A DNA stretch of 64,000 nucleotides. It comes from an uncultured Candidatus Saccharibacteria bacterium (lineage in GTDB: Bacteria; Patescibacteriota; Minisyncoccia; Phycocordibacterales; UBA9973). The notes under the pieces were generated by a model. That model saw only the letters and a program-made list of their open reading frames with translations. It searched no databases and had not been told where the DNA came from. A program made the translations under genes and the position numbers. The DNA is taken from positions 11,762 to 75,761 of the forward strand of contig CAYVZI010000001.1 of the NCBI GenBank assembly GCA_964456475.1, given 5' to 3'. Numbering within the stretch: position 1 is the first letter of the stretch; every line of letters starts with the position of its first letter. This document shows, piece by piece, positions 1 to 64,000 of the stretch.

Positions 1-124
1 CAGATTTACTTAGCCTAACTCCTCGACCAATATTTGTGCAGTACCAGTAGAGTTTCAATATCTAAATCCTAATTTCTAATGTCTAAAACTAGGTTCTTGA
101 AAAAGGAATCTGTATAATTATTAT

Positions 125-1345
125 ATGAAATTAAAAACAAAAATTGCATTTATCGGTGGTTCAATTGCACTACTGCTCGGTGTGTTGGTTTTGGGTATAG
201 CTATCGGTTATGCGCATCGACCATACGTTAGTAGAATCATGAGCGTTGTCGACAAAGAGGTACCTACTGATATCAAGGCTGATTTTGAACCGTTTTGGCA
301 GGTGTGGAGTATGATAGACCAAGAGCACCCTGGTGCAGAAAAAGTATCGTCAGAGGATCGTGTCTATGGTGCAATAAAAGGACTCGTAGATTCGTTGAAT
401 GATCCATATTCTGTTTATATGCCTCCTCAGGAATCAAAAGATTTCAACGATATTATCTCGGGAACATTTGGTGGTATTGGTTTGGAAATCGGAATAAAAG
501 ATAAGATTATTACGGTAATCGCTCCACTAAAGGATGCTCCAGCCGAAGAGGCAGGAATAAAGTCTGGTGATAAGATTCTCAAAATTGATTCACTTCCGAC
601 AAACGATATGTCTGTCGACAAGGCTGTACATATTATCCGCGGTGTTCCTGGTACTGTTGTAAAACTTACTATACTGCGAGGTGATGAAGGTCAACCACAA
701 GAGATCGCAATTACTCGTGCAGACATTTCTATTCCAACACTTGATGCAAAATTGAGAAGCGACGGAATTTTTACAATATCACTGTACAATTTCGGTGCAC
801 TATCTGCTTCATTATTGCGTGATGCATTGCATCAGTTCAATGATAGTGGTTCAACAAAGCTCATTATAGATCTCCGTGGTAATCCAGGTGGCTATCTTGA
901 TTCCGCTGTAGATATGGCAAGTTTCTTTCTTGCTGAAGGCGAAACGGTCGTAACCGAAGACTTTGGAACAAATGGATCTCCACGTGTGTATCGCAGTAAG
1001 GGATATCGATTGATAGATATGAAGAAGACAAAGGTTGTGGTCTTGGTGGACAAGGGTTCAGCTTCTGCTTCTGAAATTCTCGCTGGTGCACTTTTGGAAC
1101 ATGGTGTTGCTCCAATCATAGGCGAAACAACATATGGAAAAGGGTCAGTGCAGAAAGTCATCGAAGTAACGGATACAACATCTCTAAAGCTTACTGTTGC
1201 AAAATGGCTCACTCCAAATGGAGTCTCTATTTCCCAAAAAGGAATCGAACCAACAATCGAAGTGGTCACTACCGATGAGCATATAAAAAACAAGGTTGAT
1301 CCAGTCCTTGATCGCGCGGTAGAGTATCTTAAGACAGGGAAGTAG
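125..1345 (+). CDS. S41-family C-terminal processing peptidase (CtpA-like) with PDZ domain and N-terminal TM anchor
   Basis: 406-aa ORF. PDZ-like GIKSGDKILKID, S41 motifs GNPGGYL and DKGSASASEI, and an N-terminal hydrophobic helix. Confidence 0.85.
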   Translation: MKLKTKIAFIGGSIALLLGVLVLGIAIGYAHRPYVSRIMSVVDKEVPTDIKADFEPFWQVWSMIDQEHPGAEKVSSEDRVYGAIKGLVDSLNDPYSVYMPPQESKDFNDIISGTFGGIGLEIGIKDKIITVIAPLKDAPAEEAGIKSGDKILKIDSLPTNDMSVDKAVHIIRGVPGTVVKLTILRGDEGQPQEIAITRADISIPTLDAKLRSDGIFTISLYNFGALSASLLRDALHQFNDSGSTKLIIDLRGNPGGYLDSAVDMASFFLAEGETVVTEDFGTNGSPRVYRSKGYRLIDMKKTKVVVLVDKGSASASEILAGALLEHGVAPIIGETTYGKGSVQKVIEVTDTTSLKLTVAKWLTPNGVSISQKGIEPTIEVVTTDEHIKNKVDPVLDRAVEYLKTGK

Positions 1346-1346
1346 G

Positions 1347-1456
1347 AGGTGCTAGCTTCTAGGGTCTAGGTTCTGGAAACTAAATTTGAGCATCAAGAAA
1401 AACAGCACACTTGTGCTGTTTTTCTACTAAACCCTAATCCCTAGACCCTAACCCCT
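1347..1456. repeat. CTAGG/TTAGGG-type palindromic element wrapping an intrinsic terminator
   Basis: G-arm ggtgctagcttctagggtctaggttctgg at 1347-1375. Inverse C-arm aaaccctaatccctagaccctaacccc at 1430-1456. Hairpin aaaaacagcacacttgtgctgttttt lies between them. Confidence 0.7.
1397..1426 (+). terminator. Rho-independent terminator after the S41 peptidase gene
   Basis: Stem cagcacac/gtgtgctg followed by a T-run. Confidence 0.75.
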
Positions 1457-1477
1457 CTTTGATGTAATATAAAGCTC

Positions 1478-1921
1478 ATGAAAGTAGTATTCATCAAAGA
1501 TCTCAAAGGGGTAGGGCATAAGAACGATATCAAAGACCAGCCAGACGGCTATGCCCGAAATCACCTTATTCCAAAGGGTTATGCGATTCCAGCAACTGCG
1601 GAGGCAATCAAAAAAGTCGAGCGCGGAGCGAATGAAATCCGTGTCGAAAAAGAAATCCAATCTGACCTTTTTAAGCGCAACCTCGAGGCAATTAATGGTG
1701 CTGGAGTGACACTCAAAGTGGCTGCAAATGACAAAGGTCACCTTTTTAAGGCTGTTCACGCCAAGGATATTGCAGATGCTCTCAAAAAAGATTTGCGAAT
1801 CATTATCTCTGAGCAATATATAAAAATCCCTGAACCGATTAAGCAGACTGGCGAATTCAAGGTAGGAGTTGAAGCACTCGGGATGAAAGAATCTATTACA
1901 GTGAATATTGTAAAAGGGTAA
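1478..1921 (+). CDS. rplI: 50S ribosomal protein L9
   Basis: N-terminus MKVVFIKDLKGVGHKNDIKDQPDGYARNHLIPKGYA is typical of L9; 147 aa. Confidence 0.95.
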   Translation: MKVVFIKDLKGVGHKNDIKDQPDGYARNHLIPKGYAIPATAEAIKKVERGANEIRVEKEIQSDLFKRNLEAINGAGVTLKVAANDKGHLFKAVHAKDIADALKKDLRIIISEQYIKIPEPIKQTGEFKVGVEALGMKESITVNIVKG

Positions 1922-1922
1922 T

Positions 1923-2822
1923 ATGGAAGGATTCGAAAAAACACCGGTGTTTAATATTCAAACATCACTCGAAAAGATTCAAGGGGTTTCTGATATCAAA
2001 AAGTTGGAATTAAATGAGGAGTATTTTTCAAACTTTGGAAAAGAAATTGAAGTACGCGATGCAATAAAAAATAACTACGAATCGGTTGACGCATACAAAT
2101 TCAACTATGTGTCAGATGGACTTAATATCGTTGGTTATATATGGTCCCCGAAAGAAGTAGACCAGCAGTTGCCACTTGTTGTGTGGAATCGAGGTGGAAC
2201 AATGCATGTCGGTAACATTGGTGAATTGTCCGGCACTCCTTTTCTAGCCCCAGCTGAATTAGCAAAAATGGGACATCTTGTTGTCGCGTCTGAATACAGA
2301 GGTAGCACAGGCTCAGAAGGTCACGATGAATTCGGCGGAAAAGACCTGAACGATGTTGTGCAAATTAAAAGAATTGCAGACCAGCTTCCTATCACACTAC
2401 CCGGTAAAGCAATTGTTGCAGGTGCAAGTAGAGGTGGAATGATGAGTTATTTGCTTGCAGCAAAAGAACCGTGGGTAAAGAAGGTTGTATCGATCGCTGG
2501 ACTTACAGAGTTACAGGACCACCCTTATATGAAAGAAACATTTGACAGATGTTTTGGTGGTTCGGATGAGGAAATGAAAAAACGATCAGCTACCTATTTT
2601 TATGAGAGTATCCCGCATGATGTACCATTACTTATTTTACAAGGAGTAAAAGACGAGAGTGTTCCAGTTGAACAAGTTCGAAAATTAACTACACTTTTGG
2701 AATCAAGCGGTCATACTGTGAAGTATCAAGAATATCCTGAAGGTGATCATTTCCTTTTGTACCCATCTAACGCAGAATCAAAGGATGCTTTGAAAACGAT
2801 ACAAGATTTTATTGATAAGTAA
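1923..2822 (+). CDS. alpha/beta hydrolase (S9 peptidase / dienelactone-hydrolase-like)
   Basis: 299 aa with VVWNRGG, nucleophile elbow GASRGG, and a C-terminal DH motif. Start overlaps the rplI stop. Confidence 0.7.
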   Translation: MEGFEKTPVFNIQTSLEKIQGVSDIKKLELNEEYFSNFGKEIEVRDAIKNNYESVDAYKFNYVSDGLNIVGYIWSPKEVDQQLPLVVWNRGGTMHVGNIGELSGTPFLAPAELAKMGHLVVASEYRGSTGSEGHDEFGGKDLNDVVQIKRIADQLPITLPGKAIVAGASRGGMMSYLLAAKEPWVKKVVSIAGLTELQDHPYMKETFDRCFGGSDEEMKKRSATYFYESIPHDVPLLILQGVKDESVPVEQVRKLTTLLESSGHTVKYQEYPEGDHFLLYPSNAESKDALKTIQDFIDK

Positions 2823-2838
2823 TTGAACGATTATAAAC

Positions 2839-2874
2839 AAAACCCGCATCATCAGATGCGGGTTTTGTGTTTTA
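2839..2874. terminator. bidirectional intrinsic terminator between convergent genes
   Basis: aaaacccgcatcatcagatgcgggtttt flanked by A/T runs on both sides. Confidence 0.8.
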
Positions 2875-2882
2875 TGACTGAT

Positions 2883-3155
2883 TTAGTCAACGTGAACGAT
2901 TTTCTTTGTTGAGTGAGTTCCGTCGAAGTGTACTTTTCGCTTGTTAGCGAATGATACAGTTCCTTCCTTGAGAGCGAAGAGTGTGTGGTCTGTAGCAACT
3001 TTTACATTGCGTCCTGCCATAATCACTGTTCCGCGCTGACGAATGATGATTGATCCTGCTTTAGTTTTTTCCCCTGCGTAGAGCTTGGTTCCTAGATATT
3101 TAGGATTCGAGTCTCGCAGGTTATGGGCGGTTCCGCCCGCTTTACGATGTGCCAT
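2883..3155 (-). CDS. rpmA: 50S ribosomal protein L27
   Basis: [24 protein letters not shown] is the canonical L27 N-terminus. Confidence 0.95.
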
Positions 3156-3249
3156 ATAGGGTTAAAAATATTCGGGACGATTTCTATGCACGGGGACATC
3201 CAATGCCATATACAGTCAGTACCGATTTAGATATAATTAAAGTAACTTC

Positions 3250-3603
3250 ATGAGTATACATACTTTAGCCCAAAAAATCAAGGCCTGGACAGGGGAGAGG
3301 AGACGACCCCTTGTTCTTGTTGGAATCCTTATATTTACGGCTTTTTCCTCCTTTTACGTTGGATATATTGCTCAAATCGAGACAAGTCCAAATGACTATC
3401 AATTCGAACCTCGTAGTACACAATCAGACCCGAAGGCAATCATACAAGCTACTGATGGGGCATTTATCGCCTCCCAAAATGGCACAAAGTACTACCCAAA
3501 GGAATGCATTGGAGCCAAAAGGATTAAGGAGCCTAATCGCGTATATTTTGAAACAGCAGACGATGCAGAGTCGCAGGGTTATTCATTAGCCTCGGGGTGT
3601 TGA
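3250..3603 (+). CDS. small membrane-anchored protein with a C-terminal Ada-like metal-binding-type motif
   Basis: TM helix LVLVGILIFTAFSSFYVGY. The C-terminus KYYPKEC...EPNRVYFETADDAESQGYSLASGC resembles the Ada N-terminal Zn-binding fold pattern (FCRPSC...ENVSFY..EALAAGF.PC..C), but only 2 of 4 Cys are present. Confidence 0.55.
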   Translation: MSIHTLAQKIKAWTGERRRPLVLVGILIFTAFSSFYVGYIAQIETSPNDYQFEPRSTQSDPKAIIQATDGAFIASQNGTKYYPKECIGAKRIKEPNRVYFETADDAESQGYSLASGC

Positions 3604-3614
3604 AGTGATATACT

Positions 3615-4541
3615 TTGTCTGAGACAAAAACAATGGAAAGATCATCAATCATCAGTACAGTCACACTCGTGTTCGTAGTAATTACGATGGTTTTTCTTTT
3701 GAAAACGAACACAGTTCCAAGTATTCTTCTACCCGAGAAGACCACAGAGAATACAGTGCCTATATTGCAACTCCCTGTAGCTGTTAAAAAGATTGAATCA
3801 CCAATTGTACTACCGGGAGGACTCAAGAAGACAAGTGAATCTGATGCAAATAATACACAAGTGCTGCCAGCTGATTATGTTCTCACACGTGCAGGTGTAA
3901 TTTCCGAGACGAACCTGCATCGTGTTAAGTATGGAAAACAAACGTTAGTTGAGAACAAAAAACTTGATAGCTCTGCTCAAGCAAAGGCTGATGATTTACT
4001 CAAACGACAATACTTCGCACACGAAGCACCAGATGGAACAGCAATTGATGACCTGGTTCGTGAACAAGATTACAGCTATATCAAAATCGGAGAGAATCTT
4101 GCTCTCGGGAATTTTTTGAGCAACGCTGATGTAGTCACTGCATGGATGAATAGTCCAGGGCATCGAACAAATATTCTTGATGGTCAGTATACTGAAATTG
4201 GTATTGGGGTCGCTCGAGGTCTCTATGAAGGCCATATGGTATATTTTGCGGTTCAACACTTCGGACGACCAAGATCGTCATGTCCGAGCATAGAGTCAAA
4301 TTTAAAATCACAATTTACAATTGCACAAAAGTATTTGGATGAACTTATCATTTCGATCAATACCCTAAAAGGTGCGATCGACCAGGGGAGCGGGAACAAT
4401 GATGACCTAAATACCCTAATTGAAAAATACAACGCATCAGTGCTTCTTTATAAAGAAGCTTTTCAGAAAGCTGACTCACTCCGCACAAAATATAATGCTG
4501 AGGTTGCTGCATATAATGCTTGCTTAACTGGTGCTCAATAA
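3615..4541 (+). CDS. CAP/SCP (PR-1-like, YkwD-type) domain protein, membrane anchored
   Basis: Motifs HRVKYGKQTL, AQAKADDLL, ENLALG and NSPGHRTNILDGQYTEIGIGV are typical of the CAP domain. N-terminal TM helix. Confidence 0.8.
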   Translation: MSETKTMERSSIISTVTLVFVVITMVFLLKTNTVPSILLPEKTTENTVPILQLPVAVKKIESPIVLPGGLKKTSESDANNTQVLPADYVLTRAGVISETNLHRVKYGKQTLVENKKLDSSAQAKADDLLKRQYFAHEAPDGTAIDDLVREQDYSYIKIGENLALGNFLSNADVVTAWMNSPGHRTNILDGQYTEIGIGVARGLYEGHMVYFAVQHFGRPRSSCPSIESNLKSQFTIAQKYLDELIISINTLKGAIDQGSGNNDDLNTLIEKYNASVLLYKEAFQKADSLRTKYNAEVAAYNACLTGAQ

Positions 4542-4740
4542 TAAGGTAAATGATGAGGGGGGGGGCACCACTTGATGACAAAGTAGTGTCCTTATTTGTC
4601 TGTGTGGAAAACTATATGGTAATGTCGCACAATATATCTTTCACGACATTATATCCTAATATAATGTGCGTGAAAGATAGCGATTATTTTCCAACGTGAT
4701 TACACATCGGAAAATAATCTTTGGGCCGTAGACCCACACT

Positions 4741-4769
4741 GTCATTCCGGACTTGATACGGAATCCATG
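4741..4769 (+). repeat. hairpin element family GTCATyCCGGA-loop-TCCGGrATCCA, copy A
   Basis: gtcattccggacttgatacggaatccatg. The stem is attccg/cggaat. Confidence 0.7.
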
Positions 4770-4844
4770 AATGTATTCTCCCCTCGATGCCTGCCACAAA
4801 TTTTTTCAAAAAAGTTTTCAAAATTATTTTCTTACAAAAATTGT

Positions 4845-4875
4845 GTCATCCCGGACCCTGATCCGGGATCCATGG
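4845..4875 (+). repeat. hairpin element family, copy B
   Basis: gtcatcccggaccctgatccgggatccatgg. The stem atcccgga/tccgggat shows a compensatory change relative to copy A. Confidence 0.7.
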
Positions 4876-5130
4876 GTATCTGAGTTACATCTATGTGACT
4901 CCTTATATGCCTCTCATATATCAAATGGCCTTAAAACGCATTATACGAGATCAAAAATACGAGTTTAGCATCATTATCGACTTGATCCGATAATCCAGTA
5001 ATTTTCTAGTGTTAAAGCATTTTTTACTAATTAGGGTGAGTTGATGGTAGGTACCGTCAATGCAAGACCTTGAGTATTCTGTAATCAGAAAGCGAACGGT
5101 GTACAGTTCCTGTTAGGAAGTCGACTTCCC

Positions 5131-5175
5131 TTTTTAAAAAATAAAAAACGCCCCATACTTTCGGGGCGTTTTATG
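5131..5175 (-). terminator. intrinsic terminator of the 5193..6461 gene
   Basis: aaaacgccccatactttcggggcgtttt with a T-run on the minus strand. Confidence 0.8.
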
Positions 5176-5192
5176 TTTGATAGGTTTTTATC

Positions 5193-6461
5193 CTACGATT
5201 TCACTTGCTTCAACAAATCATCGATACTAACGGTTTCGATGGTGATTTTGCCGTTGTGACCGGTAAAAATTTTCCATACACCATCAGAAGGAACTATTGA
5301 ATACTTCCCTTTGAACTTTAAAACTAATAAATCCTTCATTTCATTAAAAGCCAATTTCTTGGCTGTATCTAAAACTTCAGGCCTTACAATATTTTTCAGT
5401 TTAGGCGTAAGCAATTCAGTAACTTCAGCTGTAACGTCGTCATGTATCTCATCTTTCATCGTGTTACGCAGGTTGTTTTCAAAGGTAAGTGCATAATCCT
5501 TTTCCCACTGTGGTTTACGACGGTTAACAATCTCTTCTTCATCAGGAATAAGAGACTTGCCGTATTCGTGCAAAAATGCAACTTTTTCGGCACCGCTTAG
5601 GTTTTCATAAGCAAGCCGAGCCATTTGCATAGCTGGTGAATTTGGCGTAGCAACAGGCTCGGATACGATTGATACAACAACAGGTTGCACTGCTGTCGGC
5701 TTTGGAGTCGAACTTTCAGGTGCGGGAGTGACTTTCTCTTCTGCTGTATTTTTATCTCCAGGTTTACCATTGGACGTATTGTCCTCAGTGCCACCTTTTG
5801 ATTTCTGTTCCTCCTCAATTTTGGCTTTTGGTGGAAAACAATCTGCACTTATGACATCATTGAAATAGACTGAGTAGTCTTCCTCATTTGGCAATTCGAC
5901 AAGAGTCACTGTTGCTTTACTACCCACGTACGCATTAAAACCGCATTCGAGTAAATAGAACAATGTGCGCTCTCCTTGAAGCTTGCTACAGTTGTAAACC
6001 GTGGCGATACACTTGGCCACAGACTCTTCGTTAGCAAATTTTACATCACTACAATGCAATCCACTTCTTAGGCCAGCCTTCCTCAATAGTGATTTGAGTG
6101 AATCAAGGCGTATTTTAGGATCGATTGTAATGGTTTCGCTTCCGTTTTCATGATCAGCAGACTTTTCTTCACCGTAAGTGGTTAAAAAAGTTTCTGTCTC
6201 GTCACTTACTTTGAATTTAAATACGAGAGTACCGCTTGTACGTTTATCTTCGCACGTCATATACTTATCGTACTTTAACATGTGATCCTTTATTCTATTA
6301 AATAAGCCATTGTCACTACCTTTGACTATTAGAATGGGATAAGCAACCGTGCTGTTGCCATTCTGTGTCTGTGAAGTAAACGATGTACTTATTTTTCGAA
6401 TCTCCTTTTTTACTGCGTCCAAAAAGAAGTGTGCTTTCGTTCTGCAAAGATCTGTTACCAT
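5193..6461 (-). CDS. hypothetical protein with central low-complexity K/E/T/P-rich linker
   Basis: 422-aa ORF bounded by a terminator. No recognisable motif. Confidence 0.6.
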   Translation of the reverse strand: MVTDLCRTKAHFFLDAVKKEIRKISTSFTSQTQNGNSTVAYPILIVKGSDNGLFNRIKDHMLKYDKYMTCEDKRTSGTLVFKFKVSDETETFLTTYGEEKSADHENGSETITIDPKIRLDSLKSLLRKAGLRSGLHCSDVKFANEESVAKCIATVYNCSKLQGERTLFYLLECGFNAYVGSKATVTLVELPNEEDYSVYFNDVISADCFPPKAKIEEEQKSKGGTEDNTSNGKPGDKNTAEEKVTPAPESSTPKPTAVQPVVVSIVSEPVATPNSPAMQMARLAYENLSGAEKVAFLHEYGKSLIPDEEEIVNRRKPQWEKDYALTFENNLRNTMKDEIHDDVTAEVTELLTPKLKNIVRPEVLDTAKKLAFNEMKDLLVLKFKGKYSIVPSDGVWKIFTGHNGKITIETVSIDDLLKQVKS

Positions 6462-6500
6462 AACCGTTGTTTTTTAATTGTGAAAGAATATAATATATAT

Positions 6501-6532
6501 AGCATATATTGAGTCATATGTCAATATATGCT
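6501..6532. promoter_or_regulatory. 12-bp perfect inverted repeat AGCATATATTGA-N8-TCAATATATGCT in 5' region of the 5193..6461 gene
   Basis: Seen directly. It shares an ATATGTCAATA core with 40843-40860. Confidence 0.4.
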
Positions 6533-6564
6533 GAAAAAGGATAATATCCCTAAAAACCAAGGCA

Positions 6565-7107
6565 TCAGTAGCGTGTAAGGCCTTTTCTGAGGGTCTTCCA
6601 GTCTGGACATTCTTTTGCCACCAAGGACCAGAAACGGTCGCTGTGATTGTGCTCTTTGAGGTGACAGACTTCGTGAATGATGATGTAGTCTTGAAGCTCT
6701 TTCGGTAGAAATACGATCTTGTAATTGAAATTGAGGTTGCCTCGCTTGGAACAACTCCCCCATCTTCCCTTCTGATTTCCGATGCGAATGGCGCCGAATG
6801 CGAATCCGTATTTCCTCGCATAGAACTGCGTGCGCTCGTAACCGAGCGCACGTGCTAGCTCTTTGTGAGCTTTATAGTCTTTGACGGTGAGTTTTCCGAG
6901 CAACGGAGCCGGATGATTTTTGATATATTCAAGTCGTTTTTCAATCCAATCAGTGTGTCTCTCAACGAATTTTGTAACAAATGAATTTGGGACCAGTTTT
7001 GGTTTTGAAACAATAATTGTTCCATCAGATTGCACTGAAAGACGCATGTTTTTTGCGCGTTTAGACACTCGGATTTGATATTCAAATACTGTTTTCATAA
7101 AGATCAT
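6565..7107 (-). CDS. DUF45/YgjP-like zinc metallopeptidase-fold protein (HEXXH)
   Basis: IIHEVCHLKEHNH near the C-terminus and the overall YgjP/SprT-like pattern; 180 aa. Confidence 0.7.
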   Translation of the reverse strand: MIFMKTVFEYQIRVSKRAKNMRLSVQSDGTIIVSKPKLVPNSFVTKFVERHTDWIEKRLEYIKNHPAPLLGKLTVKDYKAHKELARALGYERTQFYARKYGFAFGAIRIGNQKGRWGSCSKRGNLNFNYKIVFLPKELQDYIIIHEVCHLKEHNHSDRFWSLVAKECPDWKTLRKGLTRY

Positions 7108-7177
7108 TTAGGATACCATGATTTGACTAAATTTATATATTATGGTAATTTGCAAATGAACTTTTAAAACAAAAAAT

Positions 7178-7996
7178 ATGAAGAAAATATTCGCAATGAC
7201 CATACTGATGGTCGGTATTGTAATGATGTCTTGTCGTGCTCAAGCACAAAGTGAAAGGCATCGGATTGTAAACAGGCTCATTGCTGAGGCAGACTCGGTA
7301 TCGAGGGCTGCTGGTATCCCCTTCGTCGAAGATGTACTAACGTACATCAAAATAAAGAAGGTGCTCGCAGTACCGTTAGTAAGCAATGGTAAAAAAGTAC
7401 TATTGCGCGAACCGGGAGACCCACTCAACATAAATCCGGTTCTGCTAACTGTAATCCTTAAGAAGGATACTGCTACGAGCCCTGAGCTGGCTCGATTGAT
7501 TGAAAAAATGGGTACAACGTTCATCATCTCCAACATGCACAGTGTTGCATTTTACGAAGAAGACAGCCTGAGTGCTGTTTGGAGTGGTATTCGATTTATT
7601 CATTCCGCTTTCAATATGTATTTGCTTGGTACTAACAAGCAAAATACAGATATTGCGCAGACTTCGGCTCAGTATGCTGCGTACAATCTCGATTGCGATA
7701 TTCTCGATGCAATAGGCGGAGAACAGTTTAAAGTCAGCGTAGAAAAATGTTTCCATTATATGAAAAGTCACCATAAGAATAATGGTGATACATTAAAGCT
7801 TTTTACTGAGAGCCTGCAGTATGTCGATATAATAGACGCAGAACTCGGGCCATATATTGAGCCAGGAGACAAATTGTTTCGGCGTTCACTCCTTACGTTT
7901 TATCTTGGATCCCGCTTCATTGAACATTTTTTTCCGGAGCAGGATAATAGCAAGAGAACGGCCGATTTAATACTTGGTTTAAGCTCAGTACATTAG
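7178..7996 (+). CDS. hypothetical secreted/lipoprotein
   Basis: Signal peptide MKKIFAMTILMVGIVMMSC with a possible lipobox Cys. No known domain. Confidence 0.55.
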   Translation: MKKIFAMTILMVGIVMMSCRAQAQSERHRIVNRLIAEADSVSRAAGIPFVEDVLTYIKIKKVLAVPLVSNGKKVLLREPGDPLNINPVLLTVILKKDTATSPELARLIEKMGTTFIISNMHSVAFYEEDSLSAVWSGIRFIHSAFNMYLLGTNKQNTDIAQTSAQYAAYNLDCDILDAIGGEQFKVSVEKCFHYMKSHHKNNGDTLKLFTESLQYVDIIDAELGPYIEPGDKLFRRSLLTFYLGSRFIEHFFPEQDNSKRTADLILGLSSVH

Positions 7997-8016
7997 TCGT
8001 GAATATATGAATATGT

Positions 8017-8050
8017 AAAGCCGCAATTTTTAATTGCGGCTTTTATTTTG
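8017..8050. terminator. bidirectional intrinsic terminator
   Basis: aaagccgcaatttttaattgcggctttt. Confidence 0.8.
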
Positions 8051-8510
8051 TGAGAACGTCGACAATGTATTTGAAGTGCTTTTCTGATACCGGCATTACA
8101 GAGAGTCTTGAACCTGTCTTAGTCACCTCCATTCCATGCAATTCTCGACTACGTTTGAGGTCGCCGAGATTGACTGGAGTTTTGAACTTTTTTACGAAGG
8201 CCACGTCGACACAGGCCCAGATCGGCAGACCCTCTTTGGCTTTGGGTTCAAAATGCATATCCTTTGGATCAAATTGAGTTGCGTCGGGATGAGGTTTGCT
8301 TGCGACTTTGGCAATGCCGTAAATTCCAGATGGTGATTCAGTTGTGCCAAGTGAATGATAGAAAAGAATGAGATCACCAACGCGCATATTGTCACGCATA
8401 AAATTGCGTGCTTGATAATTGCGAATACCGGTCCAAGCAGTCTTCTTGTCGCGTTTCAAATCATCGATTGAATAGCATGTTCCTTCAGATTTTATAAGCC
8501 AGTAATTCAT
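8043..8510 (-). CDS. EVE (PUA-like) domain protein
   Basis: MNYWLIKSEG...GIRNYQARNFMRDNMRVGDLILFYHS...GIYGIAKV fits the EVE domain. Confidence 0.8.
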   Translation of the reverse strand: MNYWLIKSEGTCYSIDDLKRDKKTAWTGIRNYQARNFMRDNMRVGDLILFYHSLGTTESPSGIYGIAKVASKPHPDATQFDPKDMHFEPKAKEGLPIWACVDVAFVKKFKTPVNLGDLKRSRELHGMEVTKTGSRLSVMPVSEKHFKYIVDVLTK

Positions 8511-8606
8511 AAGCTCAGTATAACGTATTAGGTATCAGGTATAAAGTGCAGCAAATATTAAAATAAAAAGACACCAATTGGTGCCTTTTATAATTTATAA
8601 CTATTT

Positions 8607-9245
8607 TTAGTATCTATTCCAGTAATAATAAAATAAATATATTGTAATCCCTGTAAACAGATATGATAGAAATATATTTATATAATCTTTGATACTTCTT
8701 GTAATTTCTATTGGGATAGCACCTGGTATTGGTGGAACCCAAGTCATCGTTCTTAATTCAACCGGAAAATACAAAATAATCCATTCCGCTGAAAACAATA
8801 GCTCTTTTTTACCCCATCCCTCAACAAGCCAAACGCATTCGGCAAACTTATTCTCTCCTACGATCTTTTTTGAAGAAAGTTTGAAAGTATAGTGAATTAT
8901 TTCGCCTATACGAACAGGATTTTTGTATTCAATGCGATTATATCCTTTTGAAAGAACCTCCGTTGGTTCTTCAAATTCAAGTGCTTTAAATATATACGAC
9001 TCTGCTTGAGCAACGGAACTAATTCCGTGACGGACATGACCCTTAAATTTTGATTTATAGGCACCAGAAGTAAGAAAATTAATATGAACAGGATTAAGAT
9101 CTCCGGATACCAATCCAAAAATAAATGTCCATATATATCTTATTTTCCGACTCGGTGAATTATAAGTATATTCCTCGGAGAGAGTCATTATCTCTTTAAA
9201 ACTATTTAATTTCATACGAGTTATATTTTGATTATAAAATAACAT
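8607..9245 (-). CDS. MaoC-like hot-dog fold dehydratase with C-terminal TM helix
   Basis: GDLNPVHIN matches the MaoC GDxNPxHxD motif. Hydrophobic C-terminus. Confidence 0.65.
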   Translation of the reverse strand: MLFYNQNITRMKLNSFKEIMTLSEEYTYNSPSRKIRYIWTFIFGLVSGDLNPVHINFLTSGAYKSKFKGHVRHGISSVAQAESYIFKALEFEEPTEVLSKGYNRIEYKNPVRIGEIIHYTFKLSSKKIVGENKFAECVWLVEGWGKKELLFSAEWIILYFPVELRTMTWVPPIPGAIPIEITRSIKDYINIFLSYLFTGITIYLFYYYWNRY

Positions 9246-9449
9246 TATTTATAATTTATGTCAAATACTACAAAAGAATTTGATTTTTTGAGAAAAATAT
9301 GTTCTAATATAGGCATGTTTAAACGCGTTCCAAAAAAGGATTCAAAATTCTCAAAAACTCGTGTTAATTCTTTCCCCGTAACCGGGTTACGGGGGGCTAC
9401 TTCCCGTTCGAATTCCCTATCTAAGACGACTGTTCGAATCAACAAACAT

Positions 9450-10121
9450 ATGGCTGATATTGGCCTTTCTTCTCGTCGTGAAGCCGATGAGCTTATTGCC
9501 TCTGGCAAAGTCCTTGTAAACGGCGTTAAGGCCACTACAGGCATGCAAATTGATCCAAGTGTAGACAAGGTCAAACTGCTCGGCAACCGTCCGCAATCGT
9601 ACGTGTATTATGCCTACAATAAACCTCAGGGTATCGTTACCACTGGAGCTCAAGGTGACGAAGAAGATATTCTCTCCGATACCAATTTCAAGGTACCTGT
9701 GTTCCCTGTCGGACGACTCGACAAGGATTCGCACGGCCTCATCTTGATGACCAACGACCGTCGCATTACACACCGCTTGCTTGATCCCAAGTTTGAACAC
9801 GAAAAAGAATATCGCGTGACGCTCGCCAAGGGTGTGACTCAGTCATTCATCGACAAACTCGAACACGGTATGATCGTGGACAAAGTCCGTACTAAGAGCA
9901 CTCAAATCACTCGCGAAGGCAACAAAGTATTTCGCATTATTTTGAAGGAAGGACGCAATCGTCAGATTCGCAAAATGGTGGAAGCTGCGGGTGACCAAGT
10001 CATGGATCTCATGCGTCTCCGCATTGAACACATCAAACTCGACAATCTTGCGGAAGGTACCTATCGCAACCTCTCAAAAGAAGAACTCCAAAAACTCCTC
10101 AAAAAACTTGGGTTGAAATAA
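9450..10121 (+). CDS. RsuA/RluB-family pseudouridine synthase (S4 domain + catalytic domain)
   Basis: The S4-like start MADIGLSSRREADELIASGKVLVNG is followed by GRLDKDSHGLILMTND. The ORF-track N-terminal extension (9258-9449) contains a GC hairpin and looks non-coding. Confidence 0.8.
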   Translation: MADIGLSSRREADELIASGKVLVNGVKATTGMQIDPSVDKVKLLGNRPQSYVYYAYNKPQGIVTTGAQGDEEDILSDTNFKVPVFPVGRLDKDSHGLILMTNDRRITHRLLDPKFEHEKEYRVTLAKGVTQSFIDKLEHGMIVDKVRTKSTQITREGNKVFRIILKEGRNRQIRKMVEAAGDQVMDLMRLRIEHIKLDNLAEGTYRNLSKEELQKLLKKLGLK

Positions 10122-10133
10122 TTTAGATTATTC

Positions 10134-10162
10134 AAAAACCAACCATTCGGTTGGTTTTTGAA
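10134..10162 (+). terminator. intrinsic terminator
   Basis: aaaaaccaaccattcggttggtttttg. Confidence 0.8.
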
Positions 10163-10211
10163 TTCTGGACAAAATACGATAGTGGTGTAGTATGAAAAAA
10201 AACTGCACCAT

Positions 10212-10595
10212 ATGAAAAGTAACGTATTTAAAAATGGAAGCCTAAGTACACGACTTATGATTCTTGATCTTTGTCGCGAGCAAAAGTTGGCTGTATATCT
10301 GGAATTTACTGAAAATGCTCATGCGTATTTTAAACAAAAGTATCCTAATGAGTATGAGTATTTTCTTCTTGATGCTGATAAAAAGTTTTGTTTTGTTTCG
10401 AGGATTGATAGTGTACGTAAGCCTCAATCAAAATGCACGGTGACTCTTCTTGAATACTCCACGAGTGACGCAGAAACGTATGATGATTCGTGCTACATCG
10501 TAAAGACAACGCCGTCGAATAATAAAGGGTATGTATTAGAAATACCCATTACAATTATCAGCGGAGCAAATATTAGCACTCTGAAAATAAAATAA
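10212..10595 (+). CDS. hypothetical protein
   Basis: 127-aa ORF flanked by terminators. Confidence 0.5.
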   Translation: MKSNVFKNGSLSTRLMILDLCREQKLAVYLEFTENAHAYFKQKYPNEYEYFLLDADKKFCFVSRIDSVRKPQSKCTVTLLEYSTSDAETYDDSCYIVKTTPSNNKGYVLEIPITIISGANISTLKIK

Positions 10596-10605
10596 GTAAG
10601 AAGCA

Positions 10606-10638
10606 GTACGGCCGGTCATTTTTGACCGGCCGTTTTTC
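10606..10638. terminator. bidirectional intrinsic terminator
   Basis: cggccggtcatttttgaccggccg followed by a T-run. Confidence 0.8.
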
Positions 10639-10646
10639 AATAGTTA

Positions 10647-12389
10647 TTACACACGTTCGCCAATTTGTTGGCGCCACATTGCGGAGTAAAGACCTTTTTG
10701 TGCGAGTAAGTCGTCATGCGATCCAGACTCAACTATTTTACCTTTTTCAAGTACATGAATCACATCGGCGTGCATGATTGTAGAGAGTCGATGAGCGATA
10801 AGGATGGTGATATGAGCGCGTACTTTTGAAATATCTTTGATCGTCTTCCCTATCTCCTCTTCAGTGAGCGAATCGAGTGCGGACGTGGCTTCGTCGAAGA
10901 CAAGAATGTTCGGCTCACGAAGGAGCGCGCGTGCGATCGAGAGGCGCTGTTTTTCTCCTCCTGAAACTTTGACCCCGCCTTCGCCTATTACCGTATCGAG
11001 TCCACGACCGCCACGTTCGAGCAAGCCCTGACACTGAGCCTTGCCCAGTGCATCAAGACATTCTTCATCTGTTGCATTTGGATTTACGAAGAGTAGATTC
11101 TCGCGAATGGTGCCGGCAAAGAGTTGGGTATCTTGAGTCACGAATCCTATCTGCTTCCTGAGCTCGTCCTTGGTGATTTTGTCATGAGGGATGCCATTGT
11201 ATGCAACCACACCCGAACTCGGCGTGTAGAGCCCCACAAGCAGTTTTACAAGCGATGTTTTGCCCGAGCCTGATGGGCCAACGAAGACCACGGTTTGTCC
11301 GCGTGCGACTGTGTACGAAATCGAATCAAGTGCGAGATAGTTGGCTGTTTTGTATTGGAAGCAAACATCCTTGAATGCAAGATTTTGCACGGCACCGAGA
11401 GCTGTAGGGTTCTTTGCGACTGGCTCTTTTGGCATATTCATCAGCGTTTCGAAATTGACGAGGGATGCTTCTGCTTCGCGGTAGATTGAAATCACATTGC
11501 CCATTTCTTGCAACGGGTTGAAGATATAGAACGAATAAATATAGAGAGAGAAGAATTGGCCAAACGTGATCGTGCGAGCGTAGATGAGATACAAGAGGAA
11601 GAATAAGATGCCCACACGGATCGCATTGATGACCGTACCCTGGATGAATGAAAGACTGCGAAGATAGCGGAGCTTTTTGAGTTCGAGCTTCAGAATCTTG
11701 TCGGTCGTTGTATTGAGACGATTGATTTCCTGGTCAGCAAGTCCAAGACTTTTTACAAGCTCGATGTTGCGGAGTGATTCGGTAGTCGACCCAGCGAGTG
11801 CGGTCGTTTCGGCAACGATAATCTTCTGAATGTTTTTGATCTTCGTTGAAAGAAGAAGCGAAAGTCCACCGATCGTTGGGATAGTGAGAAGAAATACAAC
11901 TGCAATTCCCCAATAGATATGAATGGCATAGACGGCAACGAATATGAATCCAATCAATGAGACGAAGAGGACATTGATGAGTGAGGCAATCAATTTTTCG
12001 GCATCTGCGCGTGTTTTCTGAAGCTTACCTAGCGTTTCCCCACTACGTTCGTCTTCAAAATTTTCATATGGTAGCGAAAGTGAGTGCGCTACGCCGTCGC
12101 GATAAATGTCGGCACCGACTCGCTGAGATACGCCGTTTAAGAAATAATCCTGGAAGTTCTTGGCGATACGTGAGACAAGCGCCACACCCATACTCGCAAG
12201 AAGAAGTAGGACGACACCATGAAAAAACTCTGCACGTGAGTACAGATCAAACTTGGTAGCATATTCATCAATTACTCGACTAAAAATGTATGGGTCGAGC
12301 AAAGAAAATATTTGGTTTATGGTTGCCAGCACGAGTGTGAGAGTGCAGAGCTTCCAGTACTTTTTGAGATAGCGGTAAAAGATTTTCAT
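10647..12389 (-). CDS. ABC transporter, fused permease/ATPase (MsbA-like exporter)
   Basis: N-terminal 6-TM domain, Walker A GPSGSGKTS, signature LSGGEKQRLSIARAL, Walker B ILVFDEATSALD. Confidence 0.9.
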   Translation of the reverse strand: MKIFYRYLKKYWKLCTLTLVLATINQIFSLLDPYIFSRVIDEYATKFDLYSRAEFFHGVVLLLLASMGVALVSRIAKNFQDYFLNGVSQRVGADIYRDGVAHSLSLPYENFEDERSGETLGKLQKTRADAEKLIASLINVLFVSLIGFIFVAVYAIHIYWGIAVVFLLTIPTIGGLSLLLSTKIKNIQKIIVAETTALAGSTTESLRNIELVKSLGLADQEINRLNTTTDKILKLELKKLRYLRSLSFIQGTVINAIRVGILFFLLYLIYARTITFGQFFSLYIYSFYIFNPLQEMGNVISIYREAEASLVNFETLMNMPKEPVAKNPTALGAVQNLAFKDVCFQYKTANYLALDSISYTVARGQTVVFVGPSGSGKTSLVKLLVGLYTPSSGVVAYNGIPHDKITKDELRKQIGFVTQDTQLFAGTIRENLLFVNPNATDEECLDALGKAQCQGLLERGGRGLDTVIGEGGVKVSGGEKQRLSIARALLREPNILVFDEATSALDSLTEEEIGKTIKDISKVRAHITILIAHRLSTIMHADVIHVLEKGKIVESGSHDDLLAQKGLYSAMWRQQIGERV

Positions 12390-12500
12390 AATTTGAGCCT
12401 AGATTATAGCAGAAAAAATTAGGTAGTTGAAAAATTGACAAAATGCTATTTCAATGTAGTATGACTCATAAATATAGAGTCACATTCAAACATAAAAATT

Positions 12501-12887
12501 ATGGAAGAGATTACTTTTAACCAGATAGTGCAATTCCTAAAAGGTTCGGTTACGAAGAAGCCATATAAGACACCGATTCTTTTAACAAAAAGGATTCTTG
12601 AAGAAAATGAAAAAAGGGTCAAAGAAATTCGATCAACAACATTTTTTTCCTTGATGAAGAAGCATTTTTCCCTAAGTGAAGAAACCACTCCTGACCCAAG
12701 CAATTTAGAAGACACGGAAAGATTTCAGCTGTCCATTGCTGTCTTTTGTTTACACTACACTGAAATGCTGGGCATGAGAGGAAATAATATGCCTGATACA
12801 TACGACTATACATCATGGCGACATTGGTTTAGTACCAATATAGTGTTTCCTCCTCGTCACAAAAATTATTCAAAAAGGAGAGTTTGA
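12501..12887 (+). CDS. hypothetical protein
   Basis: 128-aa ORF followed by a terminator. Confidence 0.5.
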   Translation: MEEITFNQIVQFLKGSVTKKPYKTPILLTKRILEENEKRVKEIRSTTFFSLMKKHFSLSEETTPDPSNLEDTERFQLSIAVFCLHYTEMLGMRGNNMPDTYDYTSWRHWFSTNIVFPPRHKNYSKRRV

Positions 12888-12900
12888 ACATAAATAATAG

Positions 12901-12927
12901 TAATACCGCTCATCCAGCGGTATTTTT
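12901..12927. terminator. bidirectional intrinsic terminator
   Basis: aataccgctcatccagcggtatttttt. Confidence 0.75.
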
Positions 12928-12939
12928 TATAAACAAAAA

Positions 12940-13506
12940 CTAATACTTACGAATGACTCCGCGGACGATTGCGCGGATTTGCAAATCATTTTCGGGATAC
13001 ATCGGTTTGAAAAGTTTGTTGGCTGGTTCGAGCCAGACCTTGTCCCCTTTCTTTCGAAAATATTTCATAGTGAATTCTCCATCGATTTCGGCAATCACAA
13101 TTTCGCCATCTTTTGCATTGTCGGCACGTTCGGCAATGACCATGTCACCGTCGGCAATGTGTGCTTCAATCATGGATTCACCGTCCACCTCCATGATGAA
13201 AGTCTTGTCCTTTTTTTGTATCAAAAAATTGTCGATGTTTATCGTTGTCTCAAGCACGTCTTCACCTGGTGATGGAAAACCAGCTTTAACGAGACCAAGT
13301 ATTGGGGTTTCGTTAAATGCACTAGCAGGCAAAAGTCGCCCGAGGGAATCCTTGGTGACCATGCCTGCGTCTATGAGCTTATCTACAAGTCGAGCGACTG
13401 CATTCTTGGATTTGAATCCAAAAAGTTTGAGCATTTCCGAATACGTGGGCATTCGGCGTTCTCGGTCATAGAATTTGAGAAGTATGTTTTTGTAATCGTT
13501 TTGCAT
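12940..13506 (-). CDS. lexA: LexA repressor (S24 peptidase)
   Basis: N-terminal wHTH ...MPTYSEMLKLFGFKSKNAVARLVDKLIDAGMV and C-terminal S24 domain GESMIEAHIADGDMVIAE...KYFRKKG. The probable start is MQNDYK rather than the longest ORF. Confidence 0.85.
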   Translation of the reverse strand: MQNDYKNILLKFYDRERRMPTYSEMLKLFGFKSKNAVARLVDKLIDAGMVTKDSLGRLLPASAFNETPILGLVKAGFPSPGEDVLETTINIDNFLIQKKDKTFIMEVDGESMIEAHIADGDMVIAERADNAKDGEIVIAEIDGEFTMKYFRKKGDKVWLEPANKLFKPMYPENDLQIRAIVRGVIRKY

Positions 13507-13564
13507 TGGTTTAATAAATTTCAGAATCAAATGCAATTCGAGGCGCAATTGAGATTGTGACTAA

Positions 13565-13583
13565 AATGTACTACCTGTACATT
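13565..13583. promoter_or_regulatory. palindrome AATGTAC-N5-GTACATT upstream of lexA, a candidate operator
   Basis: Perfect 7-bp arms lying less than 60 bp upstream of the lexA start. Confidence 0.4.
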
Positions 13584-13637
13584 GCAGAAGCAAACGAATG
13601 CGGCAACAAAGAAGTGCGTTGATTGTGGAATTTATAA

Positions 13638-13907
13638 TTAGAATGAGAAAACTCGTGGCAATAATCTACTAAAAAATGTACTTGGAGTATTTTGTCGGAT
13701 TTTTTTCAAAAGAAGTTTGTGATCGTGAGCCTCCTTTGAATATTCCAAACCATGCACAATCTTGTAGTCGATAACTTTGTTGATTCTCTGCAATTCTTTC
13801 TCAATTAACTTGAGATATTCTTGATGCTTCATAAAACTTCTTTTGAACTTGCATAAATAGCACATTTCTTTGTTGCTTCGCTCGTTCCCTCCTGCAATGT
13901 ACGTCAC
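13638..13907 (-). CDS. hypothetical small basic protein upstream of lexA
   Basis: 89-aa ORF (GTG start, or a 75-aa ATG variant) co-directional with lexA and preceded by the GAAC-N4-GTTC palindrome. The gene call is uncertain. Confidence 0.35.
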   Translation of the reverse strand: MTYIAGGNERSNKEMCYLCKFKRSFMKHQEYLKLIEKELQRINKVIDYKIVHGLEYSKEAHDHKLLLKKIRQNTPSTFFSRLLPRVFSF

Positions 13908-14006
13908 AGTATATTTTAGTCGGAAGCCTCACTCGCGCCGCGAACTGTATCTATTTATGAAAGTTCAACTGTTATTTCTTATAATCCGACCGTGCCTATA
14001 TCATAT

Positions 14007-14022
14007 GTGAACGTTCGTTCAC
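14007..14022. promoter_or_regulatory. 16-bp perfect palindrome GTGAACGTTCGTTCAC, a Cheo-box-like candidate SOS operator
   Basis: Seen directly. It is the only 16-bp perfect GC-containing palindrome in this intergenic region. It lies about 100 bp upstream of the small ORF and lexA. Confidence 0.45.
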
Positions 14023-14093
14023 AAGCAAGTGTGGATAAGTAAAATGACACAGTATATTTGCAATGAAAAGCATCAATCGAAACAACACTGAAG

Positions 14094-15245
14094 TTACTTG
14101 GCTTTTTTGACAGCGTTTGCGATTGCTTTGACGACACGCTTATCAAAAGCATCGGGAATAATATATTTTTTGCTCAATTTGTTTTTTGGGACAAGATTTG
14201 CGAGTGCAAGTGCAGCTGCAACTTTCATTTTGTCAGTGATTTGTGAGACTTGTGCATCAAGCACTCCACGGAATAATCCAGGAAACACGAGTACGTTATT
14301 GATCTGATTTGGATAGTCAGAACGACCAGTGCCAAATACGGCAACTTTTGATTTTATAGCTTCTTCGTACGAAATTTCGGGTGTTGGATTGGCCATCGCA
14401 AAAATAATCGGATTGTCATTCATTGTTGCCACATCTTCCTTGGTGAGTAGATTGCCTGATGATACGCCAATAAACACATCGGCTTCAGCGATTGCGTCAG
14501 CGAGTGTGCCTATACGTTTGTTGCCGTTGGTCGTACGAGCGATAAGGAGTTTGTGTGCATCAAGATCGGTGCGATGTGTGCCAATAATCCCCTTTCGATC
14601 AAGTAGAATGATATTTTTCGGATCAAAACCAGCGACAGTGAGCAGATGAAATACTGCTTGGGCTGCTGCTCCTGCACCGCTTATAACAATAGATACATGC
14701 TTGGTCTTCTTTACGACCTTGAGCGCATTGGTGAGAGCAGAAAGAAGTACAATTGCAGTTCCATGCTGATCATCGTGAAAGACAGGAATAGATAATTCTT
14801 GTTTGAGTCGTTCTTCGATTTCAAAACAACGTGGAGCTGAAATATCTTCGAGATTTATTCCGCCGAAGACTGGAGCGATATTCTTGATTGTTTGAATAAT
14901 TTCCTCAACATCTTGCGTTGCAAGACAAATAGGAAAAGCATCAACATTTGCAAATTGCTTAAATAAAAGTGCTTTGCCTTCCATGACTGGAAGTGCAGCC
15001 TCGGGGCCGATGTTGCCAAGACCAAGCACTGCAGAGCCATCAGTAACGACAGCAATGGTATTGGCTTTGATTGTATGAGTGTAAGCTGCTTTTGGGTTCT
15101 CGTGAATGTAAGAAGAAACTGCTGCCACTCCCGGAGTATATGCGATGGCGAGATCTTGTTTATTGCGAACTGAAACCGTGCCTTTAAGGGCAATCTTACC
15201 TTTGTGTTTTTTGTGTAATGCGAGCGATGCTTTTCCGTAATTCAT
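14094..15245 (-). CDS. NAD(P)-dependent malic enzyme
   Basis: [14 protein letters not shown]...YTPGVAAV plus a Rossmann GAGAAA and other malic-enzyme motifs. The probable start is MNYGKAS, which has an AGGATAG SD. Confidence 0.85.
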
Positions 15246-15329
15246 AAAGACTATCCTAACATTTTGAATATAAAAAAACACCCCACTAATCTAAAAGAAT
15301 AGATGGGGCGTTGTATACAAACATATTTT

Positions 15330-15584
15330 TTAAATTGTTTCAGGATGGGCTCCTGAGAGTGTGTCTCTGTTTTTTGCTTCTCCGGCAGCTTTCATCAACC
15401 TAACAAACGGCATGACGATCATCACTATCCCAACAAAAATAGGAATAACAGCCATTGACTGTTGCAACTTAGGATAAGCTGCCCTAATCTGGCCGAAATT
15501 TGTGTAAAAAAGAAATCCGGCAGCAATAAACATAACACCGAATGCAATATAAACGATTTTCGAAAATAATCTTGACTTTTTCAT
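15330..15584 (-). CDS. small membrane protein (2 TM)
   Basis: 84 aa with two hydrophobic helices. Confidence 0.5.
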   Translation of the reverse strand: MKKSRLFSKIVYIAFGVMFIAAGFLFYTNFGQIRAAYPKLQQSMAVIPIFVGIVMIVMPFVRLMKAAGEAKNRDTLSGAHPETI

Positions 15585-15634
15585 AGTATGGACGTTTTTC
15601 TTGAGTGTACGCTTATCCTAAAATCTGTCAATAC

Positions 15635-16519
15635 CTATGGGAAGAACACCCGAAGCTCATCTGATTCATAAAATTTGGCACCGAGCTCTCCATATGTGAT
15701 ATTTTGTCCGCCTGTTGTAATGAGAGATCCACCAACCAGCGGGTTTGCTTTGGGTTTTGAAGATTGAAATCCGAGATTAAACAGCGTTACAATCACTCCA
15801 GGATTTGTGCTGATATCAAACCCAGTGTTTGCCCACTGTGTTTCGATTTCCTTTATATACAGAGCCGTGTAGAGGTATTGGTAGTAGTGATTTTTGTCAT
15901 CGGTAAGACGATTATACAATTCTGTACTATGATTCACGCCCGGTGCGTATATGATAAGAGTATTCATCCCGTCACCTGGATAAAAAGGAGAGGTTGGATC
16001 ACTTGCGTACTTCTCGATTTTTTCGGCAGTTTCTTGCTTGATACCTGAAACGCCCAATGAAAATTGTGATAGCGAACCAAGAATTTTAAGTGGTTCAAAG
16101 TATCGTTTAAATACTTCCCTATTTGCAGTGAAGAATCGAATCTGTTCCGGGACGACGACTGACGCAATCATGCGAGCCGAAACACCTGTCTCTACTGAAA
16201 CTCGCTGAATAATCCCCGCGTCTTTTTCAAGTCCACCTTTGACCACTTGCCATTCGGGTGTTCTGTTCCACTCACAGATTTTCTCATTATCAGTACAAGG
16301 TGGTGTGGCAATCGTAGCGGTATTTTTTGCTGGTTTTTGGAAAAATGAGTTGCGTGAAGATATTGATCCTTTTACATTAAATACGCCAAGTTGCATGCCG
16401 AAATAGACAGCAGTAAATACAACGCCGACAAGTGCAAATAGAGATACAATAATTTTAAAAAGAGATTTCCAAGCTGAATTCATGTAATCGGAGTATACCT
16501 GTGAAGAATTTTTTTGCAA
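15635..16519 (-). CDS. hypothetical membrane-anchored protein
   Basis: N-terminal TM helix followed by a ~250-aa extracytoplasmic domain. Confidence 0.55.
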   Translation of the reverse strand: MQKNSSQVYSDYMNSAWKSLFKIIVSLFALVGVVFTAVYFGMQLGVFNVKGSISSRNSFFQKPAKNTATIATPPCTDNEKICEWNRTPEWQVVKGGLEKDAGIIQRVSVETGVSARMIASVVVPEQIRFFTANREVFKRYFEPLKILGSLSQFSLGVSGIKQETAEKIEKYASDPTSPFYPGDGMNTLIIYAPGVNHSTELYNRLTDDKNHYYQYLYTALYIKEIETQWANTGFDISTNPGVIVTLFNLGFQSSKPKANPLVGGSLITTGGQNITYGELGAKFYESDELRVFFP

Positions 16520-16538
16520 AAAAATTCTAATTCAACGA

Positions 16539-17648
16539 TTATTTTATAGCAGTGTAAAGCGTTGGTACCGTGTCTTGCACTATCACTTCAAATCGAATAC
16601 GGCCAACAACTTGCCCATTTTGAGTTCGCACTGTTACTCGCCATTGTCCCGAATTAAGTCTGGTGATCATTGAATATGTACGATATCCATTGATTCTACC
16701 GCCAGAAACACCAAGAGCGATTTTTTCCTGCGTAGTCCATTTATTTGCACGTGTATCATACCACTGCCATTCATGAATAATTTTGGTGTTGAATGATATT
16801 GGTGAAAAAATTGCACTATATGCGTAGATTGGACTACTGGGAACAACATGAACCACCTCTTTCTTTTTGAAAAGTGACATGCTTGAATTGATATCCTGAT
16901 TTTCCTGCCTAACCACATAGCCACCTGAAGAATTTCGGGAAACTGCATGATAAATGCCCGAATCAAGGACGAGAAGCGGTAGTGGAGGAATACTATTGGT
17001 AAAATACAAAAGACCCACCACACATGAGATTCCGATCGTAACACCGGCAATAATTTTTCGGCTCTTTTTCAAGCGAGTTTTGTTTGCAAGCCAAAGAATA
17101 AAAAGAAAGAGGAATAACACGACACAACTAATGGCCCAACTTAGCACAAAAATCCATGGTCCGATTCTGTGTGTAATGACTGGTACAAAAAAGATGCTGA
17201 AGGTGAGGAGCGAAAGAAAGAAAATACCCATCTGAAATCCCATGCGGACATAATTCTTTTTCAATGCTTCACTTGCAAGGAGTGCAATTACAAGAACGAG
17301 AAGAAATGGCCACGCAACGCCGAAAACTGCACCTCGAAAATAGAAAATGAGATATGTTGAAAGTATGCCTCCAAAGAGAAATTGGAGAATTGTGGTCGCC
17401 CAAAAGTGCAATCGCGCCAAACCCTCGTCTGATTTTTCTGAAATCTCATGTTTGGCTTGTTGTCTATGCAAAATAACGATACAAATTGCAACTGCGACGA
17501 GCTGGATACCGATGAGTATATTCTCAAAGATCTTGTCGACACGAGTGAGCGTCAGTGACCCCACAAAAAATCCAACAATAAGGGAAATGGAAGATATTGG
17601 TTTCTCAAATCGAGAGTACCAGGAAATAATTTTCTTTATATGTCGCAT
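16539..17648 (-). CDS. hypothetical polytopic membrane protein with C-terminal soluble domain
   Basis: About 6-7 predicted TM helices over the first ~220 aa. Confidence 0.55.
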   Translation of the reverse strand: MRHIKKIISWYSRFEKPISSISLIVGFFVGSLTLTRVDKIFENILIGIQLVAVAICIVILHRQQAKHEISEKSDEGLARLHFWATTILQFLFGGILSTYLIFYFRGAVFGVAWPFLLVLVIALLASEALKKNYVRMGFQMGIFFLSLLTFSIFFVPVITHRIGPWIFVLSWAISCVVLFLFLFILWLANKTRLKKSRKIIAGVTIGISCVVGLLYFTNSIPPLPLLVLDSGIYHAVSRNSSGGYVVRQENQDINSSMSLFKKKEVVHVVPSSPIYAYSAIFSPISFNTKIIHEWQWYDTRANKWTTQEKIALGVSGGRINGYRTYSMITRLNSGQWRVTVRTQNGQVVGRIRFEVIVQDTVPTLYTAIK

Positions 17649-17667
17649 ATTGCTTATTCAACAAAGA

Positions 17668-19140
17668 TTACTTATCGAGATCTAATGTTTCGTCAATACG
17701 TATCTGCTCCACAAATTCTGGTACGTGAGAAACAAGAATCATCGTGCCTTGATATTGTTCAAGGGCTTTTGCGATGACTGGGAGATGGCGAAAGTTGATG
17801 TGGTTTGTCGGTTCATCGAGAATGAGGAGGCCTGGCTGTTCGAGCACGAGACTCGCGAATGCTACAAGTCCCTTTTGACCTTCAGAAAGTGCTCCTATTT
17901 TTGTATTCATAATCTCGCCAGTGATAAGAAATCCTGATGCCACCGCACGCATGCGTTCCTCTTCAAATCGTCCAGTTACCTTCATAACTACTGCCTTGAG
18001 TGCGTTGAACACGGTCGAATCAAAATCAAGTGTTGAAAAATCTTGCCGATAATATCCAATACGAATTCCTTTTTGAATCGTAACACCTTTTGCGGTGCCA
18101 CGAGCGAGTCCTTCGAGGAGTGTCGTCTTCCCTATCCCATTCGGACCTTTGAGAAGAAGATGCATGTTCTTTTTGAGAGACACCTTGAAATTACGTTCCA
18201 CAACTTTGTGGTTTTTCATCATTGTAAGCGAGTTGATGGCAATCACTTCGCCGATAATGTCGGGTTGAGTCGGAATCGTAAATGGACGTATTGTCTTGTC
18301 TTCTTTGCGCACGTCCACCATTTCCTCTTCGAGATCTTCGGCAAGCTCTTTCATGCGCTTTGCCACAAGACGCAAGCGTCCACCTTTGTGTGCAAATTCG
18401 TTTGATTTGTCTTTCTTAGCCTGGATCTGCTTGGCAAGCTGAGCGTTCTTCATGTTTTCCTTTTCCACGCGAGCAGTGATGTCTTTGAGCACGTTGTTGT
18501 AGTTGCCTTGGTAGAATTCGATTTTGCGTGTGTAAATATCGAGATACAAGACGCCGTCGGTAAAGGCATTCAAGAATGGCGCATCGTGGGAAATGACGAC
18601 TACTGTCTTTTTGTAATCAATAAGGAATTGTGTAAGGTGTTCGATACCGGCCTTGTCGAGGTTGTTGGTTGGCTCATCAAGAAGAAGCAGATCGGGATCT
18701 GTGATGAGTGCTGATGCAAGAAGCAAACGAGCTTGTTGCCCACCAGAAAATGTATTGATGATACGGTCGTGGACTTTTTCGTGACCCTTGAGATTCACGA
18801 CTTCAAGAACTTCGTCAATTTTTGGATCAATATCGTACACTTTCTTGTTGAAGCTCTTTTGGAAAAAGTCGCGTACAGTAAGACCCATTTGGTCACGTGG
18901 AATGACCTGGCGAGAAGTAGCAATTGTGACATCGGTGCCGATATTGATGATGCCATTTTCTGGAGTATGGAGTCCGTTGATAAGACCAAAGATAGTGCTC
19001 TTTCCAGCGCCATTTTGGCCCATGAGAGCGATCTTTGCCCCACGACGAATACCAAAGCTCACCGTATCAAGAATGGGCTTATTGTGACCATATTCAAATG
19101 ACACCTCTTCGAAACGAAGCAGTGTTTCTGCTTTTGACAT
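17668..19140 (-). CDS. ABC-F family ATPase (tandem ABC domains, no TMD)
   Basis: Two Walker A motifs (GQNGAGKST, GPNGIGKTT), two signature motifs (LSGGQQARL, LSEGQKGLV), and a charged linker. Confidence 0.9.
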   Translation of the reverse strand: MSKAETLLRFEEVSFEYGHNKPILDTVSFGIRRGAKIALMGQNGAGKSTIFGLINGLHTPENGIINIGTDVTIATSRQVIPRDQMGLTVRDFFQKSFNKKVYDIDPKIDEVLEVVNLKGHEKVHDRIINTFSGGQQARLLLASALITDPDLLLLDEPTNNLDKAGIEHLTQFLIDYKKTVVVISHDAPFLNAFTDGVLYLDIYTRKIEFYQGNYNNVLKDITARVEKENMKNAQLAKQIQAKKDKSNEFAHKGGRLRLVAKRMKELAEDLEEEMVDVRKEDKTIRPFTIPTQPDIIGEVIAINSLTMMKNHKVVERNFKVSLKKNMHLLLKGPNGIGKTTLLEGLARGTAKGVTIQKGIRIGYYRQDFSTLDFDSTVFNALKAVVMKVTGRFEEERMRAVASGFLITGEIMNTKIGALSEGQKGLVAFASLVLEQPGLLILDEPTNHINFRHLPVIAKALEQYQGTMILVSHVPEFVEQIRIDETLDLDK

Positions 19141-19192
19141 ACTGCTAGATTAACATAAAAATGAGAATTTACAAGGGTTTTCAAGTTAAACT

Positions 19193-19221
19193 ATTGACTT
19201 ATTTAATAAATTGGTGTATAA
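19193..19221 (+). promoter_or_regulatory. sigma-70-like promoter TTGACT-N17-TATAAT
   Basis: ttgacttatttaataaattggtgtataat lies 55 bp upstream of the 19276 ORF. Confidence 0.55.
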
Positions 19222-19275
19222 TTTAATTAAATCAGATGAGCTGACTGATGGACAAACAGCAAATAAATTCTTTTT

Positions 19276-19665
19276 ATGAAAAATGATGTTTTAGTTTTAC
19301 GATTTACAAAAACGAAAGCAGGTGGTCGCTTCAAACTGGTTATTGACACCAATACACCATCAATAAGTGGACATGCTGTACATCTGCCGTTCTCGACTAT
19401 TCCTGGCACGGTAGAATGGGATGGTTTACATGACCAAATATTTGCAACTCTTCAAATAGTTTTCGGGATAGCCAGCAGAAGTGAGAATTTTGCAAATAAA
19501 TCTGGTATTGAATATAAATGCGTTTTTAGCAATAAATGCATTGGAATCGGGAACATCTCATTGGATGATAATCGAATTGAAACTACAAAAGAATTAATAT
19601 TACCCATGAGTGAGGATGAATGCTCTTTTGTTTTTGATTGCATTCCAACACACCTATCGGAATAG
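19276..19665 (+). CDS. hypothetical protein
   Basis: 129-aa ORF with an upstream promoter and a downstream terminator. Confidence 0.55.
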   Translation: MKNDVLVLRFTKTKAGGRFKLVIDTNTPSISGHAVHLPFSTIPGTVEWDGLHDQIFATLQIVFGIASRSENFANKSGIEYKCVFSNKCIGIGNISLDDNRIETTKELILPMSEDECSFVFDCIPTHLSE

Positions 19666-19667
19666 TA

Positions 19668-19706
19668 AGGAACAGAAAGGAACATACCTATCTGTTCCTT
19701 TTTTAT
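19668..19706 (+). terminator. intrinsic terminator
   Basis: ggaacagaaaggaacatacctatctgttcc followed by a T-run. Confidence 0.75.
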
Positions 19707-19776
19707 TTACTCAAAATGCACCACCCCTCAATCCCCTCCTTGGTAAAGGAGGGGAAGATATTCGTTTTGTATTTTA

Positions 19777-19808
19777 CTAGCGCCTAAAGCCTAGAGCCTA
19801 ACGCCTAG
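19777..19808. repeat. CTAGG-type element, single C-arm
   Basis: ctagcgcctaaagcctagagcctaacgcctag, preceded by the hairpin cccctccttggtaaaggagggg. Confidence 0.6.
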
Positions 19809-21076
19809 TTCTTCGGCAAATACAACATCGGATCAAGATAAGCGTTCAGCGCTGCCACAGGTGCTGTATACATTTTTCCATTACAAGCTTTACTTGGGAA
19901 ACTCTGAATACTTCCCGCGTCAGCTGCGATGATTGTGAGATGCAAATGCGGGCCAGTAGCGTACCCGGTAGAACCTGAATATCCCACAAGATCACCAGTG
20001 GAAACGCGTGTTCCATCGCCGACTTTTATCAACGACATGTGACCATAAAGGCTCGAGAGACCATTGTCGTATTTTATATAGATCCATTTTCCATATGAGG
20101 CCTTCGGACATGTGAGGTCTGTGTTTCCTGAACCTACGACCACACCAGAAGCCATGGCTTTGAGTGGTGTACCAATAGAAATACCAAAATCGATTCCATT
20201 GTGTGTTCCACTCGAATAGAGGCGTTTTGCGTCAACAGTGCGTCCAAAATGTTGCGTAATTTTTACATTATTAACAGGCCAAATGAGTGGACTGGAACCA
20301 GCCGGAGGGAGTGATTTTGGATCAAGCACGTACCTAAGTTTGGATTCATAATCGCGCAAATCCCCTTCCATTTGATTCTTGAGTGCAATCTTATTGGCAA
20401 GAAGTTTCTGGTATGCTTTCTCGCTGCTTTTTGTTGAAGCAAGGAGTGAATTTTTTTGAGCTTGTGTCTGCACGGTAATCGCACGCTGGTCTTTGAGTTC
20501 TGAATTGAGAGAAATTAATGTTTTCTTTGTTGTTTCTACTTCCGCCTTTTTTGTTTTGAGCACCTGGCCAGTTGTTATGAGTTGATTTGTCCTCTCGCGA
20601 ACTCCTTCTCGAAATGATTCGAGTTCACTTGCATACCGCCACGCATCAGAAAAATTTCGCATTGATGCAAGAGCTCCTACGTCTGAATGATCCTGGGCGT
20701 TCATCTCGCGAATGCTTTTGCCAAGTGCTGTTTTGAGATCATCAATCGACTCGTTTGTATTGGCAATCGTATTTCCAAGCAGGTCGATTTTGGCACTTGT
20801 TGCAGAAATCTTTGCCTCAGAAGCTTTGATGCTTGTGCTGAGTTTTTGTGCTTCAACAGTAAGACGCTTAATCGCATTTGAAAGTGTGTTCTTGTCGTTG
20901 CCAATAACAGTCAACTGATTTTGATACTGAGCAATTTCGGCATTCAGTGCTTCAAGTGCTTTGTTTTGATTGTCGATCTTCGTCTGGAGTTCGGAAGCAG
21001 TATCAGCACGAAGTACTGATGGAATGGCGATCAAGAGAGACAAACAAAAAAGAGTGAGAAATATGTTTCTTCGCAT
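19805..21076 (-). CDS. M23 (LytM) family peptidoglycan endopeptidase with N-terminal coiled-coil (EnvC-like)
   Basis: Signal peptide, a long coiled-coil, and a C-terminal M23 domain ...HNGIDFG...GHMS...HLHL. Confidence 0.85.
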   Translation of the reverse strand: MRRNIFLTLFCLSLLIAIPSVLRADTASELQTKIDNQNKALEALNAEIAQYQNQLTVIGNDKNTLSNAIKRLTVEAQKLSTSIKASEAKISATSAKIDLLGNTIANTNESIDDLKTALGKSIREMNAQDHSDVGALASMRNFSDAWRYASELESFREGVRERTNQLITTGQVLKTKKAEVETTKKTLISLNSELKDQRAITVQTQAQKNSLLASTKSSEKAYQKLLANKIALKNQMEGDLRDYESKLRYVLDPKSLPPAGSSPLIWPVNNVKITQHFGRTVDAKRLYSSGTHNGIDFGISIGTPLKAMASGVVVGSGNTDLTCPKASYGKWIYIKYDNGLSSLYGHMSLIKVGDGTRVSTGDLVGYSGSTGYATGPHLHLTIIAADAGSIQSFPSKACNGKMYTAPVAALNAYLDPMLYLPKN

Positions 21077-21099
21077 ACTCCTATTATACTATGAATTTT

Positions 21100-21128
21100 G
21101 TCATCCCGGACTTGATCCGGGATCCACA
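21100..21128 (+). repeat. hairpin element family, copy C
   Basis: gtcatcccggacttgatccgggatccac. Confidence 0.7.
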
Positions 21129-21140
21129 TAAATTAATTCT

Positions 21141-21199
21141 TCATGGATTCCGGCTCTGACTCAGCAGAATCACTTCTTGGAAGAAAACACGGAATGACA
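21141..21199 (-). repeat. hairpin element family, inverted copy with a ~38-nt expanded loop
   Basis: catggattccg[gctctgactcagcagaatcacttcttggaagaaaacac]ggaatgac. The arms are the reverse complement of copy A. Confidence 0.55.
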
Positions 21200-21205
21200 C
21201 AAAAA

Positions 21206-22555
21206 CTAAAGCATTTTGAGAGCAGCCCCAATACGCTTGAGAGCTTCTTCTTTCCCTATAATACTCGCGATTGTAAATGGATCAGGTGATTTTTCTAGAC
21301 CAGAGAGTGAATAACGCAACGGATGTAAGAATGGTCCGCGTTTTGGGAGCGTGTCTGCATACTGCATAAGGTCAGCCTTAATTTGCTCGATGTTCCAAAC
21401 TGAAACCGATTCAAGAATTTCCTTTGCTTTTGTAAGCAAAACCACCATTTCCTCAGTATTCGAACCCTTGAAAATAATTTTCTCTTTTTCGATTCTTGGA
21501 GCGACGAAGAAGAAATCAAGTTCTCCTGTCTCAGCCATAGTTGTCACATCATTAAATTTTTCAATACGATCGATGATTACAGGTATGAGCATATCCAACT
21601 TGTCGACGTCAAAACCTGGTGATTTTTTGAATGAATCTGGAAGGTATTTTACAATCCATTCCTTCTGCAGTTCTGGAGAAAGTTTGCGAATATATTCTTT
21701 GTTGAGCCAGTTGAGCTTTTCTACATTGAATACTCCAGGACTCTTTTGTACACGCTCAATACTGAACGTACGAACGAGTTCGTCGAGTGAGAATATTTCT
21801 TGTTCTGTTCCAGGATTCCAACCGATGAGAGCCATGAAATTGATGAGTGCTTCTGGGAGATAGCCCTGCTCGCGATAATGACGCACAGAAACACTCTCAC
21901 CATGCTTTCGCTTGGAAAGTTTCTGTTTGTCAGGAGCAAGAATGAGAGGAATGTGTGCGAATTTTGGCTCAGGTTTGCCGAGTGCTCGGTACAGCAATAT
22001 CTGTCGCGGAGTGTTTGAAACATGATCTTGTCCACGAATCACATGAGTGATACCTGCCTCACAATCATCAACAACCACTGCAAAGTTGTAGAGTGGAGTA
22101 TCAAAGTCTTTTGCAATTACAAAGTCACCAAGGTCAGACGTGTCAACGGTAATGTCTCCAAGAATCAAATCATGAAAAGTAACTGTCTCATTGGTGTTCT
22201 TGTAACGAATCAGATTACGCATGACACCTGCTTCTTCTTTGGATTCTTCACTGGATATGTACGCCTTGCCGTCATCAATAAGTTGCTGAAGAAACACCTT
22301 GTGATTGTCGAGATGCTCGCTCTGACGAAAAAATGCATCGTAGGTAATACCGAGCCATTCAAGCATTGCAAGAATATCATCCTCGTACTCTTTCTTTGAG
22401 CGAATTTTGTCAGTATCCTCGATACGCAAAAGATACTTGCCATCGTTTTGACGAGCAAAAAGATAACAAAAGAGCGCCGTACGAAGCGTGCCCATATGAA
22501 AATATCCTGTCGGAGACGGTGCGATTCGAGTGATGACTAACCCTGCTGTATTCAT
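21206..22555 (-). CDS. gltX: glutamyl-tRNA synthetase
   Basis: HIGH-type APSPTGYFHMGTLRTALF and KLSKR (KMSKS). Confidence 0.9.
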   Translation of the reverse strand: MNTAGLVITRIAPSPTGYFHMGTLRTALFCYLFARQNDGKYLLRIEDTDKIRSKKEYEDDILAMLEWLGITYDAFFRQSEHLDNHKVFLQQLIDDGKAYISSEESKEEAGVMRNLIRYKNTNETVTFHDLILGDITVDTSDLGDFVIAKDFDTPLYNFAVVVDDCEAGITHVIRGQDHVSNTPRQILLYRALGKPEPKFAHIPLILAPDKQKLSKRKHGESVSVRHYREQGYLPEALINFMALIGWNPGTEQEIFSLDELVRTFSIERVQKSPGVFNVEKLNWLNKEYIRKLSPELQKEWIVKYLPDSFKKSPGFDVDKLDMLIPVIIDRIEKFNDVTTMAETGELDFFFVAPRIEKEKIIFKGSNTEEMVVLLTKAKEILESVSVWNIEQIKADLMQYADTLPKRGPFLHPLRYSLSGLEKSPDPFTIASIIGKEEALKRIGAALKML

Positions 22556-22605
22556 CCCAAAATACTACCAAATTAAGGGCTTTTTGGCGAGCAAAGTTTT
22601 ACATG

Positions 22606-22635
22606 AATTGACATAAACTACTTAGCATTCTATAC
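22606..22635 (+). promoter_or_regulatory. sigma-70-like promoter TTGACA-N17-TATACT
   Basis: ttgacataaactacttagcattctatact lies upstream of the small ORF. Confidence 0.5.
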
Positions 22636-22653
22636 TGATGAAAATTTCACAAT

Positions 22654-22830
22654 ATGAATTTTAGACAACTCCTCGCGTTCATGATTACAATGTTTGGTTT
22701 ACTCATTATTGCAGTTCAGAATCCCCCACGCAATTACAATACAGTAACTATTATAGGAATTTGTATCGGCTTATTGATGATTATCACTGGTGCGTTCATG
22801 TACTACAAAGCTAGAAAAGATTTAATATAA
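22654..22830 (+). CDS. small membrane protein (58 aa, 2 TM), below the ORF-track cutoff
   Basis: MNFRQLLAFMITMFGLLIIAV...IIGICIGLLMIITGAFMYYKARKDLI, with an upstream promoter and a downstream terminator. Confidence 0.45.
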   Translation: MNFRQLLAFMITMFGLLIIAVQNPPRNYNTVTIIGICIGLLMIITGAFMYYKARKDLI

Positions 22831-22837
22831 AATACAC

Positions 22838-22868
22838 AAGACCTCCTTACTGGGAGGTCTTATTTTTC
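22838..22868. terminator. bidirectional intrinsic terminator
   Basis: aagacctccttactgggaggtctt followed by a T-run. Confidence 0.75.
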
Positions 22869-23987
22869 ATGAGACAGTGCCATATCGACAAGTAGTCGTG
22901 CAATTTTGTGTGCCGCATCTGGTGTAGAAAAAGCCTTTGCAGAAAGTTCCATATTCTTGTGTTCGACTGGATTTGAAATGATACGTTTGACTTCGTTTAC
23001 CAAAATAGTCGGTGAAAGATTTCCCTCTTGAATCACTCGCGCACAGCCGTGTCTTGCGTAATTGAACGCATTCTTGCGTTGATGGTCTCCATTCGATTCT
23101 TCGATTGGAATCACAATCGCAGGGATTCCCCAAGAAGCAATTTCAAAAAGAGCAGAGCCTGCTCGCGTGATGACAAGATTTGCTACACCGGCAGACATTT
23201 TTTGTGCAAGCGGATTGAGATATGGAAATGGTCGATATCGAGCAGCAAATTCATTTTTCTTGAGCAAAAAATTTGTTTGCGTTTCAATCTCCTTAAAATT
23301 ATTGACTCCAGTCTGGTGAATAATTTGATAATACGGAAGCAGTTGCGGGAGCGAATCTATGATGATGTTGTTTATCGCTTCAGCACCAAGAGAGCCTCCA
23401 AGAATGAGAATTGTTGGAATTGTCGGATCAAGCTTCAAGTATTCGTATGCACCGTCGGTCTTTTTTTCTTTGAGTTCTTCGCGAATTGGCTGTCCCGTGA
23501 GAGCGACTTTGTCTTTTGGAAAATATTTACTCGCCTCGTCGTAAGATACTGCAATGTGTTTCGCAAACTTCCCTGCCCAGACATTGACGCGACCTGGTGC
23601 GCAGTCTGATTCGTGAATCACCACCGGAATGCCGAGAAATCGTGCAGCAAGTAGTGTTGGAAAGCTTGCATATCCGCCTTTTGCAAATATGACATCTGGA
23701 TAGAGAAAATAGAGTGAAAAAAGTGCGTTCAAGAAGCCCATACCAGTCTTCACCATATCGAAGTAATTTTGAATCGAAAAATATAGACGCTTCTTTCCGG
23801 CCGGGATATCTTTGAAAATGATTCCATTCTCAAAAAGTGATTGCTTGTCGTACGGAGAATCTGAATAATAGTAGAGCTTCAAATCAAGGATTTTTTCGTG
23901 ATCGACAATCTTATGAACCGATTCCGCCACGGCGATTATCGGATAAAAATGTCCTCCAGTTCCTCCACCAGTAAATACAATTTTCAT
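22860..23987 (-). CDS. murG: undecaprenyldiphospho-muramoylpentapeptide beta-N-acetylglucosaminyltransferase
   Basis: MKIVFTGGGTGGHFYPIIAV plus a C-terminal UDP-sugar-binding fold. Confidence 0.9.
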   Translation of the reverse strand: MKIVFTGGGTGGHFYPIIAVAESVHKIVDHEKILDLKLYYYSDSPYDKQSLFENGIIFKDIPAGKKRLYFSIQNYFDMVKTGMGFLNALFSLYFLYPDVIFAKGGYASFPTLLAARFLGIPVVIHESDCAPGRVNVWAGKFAKHIAVSYDEASKYFPKDKVALTGQPIREELKEKKTDGAYEYLKLDPTIPTILILGGSLGAEAINNIIIDSLPQLLPYYQIIHQTGVNNFKEIETQTNFLLKKNEFAARYRPFPYLNPLAQKMSAGVANLVITRAGSALFEIASWGIPAIVIPIEESNGDHQRKNAFNYARHGCARVIQEGNLSPTILVNEVKRIISNPVEHKNMELSAKAFSTPDAAHKIARLLVDMALSHEK

Positions 23988-24046
23988 TCTAGGAATTAGT
24001 GATTAGGGATAAGGGAGTAGTGCCACAAATCCGCAATAAAAAATAA

Positions 24047-25153
24047 TTAATTCGCTTTCCTTTCTTTTGATATTGATAAAATAATACCTACAACTGCCAT
24101 CGATATCAAAAGTGATGTTCCTCCCTGACTCATAAATACGAGCGGAACTCCCGTAAGTGGAAACAATCCGGTGATTGATGCAATATTCATAAACACTTGT
24201 AACGAAATAAGTATAACAAGTCCCGAGGCAAGCAGTCCACTAAATGAGTCCGGTGCACGGCGGGCGATCCAAAGTCCACGCATTGCAAACAAAACATAAA
24301 GAAGTACGATTGTAGTTGATCCAATAAAGCCGAACTCTTCTCCAATAACGGCAAAGATAGAATCCCCTTGTGGTTCTGGAAGATAGCTAAACTTCTGGAT
24401 ACTTTGTCCAAAACCGCGACCATTTACTTGCCCAGACCCAATAGCAATAAGTGATTGCTGAATTTGATACGAAGAGCCCGTCGGGTCGCTACTTGGATTC
24501 AGAAATGTATCAATACGTGAACGCAAATATGGAGTATTGAAAGCCAAAACGAGAAATACCACAATTGCTCCTCCTCCAAAAATAAGGAGATACTTGGCGG
24601 GAAAACCAGAAAGGAAGAGCAACCCGATTCCGGTCGCGCACATCAAAATCAGACTTTTTGTATCAGGTTGGAAGAGCAAAATACTTGCAACGATACACAA
24701 GAGAATTATAAATGGAAGGATGCCAAATAATGGATTGTTTGATTTCTTTTTGATCCACGAAAGCCAGGTGGCCAGATACATGACGAATGCTATTTTGAGA
24801 AACTCTACTGGCTGAAACGACACTCCAAACACTGAGACCCATCTACGTGCTCCGCCATGAGAAAAACCAAGATGGGGTACAAAAACAAGAAGTGTGAGTC
24901 CGATACCGCCGATGAGAATAAGACCAGAATAATTACGCCAGAAACGATATGGAATTCGTGAACAAAAATAGAGTGCAATCGTTCCGCCAACGAGCCCCAG
25001 CGCAAGCTGAGAAATAATAATTTGATAAAATTTTGCCTGATCACGAGCGAGTACACCGAGCGAAGCGGAAAAGAACGCAAAAATCCCCGCCACCACAAGA
25101 ATAATGGTGATTGTGAGGAAAATATAGTCAATCGATTTTTTTTCCGCTGCCAT
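24047..25153 (-). CDS. ftsW: SEDS-family peptidoglycan glycosyltransferase FtsW/RodA
   Basis: 10-TM SEDS pattern, and it sits in the dcw block next to murG and mraY. Confidence 0.85.
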   Translation of the reverse strand: MAAEKKSIDYIFLTITIILVVAGIFAFFSASLGVLARDQAKFYQIIISQLALGLVGGTIALYFCSRIPYRFWRNYSGLILIGGIGLTLLVFVPHLGFSHGGARRWVSVFGVSFQPVEFLKIAFVMYLATWLSWIKKKSNNPLFGILPFIILLCIVASILLFQPDTKSLILMCATGIGLLFLSGFPAKYLLIFGGGAIVVFLVLAFNTPYLRSRIDTFLNPSSDPTGSSYQIQQSLIAIGSGQVNGRGFGQSIQKFSYLPEPQGDSIFAVIGEEFGFIGSTTIVLLYVLFAMRGLWIARRAPDSFSGLLASGLVILISLQVFMNIASITGLFPLTGVPLVFMSQGGTSLLISMAVVGIILSISKERKAN

Positions 25154-25214
25154 TCGTTACTAGAGTGTAACAAAATGTCAGTGTTTAAGCCATTGAAAGT
25201 GAGTCAAATGAATT

Positions 25215-25565
25215 TCAAGTACAATATTTAAAATAAAAACTGATGAGAATAGAGAGGGTCAGGAACAACACCGCAGCCCATCGGTAGAAACTATCTCTAA
25301 TTCGCCCGTTTGTGAGTTTGTAAGTATAGTAACTTGCAAAGCTATAATTATAATTTACATCACGATTCCACTTTTTTCTTAGATCAAATTCCCATTTCGT
25401 CAGTAAACAATAGCCAAAAATCAAATCAGAAATCAGAGCTAAACTAAGCGACGCAATATACCAATACCAAAGCGACGGGAATAAATATCCTGTTAAGGCA
25501 AATGCGAATAAAACACAATGGACGAGAAAGAGAATCTGTGCAGCAATTTTATATAAAAATTTCAT
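25215..25565 (-). CDS. small membrane protein
   Basis: 116 aa with three hydrophobic helices. Confidence 0.5.
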   Translation of the reverse strand: MKFLYKIAAQILFLVHCVLFAFALTGYLFPSLWYWYIASLSLALISDLIFGYCLLTKWEFDLRKKWNRDVNYNYSFASYYTYKLTNGRIRDSFYRWAAVLFLTLSILISFYFKYCT

Positions 25566-26654
25566 TTATGAAATAAGGGCTAATACGATTCCAGTCACGG
25601 CGCAGATTACTGAAAACACCCAGTACCGCATGGTGACTTTGTATGTTGGCCAGCCGAGTGCGATGAAATGATTGTGTAATGGCGAAACAAGGAACACCTT
25701 TTTTCCATCTCGGAATTTTTTTGAAATAAGCTGAATAATGACAGAGGCTGTAGTAAGTACGAGCGGAAGCGCGATGATGAGAAGGAGTAAAACCTGTCCA
25801 GTGAGAAATGCAACCACTGTAAGTGTAGTCGTAAGACCCATTGTACCAGTCTCTGAAAGGAAGAATCGTGCAGGCGGAATATTGAACCACAAAAATACGA
25901 GCAGACTTCCCACGATTACCATACAGAATGTCGCGAGGTCGACCTGATTTTGAGCGTAAGCGATAACGCCGTACGCAGAAAACATAATCATAAATACCCC
26001 ACCTGCGAGTCCGTCCACTCCGTCAATAATTCCTCCCGAATATACTGCGAGCATGACCAGAATAAAGAATGGAATAAAGAAGTATCCGAGCACAAGTGTT
26101 CCATCGAATGGAATATGTATGCCGGTCGTTCCAAGTTTGAAATAAAACCAAAGTCCTCCAATAAGTGCAAGTAGAAAAACAACAGCAAGTCGTTTACGGA
26201 GTGAGAGTCCTCCGCCCACGAAGGTTCCCTTGCCTTTGACCACAAAAGCATCGTCAATCAAACCAACGAGGGATGCGGAAATGAGCGTAAAGAGTGGAAG
26301 CCAAGTCTGATTTCGAGAAAGAAACGAAAGTTTTTCTGATACGTTCCCTGGCATAAGAAGCGAAACGAGTGTTACCAAAATAGTCGTAAGAAGAACACTA
26401 CCCCAAACAATCACTCCGCCCATACGGGGCGTTTTTCGCACTTCATCACCATGAAGCTTGCTAGTAATCGTCGCTTCTCGCCCATCGGTTGTCTTTTGAA
26501 CACTCACCTTCTTCCAAAGTTCCCATTTGTACAAGTAATGAGTAATGAGTGGAGTGATTCCCATTCCAATAACAAAAGTAGCAATCGCCGGTACAAATAT
26601 TTTTACCGCGTCATGTATTGTTGAATAGGTTTGAGGGTTGATTGTGTAGTCCAT
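25566..26654 (-). CDS. mraY: phospho-N-acetylmuramoyl-pentapeptide transferase
   Basis: LVGLIDDAFVV and a polytopic membrane topology. In the dcw block. Confidence 0.9.
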   Translation of the reverse strand: MDYTINPQTYSTIHDAVKIFVPAIATFVIGMGITPLITHYLYKWELWKKVSVQKTTDGREATITSKLHGDEVRKTPRMGGVIVWGSVLLTTILVTLVSLLMPGNVSEKLSFLSRNQTWLPLFTLISASLVGLIDDAFVVKGKGTFVGGGLSLRKRLAVVFLLALIGGLWFYFKLGTTGIHIPFDGTLVLGYFFIPFFILVMLAVYSGGIIDGVDGLAGGVFMIMFSAYGVIAYAQNQVDLATFCMVIVGSLLVFLWFNIPPARFFLSETGTMGLTTTLTVVAFLTGQVLLLLIIALPLVLTTASVIIQLISKKFRDGKKVFLVSPLHNHFIALGWPTYKVTMRYWVFSVICAVTGIVLALIS

Positions 26655-26723
26655 AATAAGTTTATAAAGCTAAAAGTTTTTAAAGTTTATAAAGTAAATA
26701 CATTTGAGTTCGCTTTATGAACC

Positions 26724-28025
26724 TTATAAACTTGTTAGAGATTTTACCAAATCTCTAACAATCTCTCGTTCGTTCCAAGGAATCGCTCCTTCTTTTGTCA
26801 TCATAGTAGATTCGGCTCCTTTTCCAGAAATAAGAACGATATCACCCTCCATCGCAAGCGAGAGGGCTTTGGTGATCGCTTCACGTCTATCGAGTACAAG
26901 AAACAAATCTTCTTGCTCAACTTTCCCTGCCTCAATTGCAACAGCACCAAGGTCTGCAATCATTTTTACAGGATTAGAATCGTACGGATCTTCATTGGTA
27001 ATAATGAGATAATCTGACATTTTGGCGCCGATTTCTGCCATAGTTCCGCGAGGAGCACGCCCGCCGCCAATAACGCCCATAAGAAGAATTACTTTGTTTT
27101 CCTTTTCTATTAAATTTCTGGCTGTTGTAAGAAGCGCAGTGAGACTCGCTGGTTCATGCGCATAATCAACGTAGACAGAAAAATTTTGTCCTTCATCAAT
27201 GGATTCCATTCTGCCAGGAATCACCTTGAGTGACTCAAGCCCTCGTGCAATTTCTGGTGATGGAATATCGAGAAGATTTCCAATAACTATAGCTGGAAGC
27301 GCATTGTAAACATTGAACGTTCCAGGAATCGAAAGTGCATAGCGAACTCCGCCAGCAGTGAATGTGGTGCCGTTATTTTCCTGTGCAAGTCCGAGAGCTT
27401 GGACCATACCTTGTTCTAACCCGAAGGTTATCTTTTGATCAGCAGGAAATGACAAATAGTATTCCGAGTGCTCACTGTCGGCATTCGCAATTATTACTTT
27501 CGGTAATACTTTGCCATAAAAAGATCTCTTTGTTTTTTGTAACGCTGCAAACATCGGTCCTTTTGCCTTCTTGTATACTTCAAAATCATTCTTGTGACTT
27601 CCAAGGTGTTCAGGCGTCAAATTGGTGAACACTGCAATATCTACTGGAATGCCAAGATGGCGATACTGCTTCATACCTTCAGATGTCATTTCTACTACTA
27701 CGATTCCTACATTTTCGGCAAGCATCTCGCTCAGTTTTTTCTGAATAAAAGATGCAGACGGCATTGTCATGTGGTATGTGTTTGGTTCTTCTTTTTCTCC
27801 AATACGAAAATTCGCACTTGTAATGAGTCCAGCATGATATCCTCCCGCGTTTAAAACACTCCATATATAATTTGCTGTCGAAGTTTTGCCTTTTGTACCA
27901 GTCACGCCGATTACGATCATTTTGTGAGCTGGAAAGGAATGTTTGAACGCAGCATGAAAACCGCGCACTTTGTGGTACGCGTTCAATGCAAACTCTGGAA
28001 TAACTTTCTTAATTTTTTCTTTCAT
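26724..28025 (-). CDS. Mur ligase (UDP-N-acetylmuramoyl-tripeptide ligase, MurE/MurF-like)
   Basis: P-loop GVTGTKGKTSTA and DYAHEP. The position upstream of mraY would predict murF, but DYAH-PASL resembles murE, so the assignment is ambiguous. Confidence 0.8.
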   Translation of the reverse strand: MKEKIKKVIPEFALNAYHKVRGFHAAFKHSFPAHKMIVIGVTGTKGKTSTANYIWSVLNAGGYHAGLITSANFRIGEKEEPNTYHMTMPSASFIQKKLSEMLAENVGIVVVEMTSEGMKQYRHLGIPVDIAVFTNLTPEHLGSHKNDFEVYKKAKGPMFAALQKTKRSFYGKVLPKVIIANADSEHSEYYLSFPADQKITFGLEQGMVQALGLAQENNGTTFTAGGVRYALSIPGTFNVYNALPAIVIGNLLDIPSPEIARGLESLKVIPGRMESIDEGQNFSVYVDYAHEPASLTALLTTARNLIEKENKVILLMGVIGGGRAPRGTMAEIGAKMSDYLIITNEDPYDSNPVKMIADLGAVAIEAGKVEQEDLFLVLDRREAITKALSLAMEGDIVLISGKGAESTMMTKEGAIPWNEREIVRDLVKSLTSL

Positions 28026-28984
28026 TATTTAAAATTGCAATAAGATGGTAATGAACGTGCGGCGCTGACATAGGTGCTCGCACTATCATGAATCGCCTTC
28101 ACATCGTCAAATCGGCCAAGCTCGGAAGACCCAAGTACCACTGCACCGAGAATATTATTCCCAGGCTCACGCCATAATACGGCCAAATTCCCTCCCGCAG
28201 TGTCAGTATAGCCTGTTTTTGAGGCCAATAATAGTGGCAAAGTATCAACTATTGGGTTCGTATTTTTAAGCAAAATAGCACGACCAGAGGACGATTTTAT
28301 CGTGATATCAGTTTTTGTACTCACGGCACTATACTCAGGAAAATCAAGATAATTATTGTGTAGTAAAAAAAGAACATCATGTGCAGACCCAAATGCGGTA
28401 GCAACAGTATCATCGATATCAAGACCTGTTGGATTGCCAAAACGAAGAGTTTTCAGTCCAAGTTCCTGCGCTTCGGAATTCATTTTTTCAACAAACGAGC
28501 TTTCACTTACACCGGTACTGCGTGACAACATCACCGCTGCGTGATTTACAGATCCTACAAGTGCAGCGGTTGCAAGTTCAGAAATTCTATAACTATCACC
28601 AGGTACGAATCCAAAAAAACCATCGGAAAGAAGATCCTGTTTTTGTACCGTATAAAATTCGTGTGGTACTGCATTTTTGAGCGCGGTACGAATGGTCATG
28701 ATTTTTGTGAGTGACGCCAAGGGTGATGGCAAATCATCATTCTTTCCTGCAATCTTCACTCCTTTTGTAAAATCATAGGCATAAAAAGCTTTTGCTTGTA
28801 CCTTCTGCAGGGCAGGAGTGAGCGTATTTTGCACCAAAAGATCTCGCATGCTGGTACATACGCGTTGTTGCTCTTTCAATTTTTCTTGTTGCACATGGAC
28901 GTAGAGATTTATCCCAGCGACAGGTACGAGTATCAAGAAAATAATGAGAAGACTATACAGCTGTGTTTTCTTGATTTTCTCCAT
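28025..28984 (-). CDS. D-alanyl-D-alanine carboxypeptidase (S11, PBP5-like)
   Basis: N-terminal TM, SxxK motif ASLTKIMT, and SVNHAA and KTGYT motifs. Confidence 0.8.
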   Translation of the reverse strand: MEKIKKTQLYSLLIIFLILVPVAGINLYVHVQQEKLKEQQRVCTSMRDLLVQNTLTPALQKVQAKAFYAYDFTKGVKIAGKNDDLPSPLASLTKIMTIRTALKNAVPHEFYTVQKQDLLSDGFFGFVPGDSYRISELATAALVGSVNHAAVMLSRSTGVSESSFVEKMNSEAQELGLKTLRFGNPTGLDIDDTVATAFGSAHDVLFLLHNNYLDFPEYSAVSTKTDITIKSSSGRAILLKNTNPIVDTLPLLLASKTGYTDTAGGNLAVLWREPGNNILGAVVLGSSELGRFDDVKAIHDSASTYVSAARSLPSYCNFK

Positions 28985-29155
28985 TTGGTGTTTCTTCTAA
29001 GAGTCTGTTCATAATGTAATGGCTAAGTAAAATTCTCAAATTTCGAGCGAAAATTGTACAGTTCGAGGAGGCATATACCTATATGTCGACGAGAGATGGG
29101 CAATTTGCAGCCGAAATTTGGGAATTTTAATAGACAAGCTTATTTGTTTTAGTAA

Positions 29156-29719
29156 TTATTCTGCGGTTACATTAGGAATAGACTCTTCTGCTTCTGCACC
29201 CTGCCCAGCTTTTTCGAGTTCGGCATGAATCCGTTCGTAATCCGGTAACTGTTGCACATTTTCTGCACCAAGGGTCGCGAGAAGTTCGATGGTCGGAGTG
29301 TACATAAATCGCTTGCGGTCATGCGGATACTGCTTGCGCTCAATCAGACCTCGCACAAGGAGTGAACGAAGGATAAATCCGGAATTCACACCGCGAATAT
29401 AGTCGATTTTTCCACGAGTGACATCCCTGCCGTACATTATGATCGAGAGTGTTTCGACCGATGCCTTTGAGAGCCCCTTACTTAATTCCTCTTTGAATAT
29501 TTTTTCCAACACAGCATGAGCCTCCGGATGAGTTCCGAGCGTCACAGTGTCTCCTGTCTTAAGTAAGTGAATACCGCGATTTTCAAGCGTTAGCTCGAGC
29601 TCAGATAATCCCGTGTGCATTTCCTCAGATGATGTTCCGAGTGCCTTACGCAATTCTTCGAGTGTCCATGGCTCAGCGCGAGAAAAAAGAAGTGCTTCAA
29701 TAAGTGATTGTAATTGCAT
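29156..29719 (-). CDS. scpB: segregation and condensation protein B
   Basis: IEALLFSRAEPWTLEELRK with a tandem wHTH. Adjacent to scpA. Confidence 0.85.
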   Translation of the reverse strand: MQLQSLIEALLFSRAEPWTLEELRKALGTSSEEMHTGLSELELTLENRGIHLLKTGDTVTLGTHPEAHAVLEKIFKEELSKGLSKASVETLSIIMYGRDVTRGKIDYIRGVNSGFILRSLLVRGLIERKQYPHDRKRFMYTPTIELLATLGAENVQQLPDYERIHAELEKAGQGAEAEESIPNVTAE

Positions 29720-29746
29720 ATAGTTAGATAATTAGTTGATTAGGTA

Positions 29747-30562
29747 CTAGGAAGCCTCAGTTGTTTCTTCGGTAACGTTTCCATTTTCGACATGATTTTT
29801 TCTTACTTCATCGCTGATACCAGAAAGTTCAATATCAGAAAATTCCATTCCTTGGAATGCATCCATCATACCAGAACGAACGAGTTCAAGCATGGCGAGG
29901 AACGATACAATGTAATTCTTGCGTGTCGCTTCCTCATCATCGCCGACAGAGACGGTCTTCTGCCATTCTCGAAAAGACACGCTGACCGCTGTCGCAATAC
30001 GCTCCGAGAGACTCGTAAGCATCTCATCAATGGTGATAATCTTTCGAATCTTTACTTGAGGCAATACCTCAACTTTCGGAACGCGATTCAAAGTATCAGT
30101 TACAGCCTGCAATAGCACTTGCTGTGTGAGTTTCGGGTCTGGCGCAAAAACACTGGTGAACAATTCTCGCTCTGGCGGCAAATGAATAATGACTTTACCG
30201 TAACGCTCACCAAGTTCTTCACTGATTCCACGAATCATACTGTAGAGTGCAAGGCGTGTTTCAAGATCGACGATATCTTTCTCTTCTTCTTTGGTCACAA
30301 TAAATCCCGGCAAGAGTGAGCGAGATTTTACGAGAATAAGGGTTGCCGCAATCGAGAGAAATGATGTGAGTTCTGAAAGGTCGTTTTTCGGCAAATTACG
30401 CGCATACGCCAAAAAGTCGTCCGTAACCGAAGCCAAAGAAATCTCATTGATAAAGAGCTTTCGGCTCTCCACAAGATTAAGCAACAGCTCCAGCGGCCCT
30501 TCAAATGAGGTCGTTTTGACAGTATATAAGCTCTTCACTTCAACTTCGTCCATATCCAACAT
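29747..30562 (-). CDS. scpA: segregation and condensation protein A
   Basis: GPLELLLNLVESRKLFINEISLASVTDDFLAY. Confidence 0.85.
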   Translation of the reverse strand: MLDMDEVEVKSLYTVKTTSFEGPLELLLNLVESRKLFINEISLASVTDDFLAYARNLPKNDLSELTSFLSIAATLILVKSRSLLPGFIVTKEEEKDIVDLETRLALYSMIRGISEELGERYGKVIIHLPPERELFTSVFAPDPKLTQQVLLQAVTDTLNRVPKVEVLPQVKIRKIITIDEMLTSLSERIATAVSVSFREWQKTVSVGDDEEATRKNYIVSFLAMLELVRSGMMDAFQGMEFSDIELSGISDEVRKNHVENGNVTEETTEAS

Positions 30563-30613
30563 TCTATCCTAATCGACCATTTACACAAGGTTAGAATCTG
30601 ATACAGTGTCTAT

Positions 30614-31930
30614 ATGTTTGATACATATATAAAATTACTCAAAGAATACGTTTCGTTTAAAAGTATTTCGACTGACTTGGCTTTTAAGGGAGATATGCAA
30701 AAGACTGTTGACTGGCTCACCTTTGTTTTAAAGCAATACGGATTCACTATTGAAATTTGGGAAACCAAACTTGCCAATCCTGTTGTATACGCAAAATATA
30801 TTGTTGACCCAAAAACTGAAACAGTACTTGTGTATGGCCACTACGACGTACAACCAGCAGAAAAAGCTGATGGTTGGACAGATGAACCATTTGATCTTTC
30901 TGTTCGAAAGGGCAAGCTTTTTGCACGCGGAGTTGTCGACAACAAGGGACAAAATCTCATTCACATTGTGACTGTTGGTGAACTTATCAAACAAGGCAAG
31001 CTCAAATACAATGTCATCTTCATGATCGAGGGCAACGAAGAGACTTCAAATCCAGAAATGACCAAGCTTGTGCTGCAGAAAAAGGCCAAACTCAAAACCG
31101 ACCACATTATCATTTCTGACGGAGAGATTATCGGCAACACTCCTACGATCGAAGCTTCACTTCGTGGAGGATTTAATATGACCGTTACTGTTCAAACCGC
31201 GCCTTCAAATTTACACTCAGGAATTTTTGGAGGAACAATTCCAAACTCAGCAAACGAGCTTTCAAAAGTCCTTGCCGGGTTGTTTGATAAAAATAATAAA
31301 GTCACGGTTCCTGGATTCTACGAAGGTGTTCCCGCTATTTCCCCTGCTACAAAAAAAGTTCTTCGTTCAATAAAAACCGATAAAGAAATAATGAAACTGG
31401 CAGGTGTAAAAGCACTTACTCCGGAAAAGGGTCTTGATCACTTCACACAAACAGGCCTTCGACCAACACTTCAAGTAACGGGAATCAAAACAGGATACAT
31501 CGGTGAAGGCTACGCAAATATCGTACCAGCTAACGCTGAAGCACGCATTAATGTGCGTTGTGTCGGCAAGCAAAATCCTGAGAAGGTATTTACTATGATC
31601 GCTGCGCATATCAAAAAACAGCTGCCGGCGTATGTAAAAACTACGATAACTCGAACAGACTGCAGTGATCCCGTCGTTGTTGACGTTGATTCAAAAAGCG
31701 CAAAGGAAGTTCGAAGTCTACTCAAAAAAGCATACGGCAAAGAGCCAATCGTTCACTATGTTGGCGGAGGAATCCCAATTGTCTCAGATTACAAAAATAC
31801 ACTAGGCAAAGATACACTACTCATCTCGCTCGGAAACGACGACTGCAATATGCACGGAATCGACGAGAATTTTACCGTTGACTTGGTAAAAAAAGGACTC
31901 AAATTCAGCGAACTATTTTTCTCGAAGTAG
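30614..31930 (+). CDS. M20-family peptidase (dipeptidase/ArgE-DapE-like)
   Basis: VYGHYDVQPA and GVVDNKGQ plus the metal-ligand pattern; 438 aa. Confidence 0.8.
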   Translation: MFDTYIKLLKEYVSFKSISTDLAFKGDMQKTVDWLTFVLKQYGFTIEIWETKLANPVVYAKYIVDPKTETVLVYGHYDVQPAEKADGWTDEPFDLSVRKGKLFARGVVDNKGQNLIHIVTVGELIKQGKLKYNVIFMIEGNEETSNPEMTKLVLQKKAKLKTDHIIISDGEIIGNTPTIEASLRGGFNMTVTVQTAPSNLHSGIFGGTIPNSANELSKVLAGLFDKNNKVTVPGFYEGVPAISPATKKVLRSIKTDKEIMKLAGVKALTPEKGLDHFTQTGLRPTLQVTGIKTGYIGEGYANIVPANAEARINVRCVGKQNPEKVFTMIAAHIKKQLPAYVKTTITRTDCSDPVVVDVDSKSAKEVRSLLKKAYGKEPIVHYVGGGIPIVSDYKNTLGKDTLLISLGNDDCNMHGIDENFTVDLVKKGLKFSELFFSK

Positions 31931-31943
31931 AACAAGCAAAAAA

Positions 31944-31975
31944 GAAAGCCTTGCGTAGCCGCAAGGCTTTTGTGT
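31944..31975 (+). terminator. intrinsic terminator
   Basis: aaagccttgcgtagccgcaaggctttt. Confidence 0.8.
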
Positions 31976-31997
31976 TATTAACTACAACTTCAATGCA

Positions 31998-32291
31998 TTA
32001 AATTTGATGCATTGAATTATGACAGTCTCCAGGTCCTCCCCAAACAATTTTTTTATCTTTGTCGACATGTTTTGCACTACGGTGAGTAAATAATTTTATT
32101 TTGTCATCCTCTTCTTTTTGCAATTGTTTGTTTTTGTATTCTTGCACATCATGTTCTTGCTTGGCATGGTAACCACCAAAAATTGAGTACTGGTCTTTTT
32201 CAGGCATTTCTGAAAAAGAAAGGTTGGAACAGTGGTCAACAAATAAAGCATTGTTTTGCTCGTTTGGATTAGTAACGTCGTTCTGTAACAT
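31998..32291 (-). CDS. hypothetical acidic protein
   Basis: 97-aa ORF with no SD. The gene call is uncertain. Confidence 0.35.
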   Translation of the reverse strand: MLQNDVTNPNEQNNALFVDHCSNLSFSEMPEKDQYSIFGGYHAKQEHDVQEYKNKQLQKEEDDKIKLFTHRSAKHVDKDKKIVWGGPGDCHNSMHQI

Positions 32292-32427
32292 AGTATGAAG
32301 TTTTTAAAGTACATGAATGTAAGGGGAATATGGTGGCCTATTCCTCTCGATATTTTTCGTACCACCGCGGTTAGGAGTTCTAGACATCCTAACCGCACTA
32401 GCACGAATCATGTTTTGTATTAAAAAA

Positions 32428-32460
32428 TAAACCCCGGATTCTGATCCGGGGTTTATTTTT
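32428..32460. terminator. bidirectional intrinsic terminator
   Basis: aaaccccggattctgatccggggttt flanked by A/T runs on both sides. Confidence 0.7.
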
Positions 32461-32683
32461 GAGTTGATTATATTATTTTCCAGTTCTGTCAATTATTTCT
32501 GAATGGAATTCAACGCAAAGATAAGCCCCCGATCGTGTGGTAGACGGGTGACTGAGTAAATCTTTGACCATTGACAGGTATTTGTGTTCGCGGCTGGATT
32601 CATAGAGTTGTAATTTGAGTGTAGCACCTTCAGGAACCTTGTCAATACTTCTGGGGAAAAACCTTGGTACCTAAAGATACCTA

Positions 32684-33694
32684 TTAGAACAAGAGAGCTG
32701 CGGGCTTTTTTTCACCAAAAACCGAAGGTCCAAAAAGTTTAACTCCTTCTGCTGACCTCCATAAAGCACCGGCTTTTCTTGCATAGATAATGAGATTTAC
32801 CCCTTTACTGATTTCAGTATTGTATAAAGGTCGGCCTTTAGTATTAAAACAAATAAGTAAATCGGGGCAAGATACAACGAGAGCATTGTTTACGTACAAA
32901 CCAAGATATTCGTTTTTTACTACCAGCTTAGCAATACCAAGTTTATTGTTTTTGATTGTAATTTCCTTGATTGAAAAGCCATTTTTTGTTTCTTTGTGTA
33001 CACGAACAACTTTCCCTATAAATATTTCTTGTGTACCCTTTGGCAATTTTCCATTTGTAATAATTTTTCCTGTTTGTATTGTTTCCGACACAGTATTTTT
33101 TTCAATTTTTCCAATTAGTTCTTTTACTTGCAATGGGTAACCTGCTACATATACTGCACATTGTTCTTGATCACTAAATTTGCGCAATTCTGACTCAATT
33201 GTATTAAATGACATTCTTCTTTTAAGAATTAAAGTATTATTTTTTTCAGACACAGCCACGAGCGGTGTCCTCCTCAAATTGAATAATGTGATTGTTTCAA
33301 GATAAACCTCAGGAGCAGACCTCCCCCCAACGAAATCAGCGTCAATTAATGGTATTTCCAGAATTGAGGAAAAATATGCAGAACATGCAAGCGCTGCAGG
33401 TCCAATTTCCACCGGGATGATGCCAGAGATTTTAGTACTAAGTAACGCTGAAAGCATTTGAACGGCTTTTTTTGCATATGGAAGAGGGTTTTTCTTTCCA
33501 GCATCCGACGGTCCAACACCGAATATAGTGATGCATAGATCATTCTTGTCTAAGTCGGTTAATTTGAGCAAATCAAATGCTTCCATCTTCCTATAAAATT
33601 TCTTTGCCAATTGTGGACTTCCTCCTCCACCAGTACCAAAAAAAGTACTGCCGAGCAACAATTCCTTTTCATATTTTTGTATTTTTATTTTCAT
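32684..33694 (-). CDS. DUF917-like protein (N-terminal GTGGGGSP glycine-rich motif)
   Basis: The N-terminal STFFGTGGGGSP pattern is as in hydantoinase-associated DUF917 proteins. The family assignment is from memory. Confidence 0.55.
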   Translation of the reverse strand: MKIKIQKYEKELLLGSTFFGTGGGGSPQLAKKFYRKMEAFDLLKLTDLDKNDLCITIFGVGPSDAGKKNPLPYAKKAVQMLSALLSTKISGIIPVEIGPAALACSAYFSSILEIPLIDADFVGGRSAPEVYLETITLFNLRRTPLVAVSEKNNTLILKRRMSFNTIESELRKFSDQEQCAVYVAGYPLQVKELIGKIEKNTVSETIQTGKIITNGKLPKGTQEIFIGKVVRVHKETKNGFSIKEITIKNNKLGIAKLVVKNEYLGLYVNNALVVSCPDLLICFNTKGRPLYNTEISKGVNLIIYARKAGALWRSAEGVKLFGPSVFGEKKPAALLF

Positions 33695-33748
33695 GTTTGT
33701 ATAAATGAAATGGGTACATTACTTGTGCAATGTACCCATATTGTAAAA

Positions 33749-34570
33749 TTATAATTCGTCATAACGCAACCTTCGGGTCGGTTCACCATTTTTGGCATAC
33801 CCGCGATAACCTATGATGCCAACATTCTTATTAATCCCCTCTTCGCCATAGGTATTTTTCTGAAACCACGCCTGAATATACCCAGGAACGTTTTCAGTAA
33901 AAGACATGTGATCTTCAGGTTCATAAATCACTGATTGATTGCTCAGACCCAATACATCTGCCCATAGACCTGTATACATAAGGGCAATAAGTGCAATGTC
34001 GCGATCGTTTGGTTGGCATTTCTTACCCATCATTCTTTCCCAAATTTTTAAAGCAACACTATGTTCTTTTTCAATTTCTGAAGTGTAGATGGGAGTGACT
34101 TCTCCCTTCCAACCGAACGACTGTAGGTGTTTTTTAACCAGTTCTACACCTTTTTCTTTATGTACTTCGTGAAAAATACATTTGAGTTCCTCCGCGGGCA
34201 ATGATGTCCACTTTGAAACCCTTCTTGCGAAGATAGAGTCTTCTACGACATATGTGATCTTTCGAACTGCTTTTGGAGGAACGCCAACCGTGTTAAAGAT
34301 TTGATCAATTCTTGGATACCAAGAATATATCCAGGTTCTAAAATCCTCGCAAGACCCAAATGTTATTTCGCGTTTGCGTATTGACTCTGACTCGCCCGTG
34401 AACAAGGAGCAGATTCCTCCGACCACGGTAGTGCAATTAGGATCAAATCCTTCCTTTCGAAATTGATGTCCTATGATGTGACTCTTTCCAAAGGCGTTGT
34501 TCCAAGACTCGGGAATTGCTTTTAATGCCTTGTGTGCCAATGTCCAAGGCAGTGTTTCGTTCGCATACAT
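33749..34570 (-). CDS. hypothetical protein
   Basis: 273-aa ORF with no recognised motif. Confidence 0.55.
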   Translation of the reverse strand: MYANETLPWTLAHKALKAIPESWNNAFGKSHIIGHQFRKEGFDPNCTTVVGGICSLFTGESESIRKREITFGSCEDFRTWIYSWYPRIDQIFNTVGVPPKAVRKITYVVEDSIFARRVSKWTSLPAEELKCIFHEVHKEKGVELVKKHLQSFGWKGEVTPIYTSEIEKEHSVALKIWERMMGKKCQPNDRDIALIALMYTGLWADVLGLSNQSVIYEPEDHMSFTENVPGYIQAWFQKNTYGEEGINKNVGIIGYRGYAKNGEPTRRLRYDEL

Positions 34571-34679
34571 ACGATATGAAGTTTTAAATGAACAATATGG
34601 TGACTTTTCGAGCCACCATCCTCAGGGGTTCATGACACCCCGAGGACACTGACGCGAAATTCTTCACAACAAACAAAAG

Positions 34680-34712
34680 AAAAGCCCCTGAGAGGGCTTT
34701 TCTTTTGTTTGT
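34680..34712 (+). terminator. intrinsic terminator-like hairpin with no annotated upstream plus-strand gene
   Basis: aaaagcccctgagagggcttttctttt. It is preceded by a second hairpin, cctcagggg...ccccgagg. Confidence 0.5.
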
Positions 34713-34866
34713 TGATTATGTATATAGTCCTAATCTTGTACAACAAAAAGATGCCCGCTCGCTGGGGTAAAATGTGTAAACCAAACAAAATTTGCGACAC
34801 TCTTTTTGAACATATTTAGATAGTAAACCTGGCCAACAATATTGTCAATAGCCGTGTGGAAAACAA

Positions 34867-34901
34867 AAATCCGCCGTAACCAGGTTACGGCGGATTTTTT
34901 G
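34867..34901. terminator. hairpin CCGTAACC-N-GGTTACGG with T-run
   Basis: aaatccgccgtaaccaggttacggcggatttttt. The same core appears at 9383-9405. Confidence 0.55.
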
Positions 34902-35086
34902 TTAGAGCGTAGTATTACGCAGCTGTTTCTTCAGTAGTTTCAGGAGTTGTTGTTTCTTCAGCTGGAGTAGCTTCTACAACTTCTTCGTCAACTACTGGTG
35001 TGTTGTTCTCATCCATGATGTAATTTTCGTTTAACTAGTAAGGCCCATACAGTAACATACTTATTCTTGATATCCTAACTTTTTGA

Positions 35087-36475
35087 TTACTTCTTAAGCT
35101 GAATTCCAAGCTCCTTGAGTTGCTTGTCAGAAATTGTACTTGGGGCACCCATCATAAGATCCTTACCTTCACCCGTTTTTGGAAATGCAATCACCTCGCG
35201 GATGTTTGGTTCATTTTGCAAAAGCATCACAATACGATCAATACCTTGCGCACATCCTCCGTGTGGTGGCGCACCATATTCAAACGCAGTAAGCATGTGC
35301 CCAAAGCGCGCTTCGATTGTTTCTTGAGAGAGACCAAGGAGAGTAAAAATTTTGTTTTGCATCTCGCGACTATGAATACGAATTGATCCTCCACCGAGTT
35401 CATAGCCATTAAGTACTATGTCGTATGCATTTGCACGGGCTTTGAGCGGTTCAGAATCGAGAAGATGAGCGTCCTCGGTTTTTACAGAGGTAAATGGATG
35501 ATGTACGGCTTGTACTCCCCCTTCAGAATCTTTTTCAAACATTGGGAAATCCACCACCCAACAAAAAGCGAGAAGATTTGGATCATTTTTGTCTTCGCGA
35601 AGGTCGGGCTTGTCGTTACCATACTTTTCCATTGACTCAGCGTATGTAAGACGTGGAAATGGAATCTGTTGAATACGTTTTTCGGGATATAAAGTTTGCA
35701 CCATTTCGATAAACATTGCTTCGGTATACGAAATCACATCCTCTTGCTCAACAAAAGACATCTCATAATCGAGTTGAGTAAATTCTGGTTGACGATCACC
35801 GCGTGTGTCTTCATCACGCATACAACGTGCGATCTGAAAGTATTTTTCAAAGCCAGCAACCATCGCAAGTTGTTTGAACTGCTGTGGTGATTGTGGAAGT
35901 ACATAAAAATTGCCAGGTTCGAGACGACTTGGAACGACATATTCACGAGAACCTTCTGGTGTACCCTTCATCAAAATAGGTGTTTCGATTTCGATGAAAT
36001 CACTCTTGTGCATGTATTCACGGAAAAATGATACGATTTTATCGCGCATTAAAATGTTTTTGTGGACACGCTCACTTCGAAGGTCGAGGTAACGATACTT
36101 CAAGCGAACCTCCTCACCTACAGGCATTGTGTCTGTATTGATTTCAAATGGTGGAGTTTCGGCCTTGTTTAATACCTCAATCGCTGTGACTTCGAGCTCT
36201 ACATCTCCCGCAACAACGTTTGGATTGATATTCTTTTCCGGACGCTTGTTGACGATTCCAGTGAGTTTGAGTACCCACTCAGGACGGATCTCTTTTGCTG
36301 CCTCAATGGCCTCTGTGTGATTTGGGAGGACAATACACTGGACCTTTCCCGCCATGTCGCGTAAGTCAAAAAAGACCATTTTCCCTTGGTCTCGACGCAC
36401 GTCAACCCAGCCTGCCATAGTGACGGTTTCGCCAATATGCCCTGAAATGTCCTTTGTGTATGTTCGGTTTATCAT
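35087..36475 (-). CDS. aspS: aspartyl-tRNA synthetase (short form, probably non-discriminating)
   Basis: OB-fold N-terminus and class II motifs (FRDE-like CMRDED, QSPQ, C-terminal GGGS.RIHS...GAPPHGG). 462 aa, lacking the bacterial insertion domain. Confidence 0.9.
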
Positions 36476-36543
36476 TTGTTTAATTTACCACAACTCGAGA
36501 ATTTGTGGAATTTTTTAGGATTTAGAGTTTAAGATTTAGAATT

Positions 36544-36584
36544 TCCACCTTTGGATAATTTATTTAAATTTATCCAAAGGTGGA
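36544..36584. terminator. 15-bp perfect palindrome hairpin
   Basis: tccacctttggataa-tttatttaaat-ttatccaaaggtgga. Confidence 0.6.
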
Positions 36585-36805
36585 TGCATTCCTTCCCCAA
36601 GCTTTTCAAATGGAATTGAAAGTCCGGCCGTGATTAGAAAAAGTAAATAATAGAGCGGTGTTGCAAGATAAAAAGAAACAATATCATTTCGTCTCCAATC
36701 TCTGTATCGTGACTGAAACCAAACAAAAAGAGTGTTGAGTGGGTAATAAAAGAGAGAAAGTATCGAGATGATTACTATTTTGATTGCAAAAATAATTGTT
36801 TTCAT
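36560..36805 (-). CDS. small membrane protein
   Basis: 81 aa with two hydrophobic helices. The C-terminus is read through the palindrome. Confidence 0.45.
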   Translation of the reverse strand: MKTIIFAIKIVIISILSLFYYPLNTLFVWFQSRYRDWRRNDIVSFYLATPLYYLLFLITAGLSIPFEKLGEGMHPPLDKFK

Positions 36806-36859
36806 TTTAGAGATAAGGGGGGCAATGATAAGGAAGAAGTAAACTCAACCAAAATCAAA

Positions 36860-37804
36860 TTACAGAAGTCCAACTGCATTTTTTACCGCAGACATTTTTG
36901 CTTTTGCACGAGCGATCACAATCTCACCACCACGACGAAGTACCTCCTCGACTATTTCGGGATGAGACTGTATTTCATTGTACTTTTCACGAAGAGGTCG
37001 GATGAACACTTTCACGTCTTCAGCAAGTGCCTCCTTGAGAATTTTGTACTTACCCTTATTTGCTTCATACAACGGAACGAGTTCAGCTTCGGTTTTGAAA
37101 AGCTTGTGAATCGCATACACATTGGTCGGTACATCACCTGATGAATCGGTGACAATACTCATCACCGCCTTGTCGATTTCTTCGTCGGTAGCAAAAAGTG
37201 GAATAGTATTCCCATAACTCTTACTCATTTTGCGTCCATCGATTCCAGGAACGATTCCCGTTGAATCCAAAATGAGCGATTCTGGCATTTTGAAATTTTC
37301 ACCCCAAAGATTGTTAAATTTTTGCGCCGTATCACGTGCTATTTCCACATGTTGCTTTTGGTCATTACCCACGGGCACCACATCCGGATCCTGCATCAAA
37401 ATGTCAGCGGCCATAAGTATTGGATAGTCGAAGAGGCCAACAGTCGCCTCCTTTCCATTGGCGATTGCATCCTTATATGCATGAGCACGTTCCAAATACG
37501 GCATTGTGGTCAAACAATTGAACATCCAAGTCAATTCACACAACTCTCCTCCGATAGTTGATTGCTTGAACAACACGACTTTTTCCGGATCGAGTCCGCA
37601 AGCCAGATATGTTGCCGTGATATTAAAAATTTGTTTTCGCAATTCCGCACTTTCTTTGACAGTTGTCAGTGCGTGTAGATCTGCTACAAAGACGTATGAT
37701 TCAAACGAATCCTGCATATCAACAAACTGCTTGATTGCGCCAAAGTAGTTGCCGATGTGTATATCGCCAGTCGGTTTGATTCCGGAAAGTAAGACTTTTT
37801 TCAT
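36860..37804 (-). CDS. trpS: tryptophanyl-tRNA synthetase
   Basis: HIGH-type KPTGDIHIGNYFG and KMSKS. Confidence 0.9.
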   Translation of the reverse strand: MKKVLLSGIKPTGDIHIGNYFGAIKQFVDMQDSFESYVFVADLHALTTVKESAELRKQIFNITATYLACGLDPEKVVLFKQSTIGGELCELTWMFNCLTTMPYLERAHAYKDAIANGKEATVGLFDYPILMAADILMQDPDVVPVGNDQKQHVEIARDTAQKFNNLWGENFKMPESLILDSTGIVPGIDGRKMSKSYGNTIPLFATDEEIDKAVMSIVTDSSGDVPTNVYAIHKLFKTEAELVPLYEANKGKYKILKEALAEDVKVFIRPLREKYNEIQSHPEIVEEVLRRGGEIVIARAKAKMSAVKNAVGLL

Positions 37805-38126
37805 ATAATATGAAGTATATCAAATTTCGGTAAATTAAAAAGAAGGGATCAAAATCCCCTCTTTTGTTAAAACTATCTATTTTAAAAATTAAGATCATGA
37901 TATGGAGTAAAATTTGCATAAAAACTCCACAGGTTATGACTACGTTTGGCTGGCTGGCAGGGCTCTTTTTTGTGCGTGGGCGTACCATGCACTAATCATT
38001 TGCCAAGTCTGTTTTTCTTAAGCATAGTCTTATCAAAACTATACGTCAAATCCAAATACACAGGCTATACACATACTTTGCATAAAACTAACTTTCCTCA
38101 AAAATCGCATGTGTTAGAATCGACTC

Positions 38127-39524
38127 ATGTCCAAAGAAAAAGCACTTCGTGTTCCTCCTCAAAGTCTCGACTCCGAAAAAGCCGTTCTCGGCTCTATCAT
38201 GCTCCGACCCGGATCCCTCATCGAACTTGCGGACAAGATTTCTCCCGACGCGTTCTACGCCGACAAACACAAGAAAATTTACGAGGTCATGCTCGATCTA
38301 TCGATACACAACGAACCGATCGACCTCATTTCCCTTTCGCACAAACTGAAAGAAAAGAAACTCCTTGATGCAATCGGTGGCTCACGATATCTCACCGAAC
38401 TCACCCATTCCGTTCCCTCATCTACGAACGCTGAATATTACGCCGACATTGTCGAACAAAAGTACATCTATCGTCGACTCATCGAAGCAGCCAACAAACT
38501 CTCCGATCTTGGTTACGATTCTGGCGAAACAACACTCGAAGACGTACTCGATACAGCAGAAAAAGAAATTTTTGCGATTTCAGACAGCCCTAAGCGTGGA
38601 AAATATCTGACACTCGGCAATCAACTTGAAGAGGCTTGGACACGTCTTGAGCGGCTTCACGAAAACAAAGGTGAACTTCGCGGTGTGCCAACAGGATACA
38701 AAGAGCTCGACAATCTTCTTTCCGGATTCCAAAATTCCGACCTCATCATTCTTGCCGCTCGTCCATCCGTCGGTAAAACTACACTTGCACTTGATTTTGC
38801 ACGTCTTGCTGCAACAAAGCACAACATCGGCGTTGGTATCTTCTCGCTCGAAATGAGTTCACAGCAGCTCGTCGACCGTATGCTTGCGGCCGAATCTCGC
38901 GTTTCCGCATGGCAACTCCGCACCGGTGGACTTTCGACCGGCGGTCAGGATTTTATGCATCTTCGCGATGCGCTTGATCGTCTTTCAAAAGCTCCAATAT
39001 ACATCGATGACCAACCATCAAGTAGCATCGTCCACATTCGCTCTGTCGCACGTCGCATGAAAGCAGAACACGGTATCGGCATGATTATGATTGACTACCT
39101 CCAACTCATGTCAACATCAAAAAACTATGATTCCATGGTCAACCAAGTCACCGAAATCTCTCGTTCCCTCAAAGCTCTCGCTCGTGAGCTCGATGTGCCT
39201 GTTATAGCGCTCTCACAGCTCTCTCGTGCCGTTGAACAGCGTGGAGGTGAACCTCGCCTCTCCGACCTTCGTGACTCTGGATCCATCGAACAGGATGCCG
39301 ACGTGGTAATGTTCATTCACCGCGAAGATAGATTCAACAAGGATTCCGACCGCACCAATATTGCCAAGATTTTGATTGAAAAACACCGTAACGGTCCGAC
39401 AGGTCATGTAGAGCTATTCATGGACGAAAAGACCACAAGCTTCCTCTCTATCGAAAAAGGCAACATGGATGCATTTACCGCCGCCTCTTCGGGCGGCGGA
39501 GGAATGACCGACGTCGACTTTTAA
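38127..39524 (+). CDS. dnaB: replicative DNA helicase
   Basis: DnaB N-terminal domain, Walker A ARPSVGKTTLALD, and IALSQLSRAVEQR. Confidence 0.95.
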   Translation: MSKEKALRVPPQSLDSEKAVLGSIMLRPGSLIELADKISPDAFYADKHKKIYEVMLDLSIHNEPIDLISLSHKLKEKKLLDAIGGSRYLTELTHSVPSSTNAEYYADIVEQKYIYRRLIEAANKLSDLGYDSGETTLEDVLDTAEKEIFAISDSPKRGKYLTLGNQLEEAWTRLERLHENKGELRGVPTGYKELDNLLSGFQNSDLIILAARPSVGKTTLALDFARLAATKHNIGVGIFSLEMSSQQLVDRMLAAESRVSAWQLRTGGLSTGGQDFMHLRDALDRLSKAPIYIDDQPSSSIVHIRSVARRMKAEHGIGMIMIDYLQLMSTSKNYDSMVNQVTEISRSLKALARELDVPVIALSQLSRAVEQRGGEPRLSDLRDSGSIEQDADVVMFIHREDRFNKDSDRTNIAKILIEKHRNGPTGHVELFMDEKTTSFLSIEKGNMDAFTAASSGGGGMTDVDF

Positions 39525-39530
39525 ATTTCA

Positions 39531-39606
39531 GGGTTTAGGTGCTAGGGTTTAGGGGTTAGCAATTCGCACTCACTATACCCTAAACGCTATACCCTATACC
39601 CTAGCT
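39531..39606. repeat. CTAGG/TTAGGG-type palindromic element (G-arm, 16-nt spacer, C-arm)
   Basis: gggtttaggtgctagggtttaggggttagc ... ccctaaacgctataccctataccctagc. Confidence 0.7.
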
Positions 39607-40227
39607 ATGGATTTACTCAAACGCCTTCAACAATCATTCAAACGATTTCCCGGAATTGGTGAACGCCAAGCGATGCGCTTTGCCTATTTCTTGGCGACTG
39701 CCGACGATGCCTATGTACGCAATCTGACGGAAGAAATTCTAGCGCTCCGTAAAAACGTCCGTCGTTGCGCGAGATGCTTCGCCTTGTCCGAAAAAATACT
39801 TGAAGGGCTCTGTCCAGTCTGTGCCGATCCGGCAAAAGACAAATCAATGATTCTCATTGTTGAAAAAGACGCTGACCGAGATCGCTTCATTCAATCTCGC
39901 ACATATTCCGGAACATATTTTGTGCTTGGTGGACTTGCACCTGCAATTGAAAAAGACGCGAATCAGCACATTCGCCTCGACGAACTCGCAAAACTTGTCG
40001 AAAAAGAGTCTGCCGTGAATCTTAAAGAAGTAATCCTCGCTCTTTCTGCAACGCCCGATGGAGATCGCACCGAAGCGCTCATCCTCGCTCGACTTGAAAC
40101 CGTCGCAAAAGACAAAAACATTTCTCTCTCCATGCTCGGCAAAGGACTCTCAACCGGAACAGAAATTGAATACTCTGATGCAGAAACACTATCTTCGGCC
40201 CTAAAATCGAGAACTCATACAAATTAA
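39607..40227 (+). CDS. recR: recombination protein RecR
   Basis: HhH PGIGERQAMRFAYF, a C4 zinc finger CARC...CPVC, and a Toprim domain. Confidence 0.9.
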   Translation: MDLLKRLQQSFKRFPGIGERQAMRFAYFLATADDAYVRNLTEEILALRKNVRRCARCFALSEKILEGLCPVCADPAKDKSMILIVEKDADRDRFIQSRTYSGTYFVLGGLAPAIEKDANQHIRLDELAKLVEKESAVNLKEVILALSATPDGDRTEALILARLETVAKDKNISLSMLGKGLSTGTEIEYSDAETLSSALKSRTHTN

Positions 40228-40260
40228 AAAGAGGATATCCATAATGGATATCCTCTTTGA
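40226..40260. terminator. bidirectional intrinsic terminator (14-bp perfect palindrome)
   Basis: aagaggatatccat-aa-tggatatcctctt. Confidence 0.8.
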
Positions 40261-40264
40261 ACTA

Positions 40265-40789
40265 CTATTTCATGTACATTGCAAAAATTGTTCGCCATAC
40301 GTTTTTGTCATTTGCCCTTTCTGCAATATTCTTAGCTTGCAGGCTAGTAAAATTACATTTTGCAAAAATCATTTTTGTAATCTCTTCTACATCAACGGCA
40401 AACATTTCTTTAATAAAATCACTGCTTAAAAGTTGGGCAACAAGGGTTTCAATCGTTGTGCTTCGTAATGATGACGAGTCATCATGTATTTTTCCATCAA
40501 AAGTTTCAATCTCCCGGTAGTAAGTTGCGTTGTCGCCACTTTTACTAAATGGCTTGCCCAACCTTTTTACTTTTTGCCTGTTGTAGTCATAAGTCAGCTT
40601 GTCTGGTTCAATCAAAGTAATAAGGTAAAAAATCGCTTCCTTATCCTCATTGTCTAATTTAACCAAAGGCAAGTTGTTTTTCTTTGAGTACAAAGTATCG
40701 TACTCCATAATGCTTCTAACGGCATTTATTATATCGTTGTTGTTTTGCTCTTCCTTATTTGCAAGGATAGCAAATAATCCTGTATTCAT
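40265..40789 (-). CDS. hypothetical protein
   Basis: 174-aa ORF with no recognised motif. Confidence 0.5.
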   Translation of the reverse strand: MNTGLFAILANKEEQNNNDIINAVRSIMEYDTLYSKKNNLPLVKLDNEDKEAIFYLITLIEPDKLTYDYNRQKVKRLGKPFSKSGDNATYYREIETFDGKIHDDSSSLRSTTIETLVAQLLSSDFIKEMFAVDVEEITKMIFAKCNFTSLQAKNIAERANDKNVWRTIFAMYMK

Positions 40790-40862
40790 TGGCTATTTTT
40801 TTATGTTTTAAATGAAGTTTTACATTATATATACTATCATAGATTGATATATATGTCAATAG

Positions 40863-40888
40863 CCCTGGATCCTGGATCGAGTCCGGGG
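40863..40888 (-). repeat. hairpin element family, degenerate copy
   Basis: The reverse strand reads ccccggactcgatccaggatccaggg. Confidence 0.5.
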
Positions 40889-40898
40889 CTTGTGCATA

Positions 40899-40928
40899 AA
40901 ATAAAACATCCCCAAAGGGGATGTTTTA
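40899..40928 (-). terminator. intrinsic terminator of rplU
   Basis: aaaacatccccaaaggggatgtttt. Confidence 0.8.
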
Positions 40929-41246
40929 TTTTATAGCCGAGATTTTGACTTCTGAGTAACCTTGGCGGTGGCCGTTCCGCTTGATGTATTTACTCTTAGC
41001 CTTGTATTTCATGACGAGGAGCTTCTTTGCGCGTCCTGCAGTCTGGAATATTGCCTCTACTGTCGCGCCTTTGATTGTCGGAGTTCCGATAGTTGTGTCT
41101 TTGCCGTTATCAACAAGCAAGACCTGGTCAAACACGACCTTGTCCCCTTTTGTAAGTTCACCTGGAAGAGTCTCAACGCGAATCACGTCACCAACGGTAA
41201 CGGGATACTGTTTGCCCCCTGTTGCGATAATTGCGAATTCAGTCAT
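40926..41246 (-). CDS. rplU: 50S ribosomal protein L21
   Basis: MTEFAIIATGGKQYPVTVGDVIRVE. Confidence 0.95.
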   Translation of the reverse strand: MTEFAIIATGGKQYPVTVGDVIRVETLPGELTKGDKVVFDQVLLVDNGKDTTIGTPTIKGATVEAIFQTAGRAKKLLVMKYKAKSKYIKRNGHRQGYSEVKISAIK

Positions 41247-41317
41247 ATGTAGAACTATACTAGCCTATAATTGGCGTATAGTCAAATCCCAATGTCCAAA
41301 TCTCAATTACCAAATAA

Positions 41318-42670
41318 TTACCCTATAAACGAGTACAAAAGTGCCAAGGCAAATACCGCCATAACCCCAAAAGCTGTCCAGAGGCCCAGTTTTGAGGCAA
41401 TACCACTCTTGTGTTCACCCAAGACACCCTCTTGGCTCGAGATACGCGCAATCAGAAAAATAAGAGGTACGGCAGCAATACCGTTGAATACAGCAGTAAA
41501 CACAAGTGCTTTGATTGGATCAAAACCTACAAAGTTGAAAATGAGTCCAACGAGCGTTCCAAAAATAATGACGAAATAAAAGTTCTTTGACTGCTTGAAT
41601 TTGTTATACAAACCTTCCTTCCAACTGAATGTCTCCGCCACTGCATATCCAGAGCTTCCCGCAAGAACAGGAATACTTTGCAAGCCGATGCCAATAATAC
41701 CGATTGAAAAAATTATTTTTGCGATAAGCCCAGAATTCGGAAAAGTCTGCACAAGCGGTTCGAGAGCATGCGCCGCATCCGCAGCTGAATTGATATTTGT
41801 AATACCTGCCCTGTTCAATACCACAGCTCCAACCACAATCATGAACCACGCCATAAAGTTTGAAAAAAACATACCAAGTGCATTGTCAGTGCGAAGTCGT
41901 CGCAAGTATGATTTTGTAACTTTTGGAGTTCCGCCATTCTCACCGAGTCGCCCCTCGGCAATCTCATCTTCGACAACATTACTCGTCTGCCAGAAAAAAA
42001 GATACGGAGAAATCGTCGTACCAAAAATTGCAACGATAATGTATAAATATTCTCTACTCCAGACAATATGTGGTGAAAATGTGGCTTGAAGAACCTCACG
42101 CCATGGTACGTCCACAAGAAAAGCTGTGGCCATATAAGCAAACAACGAAACGGCAAGCCATTTCAAAATGCGAATATAATTGCGATACGGTACAAAAACC
42201 TGGAGTACGATAATGATGATTGCATAGAAAATAGCAAGTAATTCAAACGGAATATTTGGAAATAGAAGCTGAGTACTTGCAGACATAGCCCCAAGATTGG
42301 AGCCAATATTGAGCGTGTTTGCACATACAACAAGAAGTACAACTGCATACAAAATCTTTCTTGAGTACTGTTCACGGATAACCTGCGCCAAGCCTTTGCC
42401 GGTCACCGCCCCGATACGCATACATGCTTCTTGTACTGCAGTCATTAGTGGCAGAGTAAAAACCATCGTCCATGGCATCTGAAAACCGAATTGTGCGCCT
42501 GCTTGGGAATAGGTTGCGATTCCTGATGGATCGTCATCAGCAGCACCAGTAACGATTCCCGGACCAAAAATTTTTAAAAAACGTCCAATTTTTTTGAGAG
42601 GCTTACTTTTCGTTATATCACCCTGTTGTTCCCTTTTTTGCTCTAACACTTTATTAGTATCGTTCTGCAT
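41318..42670 (-). CDS. mntH: Nramp-family divalent metal (Mn2+/Fe2+) transporter
   Basis: GPGIVTGAADDDPSGIATYSQAGAQFGF plus an 11-TM pattern. The probable start is MQNDTN, since the ORF-track extension runs into the palindrome array. Confidence 0.85.
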   Translation of the reverse strand: MQNDTNKVLEQKREQQGDITKSKPLKKIGRFLKIFGPGIVTGAADDDPSGIATYSQAGAQFGFQMPWTMVFTLPLMTAVQEACMRIGAVTGKGLAQVIREQYSRKILYAVVLLVVCANTLNIGSNLGAMSASTQLLFPNIPFELLAIFYAIIIIVLQVFVPYRNYIRILKWLAVSLFAYMATAFLVDVPWREVLQATFSPHIVWSREYLYIIVAIFGTTISPYLFFWQTSNVVEDEIAEGRLGENGGTPKVTKSYLRRLRTDNALGMFFSNFMAWFMIVVGAVVLNRAGITNINSAADAAHALEPLVQTFPNSGLIAKIIFSIGIIGIGLQSIPVLAGSSGYAVAETFSWKEGLYNKFKQSKNFYFVIIFGTLVGLIFNFVGFDPIKALVFTAVFNGIAAVPLIFLIARISSQEGVLGEHKSGIASKLGLWTAFGVMAVFALALLYSFIG

Positions 42671-42763
42671 ATATGAAGATAGTATACAGTATTTAGTATA
42701 CGGTATACAGTATTTCACAGTTTTATACTGTATACAAAATACAACATACTGTATACTGTATCC
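42671..42763. promoter_or_regulatory. divergent mntH/corA control region with five or six iterated ATAC-N-GTAT palindromes
   Basis: gtatacagtat at about 42682 and 42703, the variant gtatacggtat at 42696, and atactgtatac at 42725 and 42747-42757. Confidence 0.55.
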
Positions 42764-43675
42764 ATGATTTCACGTTACGCACATCAAGGGCTTACTTGGA
42801 TCGACCTCGAATCACCAACCCGTGATGAGGTTTCCGTTCTTTCAGAAGAATTTGAACTGCATCCGATCATTTCGAGTGAATTACTTGAAACATCTGAACG
42901 CGCAAAAGTGGATTTGTATGAGAATGCAATATATCTCATTCTGCATTTTCCAATTCGCAACCGCACTACAGGACATATCCAGGAGACAGAGATCGACTTT
43001 GTGCTTCTCAAAAATACTCTTATTACCACACACTACGAGCTTGTTGACCCACTTCACGATTTCGCCCGATTATTTGAAGTAGACAGCTTCTTGAGTAGCT
43101 CAAAACTCACTGAACACACCGGGTTCCTATTCTTTACTCAAATCCGCGAATTATATAAGCACACACTCTTTCTAGTTGAAGGATTGACTCACGATATTCG
43201 CGAGATTGAAAAGCAAATCTTCGCAGGTAAAGAAAGCGAGATGGTGATGGAAATATCAAAAGCCAATCGAGAAATAATAGATATCAAACAAGCACTTCGC
43301 GCTCACAAAGAAACGCTAAAATCCTTTGCAGACACATGCATCAAGATATATGGCCAAGATTTTTCTTACTATATCAATATGATTGAAGGTGAATATGCTC
43401 GTATCGAACAGATACTTTCGGAAAATCGCGATATGATTCACGATCTTCGTCGCACAAACGACTCCTTGCTTTCAGTCAAGACAAACAATACCCTTCGCTG
43501 GCTTGCGGCTGTCAACGTAGTACTTATGCCAATCGGTATTATTGCTTGGATTTTTGCTATGCAATCTCGATTCCTCTATCTAGATGAACCACATCAGCTT
43601 CTAACCGCTTTTGGTATAATGATTGCAATACCAGTCATTTTGATTATCTATTTCCGCCGAAAAAAGTGGCTCTAG
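42764..43675 (+). CDS. CorA-like divalent cation transporter (divergent, with FAMQ in place of the canonical YGMN)
   Basis: CorA-like length, a cytoplasmic domain followed by 2 C-terminal TM helices, and a KKW tail. Confidence 0.65.
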   Translation: MISRYAHQGLTWIDLESPTRDEVSVLSEEFELHPIISSELLETSERAKVDLYENAIYLILHFPIRNRTTGHIQETEIDFVLLKNTLITTHYELVDPLHDFARLFEVDSFLSSSKLTEHTGFLFFTQIRELYKHTLFLVEGLTHDIREIEKQIFAGKESEMVMEISKANREIIDIKQALRAHKETLKSFADTCIKIYGQDFSYYINMIEGEYARIEQILSENRDMIHDLRRTNDSLLSVKTNNTLRWLAAVNVVLMPIGIIAWIFAMQSRFLYLDEPHQLLTAFGIMIAIPVILIIYFRRKKWL

Positions 43676-43682
43676 TGAGCCT

Positions 43683-43710
43683 GGTCATCCTGAACTTGTT
43701 TCAGAATCCA
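43683..43710 (+). repeat. hairpin element family, copy F
   Basis: ggtcatcctgaacttgtttcagaatcca, which closely resembles the GIY-YIG cassette ends. Confidence 0.65.
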
Positions 43711-43730
43711 AATTCCTGTAATTTACAGTT

Positions 43731-45089
43731 ATGTCATTGCAATTCCACAACACCCTCACCAAGAAAGTTGAACCCTTTGTTCCACTAAACCCTGACAGTA
43801 CAAGTGTCAGTCTCTATACCTGTGGGCCGACCGTCTACAACTACGCACACATCGGCAATTTCCGTGCGTATCTTTTTGGCGATGTGCTAAAACGCGCCCT
43901 TCGGTATTGCGGGTATGATGTGCACCATGTGATGAATATCACCGATATCGACGACAAAACAATTCGCGATTCTCAAATAGAAAAGAAATCCCTCAAGGAA
44001 TTCACTGAATTCTATACAGAGGCGTTTTTTGCAGACCGCGACGCGCTCAATATCATTCCAGCCAGAGAATATCCGCGTGCAACAGAGTACGTAGCCGAAA
44101 TGATAGCAATGATAGAGAAGCTTATCGCAACTGGTCATGCATACAAAGAAGAAGACGGTAGTGTGTATTTCAAAATTGATTCATTCCCAAATTACGGAAC
44201 ACTTTCACACATTGATCTATCGTCTCTCAAAGAGAACGCAAGCGGACGAATCAAAAAAGATGAGTACGAAAAGGATAACTTGCAGGATTTCGCACTCTGG
44301 AAAGCTTGGGACAGTGCCGACGGCGAAGTATTTTGGGATTCACCATTTGGCAAAGGACGTCCTGGTTGGCACCTAGAATGTTCGGCAATGAGCACGAATC
44401 TGCTTGGTGCCAGTATCGATATTCATACCGGAGGAGTAGACAACATTTTTCCCCATCACGAGAATGAAATTGCCCAATCAGAATGCGCGACCGGTGCCCA
44501 CTTTGTGAACTATTGGATGCATAACGAATGGGTCATGGTGGAAGGCAAAAAGATGTCCAAATCTGCCGGCAATTTTACAACACTTCGCACAATCACTGAG
44601 CGAAGCATCAATCCCCTTGCCTTTCGTCTACTCACGCTCATGACTCATTATCGAAGCCCGCTCAATTTCACTTGGGAGGCTCTAGGAGGCGCCGAGACAG
44701 CATTAAAAAGGCTCTACAGCCAGTTTCTCGCATTCGAGCATGGTGGTATTGTAAACGACCAATATAAAGCTAAATTCACTAGCTGTATTGAAGACGACCT
44801 CAATACACCGCTTGCAGTTGCAACGATGTGGGACTTGCTAAAGGATGAAGATATTCCATCAGTAGACAAACGAAAAACACTTTTAGATTTTGATCAAATA
44901 CTTGGCCTTGGATTATCTACCGTAAAGCAAGAGCATATTCCAGAAGAAATTCGTGCATTAGCGAATGCCCGAGAACAAGCGCGTCAAGAAAAAGATTGGT
45001 CTCGCTCCGACGAACTCCGTATAGAAATCGAATCTCAGGGTTATTATGTAAAAGATACAGACAAAGGGCCTGTAGTTGTGAAAAAATAA
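43731..45089 (+). CDS. cysS: cysteinyl-tRNA synthetase
   Basis: CGPTVYNYAHIGNFR and KMSKS. Confidence 0.95.
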   Translation: MSLQFHNTLTKKVEPFVPLNPDSTSVSLYTCGPTVYNYAHIGNFRAYLFGDVLKRALRYCGYDVHHVMNITDIDDKTIRDSQIEKKSLKEFTEFYTEAFFADRDALNIIPAREYPRATEYVAEMIAMIEKLIATGHAYKEEDGSVYFKIDSFPNYGTLSHIDLSSLKENASGRIKKDEYEKDNLQDFALWKAWDSADGEVFWDSPFGKGRPGWHLECSAMSTNLLGASIDIHTGGVDNIFPHHENEIAQSECATGAHFVNYWMHNEWVMVEGKKMSKSAGNFTTLRTITERSINPLAFRLLTLMTHYRSPLNFTWEALGGAETALKRLYSQFLAFEHGGIVNDQYKAKFTSCIEDDLNTPLAVATMWDLLKDEDIPSVDKRKTLLDFDQILGLGLSTVKQEHIPEEIRALANAREQARQEKDWSRSDELRIEIESQGYYVKDTDKGPVVVKK

Positions 45090-45113
45090 CGTGTATATCA
45101 CTTAAGTCTACGC

Positions 45114-45153
45114 AAAAATCGTTTACTACAAATTTGTAGTAAACGATTTTTAA
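45114..45153. terminator. bidirectional intrinsic terminator (16-bp arms)
   Basis: aaaaatcgtttactacaaatttgtagtaaacgattttt. Confidence 0.8.
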
Positions 45154-45164
45154 TAGACTATCAC

Positions 45165-46868
45165 CTATACTGCTTTGAGTTCGATAGAGAAAGTTGAGCC
45201 CAACCCCACCCCAGGTGAGTCGATCATAATATGACCGCCATGAGCTTCAGCGATTTGTTTTGCAAGATAGAGTCCAAGACCAGAACCTCCGGTGTTTGTC
45301 TTCCCTCCTGCTCCACGAGAAAACTTTTGGAATAATTTTTCTTTTTCTTCAGCAGAAATTCCCATTCCAGTGTCAGTGACTGCAAGTCGAATCATTCCAG
45401 TATCAGGAATCTTCGAAAGCGAGACGGTAATTGATCCTTTTTCTGTGTACTTGATCGCATTGTCGATAATGTTGAGCATTACCTGGCGAAGTTTTTCCAT
45501 GTCACCATGTATCGTATATGGAGCTTTATTGTCTGTAGTAAATGCAAGTTTCAACCCTTTCTTTTCTGCGGTAATGGAGAGATCTGTTGCGAGGTCTTTT
45601 GCAGCTTTTTCCATATCAAACGGTGCCATCTCGTATTTCATTCCTCCAGCCTCAATCTTAGAAACGTTCAACAAATCCTCGACAACCTTAGAAAGATGAG
45701 TACTTGACTCAAACACACGATTGATAGCATCTTTTTGTTTGTCTTCGAACGTTCCATACGAACCGTCAAGAAGCATTGAAGTGTATCCACGAATTGCAGT
45801 AAGCGGACTGCGAAGCTGATGAGCTGCCAGAGAAAGGAATTCCGTTTTGAGTTTATCCAAATCCTTGAGCTTGTCGTTAGCAACTTCGAGTTTAAGATTT
45901 GATTCTTCGAGTTTGAGTCGGAGCTGTTCTAGTCGCTGTCTTTGTTCAACCTCTTTTTTAACACTTTTAATGAGAAAAACACCTGCAATAATTGCACCTA
46001 TGAAAGTAACTGAATTTAAAAAGTAATTAAAAGAATTTCGAATGAAAAAATATTGTGCTCCAACCAATACGACTATTGACCAAACCAAGGCCTGACTTGC
46101 TAGTAGCTTGATATCGAAAGCTTTGAATTTAACAATCACGTACGCCAGAAAGGCAACAAAGATTGGCATACTAAACAGTCCATATTGCTCAAGGCTATAG
46201 TTACCATTTGTAATATATCCATTGTCTAGAAGATACGACACTCCTACAACAGCGACGAAAAATATTATCAAGAAGAATTCAATCCCCAACGTAAGTAACA
46301 CAAGAGGTTTCCTTGCCTCGCTAGATATAGATTTGTACTTGAATGCTACGTATATAATAGTGAGTACTACAGTAATCAGACTAAATAAATAATAATAAGT
46401 TGTATATAAATTATTTTCGAGAGCTGCGCAATCAGGGGCACTAAAACCTGATAGATTGAAAATTGTTGGTGTCAGGATAAGAATCGGCAAGACAGCCAAC
46501 AGGCCTATCACTTTTCTTCTTACGTGAATATCCTTACCATTATTAATAAAAACGGCGATAAAATAGAAAGAAAATAGATAAATGCAGGTTTGAACAATAC
46601 CAAAGAAAGACCAAGCAAACATGACGATAGTACTGTTGTCATAACGAATCCAAGCGACAAGATCCAACGCTGACCAGACAGCAAAAGATAGTGTAATAAT
46701 GAACAAAATTCTACTCAATAGACTACCTCGATTTTCATATAAAACAAAAAAACCGATCAATAGGGCTACCACCGCCGTTGGAATATGTGAATAATAAAGC
46801 AATTGTGATGCCTGATCTACAATCTCCTTACAAAGGGCTAAATTGGAAGCTGTGTTATAAGTAAACAT
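45165..46868 (-). CDS. sensor histidine kinase with N-terminal multi-TM sensor domain
   Basis: About 7 TM helices, HisKA LAAHQLRSPLTAIRGY, and HATPase_c (GSGLGL). No response regulator is adjacent. Confidence 0.85.
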   Translation of the reverse strand: MFTYNTASNLALCKEIVDQASQLLYYSHIPTAVVALLIGFFVLYENRGSLLSRILFIITLSFAVWSALDLVAWIRYDNSTIVMFAWSFFGIVQTCIYLFSFYFIAVFINNGKDIHVRRKVIGLLAVLPILILTPTIFNLSGFSAPDCAALENNLYTTYYYLFSLITVVLTIIYVAFKYKSISSEARKPLVLLTLGIEFFLIIFFVAVVGVSYLLDNGYITNGNYSLEQYGLFSMPIFVAFLAYVIVKFKAFDIKLLASQALVWSIVVLVGAQYFFIRNSFNYFLNSVTFIGAIIAGVFLIKSVKKEVEQRQRLEQLRLKLEESNLKLEVANDKLKDLDKLKTEFLSLAAHQLRSPLTAIRGYTSMLLDGSYGTFEDKQKDAINRVFESSTHLSKVVEDLLNVSKIEAGGMKYEMAPFDMEKAAKDLATDLSITAEKKGLKLAFTTDNKAPYTIHGDMEKLRQVMLNIIDNAIKYTEKGSITVSLSKIPDTGMIRLAVTDTGMGISAEEKEKLFQKFSRGAGGKTNTGGSGLGLYLAKQIAEAHGGHIMIDSPGVGLGSTFSIELKAV

Positions 46869-46873
46869 ATAAT

Positions 46874-47272
46874 TTATTCAGCACACTGTTCATTATTTAA
46901 AATCGTCCCTGAATCACAATCTCGGTATGAACACTTTTCCTCACCTGGAATACAACTTAATTCAGGAAAGCATCCTAGCTTCTCTGTAGATTCCTGGCAA
47001 AAAGCGATCGAGGACGCCATTTTTGAAATCTCTTTATAAAAAACTATCTGCTCATCAGGATTAGTTGAACATGTTGGATCTGATACTGGATCACATGAGT
47101 AGACAAAACATTTTTCATTCGCTGGATCACAGGTTACGTAATCTGTAATAAGATAATTTTTCAGTACCACAATCTGATAGTACGTAAAAAAAACAACTCC
47201 TAATACGAGAAGAATGACGAAAGCAAAAAATATTTTATTCTTCATGTCTGGCTTTGTCTCCGTGGTTTCCAT
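46874..47272 (-). CDS. membrane-anchored Cys-rich (12 Cys) protein
   Basis: TM helix followed by repeated C..C spacing, typical of a disulfide-rich extracytoplasmic domain. Confidence 0.5.
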   Translation of the reverse strand: METTETKPDMKNKIFFAFVILLVLGVVFFTYYQIVVLKNYLITDYVTCDPANEKCFVYSCDPVSDPTCSTNPDEQIVFYKEISKMASSIAFCQESTEKLGCFPELSCIPGEEKCSYRDCDSGTILNNEQCAE

Positions 47273-47279
47273 AATGTGA

Positions 47280-48062
47280 TTATATCATCTTTTTTCTAAT
47301 ATCATGCTGTTGATTATGATCGTGGCTATACCAAAATGGATCTTTTTCGTGTTCAATTGGCAAGAGTGGAAAAATAAGTGGCTTTACTCCAAAAATTTCG
47401 GTTGCTTTTCTAAAACTTGGGAGAATTTTTTCAAAAAAAAATCCTCTCTCAGATTCATCATTGAGCATAAAATTTTCAAAAAGCACTCCGTCACAAATAA
47501 AAAGAGACATGAAATAGAGATAGTAATATTCCGTGATATCACGAGTTGTATTAAACCAATCAGTAATATCAACAATATTTTTACTTGCACCCGGATAGAC
47601 AGATGCAAGAAGCTCTCTATGAGTCTCAATAAGGGAATCGCCCCAAATAGTTTTTATGTCGGATAAAGGTTTACCTTCCCAAATGTTGAAATCAACCACT
47701 CGGCAAGTGTCTTTGGTATCGTCAAACATAGTTGCTTTTTCTTTTGAAAATAACAATTTGCAAAGGAAGTATTTATTTTTATTTTTATTTACAAATTTTC
47801 CGGCAGGATATTCAAGGAGTAAGGGTTCCATATTTAGAGAAGAAACTAAGTCCATAAAATATTGCATTTCACGATTTGGAGTTATAATTTCTCTATTAAA
47901 GATTGCTCTTGGTCTTTCAAATGAATGAGGGAACGGATGTTCCTTCCAAAACAACCTAACGCGTTCAACCAGAGCGTGGTCATTCGACCTTCGCTCTATT
48001 TCTTTTTCTAGCTGGGAAAACGGTGTGTAAATTTCCTCAAGGATATCTTGATCTTCACTCAT
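47280..48062 (-). CDS. hypothetical protein
   Basis: 260-aa ORF, the first gene of a co-directional three-gene unit with the kinase. Confidence 0.5.
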   Translation of the reverse strand: MSEDQDILEEIYTPFSQLEKEIERRSNDHALVERVRLFWKEHPFPHSFERPRAIFNREIITPNREMQYFMDLVSSLNMEPLLLEYPAGKFVNKNKNKYFLCKLLFSKEKATMFDDTKDTCRVVDFNIWEGKPLSDIKTIWGDSLIETHRELLASVYPGASKNIVDITDWFNTTRDITEYYYLYFMSLFICDGVLFENFMLNDESERGFFFEKILPSFRKATEIFGVKPLIFPLLPIEHEKDPFWYSHDHNQQHDIRKKMI

Positions 48063-48267
48063 ATTCTGTCTTCTGAATTATAGGTATGTTACGACAAGAC
48101 TACTCTTACTAGTATATTCCTTTTTTTTCAATAAACCACTAGTTTTGGCAATTTATTGATAATATTGACATTATATATTATTTATGCTATTATTTCAAGT
48201 AAATCCCGGTTTAGTGAGATGAGCGTCCAGTCCACCTGGAAATTGATCTCACTAAATCCATTAAAAA

Positions 48268-48762
48268 TTGAAAACAGGTTCGCGACTCGGAAGAATTCTC
48301 TTAGGGATAGGAGCTTTTCTTGCAACGAGTGGTTTCAGCTACTCGTTTGATTATTTTGTTTACCCGATTGTTACCTATTATTTCGGGTTCTCAAAAAGTT
48401 TAATTATTTTATTTCTCGCTGCGCTTATCATGAATTATTTCGTTGTACTTTTGTACGATCTGTTCAAAAAAGATTTTTTTGGATTTGAGGCACTTAAGGA
48501 AATGAAGGAGTCAGGTAACGGCAGAGGTATGATGTACAGAATAATGAAATGGGGCGATATTCCCTTCTTTATCTTTCTTTCATGGTACGACCCAATATTT
48601 GCGGTTTTATACAAAAGGAGGAGTAAAAGCTTTAACGGCTTTAGAAGGAGAGATTATTTTATTCTTGTGCTTAGTACATTAATTGGGTGTATTATCTGGT
48701 CAGGATTTTGGTCAGCAGGTATTGAATTTGTTAAATACATATTTCCACAATGGTTCTCCTAG
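48268..48762 (+). CDS. hypothetical membrane protein (TTG start)
   Basis: 4 predicted TM helices. Its 3' end is duplicated at 50530-50660. Confidence 0.5.
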   Translation: MKTGSRLGRILLGIGAFLATSGFSYSFDYFVYPIVTYYFGFSKSLIILFLAALIMNYFVVLLYDLFKKDFFGFEALKEMKESGNGRGMMYRIMKWGDIPFFIFLSWYDPIFAVLYKRRSKSFNGFRRRDYFILVLSTLIGCIIWSGFWSAGIEFVKYIFPQWFS

Positions 48763-48822
48763 CAATAGCGAGAGCCATTTTTTTATCCTATTTTTAAACA
48801 ATAATGAGAGTCCCTCGTTTCG
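48693..48822 (+). repeat. direct repeat copy 1 (~130 bp; 3' end of the 48268 gene plus 60 bp downstream)
   Basis: About 97% identical to 50530-50660. Confidence 0.85.
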
Positions 48823-49015
48823 ATATAATCTGATTTTATTATAAGTACCCCCCCTTTTTTTGCGTATTAAAAAACAAAACTGCAGTCCCCGCTTGTTTTT
48901 TTTGGCAACTGCCTATGATATTCTTCGTCAGTTAATTTTTTGGACATGAAAATTGTCTTTCTAATTTGACATAGAAATAATACTACTGTAGTTTAATATA
49001 TAAAAATATCTTTAT

Positions 49016-49579
49016 ATGGGACTTATTGAAATAAAGGGAAAGAGGCTAACCTTGAGAGAAATTTCAAAAGATGATCTGCCCCAATTACTCCTTTGGAGAA
49101 ATTCGGAAATCTTTCAAAAATCATGTCTTTCCTACTCGAAAGACTGCACAATTGAAGAACTTGACAGAGAAATTGACATTTCATATCGTCAAGATAAATA
49201 TGCTCAATTTATTGCTTGGACATCAGACGACAAGCCAGTAGGTACGAACTGGATATATCGATACCACAAAACAAATGGCATAGGATTTACCACAACATTT
49301 GTTGATGAGCAATACAGACAAAGTCATTATTATGCGATTGAAATGTTCGCACTCATTTGCAAATATATGTTTAACGAACTTGCTTGTCGAAAGATTTACT
49401 CAGAAGTTCACGCTGGGAATACTCCTTCAATGAATATCTTCAACAAACTTAATCTTCCTCTTGAAGCGACATTTAAGAATCACTCAAAAGTGGGTTTGAA
49501 CGATTTCGAGGATCTGTTGGTTTACGCCTTGTACAAAGAAGCCTTTGAATCCATGAATATTCCAAAAAAACTTTTGTGA
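49016..49579 (+). CDS. GNAT family N-acetyltransferase (RimJ/RimL-like)
   Basis: GNAT fold pattern including the motif A region. Confidence 0.7.
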   Translation: MGLIEIKGKRLTLREISKDDLPQLLLWRNSEIFQKSCLSYSKDCTIEELDREIDISYRQDKYAQFIAWTSDDKPVGTNWIYRYHKTNGIGFTTTFVDEQYRQSHYYAIEMFALICKYMFNELACRKIYSEVHAGNTPSMNIFNKLNLPLEATFKNHSKVGLNDFEDLLVYALYKEAFESMNIPKKLL

Positions 49580-49580
49580 C

Positions 49581-49612
49581 CGCACCAGCATTGGTGTGGT
49601 TTTTTAATATTC
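49581..49612. terminator. bidirectional intrinsic terminator
   Basis: accgcaccagcattggtgtggtttttt. Confidence 0.7.
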
Positions 49613-49846
49613 CATTTTGAGAATTAAACCTTTCGGGATTGAAAAATATTTCGGTTGAGCTTCTGGGTGTTTTTTGTTTGTATGAATATTTAGTGTCTCC
49701 TCGTTTTCTACTATAATATAATCGGCACTTTCTTTGACGAGAGTGCCAATAGTTTTCATCTGACTTGGAGTGCTAATTTCCTCATTCGAGGAATACATGA
49801 ATATATCGTTCCAATATATTGTTACTTGCTGATTATTCTTTATCAT
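49604..49846 (-). CDS. small protein, paralog B of a tandem pair
   Basis: 80 aa. It shares the pattern TIyW.D...P...G.li.E.......KK......IP...ii..K with the upstream ORF. Confidence 0.5.
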   Translation of the reverse strand: MIKNNQQVTIYWNDIFMYSSNEEISTPSQMKTIGTLVKESADYIIVENEETLNIHTNKKHPEAQPKYFSIPKGLILKMEY

Positions 49847-50110
49847 AAAAATCTATCTTTTTAAACTCAATAATTGCATTTTCAGGAATGATAAAGCCAT
49901 TAGTGGGAACCATACTTTTCTTTTCTTTGTCATAGTGAACACTGCATGCAATATTCGTCCATTGTTCGTTTGTCTCTATAATGAAGCCACAGGTCAAATT
50001 AATCTTTGGAGTTTCATTCTCGAGTGCCTGTATATCATCAGTATATGCAGCATCCCGCCAGAGAATAGTACAAATAGGATTTTTATAATTTATGTTTTTT
50101 GTAGCCATGT
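49833..50110 (-). CDS. small protein, paralog A of the tandem pair (trimmed to MATKNINYK)
   Basis: About 92 aa. The ORF-track N-terminal His-rich extension overlaps another frame and was rejected. Confidence 0.45.
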
Positions 50111-50172
50111 AAATAAAATGTAAAAAGTGCAGTAATATTATACCACACTTTTTATTTTTGTAGTGACACGGA

Positions 50173-50382
50173 TTATTTTCCGCTACTACTGCCACCACTA
50201 CTGCTATGTGATGATGACGAATTACTGGATGAATTATTACTCGACGATGCCTTGTGGGCAGCTCTTTCTGGTAATTCACCAGATTTTTGTGCATGATCAC
50301 GTGCATCATGCCAAGCAGACGATACTTCCCTTGTTGAGGAATTGGTATCTCGTGCTGCATCAGATTTAGTATATTCTGACAA
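50173..50382 (-). CDS. small hydrophilic protein with Ser-rich C-terminal tail
   Basis: TTG start preceded by AAGGAGGA at 7 nt, and a TTGACA-N16-TAAAAT promoter about 60 bp upstream. Confidence 0.5.
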   Translation of the reverse strand: MSEYTKSDAARDTNSSTREVSSAWHDARDHAQKSGELPERAAHKASSSNNSSSNSSSSHSSSGGSSSGK

Positions 50383-50529
50383 GTCTATATCCTCCTTTTC
50401 AAGCCTAGTTTTATTCCTGAAAACCTTCCGGAACCTTGCTTAATTATATTTTACTATAATAGGAAAGGTTGTCAATGAAAATACTCATATTCAGTGACTT
50501 AAATAAATAAGTACTGCCACAGGCTGTCT

Positions 50530-50660
50530 TATCTGGTCAGGATTTTGGTCAGCAGGTATTGAATTTGTTAAATACATATTTCCACAATGGTTCTCCTAGC
50601 AATAGCGAGAGCCATTTTTTTATCCTATTTTTTAAACAATAATGAGAATCCCTCGTTTCG
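50530..50660 (+). repeat. direct repeat copy 2 (non-coding remnant of the 48268 gene 3' end)
   Basis: Same as copy 1 apart from 3 differences. It has no start codon. Confidence 0.85.
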
Positions 50661-50710
50661 GTTCTTCATCACTTTGGTTCCACAGACTACGATCTATAAT
50701 ACCGAACTCA

Positions 50711-52042
50711 TTAGTCTAAAAGAAAATGCATAATGGCTGGTGCTTGAATCAATGCATGCGTTTTACCGTATAGCACAAACTGAGAAATCCCGGCCAGATG
50801 ATTCTTTATAATCTGGCCCGCAATGTGTGCGTCTCGATACCCAGCGATGAATGAGGCTATTTCGCGAATAGGATTTTCTTCATTAGTAGGATCAGAGAAA
50901 CGATAAAAAAGATCTGAATCCTCCTGGTTCAATTGGTGACCTGAAATTCTTTGATGAATTTCGGAAAATATTTCAAGCGAATAAGTCGCTTTTGTTAAAT
51001 CATTGAATTCGTCGATAAAATATTGAATGTATGATACAAAGTCAGGTTTATCAGTCTCTTGCGAATACTGATATGCTCGGTCGCACATAAGCGAATAAAA
51101 AACCAGATTAAGTCCATATTTCTCTGATGCATCATCAATTATCTTCTTTTGATCAGGTTCGTAACAAACGGATCGAATCCCTGCTCCTGAAGCGAGAAAC
51201 ATTAGATATCCTCCTTCACCTCCCTGATTGATTATTGATGAGTGTTTGTCAGAAGCCACGTCACGTAAAGCTCCTTCTATCACTACACATCTGTTTTTTC
51301 CTTCGGTATTTGTCAAAAAAACGTCGAATTTTGATTCAATTTCCGTAAACACTGGATCGTTAGGTTCGTATGAATGACGAACCCCTAGATAATAAAGTGT
51401 GGCTTTAGCCGAATCGTATATTTTAAAATAAACATCTTGGTCAGTCTCAAGTTCTTGGACATTAGCATACGAAACAAGTTTGTCCCGAATGGAATCTATG
51501 GAAGTAATTTGATTCATACTTATACTTCTTTGTATAAATTCATAATCCCTCATAATATTGTACGCTGTTTGATAAAAATCTACGTCTGTTGTTTTAAGAA
51601 GCTCAACTTGTTGTCTGAGAATTTTAAGTGTTTCGTTCGGTGACTTCCAAACAACAAAGTGCCCCACTTCAATTTCATCGGCGGTGAGCTGTAGCTCACC
51701 CTTTCCTCCTACGACATCGACAACATAGCAATGAGTAATTACATGCCTATTCCGTGCCGGACGATAATCATCAATCTCTCCAATATATCCTTGAATTGAG
51801 ACATCACAACCAATCTCTTCCTTGCACTCGCGTAAAATTCCCTCTTCGATCGATTCTCCTTCCTCAATTCCACCGCCGGGCAAAAGAAAAAATCCATGGC
51901 GATTCGTGCCAACAAGCGCAATATTTCCTTCCTGATCAAGGGCAACTACACGTCCGGTTAGTCGGTCAATATACTCAACACCATCAAGTGGCGTGTTGCG
52001 ATTCGGTAATACATCTTTTTCATAATAAGTTTTTAGATGCAT
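50711..52042 (-). CDS. NUDIX hydrolase fused to an uncharacterised ~290-aa C-terminal domain
   Basis: Nudix box LPGGGIEEGESIEEGILRECKEEIG at residues 55-80. The C-terminal domain has no recognised motif. Confidence 0.7.
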   Translation of the reverse strand: MHLKTYYEKDVLPNRNTPLDGVEYIDRLTGRVVALDQEGNIALVGTNRHGFFLLPGGGIEEGESIEEGILRECKEEIGCDVSIQGYIGEIDDYRPARNRHVITHCYVVDVVGGKGELQLTADEIEVGHFVVWKSPNETLKILRQQVELLKTTDVDFYQTAYNIMRDYEFIQRSISMNQITSIDSIRDKLVSYANVQELETDQDVYFKIYDSAKATLYYLGVRHSYEPNDPVFTEIESKFDVFLTNTEGKNRCVVIEGALRDVASDKHSSIINQGGEGGYLMFLASGAGIRSVCYEPDQKKIIDDASEKYGLNLVFYSLMCDRAYQYSQETDKPDFVSYIQYFIDEFNDLTKATYSLEIFSEIHQRISGHQLNQEDSDLFYRFSDPTNEENPIREIASFIAGYRDAHIAGQIIKNHLAGISQFVLYGKTHALIQAPAIMHFLLD

Positions 52043-52563
52043 AGTGATTTTAAAAATTCATCTATTTCTTCATTATCTTTAAAGATATAGACTTTTTTGT
52101 TATGAGAATGACTTAAAACTTTCTCCCGCATCATTTTTGTAGGATATTGCAAAATATATTTTACAAGATTCCAACTAATTCTTTCTCGTGTGCCATCAGT
52201 CTTATCAAAAGGTTGCTCTGTATTAAAAATTCGTTTGAAAGCACGCCAGAGACACAGCCATTTTGGAAAATCCAAAAAAATAATCATTGTGGCTTTTTCA
52301 AACCTATCGTCAATTGTCTTACGGTAATTACCGTCAATAATCCACTCTTCTTGATCTTGTAAATCAGTCACCACTCGCAAAAATCCCAGTTTTGAGTACC
52401 GCTCTTTCCATTTATTGGTCCAGTAATACATATCAAGATGATCCACCTTGCGCCCAAGTTTCTGTCCAATCTTGTTTGCCAAGGTTGATTTTCCCGCACC
52501 CGAAACACCAATTATCGCGATTCGACTGAGATTAGACCTCTCCATAACAGAATAATAACACAT
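52033..52563 (-). CDS. P-loop NTPase/kinase (adenylate-kinase-like, topology-modulation FlaR-type)
   Basis: Walker A IIGVSGAGKSTLA and a small kinase-like size. It overlaps the downstream NUDIX gene by 10 nt. Confidence 0.65.
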   Translation of the reverse strand: MCYYSVMERSNLSRIAIIGVSGAGKSTLANKIGQKLGRKVDHLDMYYWTNKWKERYSKLGFLRVVTDLQDQEEWIIDGNYRKTIDDRFEKATMIIFLDFPKWLCLWRAFKRIFNTEQPFDKTDGTRERISWNLVKYILQYPTKMMREKVLSHSHNKKVYIFKDNEEIDEFLKSLCI

Positions 52564-52643
52564 TATTATAAAATAGTTGCATTATTTTTCAAATATGGTT
52601 TAATATATTCAAATTTCATTGTTAACCCACACAATTTTTTACG

Positions 52644-52886
52644 ATGAGTAGAATTGTAACAAAGAGTGCAACTATGGGTTGCCAGGATAGCAAGTGCAAA
52701 GGAAAAGAGAAATCAGGTATTTTGACCACCAATGGTCAAACTGCAACCTTTGTTTGTGAGGATGGGCACACAACTCATCTCGAAAAAAAGTCAGGAGAAT
52801 ATATTCCTGTTGATCCATATATAAAACCAAAAAAAAGGCCGGTTTTAGAAGGGGTTTTTAAATGGAGAGGTTATTTTTTCAAGTAA
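52644..52886 (+). CDS. small Cys/His-containing protein
   Basis: 80 aa with Cys/His spacing C-x5-C...C-x3-H, followed by a strong terminator. Confidence 0.5.
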   Translation: MSRIVTKSATMGCQDSKCKGKEKSGILTTNGQTATFVCEDGHTTHLEKKSGEYIPVDPYIKPKKRPVLEGVFKWRGYFFK

Positions 52887-52891
52887 CATGC

Positions 52892-52931
52892 AAAATGGGT
52901 TTGCGACAATTGTCGCAAACCCATTTTTTAA
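52892..52931. terminator. bidirectional intrinsic terminator (15-bp stem)
   Basis: aaatgggtttgcgacaattgtcgcaaacccatttttt. Confidence 0.8.
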
Positions 52932-52965
52932 TTAGACATTAAATATTAGTCATTAAAAATTGACT

Positions 52966-54057
52966 TTACAATCCTTCAGCCTTGAGCGTCTCTATCGCCT
53001 CTTTGGCTTTCTTTGAAAGTTTGTTTGGGATTTTGACTGTCACTTTGACCATCAAGTCTCCTCTTTTTCCGCGTGGATTGGGTACTCCTTTTTCTTTCAC
53101 GCGAAGGATTGTGCCGGATGCGATTCCTTCCGGAATTTCAATCGTGACCGCACCATCCAATGTTTCAATTTTACGATCGGCACCGAGAAGTGCTTCGGAA
53201 AGTTTCACTTCCATATCCATGGTGAGATTTTGTCGATCACGGCGGAATATCGGATGCGATTGTACATTTATTTTTATATACAAATCTCCAGATGTTCCTT
53301 TTCGCACTGCTTCACCGAGTCCAGTCATACGGATCATCTCGCCTGCTTCGATTCCAGCCGGAACACGAATTTCAATTTCTTCTTCCTTGCGTTTTACACC
53401 TGCTCCGTGACAAGAACCACAGAGTTCTGATGGAATTGTTCCCGAGCCATGACATGCGTCACATTCACGCGTTGTAACAAACGATCCAAGCATTGAGCGA
53501 CGAGTCTCTCGAATTTGTCCCTTTCCATTACATTGACTACAGGTGATTTGTTTTGCTCCGGCTTTTGCGCCTGAACCAGTACAGGTATCACAGGTAGAAA
53601 CTTTTGTTATCAAAATTTTACGAACCGTTCCAAAGATACTATCAGCAAAAGGGATCGTAATTTCAGTAGAAATATCACGCCCACGACGTGTTTGTGAGCC
53701 CCCACGAGCCCCACCACCAAAGAAATCAGAGAAGATATCTCCTAGGTCGCCCATGTCAAAACCCTGGCCGTTTTGGAAGCCTGAGAAGTCAAAACCACCC
53801 ATATTGGATGGGTCAAAGCCTTGCCCACCTCCGAATCCACCTTGTGGTCCAGCAGAGCCAAATCGGTCGTATTGAGCGCGTTTAGAGTCGTCAGAAAGCG
53901 TCTGATAAGCCTCGTTTACCTCCTTGAATTTCGCATCATCACCCTTGTTCTTGTCAGGGTGGTATTTATGAGCCATCTTATGAAAGGCCTTTTTAATCTC
54001 CTCTTTTGAGGAAGTTTTTGAAACGCCTAAAATTTCGTAATAGTCTTTATTCGCCAT
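52966..54057 (-). CDS. dnaJ: chaperone DnaJ
   Basis: J domain with HPD, a G/F-rich region, and four CxxCxGxG zinc-finger repeats. Confidence 0.95.
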   Translation of the reverse strand: MANKDYYEILGVSKTSSKEEIKKAFHKMAHKYHPDKNKGDDAKFKEVNEAYQTLSDDSKRAQYDRFGSAGPQGGFGGGQGFDPSNMGGFDFSGFQNGQGFDMGDLGDIFSDFFGGGARGGSQTRRGRDISTEITIPFADSIFGTVRKILITKVSTCDTCTGSGAKAGAKQITCSQCNGKGQIRETRRSMLGSFVTTRECDACHGSGTIPSELCGSCHGAGVKRKEEEIEIRVPAGIEAGEMIRMTGLGEAVRKGTSGDLYIKINVQSHPIFRRDRQNLTMDMEVKLSEALLGADRKIETLDGAVTIEIPEGIASGTILRVKEKGVPNPRGKRGDLMVKVTVKIPNKLSKKAKEAIETLKAEGL

Positions 54058-54124
54058 ACGCCGTGCATAATACTATGAATAATAAAATGCGACAAGAAAT
54101 TGGATGATTCCCCTCACTCGTATT

Positions 54125-54475
54125 GGGTCATCCTGAATTTATTTCAGGATCCAGGGCTATAGACAAATCTTTCCATTCTGGATTATGCTCTTGTATCAAA
54201 TTAATCTTCCAATTTCTATGCCATGCTTTTAATTGTTTTTCGCGTTCAATCGCAGAAATTGGATTTTCAGACTCTTCATAATAAACCAGAGTATTAATTT
54301 TATATTGCTTTGTAAATCCGCCTGCAAGACTATGTTTGTGCTCATATATGCGACGGATTAAATCATTTGTAACACCTATGTATAAAGTGCCGTTCTTTTT
54401 GTTTGCCAAAATATAAACATAATAATGTTTATCGTACATACAAATACTGGATCCTGAAATAAATTCAGGATGACC
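54125..54475. mobile_element. 351-bp cassette with perfect 30-bp terminal inverted repeats enclosing a GIY-YIG nuclease gene
   Basis: Left end gggtcatcctgaatttatttcaggatccag (54125-54154). Right end is its exact reverse complement (54446-54475). Each end is itself an 8-bp-stem hairpin. Confidence 0.6.
54128..54439 (-). CDS. small GIY-YIG nuclease superfamily protein (COG2827-like)
   Basis: MYDKHYYVYILANKKNGTLYIGVTNDLIRRIYEHK...REKQLKAWHRNWKINLI. The ORF-track N- and C-terminal residues are translated from the inverted repeats, so the start was trimmed to MYDK. Confidence 0.75.
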   Translation of the reverse strand: MYDKHYYVYILANKKNGTLYIGVTNDLIRRIYEHKHSLAGGFTKQYKINTLVYYEESENPISAIEREKQLKAWHRNWKINLIQEHNPEWKDLSIALDPEINSG

Positions 54476-54488
54476 CAAACACACATAT

Positions 54489-55916
54489 TTACCCCAATAA
54501 TTCTTTCAAAATTTTTGTAGCGAGAGCTGGGTTTGCAGAACCTTTTGTCTCTTTCATCATCTGACCCACGAGGCTCATGAGTGCATTTTCTTTTCCACCT
54601 TTATATGACTCTGCCGCCTGTGCATTTGTATCGATTATCTTCTGTGCGATTTCTTTGAGTGCACCTTCGTCATTTTTCTGAAGCAAATCTTTTTCGGTAG
54701 CAATTACAATTGGCGAACCATCTTCGACAACAATCATCGCAAGAATATCTTTTGCTGCGCGTGAAGAAATCTTGTTGTCAGCAAAAAGGGTTACCAATTC
54801 GGCAAAGTTTTCTGGGCTCGGCAATCGTATGTCAGAATTCGTCTTTTTCAAACCCACATAATCGGATGTAATATAGTTTGATGCAACTTTTATTTTTTCA
54901 GCATCCTTCAACACACCTGCAACTTTTTCAAACCAAAGCGCAAGTTCATAATCATTGATATACGTTTCGATATCCTCCGCCTTAATGCCATATTCATTCG
55001 CATATCGAGCACGCTTAGCCACAGGAAGCTCTGGCAATTCCTTGCGTAAGGCATTGGTATCAAACATTTCCGAAAGCATAAATTTCGGAATATCTGGATC
55101 AGGGAAATAGCGGTATTCCTGGGCAGATTCTTTTGCACGCTGAGAAAATGTACTCTGTTTGCTGTCATCCCAACCTCGCGTTTCTTTGACAATCTCTCCT
55201 TCTCGTCCAGCTTCGTAAAGCTCAATCATACGAGCGACTTCATAGCGAATCGCCTTCTCCGCGCTCTTAAATGAGTTGATGTTCTTTACTTCGACATAGG
55301 TAGTGAGCTTGCCTTTCTCTGTTGAGACAGACACGTTCACCTCCACACGAAATTCTCCTTTTTCCATGTTTGCATCTCCTGCACCAAGGTACTGAAGAAG
55401 AAGTTGATATTCTTTGGCAAAATTTGCGCCAACATTCGCTGCTTCATCTACAGAATCAAATGTGTGTGGCTCAGTGACAAGCTCCATGAGCGGTACACCA
55501 GCACGGTTGAAGTCAACGAGTGAGTAATCGCCTCGGTCATGCTTACTCGTTGCAGTATCTTCTTCAAGATGAATGCGATGAATCTTCATTCCAGCAAGCT
55601 CTCCACCTGAAACGATAGGATATTTGAATTGGGAAATCTGATACCCCTTTGGAATGTCTGGATAGAAATAACTTTTGCGATCAAATTCGGTAAAATTTGC
55701 AATTGTACCCCCTACAGCAAGCCCCACTCGGATGACTTGCTCCATGGCGCGTTTGTTTGGCACAGGAATAGTGCCTGGATGTGCCATACACACAGGACAG
55801 ATGTTCACATTCGGATTTTTCTCATCCGGGTCGTTCTTACAGCCACAAAACATCTTTGAGTTTGTTTTGAGTTCGGCGTGGATTTCAAGACCGAGAGTTG
55901 GATAATATGTGTTCAT
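54489..55916 (-). CDS. gatB: aspartyl/glutamyl-tRNA(Asn/Gln) amidotransferase subunit B
   Basis: MNTYYPTLGLEIHAEL..CGC plus a GatB/YqeY C-terminus. Confidence 0.95.
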   Translation of the reverse strand: MNTYYPTLGLEIHAELKTNSKMFCGCKNDPDEKNPNVNICPVCMAHPGTIPVPNKRAMEQVIRVGLAVGGTIANFTEFDRKSYFYPDIPKGYQISQFKYPIVSGGELAGMKIHRIHLEEDTATSKHDRGDYSLVDFNRAGVPLMELVTEPHTFDSVDEAANVGANFAKEYQLLLQYLGAGDANMEKGEFRVEVNVSVSTEKGKLTTYVEVKNINSFKSAEKAIRYEVARMIELYEAGREGEIVKETRGWDDSKQSTFSQRAKESAQEYRYFPDPDIPKFMLSEMFDTNALRKELPELPVAKRARYANEYGIKAEDIETYINDYELALWFEKVAGVLKDAEKIKVASNYITSDYVGLKKTNSDIRLPSPENFAELVTLFADNKISSRAAKDILAMIVVEDGSPIVIATEKDLLQKNDEGALKEIAQKIIDTNAQAAESYKGGKENALMSLVGQMMKETKGSANPALATKILKELLG

Positions 55917-55920
55917 AGTA

Positions 55921-55988
55921 GGGTTTAGGTTTTAGGTGTTAGGGTTTAGTAATTCGAATTGTATTTCTAAATCCTAGACCCTAACCCC
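55921..55988. repeat. CTAGG/TTAGGG-type palindromic element
   Basis: gggtttaggttttaggtgttagggtttag-N17-ctaaatcctagaccctaacccc. Confidence 0.7.
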
Positions 55989-55990
55989 TG

Positions 55991-56995
55991 TTATTTTAGG
56001 TATTTCTTAATATTTGCGAGGTGTTCGGCGTAGGTTTTCGCGTAATGGATAGTACCATTTTTGTCATGAAGATAATAGAGGTACGGTGTTGTGCTGTAAT
56101 TCACTGCAGCAGTCAATGCATCAAGGCCTGGATTGGATATCGGAGCCGGTGGAAGCCCCTTGTGGAGATAGGTATTAAAGGGCGAAACTACAGAAAAATC
56201 AGCTTTCTTGAGTGGTCCATTTGGCTTATTCACTGCATAAGCCACAGTAGCATCTACCTGCAGTCTCATACCTTTTGCAAGACGACTCCACAAAATACTC
56301 GAGATAATTGTTCGGTCTCCGACTCCTCGAGCCTCTTTCTCGATGATTGAAGCCATGATAACAATTTCTTGTTTTGTATGATTTCCCATTGAATCAGCTG
56401 AAAATAGATTCTTTGTCTTTAAATCAAACATTGCTCTCATTTCATCAACGATGTCAGATGGTTTTGTTTTTGAATAAATAAAATAAGTTTCTGGAAAAAG
56501 ATATCCTTCATGTGCTTTTGCTGAAAGCAAAAAATCTTCGGTGGCAAAATCAGAAATTTTTTCGGAAAGAATCTCGCTCATTTCCAAAACCGAAGTACCT
56601 TCCGGAATTGTAATCTTTATCGGTTTCAAATTGTGCACGCCAAAGGCGATTTGGCGTGCGACTGCAAATACTGAAATCGGTCGGTCGAAGAAATAATCGC
56701 CCGGAGGAACCTTCATATCCTTACCATAAAAAGTTACGAGCGTAGAAAAGAGTGCACGTGACCGAATATACTGTTTGTTCGACAATTCTGTGCCAACACT
56801 CTTCAGGCTCTGTCCGGGTGTTATCGTAAAGACTGTCTCACCTTCTGGAAAATCTGACGGGGCCGACAACGCAAAAACAAAAACGGCAATTACCGCAATA
56901 ACACCAAACACTCGACCGAGCCGATTCCGCTTTTGCGGAATCGGCTCGAGAGCTGTATTTTCTTCTGTATTCAGAACTGAATTATCTGACTCCAT
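55991..56995 (-). CDS. mltG: endolytic murein transglycosylase MltG (YceG-like)
   Basis: N-terminal TM helix and a YceG domain pattern. Confidence 0.8.
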   Translation of the reverse strand: MESDNSVLNTEENTALEPIPQKRNRLGRVFGVIAVIAVFVFALSAPSDFPEGETVFTITPGQSLKSVGTELSNKQYIRSRALFSTLVTFYGKDMKVPPGDYFFDRPISVFAVARQIAFGVHNLKPIKITIPEGTSVLEMSEILSEKISDFATEDFLLSAKAHEGYLFPETYFIYSKTKPSDIVDEMRAMFDLKTKNLFSADSMGNHTKQEIVIMASIIEKEARGVGDRTIISSILWSRLAKGMRLQVDATVAYAVNKPNGPLKKADFSVVSPFNTYLHKGLPPAPISNPGLDALTAAVNYSTTPYLYYLHDKNGTIHYAKTYAEHLANIKKYLK

Positions 56996-57057
56996 GCATT
57001 TGATCTGACTTTATAAACTTTACAAACTTCACAACTTTTAACTTACTAATTTGCCAA

Positions 57058-58365
57058 CTAAATTGGCAAATTAGAAGGTGGCTTCGCAACTTTAGACTCA
57101 ATTCGCTTAAACGAAGGCGCCTGCGAAACCTGACCAGGGAAATGGAACAGTGTGGCCAATTCTTCGACATTCACTACACCAATAACAGGTCGTTTTGATG
57201 GAAAAAATGTGTTGACTAGACTTGGATAATCAATCGAGTACCAAAACGGCGGATGATAGAAAATACGATGTCGATACCAGTTGAGCATGCGATTCGTAAT
57301 CTTATGCAAAAGAAGTCCTGTTGGATCAGCGTATGGGCCATCTACTCCAGTCGAATTCAATTTTACAAAACTATTCCCATCAGGATTCGCGTACTGTCGA
57401 AAGAGAAGTCCGCTCGCCATGGTTATTTTATTGAATTGATCAAACGAGACATACTTTTTTTCTGCAACAACAACGACTCGAATTCCAATATCAAACCCAA
57501 GTTTTTGAATTTTCTCTTGAATTTTTTTGACCCGACTTGCCACCATATCTGGCGGACGTACTTGCACGCCGACATCTCCTGCAATTGCTCCAGCTTTTGT
57601 AAAAAATTCTTGTGTATAAGGAGCAAGAATACGATCGACTTCCTCATTTGCTTCATCTATCCAGCCGATATGTTTTCCTGTCTTGTGTGAATGATATGCC
57701 TTGCATGATGGGCGCACGACGTGTTGAATCCAAATCTGTTCACCACGCTTGAGCGAGCCAAGCAATTCTATTGTCGGTGTAAGTGGGTCAATCTTGAGAT
57801 TTTCCTTGTCGCTCGGTTTGTCGAGACCATAATCAACATAGGTTCGAATCGGCTTGGAATCGTGTTCCACGAGCTTGAATTCTGCTCCCCAAACATGCCA
57901 GTCATCATTCGGAGCATCAAATGGTATCTTCATTGAATAATCCTTCGCATCGCGAACTTTTGCTTGAGGATACTGTGCGTACACTTGCGTTTCGATAAGA
58001 TCGCGAACACGCGAAGGTGTACGGATATAGAATTTTACAAAGCCCTCAATTCCAACGATTTCGAGCGAAAACCAAAAATGGGGTGATCCTTCAAACCAGA
58101 TATCCCACAACCCTTTTGTACCAGCATGATAGAGTGCATTACTGAAAATAAGTTCCATGGCCATTGGACTCTTTTCAATTTCACGAGGAATCTCAATTTC
58201 AAGAAGAGACCATTTCATGCCAATGATATATCGCTCTGTGACAAAATGGTGCCACAATTCAAATCCGATATACATCAGTAGTATCGGAGCCCATATGAAT
58301 GCAAGTTTTCCAATAATAAAAAATATGAATGAAAAAATTGCACCAAGAATGCCAAGTACTTCCAT
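57058..58365 (-). CDS. hypothetical membrane protein (N-terminal 2 TM, large soluble domain)
   Basis: 435 aa with no NTPase or other recognised motif. Confidence 0.55.
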   Translation of the reverse strand: MEVLGILGAIFSFIFFIIGKLAFIWAPILLMYIGFELWHHFVTERYIIGMKWSLLEIEIPREIEKSPMAMELIFSNALYHAGTKGLWDIWFEGSPHFWFSLEIVGIEGFVKFYIRTPSRVRDLIETQVYAQYPQAKVRDAKDYSMKIPFDAPNDDWHVWGAEFKLVEHDSKPIRTYVDYGLDKPSDKENLKIDPLTPTIELLGSLKRGEQIWIQHVVRPSCKAYHSHKTGKHIGWIDEANEEVDRILAPYTQEFFTKAGAIAGDVGVQVRPPDMVASRVKKIQEKIQKLGFDIGIRVVVVAEKKYVSFDQFNKITMASGLLFRQYANPDGNSFVKLNSTGVDGPYADPTGLLLHKITNRMLNWYRHRIFYHPPFWYSIDYPSLVNTFFPSKRPVIGVVNVEELATLFHFPGQVSQAPSFKRIESKVAKPPSNLPI

Positions 58366-58412
58366 ATATACAAGTATACTCTAGTAAAACTCTAAATCCA
58401 AAACTCTAAATA

Positions 58413-58904
58413 CTAAAATTGGACTGGCACTGCATAGACGAGCCCTGTTGTACTCACAAACACGATTTTTCCCATATCAGTTGAAGGTGGAGTCAATAGC
58501 ATGAGATCATTTCCGAAATACATTGGATATCCATCTGTGGTATTCGGTACAACAAGGTCAGATGGTTTTGTTATCGGCATTCCCATGTCATCGAATACTT
58601 GTGCTGTTCCAGCAATAGCATATCCACCTGGAGTACCTCCGTACATCCAACCACACTGATTGATATATCCCGACACTTTCACGGGAAAAACTATTTTCGT
58701 ATTCGAATCAGGTTTTTGCACAGTGAGACCACACGGCAAACGAAGTAATGACTTTATGTTGAATGAATCCCAAAGAACTCTTTCATCCTTGAAGAACCCA
58801 GAGAAAATGAATGCCAAAAAAATAAGTATTGCAATAACTGCAATAAAGTTTACTCCGCCCTCGCCACGTTCGTGTATCATTAAAACATTATAGCAATAAA
58901 TCAT
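58413..58904 (-). CDS. hypothetical membrane-anchored protein
   Basis: TM helix IAVIAILIFLAFIF followed by a ~120-aa beta-rich domain. Confidence 0.5.
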   Translation of the reverse strand: MIYCYNVLMIHERGEGGVNFIAVIAILIFLAFIFSGFFKDERVLWDSFNIKSLLRLPCGLTVQKPDSNTKIVFPVKVSGYINQCGWMYGGTPGGYAIAGTAQVFDDMGMPITKPSDLVVPNTTDGYPMYFGNDLMLLTPPSTDMGKIVFVSTTGLVYAVPVQF

Positions 58905-58966
58905 AAAATCACGAGAAAAAAGCCCCCTGTTTTACAGAAGGCCTTAATAAAAAGCAAAATAGATAG

Positions 58967-59614
58967 TTACAGATACTGCAAGATAATAAAAGACAACATT
59001 AGAAGTAAAGATATAACACTCAAAATAGCGGTGAGATTTTTGTTATCAGTAGTAAAGGCAAAAATCATAAAACTCATAACACCAGCACCTATACTCAATA
59101 ACGGAAAATCAGCGATAAAGCCGATACTACTAAAAAATGTCACTAATGCAATAGCTGTAGCAAATAATGCATACATTATACAAAATATTCTCGACGAAAA
59201 ATTGCATAATATCATACAAAGAATAGATAGTGCCGCCAAAAACAAATGCCACGCGAAGAGTACTGAGGCAGAGCTTCCGTTATTACCCACAGCAACAATA
59301 GTGCTACCAGTAAGTAAAATGCCTTGCGTATATTCTTCGCAAACATATATCTCAACCAAGTTTTTCATTTTACTAGAGCGGATTTTCCGCTCTCCAACAG
59401 CAATTGTATCACCAGGATGGTCGATAGCTTGCTGAAAGAACGCATTATATTGCTCCGCATCCTTTGCGACAAAAATACCAGTGTTTTCATATGTCACCAG
59501 AGTATCAGGTGCGATGCGATAGTTTCCGTCTGAAGACTTCTGCAATTGCCGTTGAGCAAAAAGAGATGTTGCGGTTATCAATGCAACAACGCAGAACAAT
59601 ACTATTCTTTTCAT
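58967..59614 (-). CDS. hypothetical protein with signal peptide, ~100-aa ectodomain and 3 C-terminal TM helices
   Basis: Hydropathy pattern only. Confidence 0.5.
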   Translation of the reverse strand: MKRIVLFCVVALITATSLFAQRQLQKSSDGNYRIAPDTLVTYENTGIFVAKDAEQYNAFFQQAIDHPGDTIAVGERKIRSSKMKNLVEIYVCEEYTQGILLTGSTIVAVGNNGSSASVLFAWHLFLAALSILCMILCNFSSRIFCIMYALFATAIALVTFFSSIGFIADFPLLSIGAGVMSFMIFAFTTDNKNLTAILSVISLLLMLSFIILQYL

Positions 59615-59734
59615 ATTTTTAAGTTTTTAAAGTTTACATGTATTATATCACTTAAATTGTATATAGTCAAATCCCCCGCGAGCTAAGCTCTTGGGGGATT
59701 TGACTTGTTTTAATGCTTTTGTGTTTTCTTGTGG

Positions 59735-60766
59735 TTAGATAGGTGAGTATTTCTTGTCTTTGTTTTTCTTGAAATACTTTGGGTTCTGAAGATTCACAAG
59801 GATTGTGTTCTTTTTGAGGTAGCGTTCCTTGAGAACTTTGTCTACCACTTCTTCCTTGGTGAGCGGTCCTTCACGTTTCAAGATTTCCTTGATGACGTCA
59901 CGGACGACTCCCGGCTTGTATCCCCATTCTTGAAGAGCATACATTCCGCGTCCAACAAGTACGAAGCGTTTGTCTTTGATGAGTTCGTTGTGGCAAGTAG
60001 CTGTGTGACACTTCTTCACAAATGTATCGGAGATCGCTTCTGCAACTTCACGGAAGTGCATCGGTGATCCGTGCTTACGCATCATAAGATATGCAAAATC
60101 CTTGATACCACGAGCCTTCACACCGCTTGCTGTAGCGCGTCCCATTTCGCCGAGTGGATTCTTACAGATTCCTTTTGAGAGACAGAGCCATCGCTTTGCA
60201 ATTTCTTCATCAACAGTAGCAACGTTAATCTTTTTCAATTCATCAAGGAAACGATTTACCATTTCACTTTCAGTAATGAGTTCGTCATCATCAAGCTTTT
60301 CGTACAATGACTGAAGTGTAGTGTGTACTTTGTCAGAAAGGTCTGTATCAATACTCCAGCGAGATACAAAATTGTCGTCTTCGCGGTGTTTGATGAATTC
60401 ATCTCCAAGAACAAGGTAGAAGTGGATGTGATTCTGAGTTTCCTCATCCTTTGCAATACTTGAGAGAAGGTCGTCTTCTGCTACGAGCCCGCCGAGTTCA
60501 GTAATGAGTGATTTAAGTTCACTCCAAGTAGACTTTTCACTCTTGTAGTCGTCTGATTTTTTGATGAGGGCGAGTGCAGCCTGTTCAATCTGACGAACAC
60601 GCTCACGGGTAATGCCGTATTTGTCTCCGATTGCCTCCAATGTCTGTCGTTCAGCAAGGGTTCCAAGTCCAAAACGGCTCTTGATAATATCAAGAGAACG
60701 GTCCTGAAGCGGGGAAAGTATTTTTTTTGTGACAGCCTTTGGCTTAAATGATATTTTCTTTGACAT
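59735..60766 (-). CDS. DNA-binding protein with N-terminal sigma-70 region-4 HTH and C-terminal HARE-HTH domain (not a sigma factor)
   Basis: N-terminus LDIIKSRFGLGTLAERQTLEAIGDKYGITRERVRQIEQAALALIKK is a region 4.2 consensus. C-terminus MHFREVAEAI...FVLVGRGMYALQEWGY is a HARE-HTH/RpoE-delta-like pattern. No region 2 or 3 motifs. Confidence 0.65.
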   Translation of the reverse strand: MSKKISFKPKAVTKKILSPLQDRSLDIIKSRFGLGTLAERQTLEAIGDKYGITRERVRQIEQAALALIKKSDDYKSEKSTWSELKSLITELGGLVAEDDLLSSIAKDEETQNHIHFYLVLGDEFIKHREDDNFVSRWSIDTDLSDKVHTTLQSLYEKLDDDELITESEMVNRFLDELKKINVATVDEEIAKRWLCLSKGICKNPLGEMGRATASGVKARGIKDFAYLMMRKHGSPMHFREVAEAISDTFVKKCHTATCHNELIKDKRFVLVGRGMYALQEWGYKPGVVRDVIKEILKREGPLTKEEVVDKVLKERYLKKNTILVNLQNPKYFKKNKDKKYSPI

Positions 60767-60922
60767 AAATAAATTTTGTTAGATTATTACAATTCGATTC
60801 TATCATTATTGCCTGAAAAGTCAAACAATCGCTCTGGAATCTTCACTCCCCTTTTAATTTCGATTTGAGTACTATAGCACATATGTACCAATTTAGTCAA
60901 ATTCGGCTCAAAATAGCCATTT

Positions 60923-62023
60923 TTAGCTGACAAGTCGAACGATGTCATGGAATGTCACGTAGAGCATCAGTAGAATAAGCAAAAGAAAACTAACCTTATT
61001 CAGACCGACAATTACTTTGGTTGGAATGCGAGAACGTCCGTTTTTTGCAAAAAATTCCATAATACAACGCCCTCCATCAAGAGCCGGGATTGGCAACAAA
61101 TTGATGACAGCCAAATTGATCGAGATAAGTGCAACAAACGAAAGGAATGATCCAAATCCAAGTGAATATGCCTGACCTGCAATTTGAGCGATCCCGATAG
61201 GACCAGACACCTGTCCGACCATACTATCCCCACCACCAAACGAACTTGAAATAAGGAGACCGAGTGATTCAATAATGTGCACAAACTGATTTCCAGTGTA
61301 AGTAATTGCAACTTTCATTGATTGCCAGAATGGAAGGCGGACGTGAGTAACTTCGGCGAGACTAATACCCACTGTTGGCGTATCACCTACTTTTTCTGCT
61401 TTTGGAACAACAACAAATGACTCACTGTTCCCGCTTCTATCTACAGTAAAAACAATCGAGCCAGTCGAATGTGCTTTGATAAAATGAACGACATCGGAAA
61501 CAGTTTTTGGTGTCGATGTATCTTTTGCACTAGCGAGCGCTACAACAGAATCACCGGTACGCAGTCCAGCAATCTCTGCCGGGCTGTTCTTTGCAACCGA
61601 TGAGATGATAGTTGTATCTCCCCCAATAGTAACCGCATCTGGAAATTCGCCAGACTGCGCGAGAAATCCAATTGAAAATGAGCCAATATATAAAACGACT
61701 GCAATCACAAGATTGGCGACAACTCCAGCAAGCACAACGGCGATACGTTTCCACAATTTCTGATACGAAAAAAGAGTCGAGGTGTCTGACTGCCCTACTT
61801 CGGTCAGTTCTTCTCCGTAAATCTTTACAAAACCACCGAATGGAAGCCAGTTGAGCGAAAAAAGTGTTCCCTTCCAGGTGAAGAGTTTTTTTGCACGTGG
61901 CGGATACCCTATTCCAAATTCGTCTACACGGATACCAAAAGCTTTGGCAACAAAAAAATGCCCGAGCTCATGCCCGACAACGAGCACTACTATTACGATA
62001 AGGAAAATGAGGATGGTTTGCAT
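60923..62023 (-). CDS. rseP: RIP metalloprotease RseP (M50 site-2 protease with PDZ)
   Basis: HELGHFFVAKAFG (HExxH), an internal PDZ, and an LDG motif near the C-terminus. Confidence 0.9.
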   Translation of the reverse strand: MQTILIFLIVIVVLVVGHELGHFFVAKAFGIRVDEFGIGYPPRAKKLFTWKGTLFSLNWLPFGGFVKIYGEELTEVGQSDTSTLFSYQKLWKRIAVVLAGVVANLVIAVVLYIGSFSIGFLAQSGEFPDAVTIGGDTTIISSVAKNSPAEIAGLRTGDSVVALASAKDTSTPKTVSDVVHFIKAHSTGSIVFTVDRSGNSESFVVVPKAEKVGDTPTVGISLAEVTHVRLPFWQSMKVAITYTGNQFVHIIESLGLLISSSFGGGDSMVGQVSGPIGIAQIAGQAYSLGFGSFLSFVALISINLAVINLLPIPALDGGRCIMEFFAKNGRSRIPTKVIVGLNKVSFLLLILLMLYVTFHDIVRLVS

Positions 62024-62029
62024 AAGAAG

Positions 62030-62058
62030 GTTCTAGGATCTAGCTTCTAGGTTCTAGT
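62030..62058. repeat. CTAGG-type element arm overlapping the 3' end of the four-helix-bundle gene
   Basis: ggttctaggatctagcttctaggttctag. Confidence 0.65.
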
Positions 62059-62390
62059 TTAATAATCATAACTCGCAACATTTTGCTTACTTCTTCGAGT
62101 AATTCAAGGTGTGACTGAATACTTAATGAATACAAATCTCGACAAAGAAATAATTGAGTCTCAAGCTCTGAAGCGGAGCCATATGATAAGCACAAAAAAT
62201 GTGCGTAATCTTTTCGAGTCTTACGACTTGAACCTTCTGCAATATTCGAGATGATTGAAACACTGGCTCTCCTCATCTGAGACTGAAGAGCATATATTTC
62301 CATTTGAGGAAGTTGAATTTGATAGACAAGCTTAGTAAGATCATAAGCCTTTTTCCAAACTGTCAGATCTTTATACGAATTAAGTGACAT
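62040..62390 (-). CDS. four-helix-bundle protein (23S rRNA intervening-sequence protein family, TIGR02436-like)
   Basis: YKDLTVWKKAYDLTKLVY...LQSQMRRASVSIISNIAEGSSRKTRKDYAHFL..GSASELETQL matches the family consensus. Confidence 0.8.
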   Translation of the reverse strand: MSLNSYKDLTVWKKAYDLTKLVYQIQLPQMEIYALQSQMRRASVSIISNIAEGSSRKTRKDYAHFLCLSYGSASELETQLFLCRDLYSLSIQSHLELLEEVSKMLRVMIIKLEPRS

Positions 62391-62398
62391 TTTGTATT

Positions 62399-62433
62399 CT
62401 CTAGAACCTAGACCCTAGAAACTAGCACCTAGT
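62399..62433. repeat. CTAGG-type element arm just upstream of the four-helix-bundle gene
   Basis: tctagaacctagaccctagaaactagcacctag, inverse to 62030-62058. Confidence 0.65.
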
Positions 62434-62968
62434 TCATTACTTCTTGTTCCTTTGTTTCAAATACACTTTCGAGTTTTGCGTTCGCGTCAGTTACGCGTTT
62501 TTGAATTTCATCTTTCGTACGACGGTCATCATCTTCTGGAAGTTCCTCTGATTTCAATTCACTCATTGCAGTCTCGCGTTCTTTACGAACACTCACACGA
62601 GCATCTTCGAGCTTTTCCTTGAGTACTTTTACAAGTCTTGAACGATTTTCTGTGGTGAGTGTTGGGAAAATCACACGCATGCCATCACCGTCTACAGCAA
62701 GTGACACACCGAGGTTAGCAGCGGCAATTGCACGCTCAACATCCTTGATCACGCTCTTATCCCAACACATAACGCGAAGCGTTTTTGCGTCTTCAATATT
62801 GACCGAGCCCACGTTCTTGATTGGCTGAAACGATCCATAGGCTTCCACCATTACGCCATCAAGGTACGCCGGCGATACACGACCGGTATGCAAGCGCGAA
62901 TACTCGCGTGCGAGCCATTCGACTGATTCTTTTAATCCATTGTCTAAAGTTGTGTAATTGAATGCCAT
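62429..62968 (-). CDS. frr: ribosome recycling factor
   Basis: RRF-typical length and pattern ...LHTGRVSPAYLDGVMVEAYGS... Confidence 0.9.
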   Translation of the reverse strand: MAFNYTTLDNGLKESVEWLAREYSRLHTGRVSPAYLDGVMVEAYGSFQPIKNVGSVNIEDAKTLRVMCWDKSVIKDVERAIAAANLGVSLAVDGDGMRVIFPTLTTENRSRLVKVLKEKLEDARVSVRKERETAMSELKSEELPEDDDRRTKDEIQKRVTDANAKLESVFETKEQEVMN

Positions 62969-63077
62969 ATAGAGCTAGTATATTAGTATTTTAAAAAATA
63001 GTAAATCGGGCAATAATCTTGAACACCTATTGACCTTGCGATTTAGTAGAGTATGATACTTTTCAAATCTCATTTGT

Positions 63078-63272
63078 ATGACAACAGCACAAATTAAGAA
63101 TGAGGCCAAACGAACATTTGGCCCAATCAATGGCTACAGCGGAATCGGATTCGAAAACGGCAAAGTTATTGTCTATGTTACAGACCCAAACTCGGTCTGT
63201 GGAAAATCAAAAATTCCGCCCTATCTCTCAGGTATGGTTCAAATTAAAACTGCAAAAAAGAGATCTAAATAA
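63078..63272 (+). CDS. small hypothetical protein
   Basis: 64 aa, followed by a terminator. Confidence 0.4.
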   Translation: MTTAQIKNEAKRTFGPINGYSGIGFENGKVIVYVTDPNSVCGKSKIPPYLSGMVQIKTAKKRSK

Positions 63273-63309
63273 CGATGGGTATTAATCACGTCCCTCACAA
63301 AATTATCTA

Positions 63310-63345
63310 AAAAGCCCCGAATCATTGGGGCTTTTCTATTTTACA
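63310..63345. terminator. bidirectional intrinsic terminator
   Basis: aaagccccgaatcattggggcttt followed by a T-run. Confidence 0.75.
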
Positions 63346-63369
63346 AAGTGAGTGCAATGGTTTCCAAAA

Positions 63370-63987
63370 TCATCTTACCGATGAGCCAGACATATAGAGA
63401 TACTTCTTGAATTTGAGGATTTGCTCGAGAGATTTTTGGTTTTTTTGAGGGTCCTTGGCGAGGATTTGCTCGAGGCCGTCGAGGAACGAGACGGCCTTCT
63501 CGCGGACTTGAGCCGAGGCATCATCATCTTCAGACTTTTCGGCAAGCTTCGCAATGAATTGCATTCTTTCAGAGATTTTCATTTTGAGAAATTCAGAGGC
63601 ATCAATGCTTGTTTCGTTTTGCGATATCGGCATGAGCACCCGCACACGAGAAAGAAGCGTCGGCAAAAGTAGTTCCGGTTTTGGCACTGCCAAAAATATA
63701 TGGGTATTCGCAATTGGTTCTTCGAATGTTTTGAGAAGTGCATTTTGCGCTTCATTATTGATGAAGTCGGTATAGATAACAGAAACTTTTCGTTCCCCCA
63801 CCGGCATGAGTTCTTGCCAGCCACGAATCGCACGTGCATCATCCACCGAAAAAGCTACAAATTCTTGTACAAAAAAATCCGGATTGCCTTGCACGACAAT
63901 TGATTGGTCTTTCAGGAGTGCTTCAATATGAGCGCGCGCATCAGCGCGCGCTCCCCCAACAACATAACTATGAAATAAAGTTTCCAT
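63370..63987 (-). CDS. holB: DNA polymerase III delta-prime subunit (minimal form)
   Basis: NALLKTFEEP and the sensor motif LLSRVRV; 205 aa. Confidence 0.75.
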   Translation of the reverse strand: METLFHSYVVGGARADARAHIEALLKDQSIVVQGNPDFFVQEFVAFSVDDARAIRGWQELMPVGERKVSVIYTDFINNEAQNALLKTFEEPIANTHIFLAVPKPELLLPTLLSRVRVLMPISQNETSIDASEFLKMKISERMQFIAKLAEKSEDDDASAQVREKAVSFLDGLEQILAKDPQKNQKSLEQILKFKKYLYMSGSSVR

Positions 63988-64000
63988 AAATAGTATTTAG

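What the first reader, a model, noticed from the sequence alone, without database searches (positions are those of the whole stretch)
21100..21199. Two hairpin elements in opposite orientation, one with a 38-nt loop insertion
Between the M23 peptidase and gltX, a direct copy gtcatcccggacttgatccgggatccac is followed 12 nt later by an inverted copy. The inverted copy is the reverse complement of the 4741 element, but its loop is replaced by a 38-nt sequence: catggattccg-[38 nt]-ggaatgac. This is the behaviour expected of a mobile palindromic element that can acquire cargo in its loop. It supports the MITE-like interpretation of the hairpin family.
Basis: seen in the sequence. Interest (0 to 1): 0.55.

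Follow-up and report, generated by a model that had tools for sequence, protein, structure and literature searches.

The report
Paired nuclease-target hairpins, one with long loop
The two opposed hairpins after gltX are copies of a known bacterial repeat, the CGTC-tagged "REP" or Ssn-related motif that a small GIY-YIG single-strand DNA nuclease recognises; that nuclease is encoded 33 kb away in the same window, so the finding is a fairly ordinary new example, and one copy has a 37-base centre that does not look like mobile cargo.

Summary
There is a compact hairpin at 21100-21126 (+). There is also a split copy at 21142-21198 (-), whose 11-nt and 9-nt arms exactly match the 4741 copy. The centre is 37 nt, not 38, and the gap between the two hairpins is 14 nt, not 12.

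The family is not a MITE. It matches the CGTC-tagged REPs of Di Nocera 2013, also called NTS/SRM hairpins by Chenal 2025. These are oriented ssDNA hairpins that Ssn GIY-YIG nucleases bind, cutting just upstream of them.

The window encodes such a nuclease at 54128-54439 (-), bracketed by perfect 30-nt inverted copies of the hairpin. In 80 loci from many phyla, 57 of 83 ssn genes have the same bracket. Tags-outside doublets without a gene are the commonest close pairing, and long-centred copies (14-55 nt) recur.

The orthologous gltX-M23 spacer has five alleles:
- The same long+short doublet in five further contigs.
- A doublet of two compact hairpins of other subtypes.
- A plain terminator.
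- An unrelated hairpin.
- Overlapping genes.

A sharp recombination breakpoint lies 70 nt inside gltX.

The 37-nt centre is unique, unstructured and found nowhere else, so "cargo" is unsupported. Verdict: a new member of a known kind, of modest interest.

The parts
21099..21127 (+). Compact SRM / CGTC-type REP. Tag TGTC, 8-bp stem ATCCCGGA/TCCGGGAT, loop CTTGA, tail CCA.
   Evidence: It matches the published SRM search string (shuffles give a mean of 0.19 matches). The ssDNA fold is -9.0 kcal/mol, z = -4.15.
21142..21198 (-). Split (long-centred) SRM. On the minus strand it reads GTCATTCCG + 37 nt + CGGAATCCATG, leaving only a 6-bp outer stem ATTCCG/CGGAAT. The 5' GTC tag and the C after the palindrome are retained.
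   Evidence: The arms are identical to the 4741 copy. The ssDNA fold is weak (-5.1 kcal/mol, z = -1.16). The same element is present in five other contigs.
21153..21189 (.). 37-nt centre that replaces the usual 5-9 nt loop.
   Evidence: Unique in the window. No copy in genome contigs. Only a chance hit in metagenome contigs. No local similarity beyond 13 nt. Unstructured (z = +0.38). One SNP among strains, at 21160.
21128..21141 (.). Spacer between the two hairpins of the tags-outside (convergent, 'HH') heterodimer.
   Evidence: Spacers of 2-40 nt are typical of the 43 convergent doublets found in other genomes.
21206..22555 (-). gltX (glutamate-tRNA ligase). The doublet starts 7 nt after its stop codon.
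   Evidence: Pfam PF00749 and PF19269. Homologues.
21206..21275 (-). Last 70 nt of gltX, a hypervariable patch next to the doublet. This part is about 55-66% identical to strain L002/L009, against 97-100% for the first 1260 nt.
19805..21076 (-). M23 peptidase gene immediately downstream. A TATAAT box 9 nt before its ATG is kept in all spacer alleles.
   Evidence: Pfam PF01551..
54128..54439 (-). ssnA-like gene: a 103-aa single-domain GIY-YIG nuclease. Its last 8 codons and its stop codon lie inside the downstream hairpin.
   Evidence: PF01541, E = 1.3e-16. ORF. About 70% identical homologues across phyla, with hairpin-encoded tails. Y9/Y20/E67 have the spacing of Nm SsnA Y6/Y17/E64 (inference).
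54125..54154 (+). SRM copy downstream of ssnA. One arm of a perfect 30-nt inverted pair, GGGTCATCCTGAATTTATTTCAGGATCCAG.
   Evidence: z = -4.13.
54447..54476 (-). SRM copy upstream of ssnA, the other arm of the perfect 30-nt inverted pair. It ends 7 nt (9 nt counted from the ATCC tail) before the ATG.
4741..4769 (+). Compact SRM of the TTCCG subtype, with the same arms as the split copy. There is one mismatch in the stem.
4845..4873 (+). Compact SRM with loop CCCTGA.
   Evidence: It matches the published SRM string.
4968..4997 (+). Degenerate copy ATCATTATCGACTTGATCCGATAATCCAG. The stem has changed on both sides and the loop CTTGA is kept.
   Evidence: Read.
43684..43709 (+). SRM copy GTCATCCTGAACTTGTTTCAGAATCC, lying between corA and the next gene.
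   Evidence: corA identified.

Best explanation
The two hairpins form a tags-outside ('HH') heterodimer of CGTC-tagged REPs, the family now called Ssn-related motifs (SRM; NTS in Neisseria).

Each unit is an oriented hairpin made of a (C/T)GTC tag, a stem that begins with AT, a short loop and a CCA tail. When its strand is single-stranded it is the recognition site of a small single-domain GIY-YIG nuclease (Ssn). Ssn binds the hairpin and nicks the ssDNA a few bases 5' of the tag.

The cognate nuclease gene lies in the same window (54128-54439), bracketed by two such hairpins in the same convergent geometry.

At the gltX-M23 spacer, the compact copy would be read on the + strand, with a predicted cut just left of 21099. 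The split copy would be read on the - strand, with a predicted cut just right of 21198, near the gltX stop codon.

The split copy is a long-centred variant. It keeps the tag, a 6-bp outer stem and the C after the palindrome, but its 5-9 nt apex is replaced by 37 unique, unstructured bases. It is best read as a one-off apex replacement or filler event in a TTCCG-subtype copy, not as carried cargo.

Shown here: the sequence features, the nuclease gene with its bracket, the cross-phylum association, the strain polymorphism and the adjacent recombination breakpoint.

Inferred by homology with published Neisseria and Wolbachia enzymes: binding and cleavage by this Ssn, whether the weak split copy still works as a substrate, and any effect on recombination.
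For: The compact copy fits the published SRM string. It also fits every CGTC-REP feature described in the literature: tag, 8-bp stem starting AT, 5-nt loop, CCA tail.

A 103-aa GIY-YIG ORF is bracketed by perfect 30-nt inverted hairpin copies. Its homologues carry hairpin-encoded N- and C-terminal tails such as LDPEINSG, WIPDQV, WIPACAGMT and SFPRRRES.

Chenal 2025 reports that Ssn enzymes cut ssDNA upstream of NTS/SRM, that 71% of homologues have an SRM flank, that loop identity is dispensable, and that the hairpin can be split or extended at the loop and still be cut.

My own test on 80 loci from many phyla gave these results:
- 57 of 83 ssn genes have a forward SRM upstream and a reverse SRM downstream.
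- Close pairs are convergent in 43 cases, divergent in 21 and direct in 17.
- Several doublets combine a long and a short copy.

Di Nocera 2013 reports that CGTC REPs occur mainly as HH dimers, often as heterodimers, close to the 3' ends of upstream ORFs.

A sister strain carries another SRM heterodimer at the same site.

No Y1/RAYT transposase was found among 26 window ORFs scanned.
Against: - The split copy fails the published SRM string because its loop exceeds 5 nt. As ssDNA it folds no better than 27 of 200 shuffles, so it may be a dead copy.
- The two hairpins flanking the window's own ssnA also fail the published string in detail: a G precedes GTCAT and there is a T in the stem.
- Assignment of the ORF to cd10448, and similarity to an experimentally tested SsnA, could not be checked. 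No tested sequence or CDD library was available, and there is no close PDB entry.
- Ssn activity has not been reported in Patescibacteria; the phylum is not mentioned in the paper's main text.
- Only 64 kb of this genome could be examined.
Confidence: 0.8

Rival explanations
1. The hairpins are MITE-like mobile palindromic elements, and the 37 nt are cargo acquired in the loop and carried along when the element moves.
For: The family is dispersed and polymorphic between strains. In one unrelated genome (L032) the same ~30-nt module sits in the loops of hairpins with different stems. So loop modules can recur somewhere.
Against: The 37-nt centre is single-copy in the window and is absent from the two large collections searched. 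There are no direct-repeat flanks and no transposase. The family has a different, published partner, a GIY-YIG ssDNase. The centre replaces the old loop rather than interrupting it.
Confidence: 0.06
2. The pair is a relic of an SRM-ssnA-SRM cassette whose nuclease gene was deleted, leaving its two terminal hairpins and a stub.
For: The geometry is the same convergent one seen in the window's ssnA cassette. The sequence after the forward hairpin reads ATG AAG AAT TAA; MKN is a common Ssn N-terminus. The reverse hairpin reads WIPDQVRDD in frame, which is similar to the C-terminal tail of P0216.
Against: Gene-less convergent doublets are the commonest close arrangement in many genomes. They recur within a genome as units with similar short spacers, and were described as the predominant dimer type. 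They therefore need no gene-loss event. ATCCATG is part of the repeat consensus (4741, 4845), so the ATG is not evidence of a start codon. A stub of 14-19 nt cannot be tested for homology.
Confidence: 0.1
3. The hairpins act mainly at the RNA level. They would be a 3' stabiliser or terminator for gltX mRNA and an insulator before the M23 peptidase promoter. They replace the classic terminator seen in relatives.
For: Allele C (L003, L004, L010, L011) has a textbook terminator, ACGGATGAATTCATCCGTTTTTT, at the same place. The doublet lies 7 nt after the gltX stop codon. The sense-strand RNA of the spacer folds at -38.3 kcal/mol, z = -2.7. REPs are often proposed to work this way (abstract).
Against: No U-tract follows either hairpin, and the scan finds no terminator-like site. 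Ssn does not act on RNA. The family's conserved asymmetric tag and tail are unexplained by a simple RNA hairpin role. This reading is compatible with the best explanation as a side effect.
Confidence: 0.15
4. The hairpins are REP/REPIN elements mobilised by a RAYT (Y1 HUH transposase).
For: They are inverted doublets of short extragenic palindromes that can pair into a larger hairpin. This resembles REPINs and BIMEs (own knowledge; Discussion).
Against: The tag is (C/T)GTC, not GTAG. CGTC REPs were reported to lack a RAYT. No Y1 transposase was found among 26 ORFs scanned in the window. A GIY-YIG gene is bracketed by the repeats instead.
Confidence: 0.02

Closest known systems
Ssn-related motifs (SRM; NTS in Neisseria) with Ssn/SsnA GIY-YIG ssDNA nucleases (Chenal et al. 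2025, PMC11893778)
   Same: An oriented hairpin with a GTCAT tag, a stem beginning AT, a short loop and a C after the palindrome. A single-domain nuclease gene of about 100 aa is bracketed by two copies. Copies are intergenic and multiple. The compact copy matches the published degenerate string. In vitro, the loop could be removed or extended without loss of cutting.
   Different: The host is a Patescibacteria MAG, a phylum not named in the paper's main text. The stems are AT-richer (CCTGAA, CCCGGA, TTCCG), so most local copies fall outside the published search string. One copy has a 37-nt unstructured centre and only a 6-bp stem. No biochemical data exist for this enzyme.
CGTC-tagged REPs, families CGTC-1 to -4, organised as HH dimers (Di Nocera, De Gregorio & Rocco 2013, PMC3733652)
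   Same: A (C/T)GTC tag, an 8-9 bp stem with AT in the first two positions, a 4-5 nt loop and a CCA tail. Tags-outside (HH) dimers are predominant and are often heterodimers. The elements lie just downstream of ORFs between co-directional genes.
   Different: That survey gives loops of 4-5 nt for CGTC families and did not include Patescibacteria. It found no dedicated enzyme. Here one partner has a 37-nt centre.
REP / BIME / REPIN elements with RAYT transposases (Nunvar 2010; Bertels & Rainey 2011; Ton-Hoang 2012; own knowledge)
   Same: Short extragenic palindromes with an asymmetric tag. They occur as inverted doublets that can form a larger hairpin. The associated enzyme gene is flanked by the repeats and acts on ssDNA hairpins.
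   Different: The tag is GTAG and the enzyme is an HUH Y1 transposase. Neither is present here.
Neisseria dRS3 repeats and NIMEs (neisserial intergenic mosaic elements)
   Same: dRS3 (ATTCCC-N8-GGGAAT) is the palindromic core of NTS. Genes adjacent to dRS3 show raised sequence diversity. This parallels the recombination patch next to the doublet here.
   Different: The host, the stem sequence and the copy number all differ. NIMEs have 50-150 bp repeat segments between dRS3 copies.
MITEs (e.g. Correia elements) and IS1397-type insertion into REP loops (own knowledge)
   Same: Small, dispersed, palindromic and polymorphic between strains. IS1397 shows that REP loops can be insertion targets.
   Different: There is no target-site duplication, no transposase-derived termini, and the 37-nt centre is not a repeated sequence.

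Membership tests
Ssn-related motif (SRM/NTS) | Matches the published degenerate search string HGTCWY N0-2 YYVSBRH N0-5 WNVSBRG N0-2 RNCYNB. | tested here: met
   The compact copy at 21099-21127 matches, as does 4844-4873. Shuffles give a mean of 0.19 matches. The split copy does not match because its loop is 37 nt.
Ssn-related motif (SRM/NTS) | Orientation marks needed for Ssn action: three conserved bases (GTC) upstream of the palindrome and a C immediately after it. | tested here: met
   Both copies keep GTC|AT...AT|C.
Ssn-related motif (SRM/NTS) | The genome encodes an Ssn homologue whose gene is flanked by the motif. | tested here: met
   The ORF at 54128-54439 is bracketed by perfect 30-nt inverted copies. 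The same cassette sits at the gatB-dnaJ site in relative L093.
Ssn-related motif (SRM/NTS) | Bound and cut as ssDNA, strand-specifically, by the cognate Ssn. | not testable with these tools
   Needs purified protein and oligonucleotides.
CGTC-tagged REP (Di Nocera 2013) | (C/T)GTC tag, 8-9 bp stem with AT first, 4-5 nt loop, CCA tail. | tested here: met
   The compact copy has TGTC, the 8-bp stem ATCCCGGA, the loop CTTGA and the tail CCA (one search compared). The split copy keeps the tag and tail but fails on stem length (6 bp) and loop length (37 nt).
CGTC-tagged REP (Di Nocera 2013) | Predominantly tags-outside (HH) dimers, often heterodimers, close to the 3' end of the upstream ORF. | tested here: met
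   The tags lie at 21099-21102 and 21196-21199, facing outward. The partners are of different subtypes. The doublet starts 7 nt after the gltX stop codon.
Ssn nuclease family (for ORF 54128-54439) | Single-domain GIY-YIG protein of about 94-105 aa. | tested here: met
   PF01541 covers residues 6-80 of 103. Homologues are 94-110 aa.
Ssn nuclease family (for ORF 54128-54439) | Membership of CDD cd10448, or significant similarity to an experimentally tested SsnA (Nm, Ne, Nw, Wp). | not testable with these tools
   No CDD library or tested sequence was available, and the paper's supplements are not held. There is only indirect support: Y9, Y20 and E67 have the same spacing as the mutated Nm residues Y6, Y17 and E64.
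MITE | Terminal inverted repeats with target-site duplication, and a related autonomous transposon. | tested here: not met
   The flanks, gaatttt / acaaaaa, are not direct repeats. No transposase was found among 26 ORFs. The empty allele C cannot be aligned base-for-base with allele A.
REP/REPIN with RAYT | GTAG tag and an associated Y1 (PF01797) transposase. | tested here: not met
   The tag is TGTC. No PF01797 hit was found in the window ORFs scanned. The rest of the genome was not available.
Intrinsic terminator | GC-rich hairpin followed by a T/U run. | tested here: not met
   No terminator-like site in 20900-21400. Allele C does have one.

The most novel reading that the evidence does not exclude
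Tags-outside SRM doublets, rather than single hairpins, are the unit that multiplies (REPIN-like). They would be mobilised or copied through Ssn nicks on opposite strands at their two outer edges. Long-centred copies such as this one would record filler or captured DNA laid down at the hairpin apex during those ssDNA transactions. The doublet would also set the ends of recombination tracts, producing the ~220-nt swapped patch seen between near-identical strains.
Probability: 0.15. Interest if true: 0.65.

Novelty: new member of a known kind. Interest (0 to 1): 0.3.

Why it matters
- It places the Ssn/SRM system, described biochemically only in Neisseria and Wolbachia, in a reduced-genome Patescibacteria lineage with AT-richer hairpin subtypes that the published search string mostly misses.
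- It gives a natural example of a split or long-centred motif, whose tolerance was so far shown only with synthetic oligonucleotides.
- It shows, between strains that are 97-100% identical in the flanking genes, a sharply bounded swap of the hairpin doublet together with the last 70 nt of gltX. That pattern is expected if these motifs influence where recombination tracts end.

None of this is categorically new. It is useful as a curated case and as a warning that motif searches for SRMs under-count in low-GC phyla.

Tried and rejected
- Rfam at gathering thresholds: no family in the window.
- tRNA/tmRNA scan: none found.
- Promoter and terminator scan of 20900-21400: nothing in the spacer.
- The 37-mer with up to 3 mismatches in the window: only itself.
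- The insert core 20-mer in genome contigs: 0 hits. In metagenome contigs: one hit (L012), which lies inside a coding region and has no similarity beyond the 20-mer, so it was rejected as chance.
- blastn-short of the insert against all 98 loci: nothing longer than 13 nt except the same allele and the L012 chance hit.
- The published SRM string recovers only 2 of the 8 window copies. I therefore used a tag + arm + complement + C search with a reversed-arm control.
- PDB sequence search with the nuclease: no close structure.
- The paper's supplements are not held, so no tested SsnA sequence was available for direct comparison.
- P0123 context: genes were listed but no DNA was returned.
- The apparent 296/814 mismatches in L097 gltX are an ungapped-alignment artefact and were ignored.
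- The idea that the hairpin's GGATGACA supplies a -35 box for the M23 promoter was dropped. Its spacing to TATAAT is only about 10 nt (read).
- Low divergence of the spacer among allele-A strains (1-2 of 129 nt, against 11-16% at M23 third positions) cannot be read as selection. The adjacent gltX 3' part is equally similar, so a shared recombination block explains it as well.

Full report
**1. Observation**

The region 21077-21205 is the spacer between the stop codon of gltX (21206-22555, minus strand) and the start of an M23 peptidase gene (19805-21076, minus strand).

- On the + strand, 21100-21127 reads GTCATCCCGGACTTGATCCGGGATCCAC. This is an 8-bp stem with loop CTTGA.
- 21142-21198 reads CATGGATTCCG, then 37 nt, then CGGAATGAC.
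- These arms are the exact reverse complement of the arms of the copy at 4741, GTCATTCCG|GACTTGATA|CGGAATCCATG.
- The centre is 37 nt (21153-21189), not 38.
- The old 9-nt centre is replaced, not interrupted.
- Chance is excluded. The arm pattern with a 20-50 nt gap occurs once in the window and never in 100 shuffles.
- The same arrangement appears in five further contigs from other samples or assemblies (L001, L094, L095, L097, L098), differing at one or two of 129 positions.

**2. The family in the window**

A tag-plus-hairpin search finds these copies:
- compact copies at 4741, 4845, 21100 and 43684;
- a degenerate copy at 4968;
- the split copy at 21142-21198;
- two copies at 54125-54154 (+) and 54447-54476 (-).

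All are intergenic apart from the 54125 copy, which overlaps the last codons of the nuclease gene described below. They share GTCAT, a stem that begins AT, a short loop (often CTTGA) and ATCC(A). The stems differ by changes on both sides (CCCGGA, TTCCG, CCTGAA, TTATCG).

The last two copies are perfect 30-nt inverted repeats, GGGTCATCCTGAATTTATTTCAGGATCCAG. They bracket a 103-aa ORF (54128-54439, minus strand) that is a single GIY-YIG domain (PF01541, E = 1.3e-16). The ORF's last eight codons and its stop codon lie inside the downstream hairpin.

Homologues are about 70% identical across Patescibacteria, Dehalococcoidia, Nitrospirae and Latescibacteria. Many end or begin in peptides that are translations of such hairpins, for example LDPEINSG, LDPETSSG, WIPDQVGNDR, WIPACAGMT, SFPRRRES and FWRKPES.

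**3. What this is in the literature**

Chenal et al. 2025 (PMC11893778) describe the Ssn family as follows:
- They are single-domain GIY-YIG proteins of about 94 aa.
- They bind the hairpin repeat NTS (CGTCATTCCCGCGMAVGCGGGAATCYRG) or, more generally, Ssn-related motifs (SRM).
- They act only on ssDNA and only on one strand, and cut a few nucleotides upstream of the motif.
- 71% of homologues have an SRM flank and 42% have one on both sides.
- Cleavage depends on the three bases upstream of the palindrome. Binding depends most on the C after it.
- Loop identity is dispensable. The motif can be split into two oligonucleotides or extended at the loop position and still be cut.

Di Nocera et al. 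2013 (PMC3733652) had already defined the same repeats as CGTC-tagged REPs:
- The tag is CGTC or TGTC. The stem is 8-9 bp with AT first, the loop is 4-5 nt, and the tail is CCA.
- They are found mainly as 'HH' dimers, meaning the tags face outward, and often as heterodimers.
- They had no known enzyme at that time.

The compact copy at 21099-21127 fits both definitions, including the published SRM string. The pair at 21099-21198 is a tags-outside heterodimer that begins 7 nt after the gltX stop codon.

**4. An independent test across phyla**

I fetched 80 loci encoding relatives of the window's nuclease from species-representative genomes. They include CPR groups, Proteobacteria, Bacteroidota, Planctomycetota and Cyanobacteria. 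I searched them for tag + arm ... complementary arm + C.

- Compact forms dominate: 285 of the matches have 6-11 nt between 7-nt arms.
- There is a clear excess of long forms over a reversed-arm control.
- After removing arrays and nested copies, bona fide long-centred motifs with centres of about 14-55 nt occur in many genomes. Several sit exactly where ssn-flanking motifs are expected: L025, L056, L059, L057, L071 and L072.
- 57 of 83 ssn genes have a forward motif upstream and a reverse motif downstream.
- Among close pairs (40 nt apart or less), 43 are convergent, 21 divergent and 17 direct.
- Many convergent doublets join two subtypes. Several join a long and a short copy: L046, L036, L040, L063 and L032.
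- Doublets recur within a genome with similar spacers but unrelated flanks.

The finding's layout is therefore the standard one for this family.

**5. The 37-nt centre**

- It is single-copy in the window.
- It is absent from the species-representative genomes.
- It was hit only once in JGI metagenomes, by chance, inside a coding region.
- It has no local similarity beyond 13 nt to anything fetched.
- On its own it is unstructured (z = +0.38).
- The split hairpin as ssDNA reaches only -5.1 kcal/mol (z = -1.16). The compact partner reaches -9.0 kcal/mol (z = -4.15).

This differs from most long forms elsewhere, whose centres extend the stem. A few ssn-flanking copies also have poorly paired centres.

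The split copy keeps the tag, a 6-bp stem and the post-palindrome C, so recognition is conceivable given the published loop tolerance. It may equally be a disabled copy. Nothing supports the idea of carried cargo.

**6. The orthologous spacer in relatives**

| Allele | Contigs | Spacer content |
|---|---|---|
| A | window plus five contigs | long + short doublet |
| B | L002/L009 joined to L096 by a 25-nt overlap (L002 and L096 from the same sample, SRR31968665; L009 from SRR31968666) | TAG-ATTTGG-GTCATCCTGAACTTGATTCAGGATCC-22 nt-TGGATTCCCGGTCAAGCCGGGAATGAC-...ATG; two compact copies of other subtypes in the same convergent layout |
| C | L003, L004, L010, L011 (GltX about 94% identical) | a 37-nt spacer that is a textbook terminator plus TATAAT, with no hairpin of this family |
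| D | L005/L006 | an unrelated hairpin |
| E | L007/L008 | the genes overlap |

Between the window and the allele-B strain:
- gltX is 97-100% identical over its first 1260 nt;
- it is only about 55-66% identical over its last 70 nt (21206-21275);
- the M23 gene is 97.5% identical from its first codons.

A patch of about 220 nt, centred on the doublet, has therefore been exchanged. In contrast, the ssnA cassette sits at the same gatB-dnaJ site in a relative whose Ssn is only 73% identical. The nuclease gene is thus a stable resident, while solo hairpins turn over.

**7. How it most likely works**

Shown here: the motifs, the cognate-type nuclease gene and its bracket, the cross-phylum association, and the polymorphism with its adjacent breakpoint.

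Inferred from the published enzymes:
- When the + strand is single-stranded, the compact hairpin is bound and the strand is nicked just left of 21099.
- When the - strand is single-stranded, the split hairpin, if still competent, directs a nick just right of 21198, near the gltX stop codon.
- The two predicted nicks lie at the outer edges of the doublet on opposite strands. This is the same geometry as around ssnA.
- By analogy with Neisseria, such sites could shorten recombining ssDNA and so set tract ends. That would fit the swapped patch, but it is an inference only.
- An RNA-level side effect is possible, as a 3' hairpin for gltX replacing the terminator of allele C. It is not supported by a U-tract.

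**8. Rivals**

- MITE with loop cargo: no duplication, no transposase, and the centre is unique.
- Relic of an ssnA cassette: the geometry is the same and there is an MKN-like stub. But gene-less doublets are the norm, and the ATG belongs to the repeat consensus.
- REP/RAYT: the tag is wrong, and no Y1 transposase was found among 26 ORFs.
- Terminator: not met.

**9. Verdict**

It is wrong on the kind of element and on cargo.

This is a new member, in Patescibacteria, of a known repeat/nuclease system, with a long-centred copy as a minor variant.

Limits: only 64 kb of the genome could be examined, there is no biochemical test, and there was no direct comparison with a tested SsnA.

Noticed in passing
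window 54125-54476: A complete SRM-ssnA-SRM cassette. It is a 103-aa GIY-YIG nuclease ORF bracketed by perfect 30-nt inverted hairpins, lying between gatB and dnaJ. The same cassette is at the same site in a relative with 73% identical Ssn (L093).
   Followed up: yes
window 21206-21275: There is a sharp drop in nucleotide identity to strains L002/L009, from 97-100% to about 55-66%, in the last 70 nt of gltX. This is directly next to the hairpin doublet and marks a recombination breakpoint.
   Followed up: yes
window 39530-39605 and 55934-55989: A second family of intergenic imperfect palindromes, built from telomere-like GGGTTTAG / CTAAACCC units.
   Followed up: no
window 42673-42765: A long AT-rich palindrome with 41-nt arms at 80% identity, made of ATACTGTATAC units. 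It sits between a minus-strand gene and corA, and looks operator-like.
   Followed up: no
window 4557-4565: A run of nine G just downstream of the CAP-domain ORF. It is a possible slippage tract.
   Followed up: no
window 21083-21088 and the same place in L003, L005, L007, L096: A TA(T/C)AAT box 7-9 nt upstream of the M23 peptidase ATG is kept in every spacer allele. It is too close for a leadered mRNA, which hints at a leaderless or unusually short 5' end.
   Followed up: no
L048 1921-2009; L050 5019-5114 and 5792-5852; L032 several: Tandem arrays of SRM 5' half-sites (tag + left arm + about 10-nt spacer, up to six times), each array ending in one complete hairpin. I did not see this described in the two papers read.
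   Followed up: partly
L032 3853-3907, 8434-8488, 11681-11735 and related: The same ~30-nt GC-rich module sits between CTTG and A of the loop in hairpins with different stems. Nested hairpin-in-hairpin forms also occur.
   Followed up: partly
L047 4512-4580 / 4946-5015; L065 10418-10491 / 11456-11550; L029; L050: Tags-outside doublets recur within one genome with similar spacers but unrelated flanks. They behave as if the doublet were the copied unit.
   Followed up: partly
L003 3858-3900 and L011 2095-2140 (murG-gltX spacer): These relatives carry a family hairpin, GGTCATCCTGAATTTACTTCAGGATC, between murG and gltX. At that position the window has an unrelated 304-nt spacer. This is a second polymorphic site.
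   Followed up: partly
L005 5357-5420 / L006 4803-4866: Allele D of the gltX-M23 spacer holds a different GC-rich hairpin, TTCCCCTCCTGTACACAGGAGGGGA, possibly from another repeat family.
   Followed up: no
window 21077-21205 compared with L094, L095, L097, L098: The spacer allele with the long centre differs at only 1-2 of 129 nt among strains whose M23 third-codon positions differ by 11-16%. This could reflect constraint or a recent shared recombination block. It is unresolved.
   Followed up: partly

What the first reader, a model, noticed from the sequence alone, without database searches (positions are those of the whole stretch)
42671..42763. Array of five or six ATAC-N-GTAT palindromes in the 93-bp divergent region between mntH and a CorA-like gene
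gtatacagtat occurs at about 42682 and 42703, the variant gtatacggtat at 42696, and atactgtatac at 42725, 42747 and 42752 (the last two overlapping). These fill almost the whole intergenic region shared by two divergently transcribed metal-transporter genes. This is the architecture of a cooperative operator for a metal-sensing repressor. The motif does not match the Fur, Zur, MntR/DtxR, PerR or LexA consensus sequences as I recall them, so it may define an uncharacterised regulator or regulon. The longest mntH ORF reads through the array, which argues for the shorter start.
Basis: seen in the sequence. Interest (0 to 1): 0.6.

Follow-up and report, generated by a model that had tools for sequence, protein, structure and literature searches.

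The report
Paired heptad-repeat arrays, not metal operator
The "palindromes" between the two metal-transporter genes are one copy of a widespread but still unexplained kind of intergenic DNA: two facing arrays of about five 7-bp repeats. The same design sits next to all sorts of unrelated genes, so it is not a signature of metal regulation.

Summary
ATAC-N-GTAT occurs six times in 64 kb, always in the 93-bp NRAMP/CorA spacer (0.56 expected). The palindrome is a by-product, though. The true unit is a 7-bp heptad: five GTATnnn (42682-42716), a 5-nt spacer, then five to six nnnATAC (42722-42763). Syntenic relatives keep the GTAT core (20/20 positions) but not the variable triplets (5-7/15) or the palindromes.

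It lies beside unrelated housekeeping genes in every gene orientation. The window holds 11 period-7 arrays and none at periods 5, 6 or 8-12, mostly with other cores (TAGG/CTAG). NRAMP loci of more distant relatives lack the motif. No regulator gene, Fur box or Rfam family was found.

This is a new member (GTAT core, Patescibacteria) of the known, functionally unexplained intergenic heptamer repeats. Facing pairs were already described in Xanthomonas. Here the outermost heptads supply TATACT -10 boxes for two apparently leaderless promoters.

My best guess (about 0.4) is that a small multimerising protein, like omega or another ribbon-helix-helix protein, binds one heptad per unit. A metal-specific regulon is not supported.

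The parts
42682..42716 (+). Left arm: five heptads GTATACA GTATTTA GTATACG GTATACA GTATTTC (GTATnnn, read towards the centre)
   Evidence: Heptad register shown. GTAT run of 5 at period 7. Core identical in orthologues at 20/20 positions, against 5-7/15 for the variable positions.
42717..42721 (.). Central spacer ACAGT. It is 12 nt in L083 and 24 nt in L330.
   Evidence: Length and sequence are not conserved.
42722..42763 (-). Right arm: TTTATAC TGTATAC AAAATAC AACATAC TGTATAC plus a degenerate TGTATCC on the + strand. This reads as GTATnnn on the - strand, again towards the centre.
   Evidence: ATAC run of 5 at period 7.
42684..42761 (.). They are by-products of adjacent heptads.
   Evidence: 6 observed against 0.56 expected. 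Not conserved in L083 or L330.
42752..42757 (+). TATACT, the inferred -10 hexamer of the CorA promoter. It occupies -12..-7, followed by 6 nt and then ATG at 42764 (leaderless geometry).
   Evidence: TAnnnT at -12 in 16 of 67 genes, SD-like motifs in 3 of 67. The outermost heptads read TATACT on both sides in all three lineages. Inference only; no TSS data.
42681..42686 (-). TATACT on the minus strand, the inferred -10 hexamer of the NRAMP promoter, 10 nt before ATG (42670).
   Evidence: Inference only.
41318..42670 (-). NRAMP-family (MntH-like) divalent metal transporter gene, short start.
   Evidence: Pfam Nramp 1.9e-76. Homologues are 447-452 aa.
42764..43675 (+). CorA-family transporter gene.
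   Evidence: Pfam CorA 3.1e-42. Identical protein on contig L001.
8518..8545 (+). Second GTAT-type arm in the window: GTATAAC GTATTAG GTATCAG GTATAAA, upstream of an EVE-domain gene (8043-8510, minus). Its outer heptad gives TATACT at -12. The heptad order resembles the NRAMP-side arm of L330.

Best explanation
What it is (well supported): one copy of a generic intergenic element made of two facing arrays of about five 7-bp units (GTATnnn x5, spacer, nnnATAC x5-6). It belongs to the long-known but unexplained class of intergenic tandem heptamer repeats. The ATAC-N-GTAT palindromes are incidental.

How it most likely works (inferred): each heptad core is one binding unit for a small DNA-binding protein that multimerises along the array. 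The only known proteins that read DNA in a 7-bp register are ribbon-helix-helix (RHH) dimers such as plasmid omega. NikR's RHH domain reads a GTATGAT 7-mer. In this organism most genes look leaderless, and the outermost heptad on each side is the TATACT -10 hexamer of the NRAMP and CorA promoters. Coating of the arms would therefore occlude or modulate both promoters together.

The protein would be a general, nucleoid-associated or global factor, not a metal sensor dedicated to these genes.
For: Shown:
- Strict period 7. The window has 11 arrays of at least 4 copies at period 7 and none at periods 5, 6 or 8-12, and none in shuffles.
- The core is constrained and the rest is free. Window against L083 gives 20/20 core and 7/15 variable positions (Fisher p = 2.7e-4). 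Against L330 it gives 5/15 variable (p = 1.6e-5). L083 and L330 were found through protein homology, not through the motif.
- The same architecture is present in at least 120 metagenome contigs, most often 5+5 heptads, with spacers from 0 to 35 nt and no preferred phase.
- Variable triplets of the two arms do not co-vary position by position. Mirror identity is 0.50 against 0.498 after shuffling. Best-diagonal identity is 0.628 against 0.634. So heptads behave as independent units rather than as a specific helix.
- Polarity is fixed. In 13 of 15 independent inverted pairs with various cores, the G-rich strand reads inward (p = 0.007). The reversed GTAT arrangement gave only 1 trivial hit in viral contigs, against 5 for the forward one.
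- Outermost heptads read TATACT towards the adjacent gene in 6 of 6 cases. CorA has it at -12, the position where 16 of 67 genes of the window carry TAnnnT.

From the literature:
- One omega dimer binds one WATCACW heptad. At least 4 contiguous heptads are needed, and the arrays overlap promoters (PMC9499535).
- NikR half-sites are GTATGAT-N13/14-ATCATAC, with the same core and polarity (PMC545781 and PMC7055735).
- An RHH protein can act as a genome-wide nucleoid protein: CdbA (PMC7156744).
Against: - No binding protein was identified. No RHH or other candidate was found among the 20 window ORFs scanned, and none recurs next to arrays elsewhere.
- One small genome would need binders for several cores (GTAT, TAGG/CTAG, CTAA, ATTA), or one protein with loose specificity.
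- Arrays also occur between convergent genes, where there is no promoter: 13 of about 90 classified cases, using crude gene calls.
- Arrays come and go between close relatives. The dnaB-recR spacer is 82 bp here and 11 bp in L083.
- The region folds into a strong hairpin. As RNA it gives -33.2 kcal/mol (z = -7.1). As DNA it gives -17.2 kcal/mol (z = -5.8). The outermost heptad has changed in concert on both arms between lineages (ACA/TGT against AAG/CTT).
- Promoter and leaderless assignments are inferred from geometry only. The consensus promoter scan found nothing.
Confidence: 0.4

Rival explanations
1. REP/REPIN- or MITE-like palindromic element. The double array is a dispersed, possibly mobile or self-propagating imperfect palindrome. 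Its effect comes from hairpin or cruciform formation in DNA under divergent transcription, or in read-through RNA, not from heptad-wise protein reading.
For: - Both arms of an array always share one core, while cores differ between arrays.
- Folding is strong: z = -3.4 to -7.1 for four window arrays and for L083.
- Real arrays fold slightly better than heptad-permuted versions (-26.6 against -25.2 kcal/mol, p = 1.6e-4).
- Copies at different loci resemble each other. The three TAGG arrays align in both orientations with a shared AATTCG centre. The 8518 arm has the heptad order of the L330 NRAMP arm.
- There is presence/absence polymorphism.
- A 23S_rRNA_IVP gene sits between inverted CTAG arms.
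- Arrays occur in all gene orientations.
Against: - There is no position-specific complementarity of the variable triplets.
- Spacers reach 35 nt, or contain a complete terminator.
- Single arms without a partner exist.
- Arrays within one contig share heptad vocabulary but not order or spacer, unlike MITE copies.
- Selection on only 4 of 7 positions in situ is not what a helix or a decaying mobile element predicts.
- No transposase or RAYT was seen.
- If both genes here are leaderless, the arms are not co-transcribed.
Confidence: 0.22
2. One reading: a cooperative operator for a metal-sensing repressor (a new regulator or regulon) that co-regulates the NRAMP and CorA genes.
For: - The array covers both inferred -10 boxes of two metal-transporter genes.
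- It is conserved in three syntenic lineages.
- NikR, a metal-sensing RHH protein, reads GTATGAT/ATCATAC half-sites of the same polarity.
- The exact motif is unique in this window.
Against: - The same element class flanks unrelated genes everywhere it was sampled.
- The other GTAT arm in the window precedes an EVE-domain gene.
- L333 keeps the NRAMP/CorA-like synteny but has no GTAT heptads. L082, L334 and L336 have none either.
- Arm spacing is 5, 12 and 24 nt in the three lineages, which is incompatible with a fixed-geometry sensor such as NikR.
- There is no Fur-type box.
- No regulator gene was found in the ORFs scanned.
Confidence: 0.08
3. Non-adaptive simple-sequence repeat. The arrays are products of 7-bp replication slippage in a lineage prone to it, tolerated in intergenic DNA, with only the outer -10-like heptads under selection.
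For: - Heptamer repeats are the most abundant intergenic tandem repeats across prokaryotes, and no function is known (PMC6344855). A polymerase-slippage origin has been proposed (PMC4692102).
- Copy number and spacer differ between relatives, and arrays appear and disappear.
- Relatives at 75-80% identity have none.
Against: - Slippage copies whole heptads and drift hits all positions. The observed pattern of 20/20 core against 5-7/15 variable between orthologues is non-neutral.
- The preferred 5+5 anatomy, the fixed inward polarity and the pairing of arms with one shared core are unexplained by slippage.
Confidence: 0.1
4. RNA-level element. The nnnAUAC arm is a G-poor 5' leader that promotes or regulates Shine-Dalgarno-independent translation by binding S1 or cold-shock-type proteins, as proposed for the TAACTGA repeats of Beggiatoaceae.
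For: - Arrays end 1-14 nt before start codons with no SD in low-GC contigs.
- The window has almost no SD motifs.
- TAACTGA repeats most often end 1 nt before start codons of unrelated genes that lack an RBS (PMC4679880).
- Some TAGG-type arms abut start codons of apparently operon-internal genes with no -10.
Against: - For CorA and the EVE gene, the -10 hexamer at -12 implies that the arm is upstream of the transcript.
- In the 1346-1477 array a terminator separates the arms.
- Arrays also follow stop codons and lie between convergent genes.
- No canonical upstream promoter is detectable.
Confidence: 0.1

Closest known systems
Intergenic tandem heptamer repeats of prokaryotes (cyanobacterial STRR; the survey in Mori et al. 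2018, PMC6344855)
   Same: The unit is 7 bp, the location is intergenic, a few copies occur per array, and the repeats sit next to unrelated genes. [quoted passage not shown]
   Different: The core here is GTAT, the host is a Patescibacterium, and the arrays come as a facing pair that overlaps two leaderless-type promoters.
Xanthomonas GGGAATC and Nostoc GGGGAYT heptamer repeats (Rehm et al. 2015, PMC4692102)
   Same: - Conserved core plus variable positions (positions 1-4 and 6).
- A preference for about 4 units.
- 70-75 pairs per genome in convergent orientation on opposite strands.
- The G-rich strand is antisense upstream of ORFs and sense after stop codons.
- Positions are conserved between species but lengths are not.
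   Different: Those repeats are G-tracts interpreted as G-quadruplex formers. GTATnnn cannot form G4, so G4 cannot be the shared explanation. The Xanthomonas repeats are under-represented between divergent genes, whereas the GTAT pairs are not (28 of about 90).
TAACTGA direct repeats of Beggiatoaceae, Cyanobacteria and Bacteroidetes (MacGregor 2015, PMC4679880)
   Same: Heptamer arrays of 2-6 copies end a few nt before start codons. The intergenic regions lack an RBS, and the downstream genes are functionally unrelated and include ribosomal proteins.
   Different: Those are almost always single direct arrays oriented towards the start codon, with 1 inverted case in 170. Here the arrays are paired and also lie next to stop codons.
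Omega (ParB of pSM19035) heptad operators and centromeres
   Same: Arrays of contiguous 7-bp non-palindromic units in direct and inverted orientation overlap promoters. One RHH dimer binds per heptad, and at least 4 heptads are needed (PMC9499535).
   Different: The consensus WATCACW is not present here. Omega sites are contiguous and lack a spacer. The context is a plasmid with an adjacent omega gene. No RHH gene was found here. An Acidobacteriota MAG (L070) does carry omega-like AGTGATG/TATCACT paired arrays in a chromosomal ribF intergenic region.
NikR operator (GTATGAT-N13/14-ATCATAC)
   Same: The half-site is a 7-mer with a GTAT core, in the same inward polarity. It is read by an RHH domain of a metal sensor (PMC545781 and PMC7055735).
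   Different: The NikR operator has one half-site per side at a fixed spacing. Here there are five per side, with spacing 5+7k that differs between orthologues (5, 12, 24). The targets are not nickel importers, and no nikR gene was seen.
REP/BIME/REPIN extragenic palindromes
   Same: These are dispersed, lineage-specific intergenic imperfect palindromes with hairpin potential. They show presence/absence between relatives and occur beside unrelated genes.
   Different: REPs have no internal 7-bp periodicity, are usually at 3' ends of genes, and are linked to RAYT transposases. None of these points was shown here.

Membership tests
Paired convergent intergenic heptamer repeats (Xanthomonas type) | Tandem unit of exactly 7 bp | tested here: met
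   Register shown. Period-7 arrays number 11 in the window, against 0 at periods 5, 6 and 8-12.
Paired convergent intergenic heptamer repeats (Xanthomonas type) | Conserved core positions plus variable positions within the unit | tested here: met
   GTAT is 96-99% conserved in 112 arrays, although this is partly by ascertainment, and positions 5-7 are variable. The unbiased orthologue comparison gives 20/20 against 5-7/15.
Paired convergent intergenic heptamer repeats (Xanthomonas type) | Two short arrays on opposite strands in convergent orientation, close together | tested here: met
   42682-42716 and 42722-42763. The inward polarity holds in 13 of 15 independent pairs.
Paired convergent intergenic heptamer repeats (Xanthomonas type) | G-tracts able to form a G-quadruplex | tested here: not met
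   GTATnnn heptads have no G runs. The TAGGGTT arrays elsewhere in the window do.
Fur-family (Fur/Zur/PerR/Mur) operator | 7-1-7 inverted repeat resembling TGATAATnATTATCA | tested here: not met
   There is no match within 3 mismatches in the spacer. The window total is 7, against 7.9 expected.
Metal-regulon operator (any family) | The same motif upstream of orthologous or other metal-homeostasis genes in related genomes | tested here: not met
   There are no ATACNGTAT clusters in 80 NRAMP loci. None was found in L082, L333, L334 or L336. Flanking genes of 126 GTAT arrays are unrelated to metals.
Metal-regulon operator (any family) | A cognate metal-sensing regulator encoded in the genome | not testable with these tools
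   Only 64 kb of the genome is available. Twenty ORFs were scanned with Pfam and none was a DtxR, Fur, ArsR, NikR or other RHH protein.
NikR operator | Two inverted 6-7 bp half-sites (GTATGA(T) type) at a fixed spacing of N16 (N13/14) | tested here: not met
   Core and polarity match, but possible spacings are 5+7k nt here, 12+7k in L083 and 24+7k in L330.
Omega-type RHH heptad operator | At least 4 contiguous 7-bp units overlapping a promoter | tested here: met
   There are five contiguous heptads per arm. The overlap with the -10 hexamers is inferred.
Omega-type RHH heptad operator | Heptad consensus WATCACW | tested here: not met
   The heptads are GTATnnn.
Omega-type RHH heptad operator | RHH protein that binds one dimer per heptad | not testable with these tools
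   No RHH ORF was found in the window ORFs scanned. Binding cannot be tested in silico.
REP/REPIN elements | Imperfect palindrome with hairpin potential, in many dispersed copies | tested here: inconclusive
   The hairpin is strong. Families exist by core (2 GTAT and at least 5 TAGG/CTAG arrays in the window), but the copies are divergent and the arms are not complementary position by position.
REP/REPIN elements | Associated RAYT (Y1) transposase | not tested
   No transposase was noticed in the window or in the loci inspected. No systematic search was made.
Known structured RNA (e.g. Mn riboswitch) | Match to an Rfam covariance model | tested here: not met
   There are no Rfam hits at gathering threshold in the whole window.

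The most novel reading that the evidence does not exclude
Facing pairs of heptad arrays (GTAT, TAGG, GTAA, GTGA, GAAT and other cores) could be one widespread, unrecognised class of cis-element. It would be read, one heptad per subunit, by a family of small (RHH-like) proteins with lineage-specific core preference. These proteins would mark promoters and gene boundaries in Patescibacteria and several other phyla. That would give a mechanism for the unexplained 'prime-number' 7-bp periodicity of prokaryotic intergenic DNA, and would show that G-quadruplex formation is not its basis.
Probability: 0.17. Interest if true: 0.75.

Novelty: new member of a known kind. Interest (0 to 1): 0.4.

Why it matters
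As a candidate metal regulon the finding does not hold up, so it should not seed regulon predictions.

Its value lies elsewhere. The window is an unusually clean example of the unexplained intergenic heptamer repeats, with 11 arrays in 64 kb and none at any other period. The GTAT family supplies three constraints that any explanation must meet:
- Selection acts on a 4-nt core, not on the whole unit and not on arm complementarity.
- The polarity is fixed and inward, with a preferred 5+5 anatomy.
- The design does not depend on G-tracts.

The overlap with -10 boxes in an apparently leaderless, Shine-Dalgarno-poor Patescibacterium offers a concrete experimental handle: pull-down with (GTATnnn)5, TSS mapping and reporter assays.

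Tried and rejected
1. Three-frame stop-codon insulators. Arms after stop codons do not carry more stops than arms before start codons (mean 1.49 against 1.66 frames, and only 7 of 51 cover all three frames). Rejected.
2. A specific hairpin with co-varying arms. Mirror identity of the variable triplets equals the shuffled value. Only a weak energy excess over heptad-permuted arrays was seen. Not supported as the selected feature.
3. Known RNA family or riboswitch: none.
4. Canonical sigma-70 promoter or intrinsic terminator in 42500-42900: none.
5. Fur-type box: none.
6. LexA. An S24/LexA-like gene exists at 12940-13548, but its upstream palindrome is TGTAC-N5-GTACA, a different motif.
7. Regulator hunt among 20 small or unannotated ORFs: no DNA-binding family other than the S24 protein.
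8. The direct pattern (GTATN3)x5 in viral contigs is swamped by satellites, so the inverted 3+3 pattern was used instead.
Close relatives came from exact-protein look-ups.
10. P0004 (81% identity) has no DNA on file.
11. No phase preference (mod 7) was seen between arrays and start codons.
12. No conserved spacer motif exists across GTAT arrays. A subset shares GGGGA-A-rich mini-hairpins.
13. Target-site duplications at the dnaB-recR array could not be defined.
Full report
**1. Observation.**
The 93-bp spacer 42671-42763 separates two divergent genes. One is an NRAMP-family gene (41318-42670, minus strand; Pfam Nramp 1.9e-76). The other is a CorA-family gene (42764-43675, plus strand; Pfam CorA 3.1e-42). 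The 9-mer ATACNGTAT occurs six times in the 64-kb window, at 42684, 42698, 42705, 42725, 42746 and 42753. All six lie in this spacer. Dinucleotide shuffles expect 0.56 copies, with at most 3 in 100 shuffles. The short NRAMP start (ATG at 42670) agrees with homologues of 447-452 aa aligned over 100% of the query. The best NRAMP homologues are named Patescibacteria, Paceibacterota or Parcubacteria by their sources. The window has 40.6% G+C.

**2. The real unit is a heptad.**
When the spacer is written in steps of 7, it resolves into two arms:
- Left arm: GTATACA GTATTTA GTATACG GTATACA GTATTTC (42682-42716).
- Spacer: ACAGT.
- Right arm: TTTATAC TGTATAC AAAATAC AACATAC TGTATAC TGTATCC (42722-42763).

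These are two facing arrays of GTATnnn, each read towards the centre. A 'palindrome' ATAC-N-GTAT appears only where a heptad happens to read GTATAC-N before the next GTAT.

Exact-protein look-ups recovered syntenic NRAMP/CorA loci from relatives:
- L083/L084 (NRAMP 86% identical): GTATAAG GTATTAA GTATTAG GTATCAA GTATTTT, a 12-nt spacer, then TTTATAC TTTATAC GTTATAC CTTATAC.
- L330/L331 (86% identical): the same left arm except for its fifth heptad, and a 24-nt spacer.
- L332 (94% identical): identical to the window over the 40 nt available.

The palindromes are gone in L083 and L330, but GTAT recurs every 7 bp. Between the window and L083, the left-arm core is identical at 20/20 positions and the variable positions at 7/15 (Fisher p = 2.7e-4). 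Against L330 the variable positions match at 5/15 (p = 1.6e-5). These loci were found by protein identity, so the comparison is free of motif ascertainment. It shows selection on the 4-nt core of every heptad.

**3. The architecture is generic.**
The contigs have 31-67% G+C and come from soil, groundwater, sediment and gut.

After extension, the commonest anatomy is 5 heptads on each arm. Spacers range from 0 to 35 nt without a preferred length. With crude ORF calls, the arrays fill the intergenic space to within about 1-20 nt of the coding regions. They occur between divergent (28), co-directional (49) and convergent (13) genes.

Of 189 flanking proteins, 157 are singletons by all-against-all BLASTP. 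The only NRAMP or CorA among them are those of the window and L083. A Pfam census of the 107 genes that have an array at their 5' end found 149 families. The commonest were HSP70 (3), MreB (3) and ribosomal L10 (2), followed by IF-1, tRNA synthetases, Obg and others.

Conversely, NRAMP loci of relatives lack the motif:
- 80 loci from named genomes (64% identity or less) have no ATACNGTAT cluster.
- L082 (80%), L334 (77%) and L336 (76%) have no array upstream of NRAMP and no array of at least 4 copies in 8-21 kb.
- L333 (78%) keeps the NRAMP/CorA-like synteny. Its 181-bp spacer has no GTAT heptads but has three ATTAGAC-like heptads.

**4. The window is full of such arrays.**
Arrays of at least 4 copies of a 4-mer at a fixed period number 11 at period 7. 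There are none at periods 5, 6 and 8-12, and none in Markov shuffles. All are intergenic or at gene edges:
- Facing pairs TAGGnnn...nnnCCTA at 1346-1477 (the arms flank an intrinsic terminator), at 39525-39606 (dnaB to recR) and at 55917-55990.
- Inverted CTAG arms on either side of a 23S_rRNA_IVP gene (62032-62059 and 62401-62432).
- Single arms at 62, 8518 (GTAT type, upstream of an EVE-domain gene), 19782, 23988, 36514 and 52931.

The three TAGG pairs align with each other in both orientations and share an AATTCG centre. The dnaB-recR array is absent from L083, where that spacer is 11 bp.

In sequence not selected for GTAT arrays, further inverted heptad pairs have other cores (AGTAA, AGTGA, GAAT, GAACA, TTAG). 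In 13 of 15 pairs the G-richer strand reads inward (binomial p = 0.007). The reversed GTAT arrangement found only one trivial (GTATACN)n satellite in viral contigs, against five hits for the forward arrangement.

**5. Relation to what is known.**

In Xanthomonas, GGGAATC heptamers have conserved positions 1-4 and 6, and a preference for four units. [quoted passage not shown] The G-strand is antisense upstream of ORFs and sense after stop codons (PMC4692102). This is the same anatomy and polarity as found here. That paper explains the repeats by G-quadruplexes, which GTATnnn cannot form.

TAACTGA repeats of Beggiatoaceae end a few nt before start codons of unrelated genes that lack an RBS (PMC4679880). 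Heptamer repeats near start codons in Nostoc affect reporter expression, through an unidentified partner (bioRxiv 10.1101/2022.06.06.494920).

The only proteins known to read DNA in a 7-bp register are ribbon-helix-helix (RHH) dimers. Omega binds one WATCACW heptad per dimer, needs at least 4 contiguous heptads and acts at promoters (PMC9499535). NikR half-sites are the 7-mers GTATGAT-N13/14-ATCATAC. An RHH protein can also act as a genome-wide nucleoid protein (CdbA).

**6. Local function: promoters.**
Only 3 of 67 ORF starts in the window have an SD-like motif. TAnnnT peaks sharply at -12, in 16 genes, against about 3.7 at other offsets. This is the geometry of a -10 hexamer, 6 nt, then ATG, which is typical of leaderless mRNAs.

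CorA fits this exactly: TATACT at 42752-42757, then GTATCC, then ATG. In all three lineages the outermost heptad on both sides reads TATACT towards the adjacent gene (6 of 6), lying 6-10 nt before the ATG. The GTAT arm at 8518 likewise provides TATACT at -12 of the EVE gene. Among 35 low-GC metagenome cases with an ATG within 16 nt of an array, TAnnnT is enriched at -14 to -12 (16 cases, against about 1.8 per offset elsewhere).

These assignments are inferences. The consensus promoter/terminator scan finds nothing in 42500-42900. No Rfam family matches anywhere in the window.

**7. Mechanism: tests made.**
- Hairpin. The spacer folds strongly. As RNA it gives -33.2 kcal/mol (z = -7.1), and as DNA -17.2 kcal/mol (z = -5.8). 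Other arrays give z = -3.4 to -5.5. The outermost heptad has changed in concert on both arms between lineages (ACA/TGT against AAG/CTT). Across 112 arrays, however, the variable triplets of mirrored heptads are no more alike than after shuffling heptad order. Mirror identity is 0.50 against 0.498, and best-diagonal identity is 0.628 against 0.634. Real arrays fold only 1.4 kcal/mol better than heptad-permuted ones (p = 1.6e-4). The arms therefore share a heptad vocabulary, not a specific helix.
- Three-frame stop arrays: rejected.
- Fur-type box: absent.
- Regulator. None was found among 20 ORFs scanned. The S24/LexA-like gene at 12940-13548 has a different upstream palindrome.
- Mobile-element features. 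There are resemblances between copies at different loci, a presence/absence polymorphism, and a small gene lying between arms. But arrays within one contig share neither heptad order nor spacer, and no transposase was seen.

**8. Conclusion.**
What the element is can be stated with good confidence. It is a GTAT-core member, in a Patescibacterium, of the known class of intergenic heptamer repeats in its paired convergent form. It is not tied to metal genes.

How it works is not established. I commit, at about 0.4, to heptad-wise binding of a small multimerising protein (RHH/omega-like, acting globally). At this locus that protein would cover both -10 boxes. The reasons are the core-only selection, the independence of the heptads, the typical count of at least 4-5 units, the fixed polarity and the 7-bp footprint precedent.

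The rival explanations and my confidence in each are:
- A REP/REPIN-like structural or mobile palindrome (0.22).
- Neutral slippage (0.10).
- An RNA-leader or translation element (0.10).

The main weaknesses of the favoured model are the several cores in one small genome, the arrays between convergent genes, the rapid gain and loss, and the lack of any candidate protein.

**9. Verdict.**
The finding is a new member of a known kind, of moderate interest, because it adds non-G4, polarity and core-selection constraints to an old open puzzle.

Noticed in passing
window, all 67 ORF starts (e.g. 125, 3250, 19805, 38127, 42764, 46874): There are almost no Shine-Dalgarno motifs (3 of 67). TAnnnT peaks sharply at -12 (16 of 67 genes), giving a -10 hexamer, 6 nt, then ATG. 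The organism appears to use leaderless mRNAs widely.
   Followed up: partly
window 1346-1477, 39525-39606, 55917-55990: Three facing double arrays of TAGGnnn ... nnnCCTA heptads (consensus TAGGGTT, the same as the plant telomere unit TTTAGGG). They align with each other, two share an AATTCG centre, and the first encloses an intrinsic terminator.
   Followed up: partly
window 62032-62059 and 62401-62432, flanking 62040-62390: A 23S_rRNA_IVP-family gene (Pfam 4.3e-31) lies between inverted CTAG heptad arms, as if it were cargo or an insertion in the spacer of a double array.
   Followed up: no
window 39525-39606 compared with L083 7622-7632: The dnaB-recR spacer is 82 bp and holds a heptad double array in the window. 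In a relative with 86% NRAMP identity it is 11 bp (TTCCAGCAATT). Arrays are gained or lost quickly.
   Followed up: partly
window 62-96, 8518-8545, 19782-19809, 23988-24022, 36514-36541, 52931-52965: Single heptad arms with cores CTAA, GTAT, GCCTA, TTAG, TTAG and ATTA. All are intergenic, and several lie next to intrinsic terminators.
   Followed up: partly
window 12940-13548 (-), 13567-13581, 14009-14020: A LexA-like S24 peptidase ORF (Pfam Peptidase_S24 3e-26; the N-terminal domain is not recognised) is preceded by the palindrome TGTAC-N5-GTACA. A Cheo-box-like GAACGAACGTTC lies about 450 bp further upstream.
   Followed up: no
L070 10915-11000 (Pyrinomonadaceae MAG): A facing array AGTGATG x5 ... 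TATCACT x4, matching the omega WATCACW heptad, lies in a chromosomal intergenic region between a ribF-like gene and a metallo-beta-lactamase-fold gene.
   Followed up: partly
L333 4294-4474: A relative at 78% NRAMP identity keeps the NRAMP/CorA-like divergent pair. Its 181-bp spacer has no GTAT heptads but has ATTAGAC ATTAAGC CTTAGAC next to the CorA-like start. This is a different heptad family at the same place.
   Followed up: no
window 54128-54484 (-): A small GIY-YIG nuclease-family gene is wedged between dnaJ and gatB.
   Followed up: no
L229, L263, L240, L237, L226, L083 spacers: A subset of GTAT double arrays shares a GGGGA-A-rich mini-hairpin in the spacer (e.g. GGGGATAAAACCC). L232, L267 and L318 share one identical 31-nt spacer.
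   Followed up: no
window 4542-5192, 34571-35086, 62969-63369: Long intergenic regions (400-650 bp) have no ORF of 70 aa or more and no Rfam hit. The one at 4542 begins with a G9 run.
   Followed up: no

What the first reader, a model, noticed from the sequence alone, without database searches (positions are those of the whole stretch)
48693..50660. About 1.97-kb segment bounded by ~130-bp direct repeats that duplicate the 3' end of a membrane-protein gene
The last 70 nt of the 48268..48762 gene plus 60 nt downstream recur at 50530-50660 with 3 differences. The second copy is a non-coding remnant, with no start codon but the same frame and stop. Between the copies lie C8/T7/T8 homopolymer tracts, a GNAT acetyltransferase on the plus strand, and a convergent minus-strand operon of three small ORFs with its own promoter and strong SD. 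Bracketing a segment with direct repeats of a gene 3' end is the signature of site-specific integration into that 3' end, or of a duplication. Because the copies are about 97% identical, the event looks recent. No integrase is present, so the element is either non-autonomous or the result of replication slippage.
Basis: seen in the sequence. Interest (0 to 1): 0.6.

Follow-up and report, generated by a model that had tools for sequence, protein, structure and literature searches.

The report
Repeat-flanked accessory gene module insertion
A 1.7-kb four-gene accessory module has been inserted just after a membrane-protein gene in an uncultured Saccharibacteria-like bacterium, copying about 150 bases of that gene's end in the process; with no integrase present, ordinary recombination is the more likely cause than a self-mobile element.

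Summary
The repeat is real. Copy L is 48692-48822 and copy R is 50529-50660, and they differ by one T-run indel and one G/A change. Weaker homology extends the right copy back to about 50509, so roughly 150 nt are duplicated.

The interior is an acetyltransferase (GNAT) gene plus a three-gene operon. That operon encodes a small Ser-rich protein and two paralogous Sm/Hfq-like small proteins. The same module recurs in about 22 other CPR (candidate phyla radiation, i.e. Patescibacteria) contexts, at different genomic positions.

A relative at about 80% nucleotide identity has the empty site, with the membrane gene directly abutting the NUDIX gene. Another relative carries an unrelated 7.3-kb segment that starts inside the repeat region and has no repeat of its own.

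No recombinase gene, tRNA gene, terminal inverted repeats or conserved ends were found. The right copy varies between strains: it is allele-mosaic in one and has lost 84 nt in another. So the insertion predates strain divergence, and repeat identity is a poor clock.

Best reading: homology-driven insertion, either a Campbell-type single crossover or homology-facilitated illegitimate recombination (HFIR), in a naturally competent lineage. Integrase-mediated integration is less likely. Unexpectedly, three to four other instances of the module are also bracketed by 28-102-nt duplications of local gene ends.

The parts
48268..48762 (+). Target gene: a 164-aa predicted membrane protein with no Pfam family. 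The start is uncertain (TTG at 48268; a public record holds a 110-aa version matching residues 55-164). It stays intact.
   Evidence: ORF list. No Pfam, PHROG or NCBIfam match. Nine homologues, all uncultured. A 100%-identical 110-aa version, P0002, lies on a 105-kb NCBI contig.
48692..48822 (+). Left direct repeat, 131 nt: the last 71 nt of the membrane gene (stop included) plus 60 nt downstream. Diverged homology to the right copy starts at about 48672.
48823..49015 (.). Left non-coding end of the insert. It carries C7, T7 and T8 homopolymers whose lengths vary between strains.
49016..49579 (+). GNAT N-acetyltransferase ('G'), 187 aa, of the Acetyltransf_3 (RimJ/RimL-like) class.
   Evidence: Pfam PF13302, E = 1.2e-13. 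Exact copies occur in five other assemblies. Homologues of 53-54% identity lie in other CPR genomes.
49578..49601 (+). Terminator-like hairpin between the convergent GNAT gene and the small-ORF operon.
49604..49846 (-). 'T': 80-aa small protein, a paralogue of M.
   Evidence: hhalign against the M family gives 96.9% probability.
49833..50108 (-). 'M': 91-aa small protein predicted to form a five-strand small beta-barrel of the Sm/Hfq-like type.
50173..50382 (-). 'S': 69-aa protein with a TTG start, a strong Shine-Dalgarno sequence, a conserved N-terminal motif (DAA+DT..VS.AWH.AR) and a Ser-rich tail ending in SGK.
   Evidence: No Pfam match.
50448..50475 (-). Promoter-like site (TTGACA-16-TAAAAT) for the S-M-T operon. 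It lies inside the insert.
50509..50660 (+). Right copy. It comprises a dead 3' remnant of the membrane gene (codons from about S136 to the TAG at 50597-50599) plus 61 nt downstream. The near-identical part is 50529-50660. The first ~20 nt match the L008/L012 allele, not the window's own gene.
50711..52042 (-). Right flank: a 443-aa NUDIX-domain protein. In relative L009 its 3' end lies directly next to the membrane gene, which is the empty site.

Best explanation
**What it is.** The segment is a strain-variable accessory gene module: GNAT plus the S-M-T operon. It entered the gap between the membrane-protein gene and the NUDIX gene of a Saccharibacteria-like CPR bacterium by homology-driven recombination, not by a dedicated integrase.

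**How the repeats arose.** Incoming DNA carried the module next to a ~150-nt copy of the membrane gene's 3' end from a different allele. It came either as a circle or as a linear fragment from a related strain. It recombined with the resident gene in one of two ways:
- a Campbell-type single crossover; or
- a double event whose right-hand joint lay upstream of the end of the left-hand homology (homology-facilitated illegitimate recombination, HFIR).

Either route duplicates the homologous stretch. The result is an intact gene on the left and a promoterless, start-less remnant on the right.

**What happened afterwards.** The two copies exchanged sequence by gene conversion in the window's lineage. 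In another strain the remnant began to decay.

**Shown versus inferred.**
- Shown: the repeat, the empty site, the foreign-allele edge of the remnant, the lack of recombinase, att core or terminal repeats, and the presence of the module at other loci in other genomes.
- Inferred: the recombination route and the nature of the donor.

**Function of the module.** Unknown. My low-confidence guess is an N-acetyltransferase working with, or on, a small Sm-like heteromer and a disordered Ser-rich protein.
For: **The insertion is real and polymorphic.**
- L009 (about 80% nucleotide identity) has the membrane gene followed within about 20 nt by the NUDIX 3' end.
- Logan unitigs from SRR12712864 are 100% identical to the window. 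They break exactly k-1 = 30 nt from where the shared repeat sequence starts or stops.
- L013 runs from the module through the remnant into the NUDIX gene in one contig.

**The remnant's 5' edge comes from another allele.**
- The sequence AGTACTGCCACAGGCTGTC at 50510-50528 matches the L008/L012 allele at 18 of 19 positions. It differs from the window's own gene at 7 of 19 positions.
- Two diverged alleles recombining would produce this. A simple target duplication would not.

**The copies keep changing.**
- The right copy in L002 keeps the other allele for a further ~35 nt (4 clustered differences).
- The right copy in L013 has lost 84 nt between two TTATC microrepeats.

**No site-specific machinery was found.**
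- There is no recombinase in the segment, and none among ten Pfam-scanned unannotated ORFs of the window. The remaining window ORFs look like housekeeping genes by eye only.
- There is no tRNA gene.
- There are no terminal inverted repeats; the alignment score of 7 equals the shuffle mean.
- Module instances share no DNA-level conserved ends, only coding similarity.
- There are no viral-contig matches.

**Other breakpoints in the same gene end are illegitimate.**
- L008 has a 7.3-kb replacement starting at about 48735-48750 with no flanking repeat.
- L012 has a remnant of the same gene truncated at residue 103.

**Microhomology-mediated deletions occur in these lineages.** The junctions are TTATC in L013 and AATAAT in L021 versus L022.

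**The L035/L036 pair shows how such a repeat forms.**
- Both share the same module and left flank (99.7% identity).
- The right copy in L035 begins with 14 nt carrying the SNP of L036's downstream gene and continues as the left-copy sequence.
- Recombination through a short homology patch would give this pattern.

**Precedent and plausibility.**
- Single crossover of circular molecules carrying a lacZ-end fragment gave 109-950-bp duplications of that locus (PMC3240628).
- Saccharibacteria are naturally competent and integrate DNA by homologous recombination (PMC10633639).
- The closest named relatives of this locus are Saccharibacteria and Paceibacterota MAGs.
Against: - The donor arrangement has not been observed. 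That would be the module next to a membrane-gene 3' fragment in a circle, or in another genomic context.
- How that junction first formed is unexplained.
- Only 64 kb of the genome was searched for recombinases, so an integrase acting in trans cannot be excluded.
- 131 nt of near-identity bounded by sharp edges is also what att sites carried by an element look like. The e14 prophage with icd and icdC is an example.
- Three to four other instances of the module are bracketed by duplications of unrelated local sequences. This recurrence is more than I would expect from occasional recombination accidents. It hints at a mechanism tied to the module itself.
- A k=31 assembly graph cannot distinguish the integrated form from an empty site plus a free circle. 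The window contig itself is the only evidence that links the membrane gene body to the module.
Confidence: 0.55

Rival explanations
1. Site-specific integration. The repeats are attL and attR of an integrative element that targets the 3' end of the membrane gene. The element either lost its integrase by deletion (a CIME-like relic) or is mobilised by an integrase encoded elsewhere.
For: - The architecture is the same as e14 with icd and icdC: an intact gene extending into the element and a C-terminal pseudogene fragment at the far end (PMC13626634).
- It is also the same as CIMEs (cis-mobilizable elements), which keep att sites but no recombination genes and measure 1.2-13 kb (PMC7563491).
- The repeat has sharp edges and is long and nearly identical.
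- The site is empty in a relative.
Against: - No integrase is present in the segment or among the window ORFs scanned; the remaining window ORFs were judged by eye only.
- No related integrase-bearing element sits at this site in L008, L009 or L012.
- There are no viral-contig matches to the module or to the repeat.
- The switch from foreign to own allele in the right copy lies at different positions in the window and in L002. A fixed crossover point does not predict this.
- In other genomes the module lies at other targets with unrelated flanking duplications, such as the dnaJ 3' end and an aminotransferase 5' end. No single att specificity goes with it.
Confidence: 0.2
2. The module is a non-autonomous mobile cassette of an undescribed kind. 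Its insertion generates long target duplications of variable length (about 30-150 nt), for example through widely staggered nicks or template switching.
For: - Of about 22 independent contexts, the flanks align far above shuffled controls in the window (135 nt), L035 (102 nt, 99%), L040 (47 nt, the last 47 nt of dnaJ), L058 (53 nt) and L036 (28 nt, imperfect).
- The duplicated sequences are local and unrelated to one another.
- In the window, L040 and L036 the duplication preserves the neighbouring gene.
- L014 has dnaJ followed directly by a weak homologue of the gene that follows the L040 insert.
- By my rough classification of the hits, about half of all direct repeats of at least 35 nt in these loci touch the module.
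Against: - None of the four proteins resembles a nuclease, recombinase or polymerase.
- There are no conserved termini or inverted repeats.
- About 17 of 22 contexts show no flanking repeat.
- The remnant edge in the window comes from a different allele than the left copy, which a fresh target duplication would not give.
- My enrichment estimate is marginal, roughly p = 0.02-0.05. It is a hand estimate, it rests on metagenome contigs, and it includes one case (L058) that is a repeated terminator-promoter spacer.
Confidence: 0.12
3. Local duplication. Either a tandem duplication or slippage copied the gene end, or an old second copy of the membrane gene was later truncated. The interior genes would then be unrelated bystanders.
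For: Two copies of a gene end lie in direct orientation. Perfect 161-nt intergenic duplications occur in L058.
Against: - The 1.7-kb interior duplicates nothing in the window.
- The interior is a coherent conserved module found elsewhere.
- A relative has the empty site.
- The remnant's edge is of a different allele.
Confidence: 0.05
4. Assembly artefact. The true state would be an empty site plus a separate small circular molecule or another strain's variant, threaded together through the shared 131-nt sequence.
For: In k=31 unitig graphs the repeat collapses, and both traversals are possible. No independent contig spans from the membrane gene body into the module.
Against: - L013, from a different sample, links the module to the NUDIX flank in one contig because its remnant lacks the shared core.
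- The junctions recur in five or more samples.
- The two copies carry distinguishing variants that stay linked to their own downstream sequence.
Confidence: 0.05

Closest known systems
Campbell-type single-crossover integration and homology-facilitated illegitimate recombination (HFIR) of DNA that carries one homologous segment
   Same: - Inserted DNA is flanked by direct repeats of the homologous segment.
- Repeat size is in the range seen experimentally: 109-950-bp duplications of the lacZ end (PMC3240628).
- No dedicated recombinase is needed.
- The two copies are allelic variants with mosaic boundaries.
- The host group is naturally competent (PMC10633639).
   Different: - This is a natural event in an uncultured CPR bacterium, and the donor molecule is unknown.
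- The homologous segment of ~150 nt is short.
- The same module shows comparable flanking duplications at other loci in other genomes, which the laboratory precedents do not address.
e14 prophage in icd of E. coli K-12, with the icdC pseudogene
   Same: The element sits in the 3' end of a protein-coding gene. The gene stays intact because its end is supplied within the repeat. A C-terminal fragment pseudogene marks the far end, and the two copies differ by a few substitutions (PMC13626634).
   Different: e14 is a ~15-kb prophage that, from my own knowledge, encodes its own integrase; SOS-induced excision is stated. Here the insert is 1.7 kb, with no recombinase and no phage genes.
CIMEs (cis-mobilizable elements) of streptococci
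   Same: They are small (1.2-13 kb) cargo-carrying segments bounded by att direct repeats at the 3' end of a gene. They lack all recombination and transfer genes (PMC7563491).
   Different: CIMEs are defined as decay products of ICEs or IMEs, and they are mobilised when such an element integrates next to them. No ICE, IME or integrase with this specificity was found at or near the site in the window or its relatives.

Membership tests
Integrase-mediated integrative element (prophage, ICE, IME or genomic island) at a gene 3' end | Direct repeats (attL and attR) at both ends that include the target gene's 3' end | tested here: met
   131/132-nt repeats, two differences.
Integrase-mediated integrative element (prophage, ICE, IME or genomic island) at a gene 3' end | A tyrosine or serine recombinase gene inside the element, usually next to one att site | tested here: not met
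   The four interior ORFs are a GNAT and three small proteins with no Pfam, PHROG, NCBIfam or PADLOC recombinase match.
Integrase-mediated integrative element (prophage, ICE, IME or genomic island) at a gene 3' end | A fixed crossover core shared by all copies of the element, and the same target in different hosts | tested here: not met
   The allele switch point in the right copy differs between the window and L002. The module lies at other targets in other genomes. The repeats of different loci share no motif.
CIME (decayed integrative element that keeps its att sites) | att repeats present while recombination and transfer genes are absent | tested here: met
CIME (decayed integrative element that keeps its att sites) | Derives from, or lies in tandem with, an ICE or IME of the same att specificity | tested here: not met
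   No such element is present in the window or at the site in L008, L009 or L012. The rest of the genome was not available.
Campbell-type or HFIR homology-driven insertion | The repeats are the duplicated homologous segment, and the copies derive from two different alleles | tested here: met
   The remnant's 5' edge matches the L008/L012 allele, not the window's own gene. L002 keeps more of that allele.
Campbell-type or HFIR homology-driven insertion | A donor molecule that carries the insert next to the homologous fragment | not testable with these tools
   No circular form or alternative context for the right junction was found. Unitig graphs are ambiguous.
Campbell-type or HFIR homology-driven insertion | The host is capable of DNA uptake and homologous recombination | not tested
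   From the literature only: Saccharibacteria are naturally competent (PMC10633639) and Patescibacteria retain recombination genes (PMC12455944). A RecR-like ORF at 39607-40227 was recognised by eye only.
Transposon or insertion sequence | A transposase, terminal inverted repeats and a short target duplication of fixed length | tested here: not met
   No transposase. The terminal inverted-repeat score equals the shuffle mean. The duplication is ~150 nt here and 28-102 nt elsewhere.
Integron gene cassette | An attC site at the cassette end and an IntI integrase with attI nearby | tested here: not met
   No imperfect-palindrome attC-like site appears at the ends. No integrase was found among the ORFs scanned in the window; the remaining ORFs were judged by eye only.

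The most novel reading that the evidence does not exclude
The GNAT-S-M-T module may be a previously undescribed non-autonomous mobile cassette of CPR bacteria. It would relocate among the junctions of a conserved neighbourhood (dnaJ, membrane gene, 7TM histidine kinase, cysS). Each insertion would create a long duplication (about 30-150 nt) of the adjacent gene end that keeps that gene intact. The route could be circle excision and RecA-type reintegration, or an unknown mechanism using widely staggered cuts.
Probability: 0.15. Interest if true: 0.75.

Novelty: new variant of a known kind. Interest (0 to 1): 0.45.

Why it matters
CPR (Patescibacteria) genomes are tiny, and little is known about how they gain and shuffle genes. 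This locus gives a clean, multi-strain example with filled, empty and decaying states. In it, gene gain leaves a long duplication of a gene end without any integrase. That fits acquisition by natural transformation and recombination, which has been shown experimentally for Saccharibacteria. It also warns that such repeats should not automatically be read as att sites, and that repeat identity is not a reliable clock.

Separately, the work defines a conserved but rare four-gene module of unknown function. It consists of an acetyltransferase, a disordered Ser-rich protein and two Sm/Hfq-like paralogues. The module moves around within one genomic neighbourhood and is unusually often flanked by such duplications. 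If that association holds up in a wider survey, it would point to a new mode of cassette mobility.

Tried and rejected
- **Exact-protein look-ups.** The 164-aa membrane protein and its 110-aa public version returned no contigs. The source contig itself could therefore not be retrieved.
- **Genome collection scan.** The membrane-protein family gave only three loci, and the source genome was not among them.
- **Viral contigs.** There were no relatives of M, as a single sequence or as a profile, and no exact match to the repeat core.
- **Rfam.** No family matched anywhere in the window, so the repeat is not a known RNA gene or riboswitch. There are no tRNA or tmRNA genes.
- **Protein family searches.** PADLOC, PHROGs and NCBIfam gave nothing for S, M or T, except one weak PHROG of unknown function for M (E = 0.0013). 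The GNAT has no sequence match among PDB entries. Pfam at E up to 1 gave nothing for seven S homologues and three T homologues.
- **Shared motif among repeats.** Only a 9-mer, AATGAGAGT, is shared between the window and L035. By my own estimate that is expected by chance about 1 time in 10, and in L035 it is coding sequence.
- **Terminal inverted repeats** of the insert: none.
- **Other candidate repeats.** The direct repeats in L029, L041 and L042/43/60 turned out to be duplicated promoter or leader regions or extended -10 promoter motifs. They do not bracket the module.
- **Toxin-antitoxin or defence island.** I considered this for the GNAT plus small ORFs and found no support.
Full report
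**1. The observation**

The repeat exists as described. The repeat finder returns 48685-48798 and 50522-50635 at 97%, with a one-base-shifted continuation to 48822 and 50660. The pairwise alignment shows uninterrupted identity from 48692 to 48822 against 50529 to 50660. It has one T5/T6 indel and one G/A substitution. An 85-nt core occurs exactly twice in the window, and none of 100 dinucleotide-preserving shuffles reached even one match.

The left copy is the last 71 nt of the 164-aa ORF 48268-48762, stop included, plus 60 nt downstream. The right copy keeps frame and stop. It follows an in-frame TAA at 50504-50506 and has no possible start codon. The homopolymers are C7, T7 and T8.

**2. What lies between the repeats**

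| Gene | Coordinates | Strand | Description |
|---|---|---|---|
| G | 49016-49579 | + | GNAT acetyltransferase, Pfam Acetyltransf_3, E = 1.2e-13 |
| T | 49604-49846 | - | 80 aa |
| M | 49833-50108 | - | 91 aa |
| S | 50173-50382 | - | 69 aa, Ser-rich, TTG start after AAGGAGG |

- The S-M-T operon has a TTGACA-16-TAAAAT site at 50475-50448. A hairpin terminator lies between the convergent units.
- S, M and T match no Pfam, NCBIfam or PADLOC family. M has one weak PHROG match (E = 0.0013, unknown function).
- M and T are paralogues (hhalign 96.9%, E = 1.8e-10).

**3. The organism and the neighbourhood**

- The window encodes housekeeping genes. Examples recognised by eye are CysS, DnaJ, cell-wall synthesis genes and aminoacyl-tRNA synthetases.
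- The closest named relatives of the locus are MAGs labelled Candidatus Saccharibacteria and Candidatus Paceibacterota.
- No tRNA gene and no Rfam family lies in the window.
- Ten ORFs without obvious function were scanned with Pfam, and none is a recombinase.

**4. Independent assemblies**

- The exact GNAT protein occurs on five short contigs from other samples.
- In SRR12712864, three unitigs are 100% identical to the window. They end exactly 30 nt (k-1) from where the shared repeat sequence starts or stops: L007 ends at 48721, L001 spans 48766-50558, and L006 starts at 50603. The junctions are therefore real in the reads. A k=31 graph cannot, however, separate the integrated form from an empty site plus a circle.
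- L013, from SRR12762287, links the module to the NUDIX gene in one contig.

**5. Relatives: empty, different and decaying states**

| Locus | Relation to window | State of the site |
|---|---|---|
| L009 | ~80% nucleotide identity | Empty: the membrane gene is followed within about 20 nt by the 3' end of the NUDIX gene |
| L008 | 93% over the left flank; same sample as module contig L004 | Diverges at about 48735-48750, inside the repeat region. An unrelated 7.3-kb segment follows (aromatic lyase, CntK_N, peptidases, HisRS). Homology resumes at 51533. No flanking repeat |
| L012 | Saccharibacteria MAG | Only a remnant of the membrane gene (residues 103-161) next to the same lyase region; unrelated genes upstream |
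| L013 | Same insertion as the window | The right copy has lost 84 nt between two TTATC microrepeats. Module is 98.9% identical to the window, the NUDIX flank only 95.7% |
| L002 | Same insertion as the window | The right copy carries four clustered substitutions that match the L008/L012 allele |

In the window itself, the 19 nt left of the near-identical part of the right copy (50510-50528) match the L008/L012 allele. They do not match the window's own gene.

It follows that the insertion predates the split of at least three strain lineages, and that the remnant derives from a different allele than the intact gene. The near-identity in the window is at least partly due to later exchange between the copies.

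**6. The interior is a conserved module with a variable address**

- M has only 22 close homologues in 5.8 billion proteins. It has 84 cluster representatives among 1.84 billion.
- Their contexts, together with 36 metagenome loci, show S-M-T as a constant trio. In about half of the non-redundant contexts a GNAT of the same subfamily lies next to it.
- The address differs between genomes:
  - between the histidine kinase and cysS in L015-17;
  - next to lepA in L019;
  - next to ileS in L022;
  - directly after dnaJ in L040.
- Several of these genes belong to one conserved neighbourhood (dnaJ, membrane gene, 260-aa gene, 7TM kinase, cysS), also seen in L010 and L014.
- Similarity between instances is confined to coding sequence. 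The insert has no terminal inverted repeats. There are no viral matches.
- L021 differs from L022 by loss of the GNAT and the S start between two AATAAT microrepeats. The flank is 91% identical on one side and 99.96% on the other.

**7. An unexpected recurrence**

I aligned the 450-nt flanks of each of about 22 independent module contexts. Scores far above shuffled controls came from the following loci.

| Locus | Flanking duplication | What is duplicated |
|---|---|---|
| Window | 135 nt | 3' end of the membrane gene plus downstream sequence |
| L035 | 102 nt, 99% | See the L035/L036 comparison below |
| L040 | 47 nt | The last 47 nt of dnaJ; a remnant KDVKKIVDDLREKGV* follows the T gene |
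| L058 | 53 nt | A terminator-promoter spacer that is part of a 161-nt perfect repeat including another gene's 3' end |
| L036 | 28 nt, imperfect | The first codons of the downstream aminotransferase gene |

- L014 has dnaJ followed directly by a weak homologue of the gene that follows the L040 insert.
- The duplicated sequences are local and unrelated to each other.
- About 17 contexts show nothing.
- L035 and L036 share the module and left flank at 99.7% but differ on the right. The right copy in L035 starts with 14 nt carrying the SNP of L036's aminotransferase gene and continues as the left-copy sequence. Recombination through a short homology patch would give this, either by circle excision and Campbell re-entry or by an overlapping-anchor double crossover.

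**8. Interpretation**

The specific mechanisms offered fare less well.
- Slippage or duplication is excluded by the foreign, conserved interior and by the empty site.
- Integrase-mediated integration cannot be excluded for the unsampled part of the genome. Several results argue against it:
  - no recombinase was found in the segment or among the ORFs scanned;
  - there is no tRNA gene;
  - there is no fixed crossover point;
  - no element of that specificity is seen in relatives;
  - different targets are used in other genomes;
  - two other breakpoints in the same gene end look illegitimate.
- I therefore favour homology-driven insertion. The experimental precedent is that single crossover of circles carrying a lacZ-end fragment gave 109-950-bp duplications (PMC3240628). 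Saccharibacteria are naturally competent and integrate DNA by homologous recombination (PMC10633639).
- By architecture, the closest named analogues are e14 with icd and icdC (PMC13626634) and streptococcal CIMEs (PMC7563491). Membership in either fails on the integrase or parent-element criterion.

**9. What remains open**

- The donor configuration has not been seen.
- The link between the membrane gene body and the module rests on the window contig alone.
- The recurrence of flanking duplications around this module is only marginally beyond what I estimate for chance (a hand estimate). It is still striking enough to keep a 'new kind of cassette mobility' reading alive at about 15%.
- The function of the module is unknown. 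An acetyltransferase acting with an Sm-like heteromer and a disordered Ser-rich partner is a guess from fold and gene linkage only.

**10. Verdict**

This is a real, well-delimited insertion scar in a CPR genome. It is most likely made by ordinary recombination rather than by a site-specific element. It is a new variant of a known kind and of moderate interest, with a minority reading that would be considerably more interesting.

Noticed in passing
window 49604-50382 and loci L015-L062: S-M-T is a conserved three-gene operon of CPR bacteria: a Ser-rich small protein plus two paralogous Sm/Hfq-like small beta-barrel proteins. A GNAT of one subfamily lies next to it in about half of the contexts. 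It matches no Pfam, NCBIfam or PADLOC family (only one weak PHROG hit of unknown function for M), and the M family has only 84 representatives among 1.84 billion proteins.
   Followed up: partly
L035 4863-4964 / 6515-6616; L040 5607-5653 / 6484-6530; L058 951-1003 / 1861-1913; L036 18-45 / 1670-1697: Other instances of the module are also bracketed by direct duplications of local sequence: the dnaJ 3' end, an aminotransferase 5' end, and an intergenic terminator-promoter spacer. The duplicated sequences share no motif.
   Followed up: partly
L012 4148-4324: An independent, start-less remnant of the same membrane gene (residues 103-161) in a Saccharibacteria MAG. It lies next to the same lyase region as in L008, and the contig has no intact copy of the gene.
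   Followed up: partly
L008 2910-10225 versus window 48750-51533: A close relative replaces the gene's last codons, the module and the C-terminal two thirds of the NUDIX gene with a 7.3-kb segment (aromatic lyase, CntK_N, M15 and S66 peptidases, AstE/AspA-like protein, HisRS). That segment has no flanking repeat.
   Followed up: partly
L021 3716-3721 versus L022 6301-7033: Loss of the GNAT gene and the S start codon between two AATAAT microrepeats. Identity to the sister contig jumps from 91% on the left to 99.96% on the right of the junction, which marks a recombination boundary.
   Followed up: partly
L050 1305-1503 / 4633-4824: A 200-nt direct repeat (88% identity) made of the GNAT 3' end plus its downstream terminator, with the copies 3.3 kb apart. 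It brackets two other genes and most of the module. Flanking 211-aa genes are paralogous at 69% nucleotide identity.
   Followed up: no
L029 2178-2337 / 5335-5494; L041 132-240 / 3561-3670; L058 133-293 / 898-1058: The promoter and leader region in front of S (110-161 nt, 90-100% identical) is duplicated in front of other genes in the same contigs. This suggests a shared regulatory leader.
   Followed up: no
window 48210-48256: An inverted repeat with 21-nt arms (81% complementary) and a 5-nt loop lies immediately upstream of the membrane gene's start. It matches no Rfam family.
   Followed up: no
window 45114-45151 and 52892-52927: Perfect 38-nt and 36-nt palindromes lie in the gaps between cysS and the histidine kinase, and between the 80-aa ORF and dnaJ. 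They are probably bidirectional terminators. Logan unitigs end at them.
   Followed up: no
window 48855-48861 and 48896-48903: Homopolymer lengths in the insert's left non-coding end differ between strains: T7 versus T8 in L005, and T8 versus T6 followed by GGG in L003 and L005.
   Followed up: no
L035 2964-3833: Fragments that look like an IS3-family transposase (DDE core and an orfA-like helix-turn-helix) lie about 1 kb upstream of the repeat-flanked module. This was judged by eye only.
   Followed up: no
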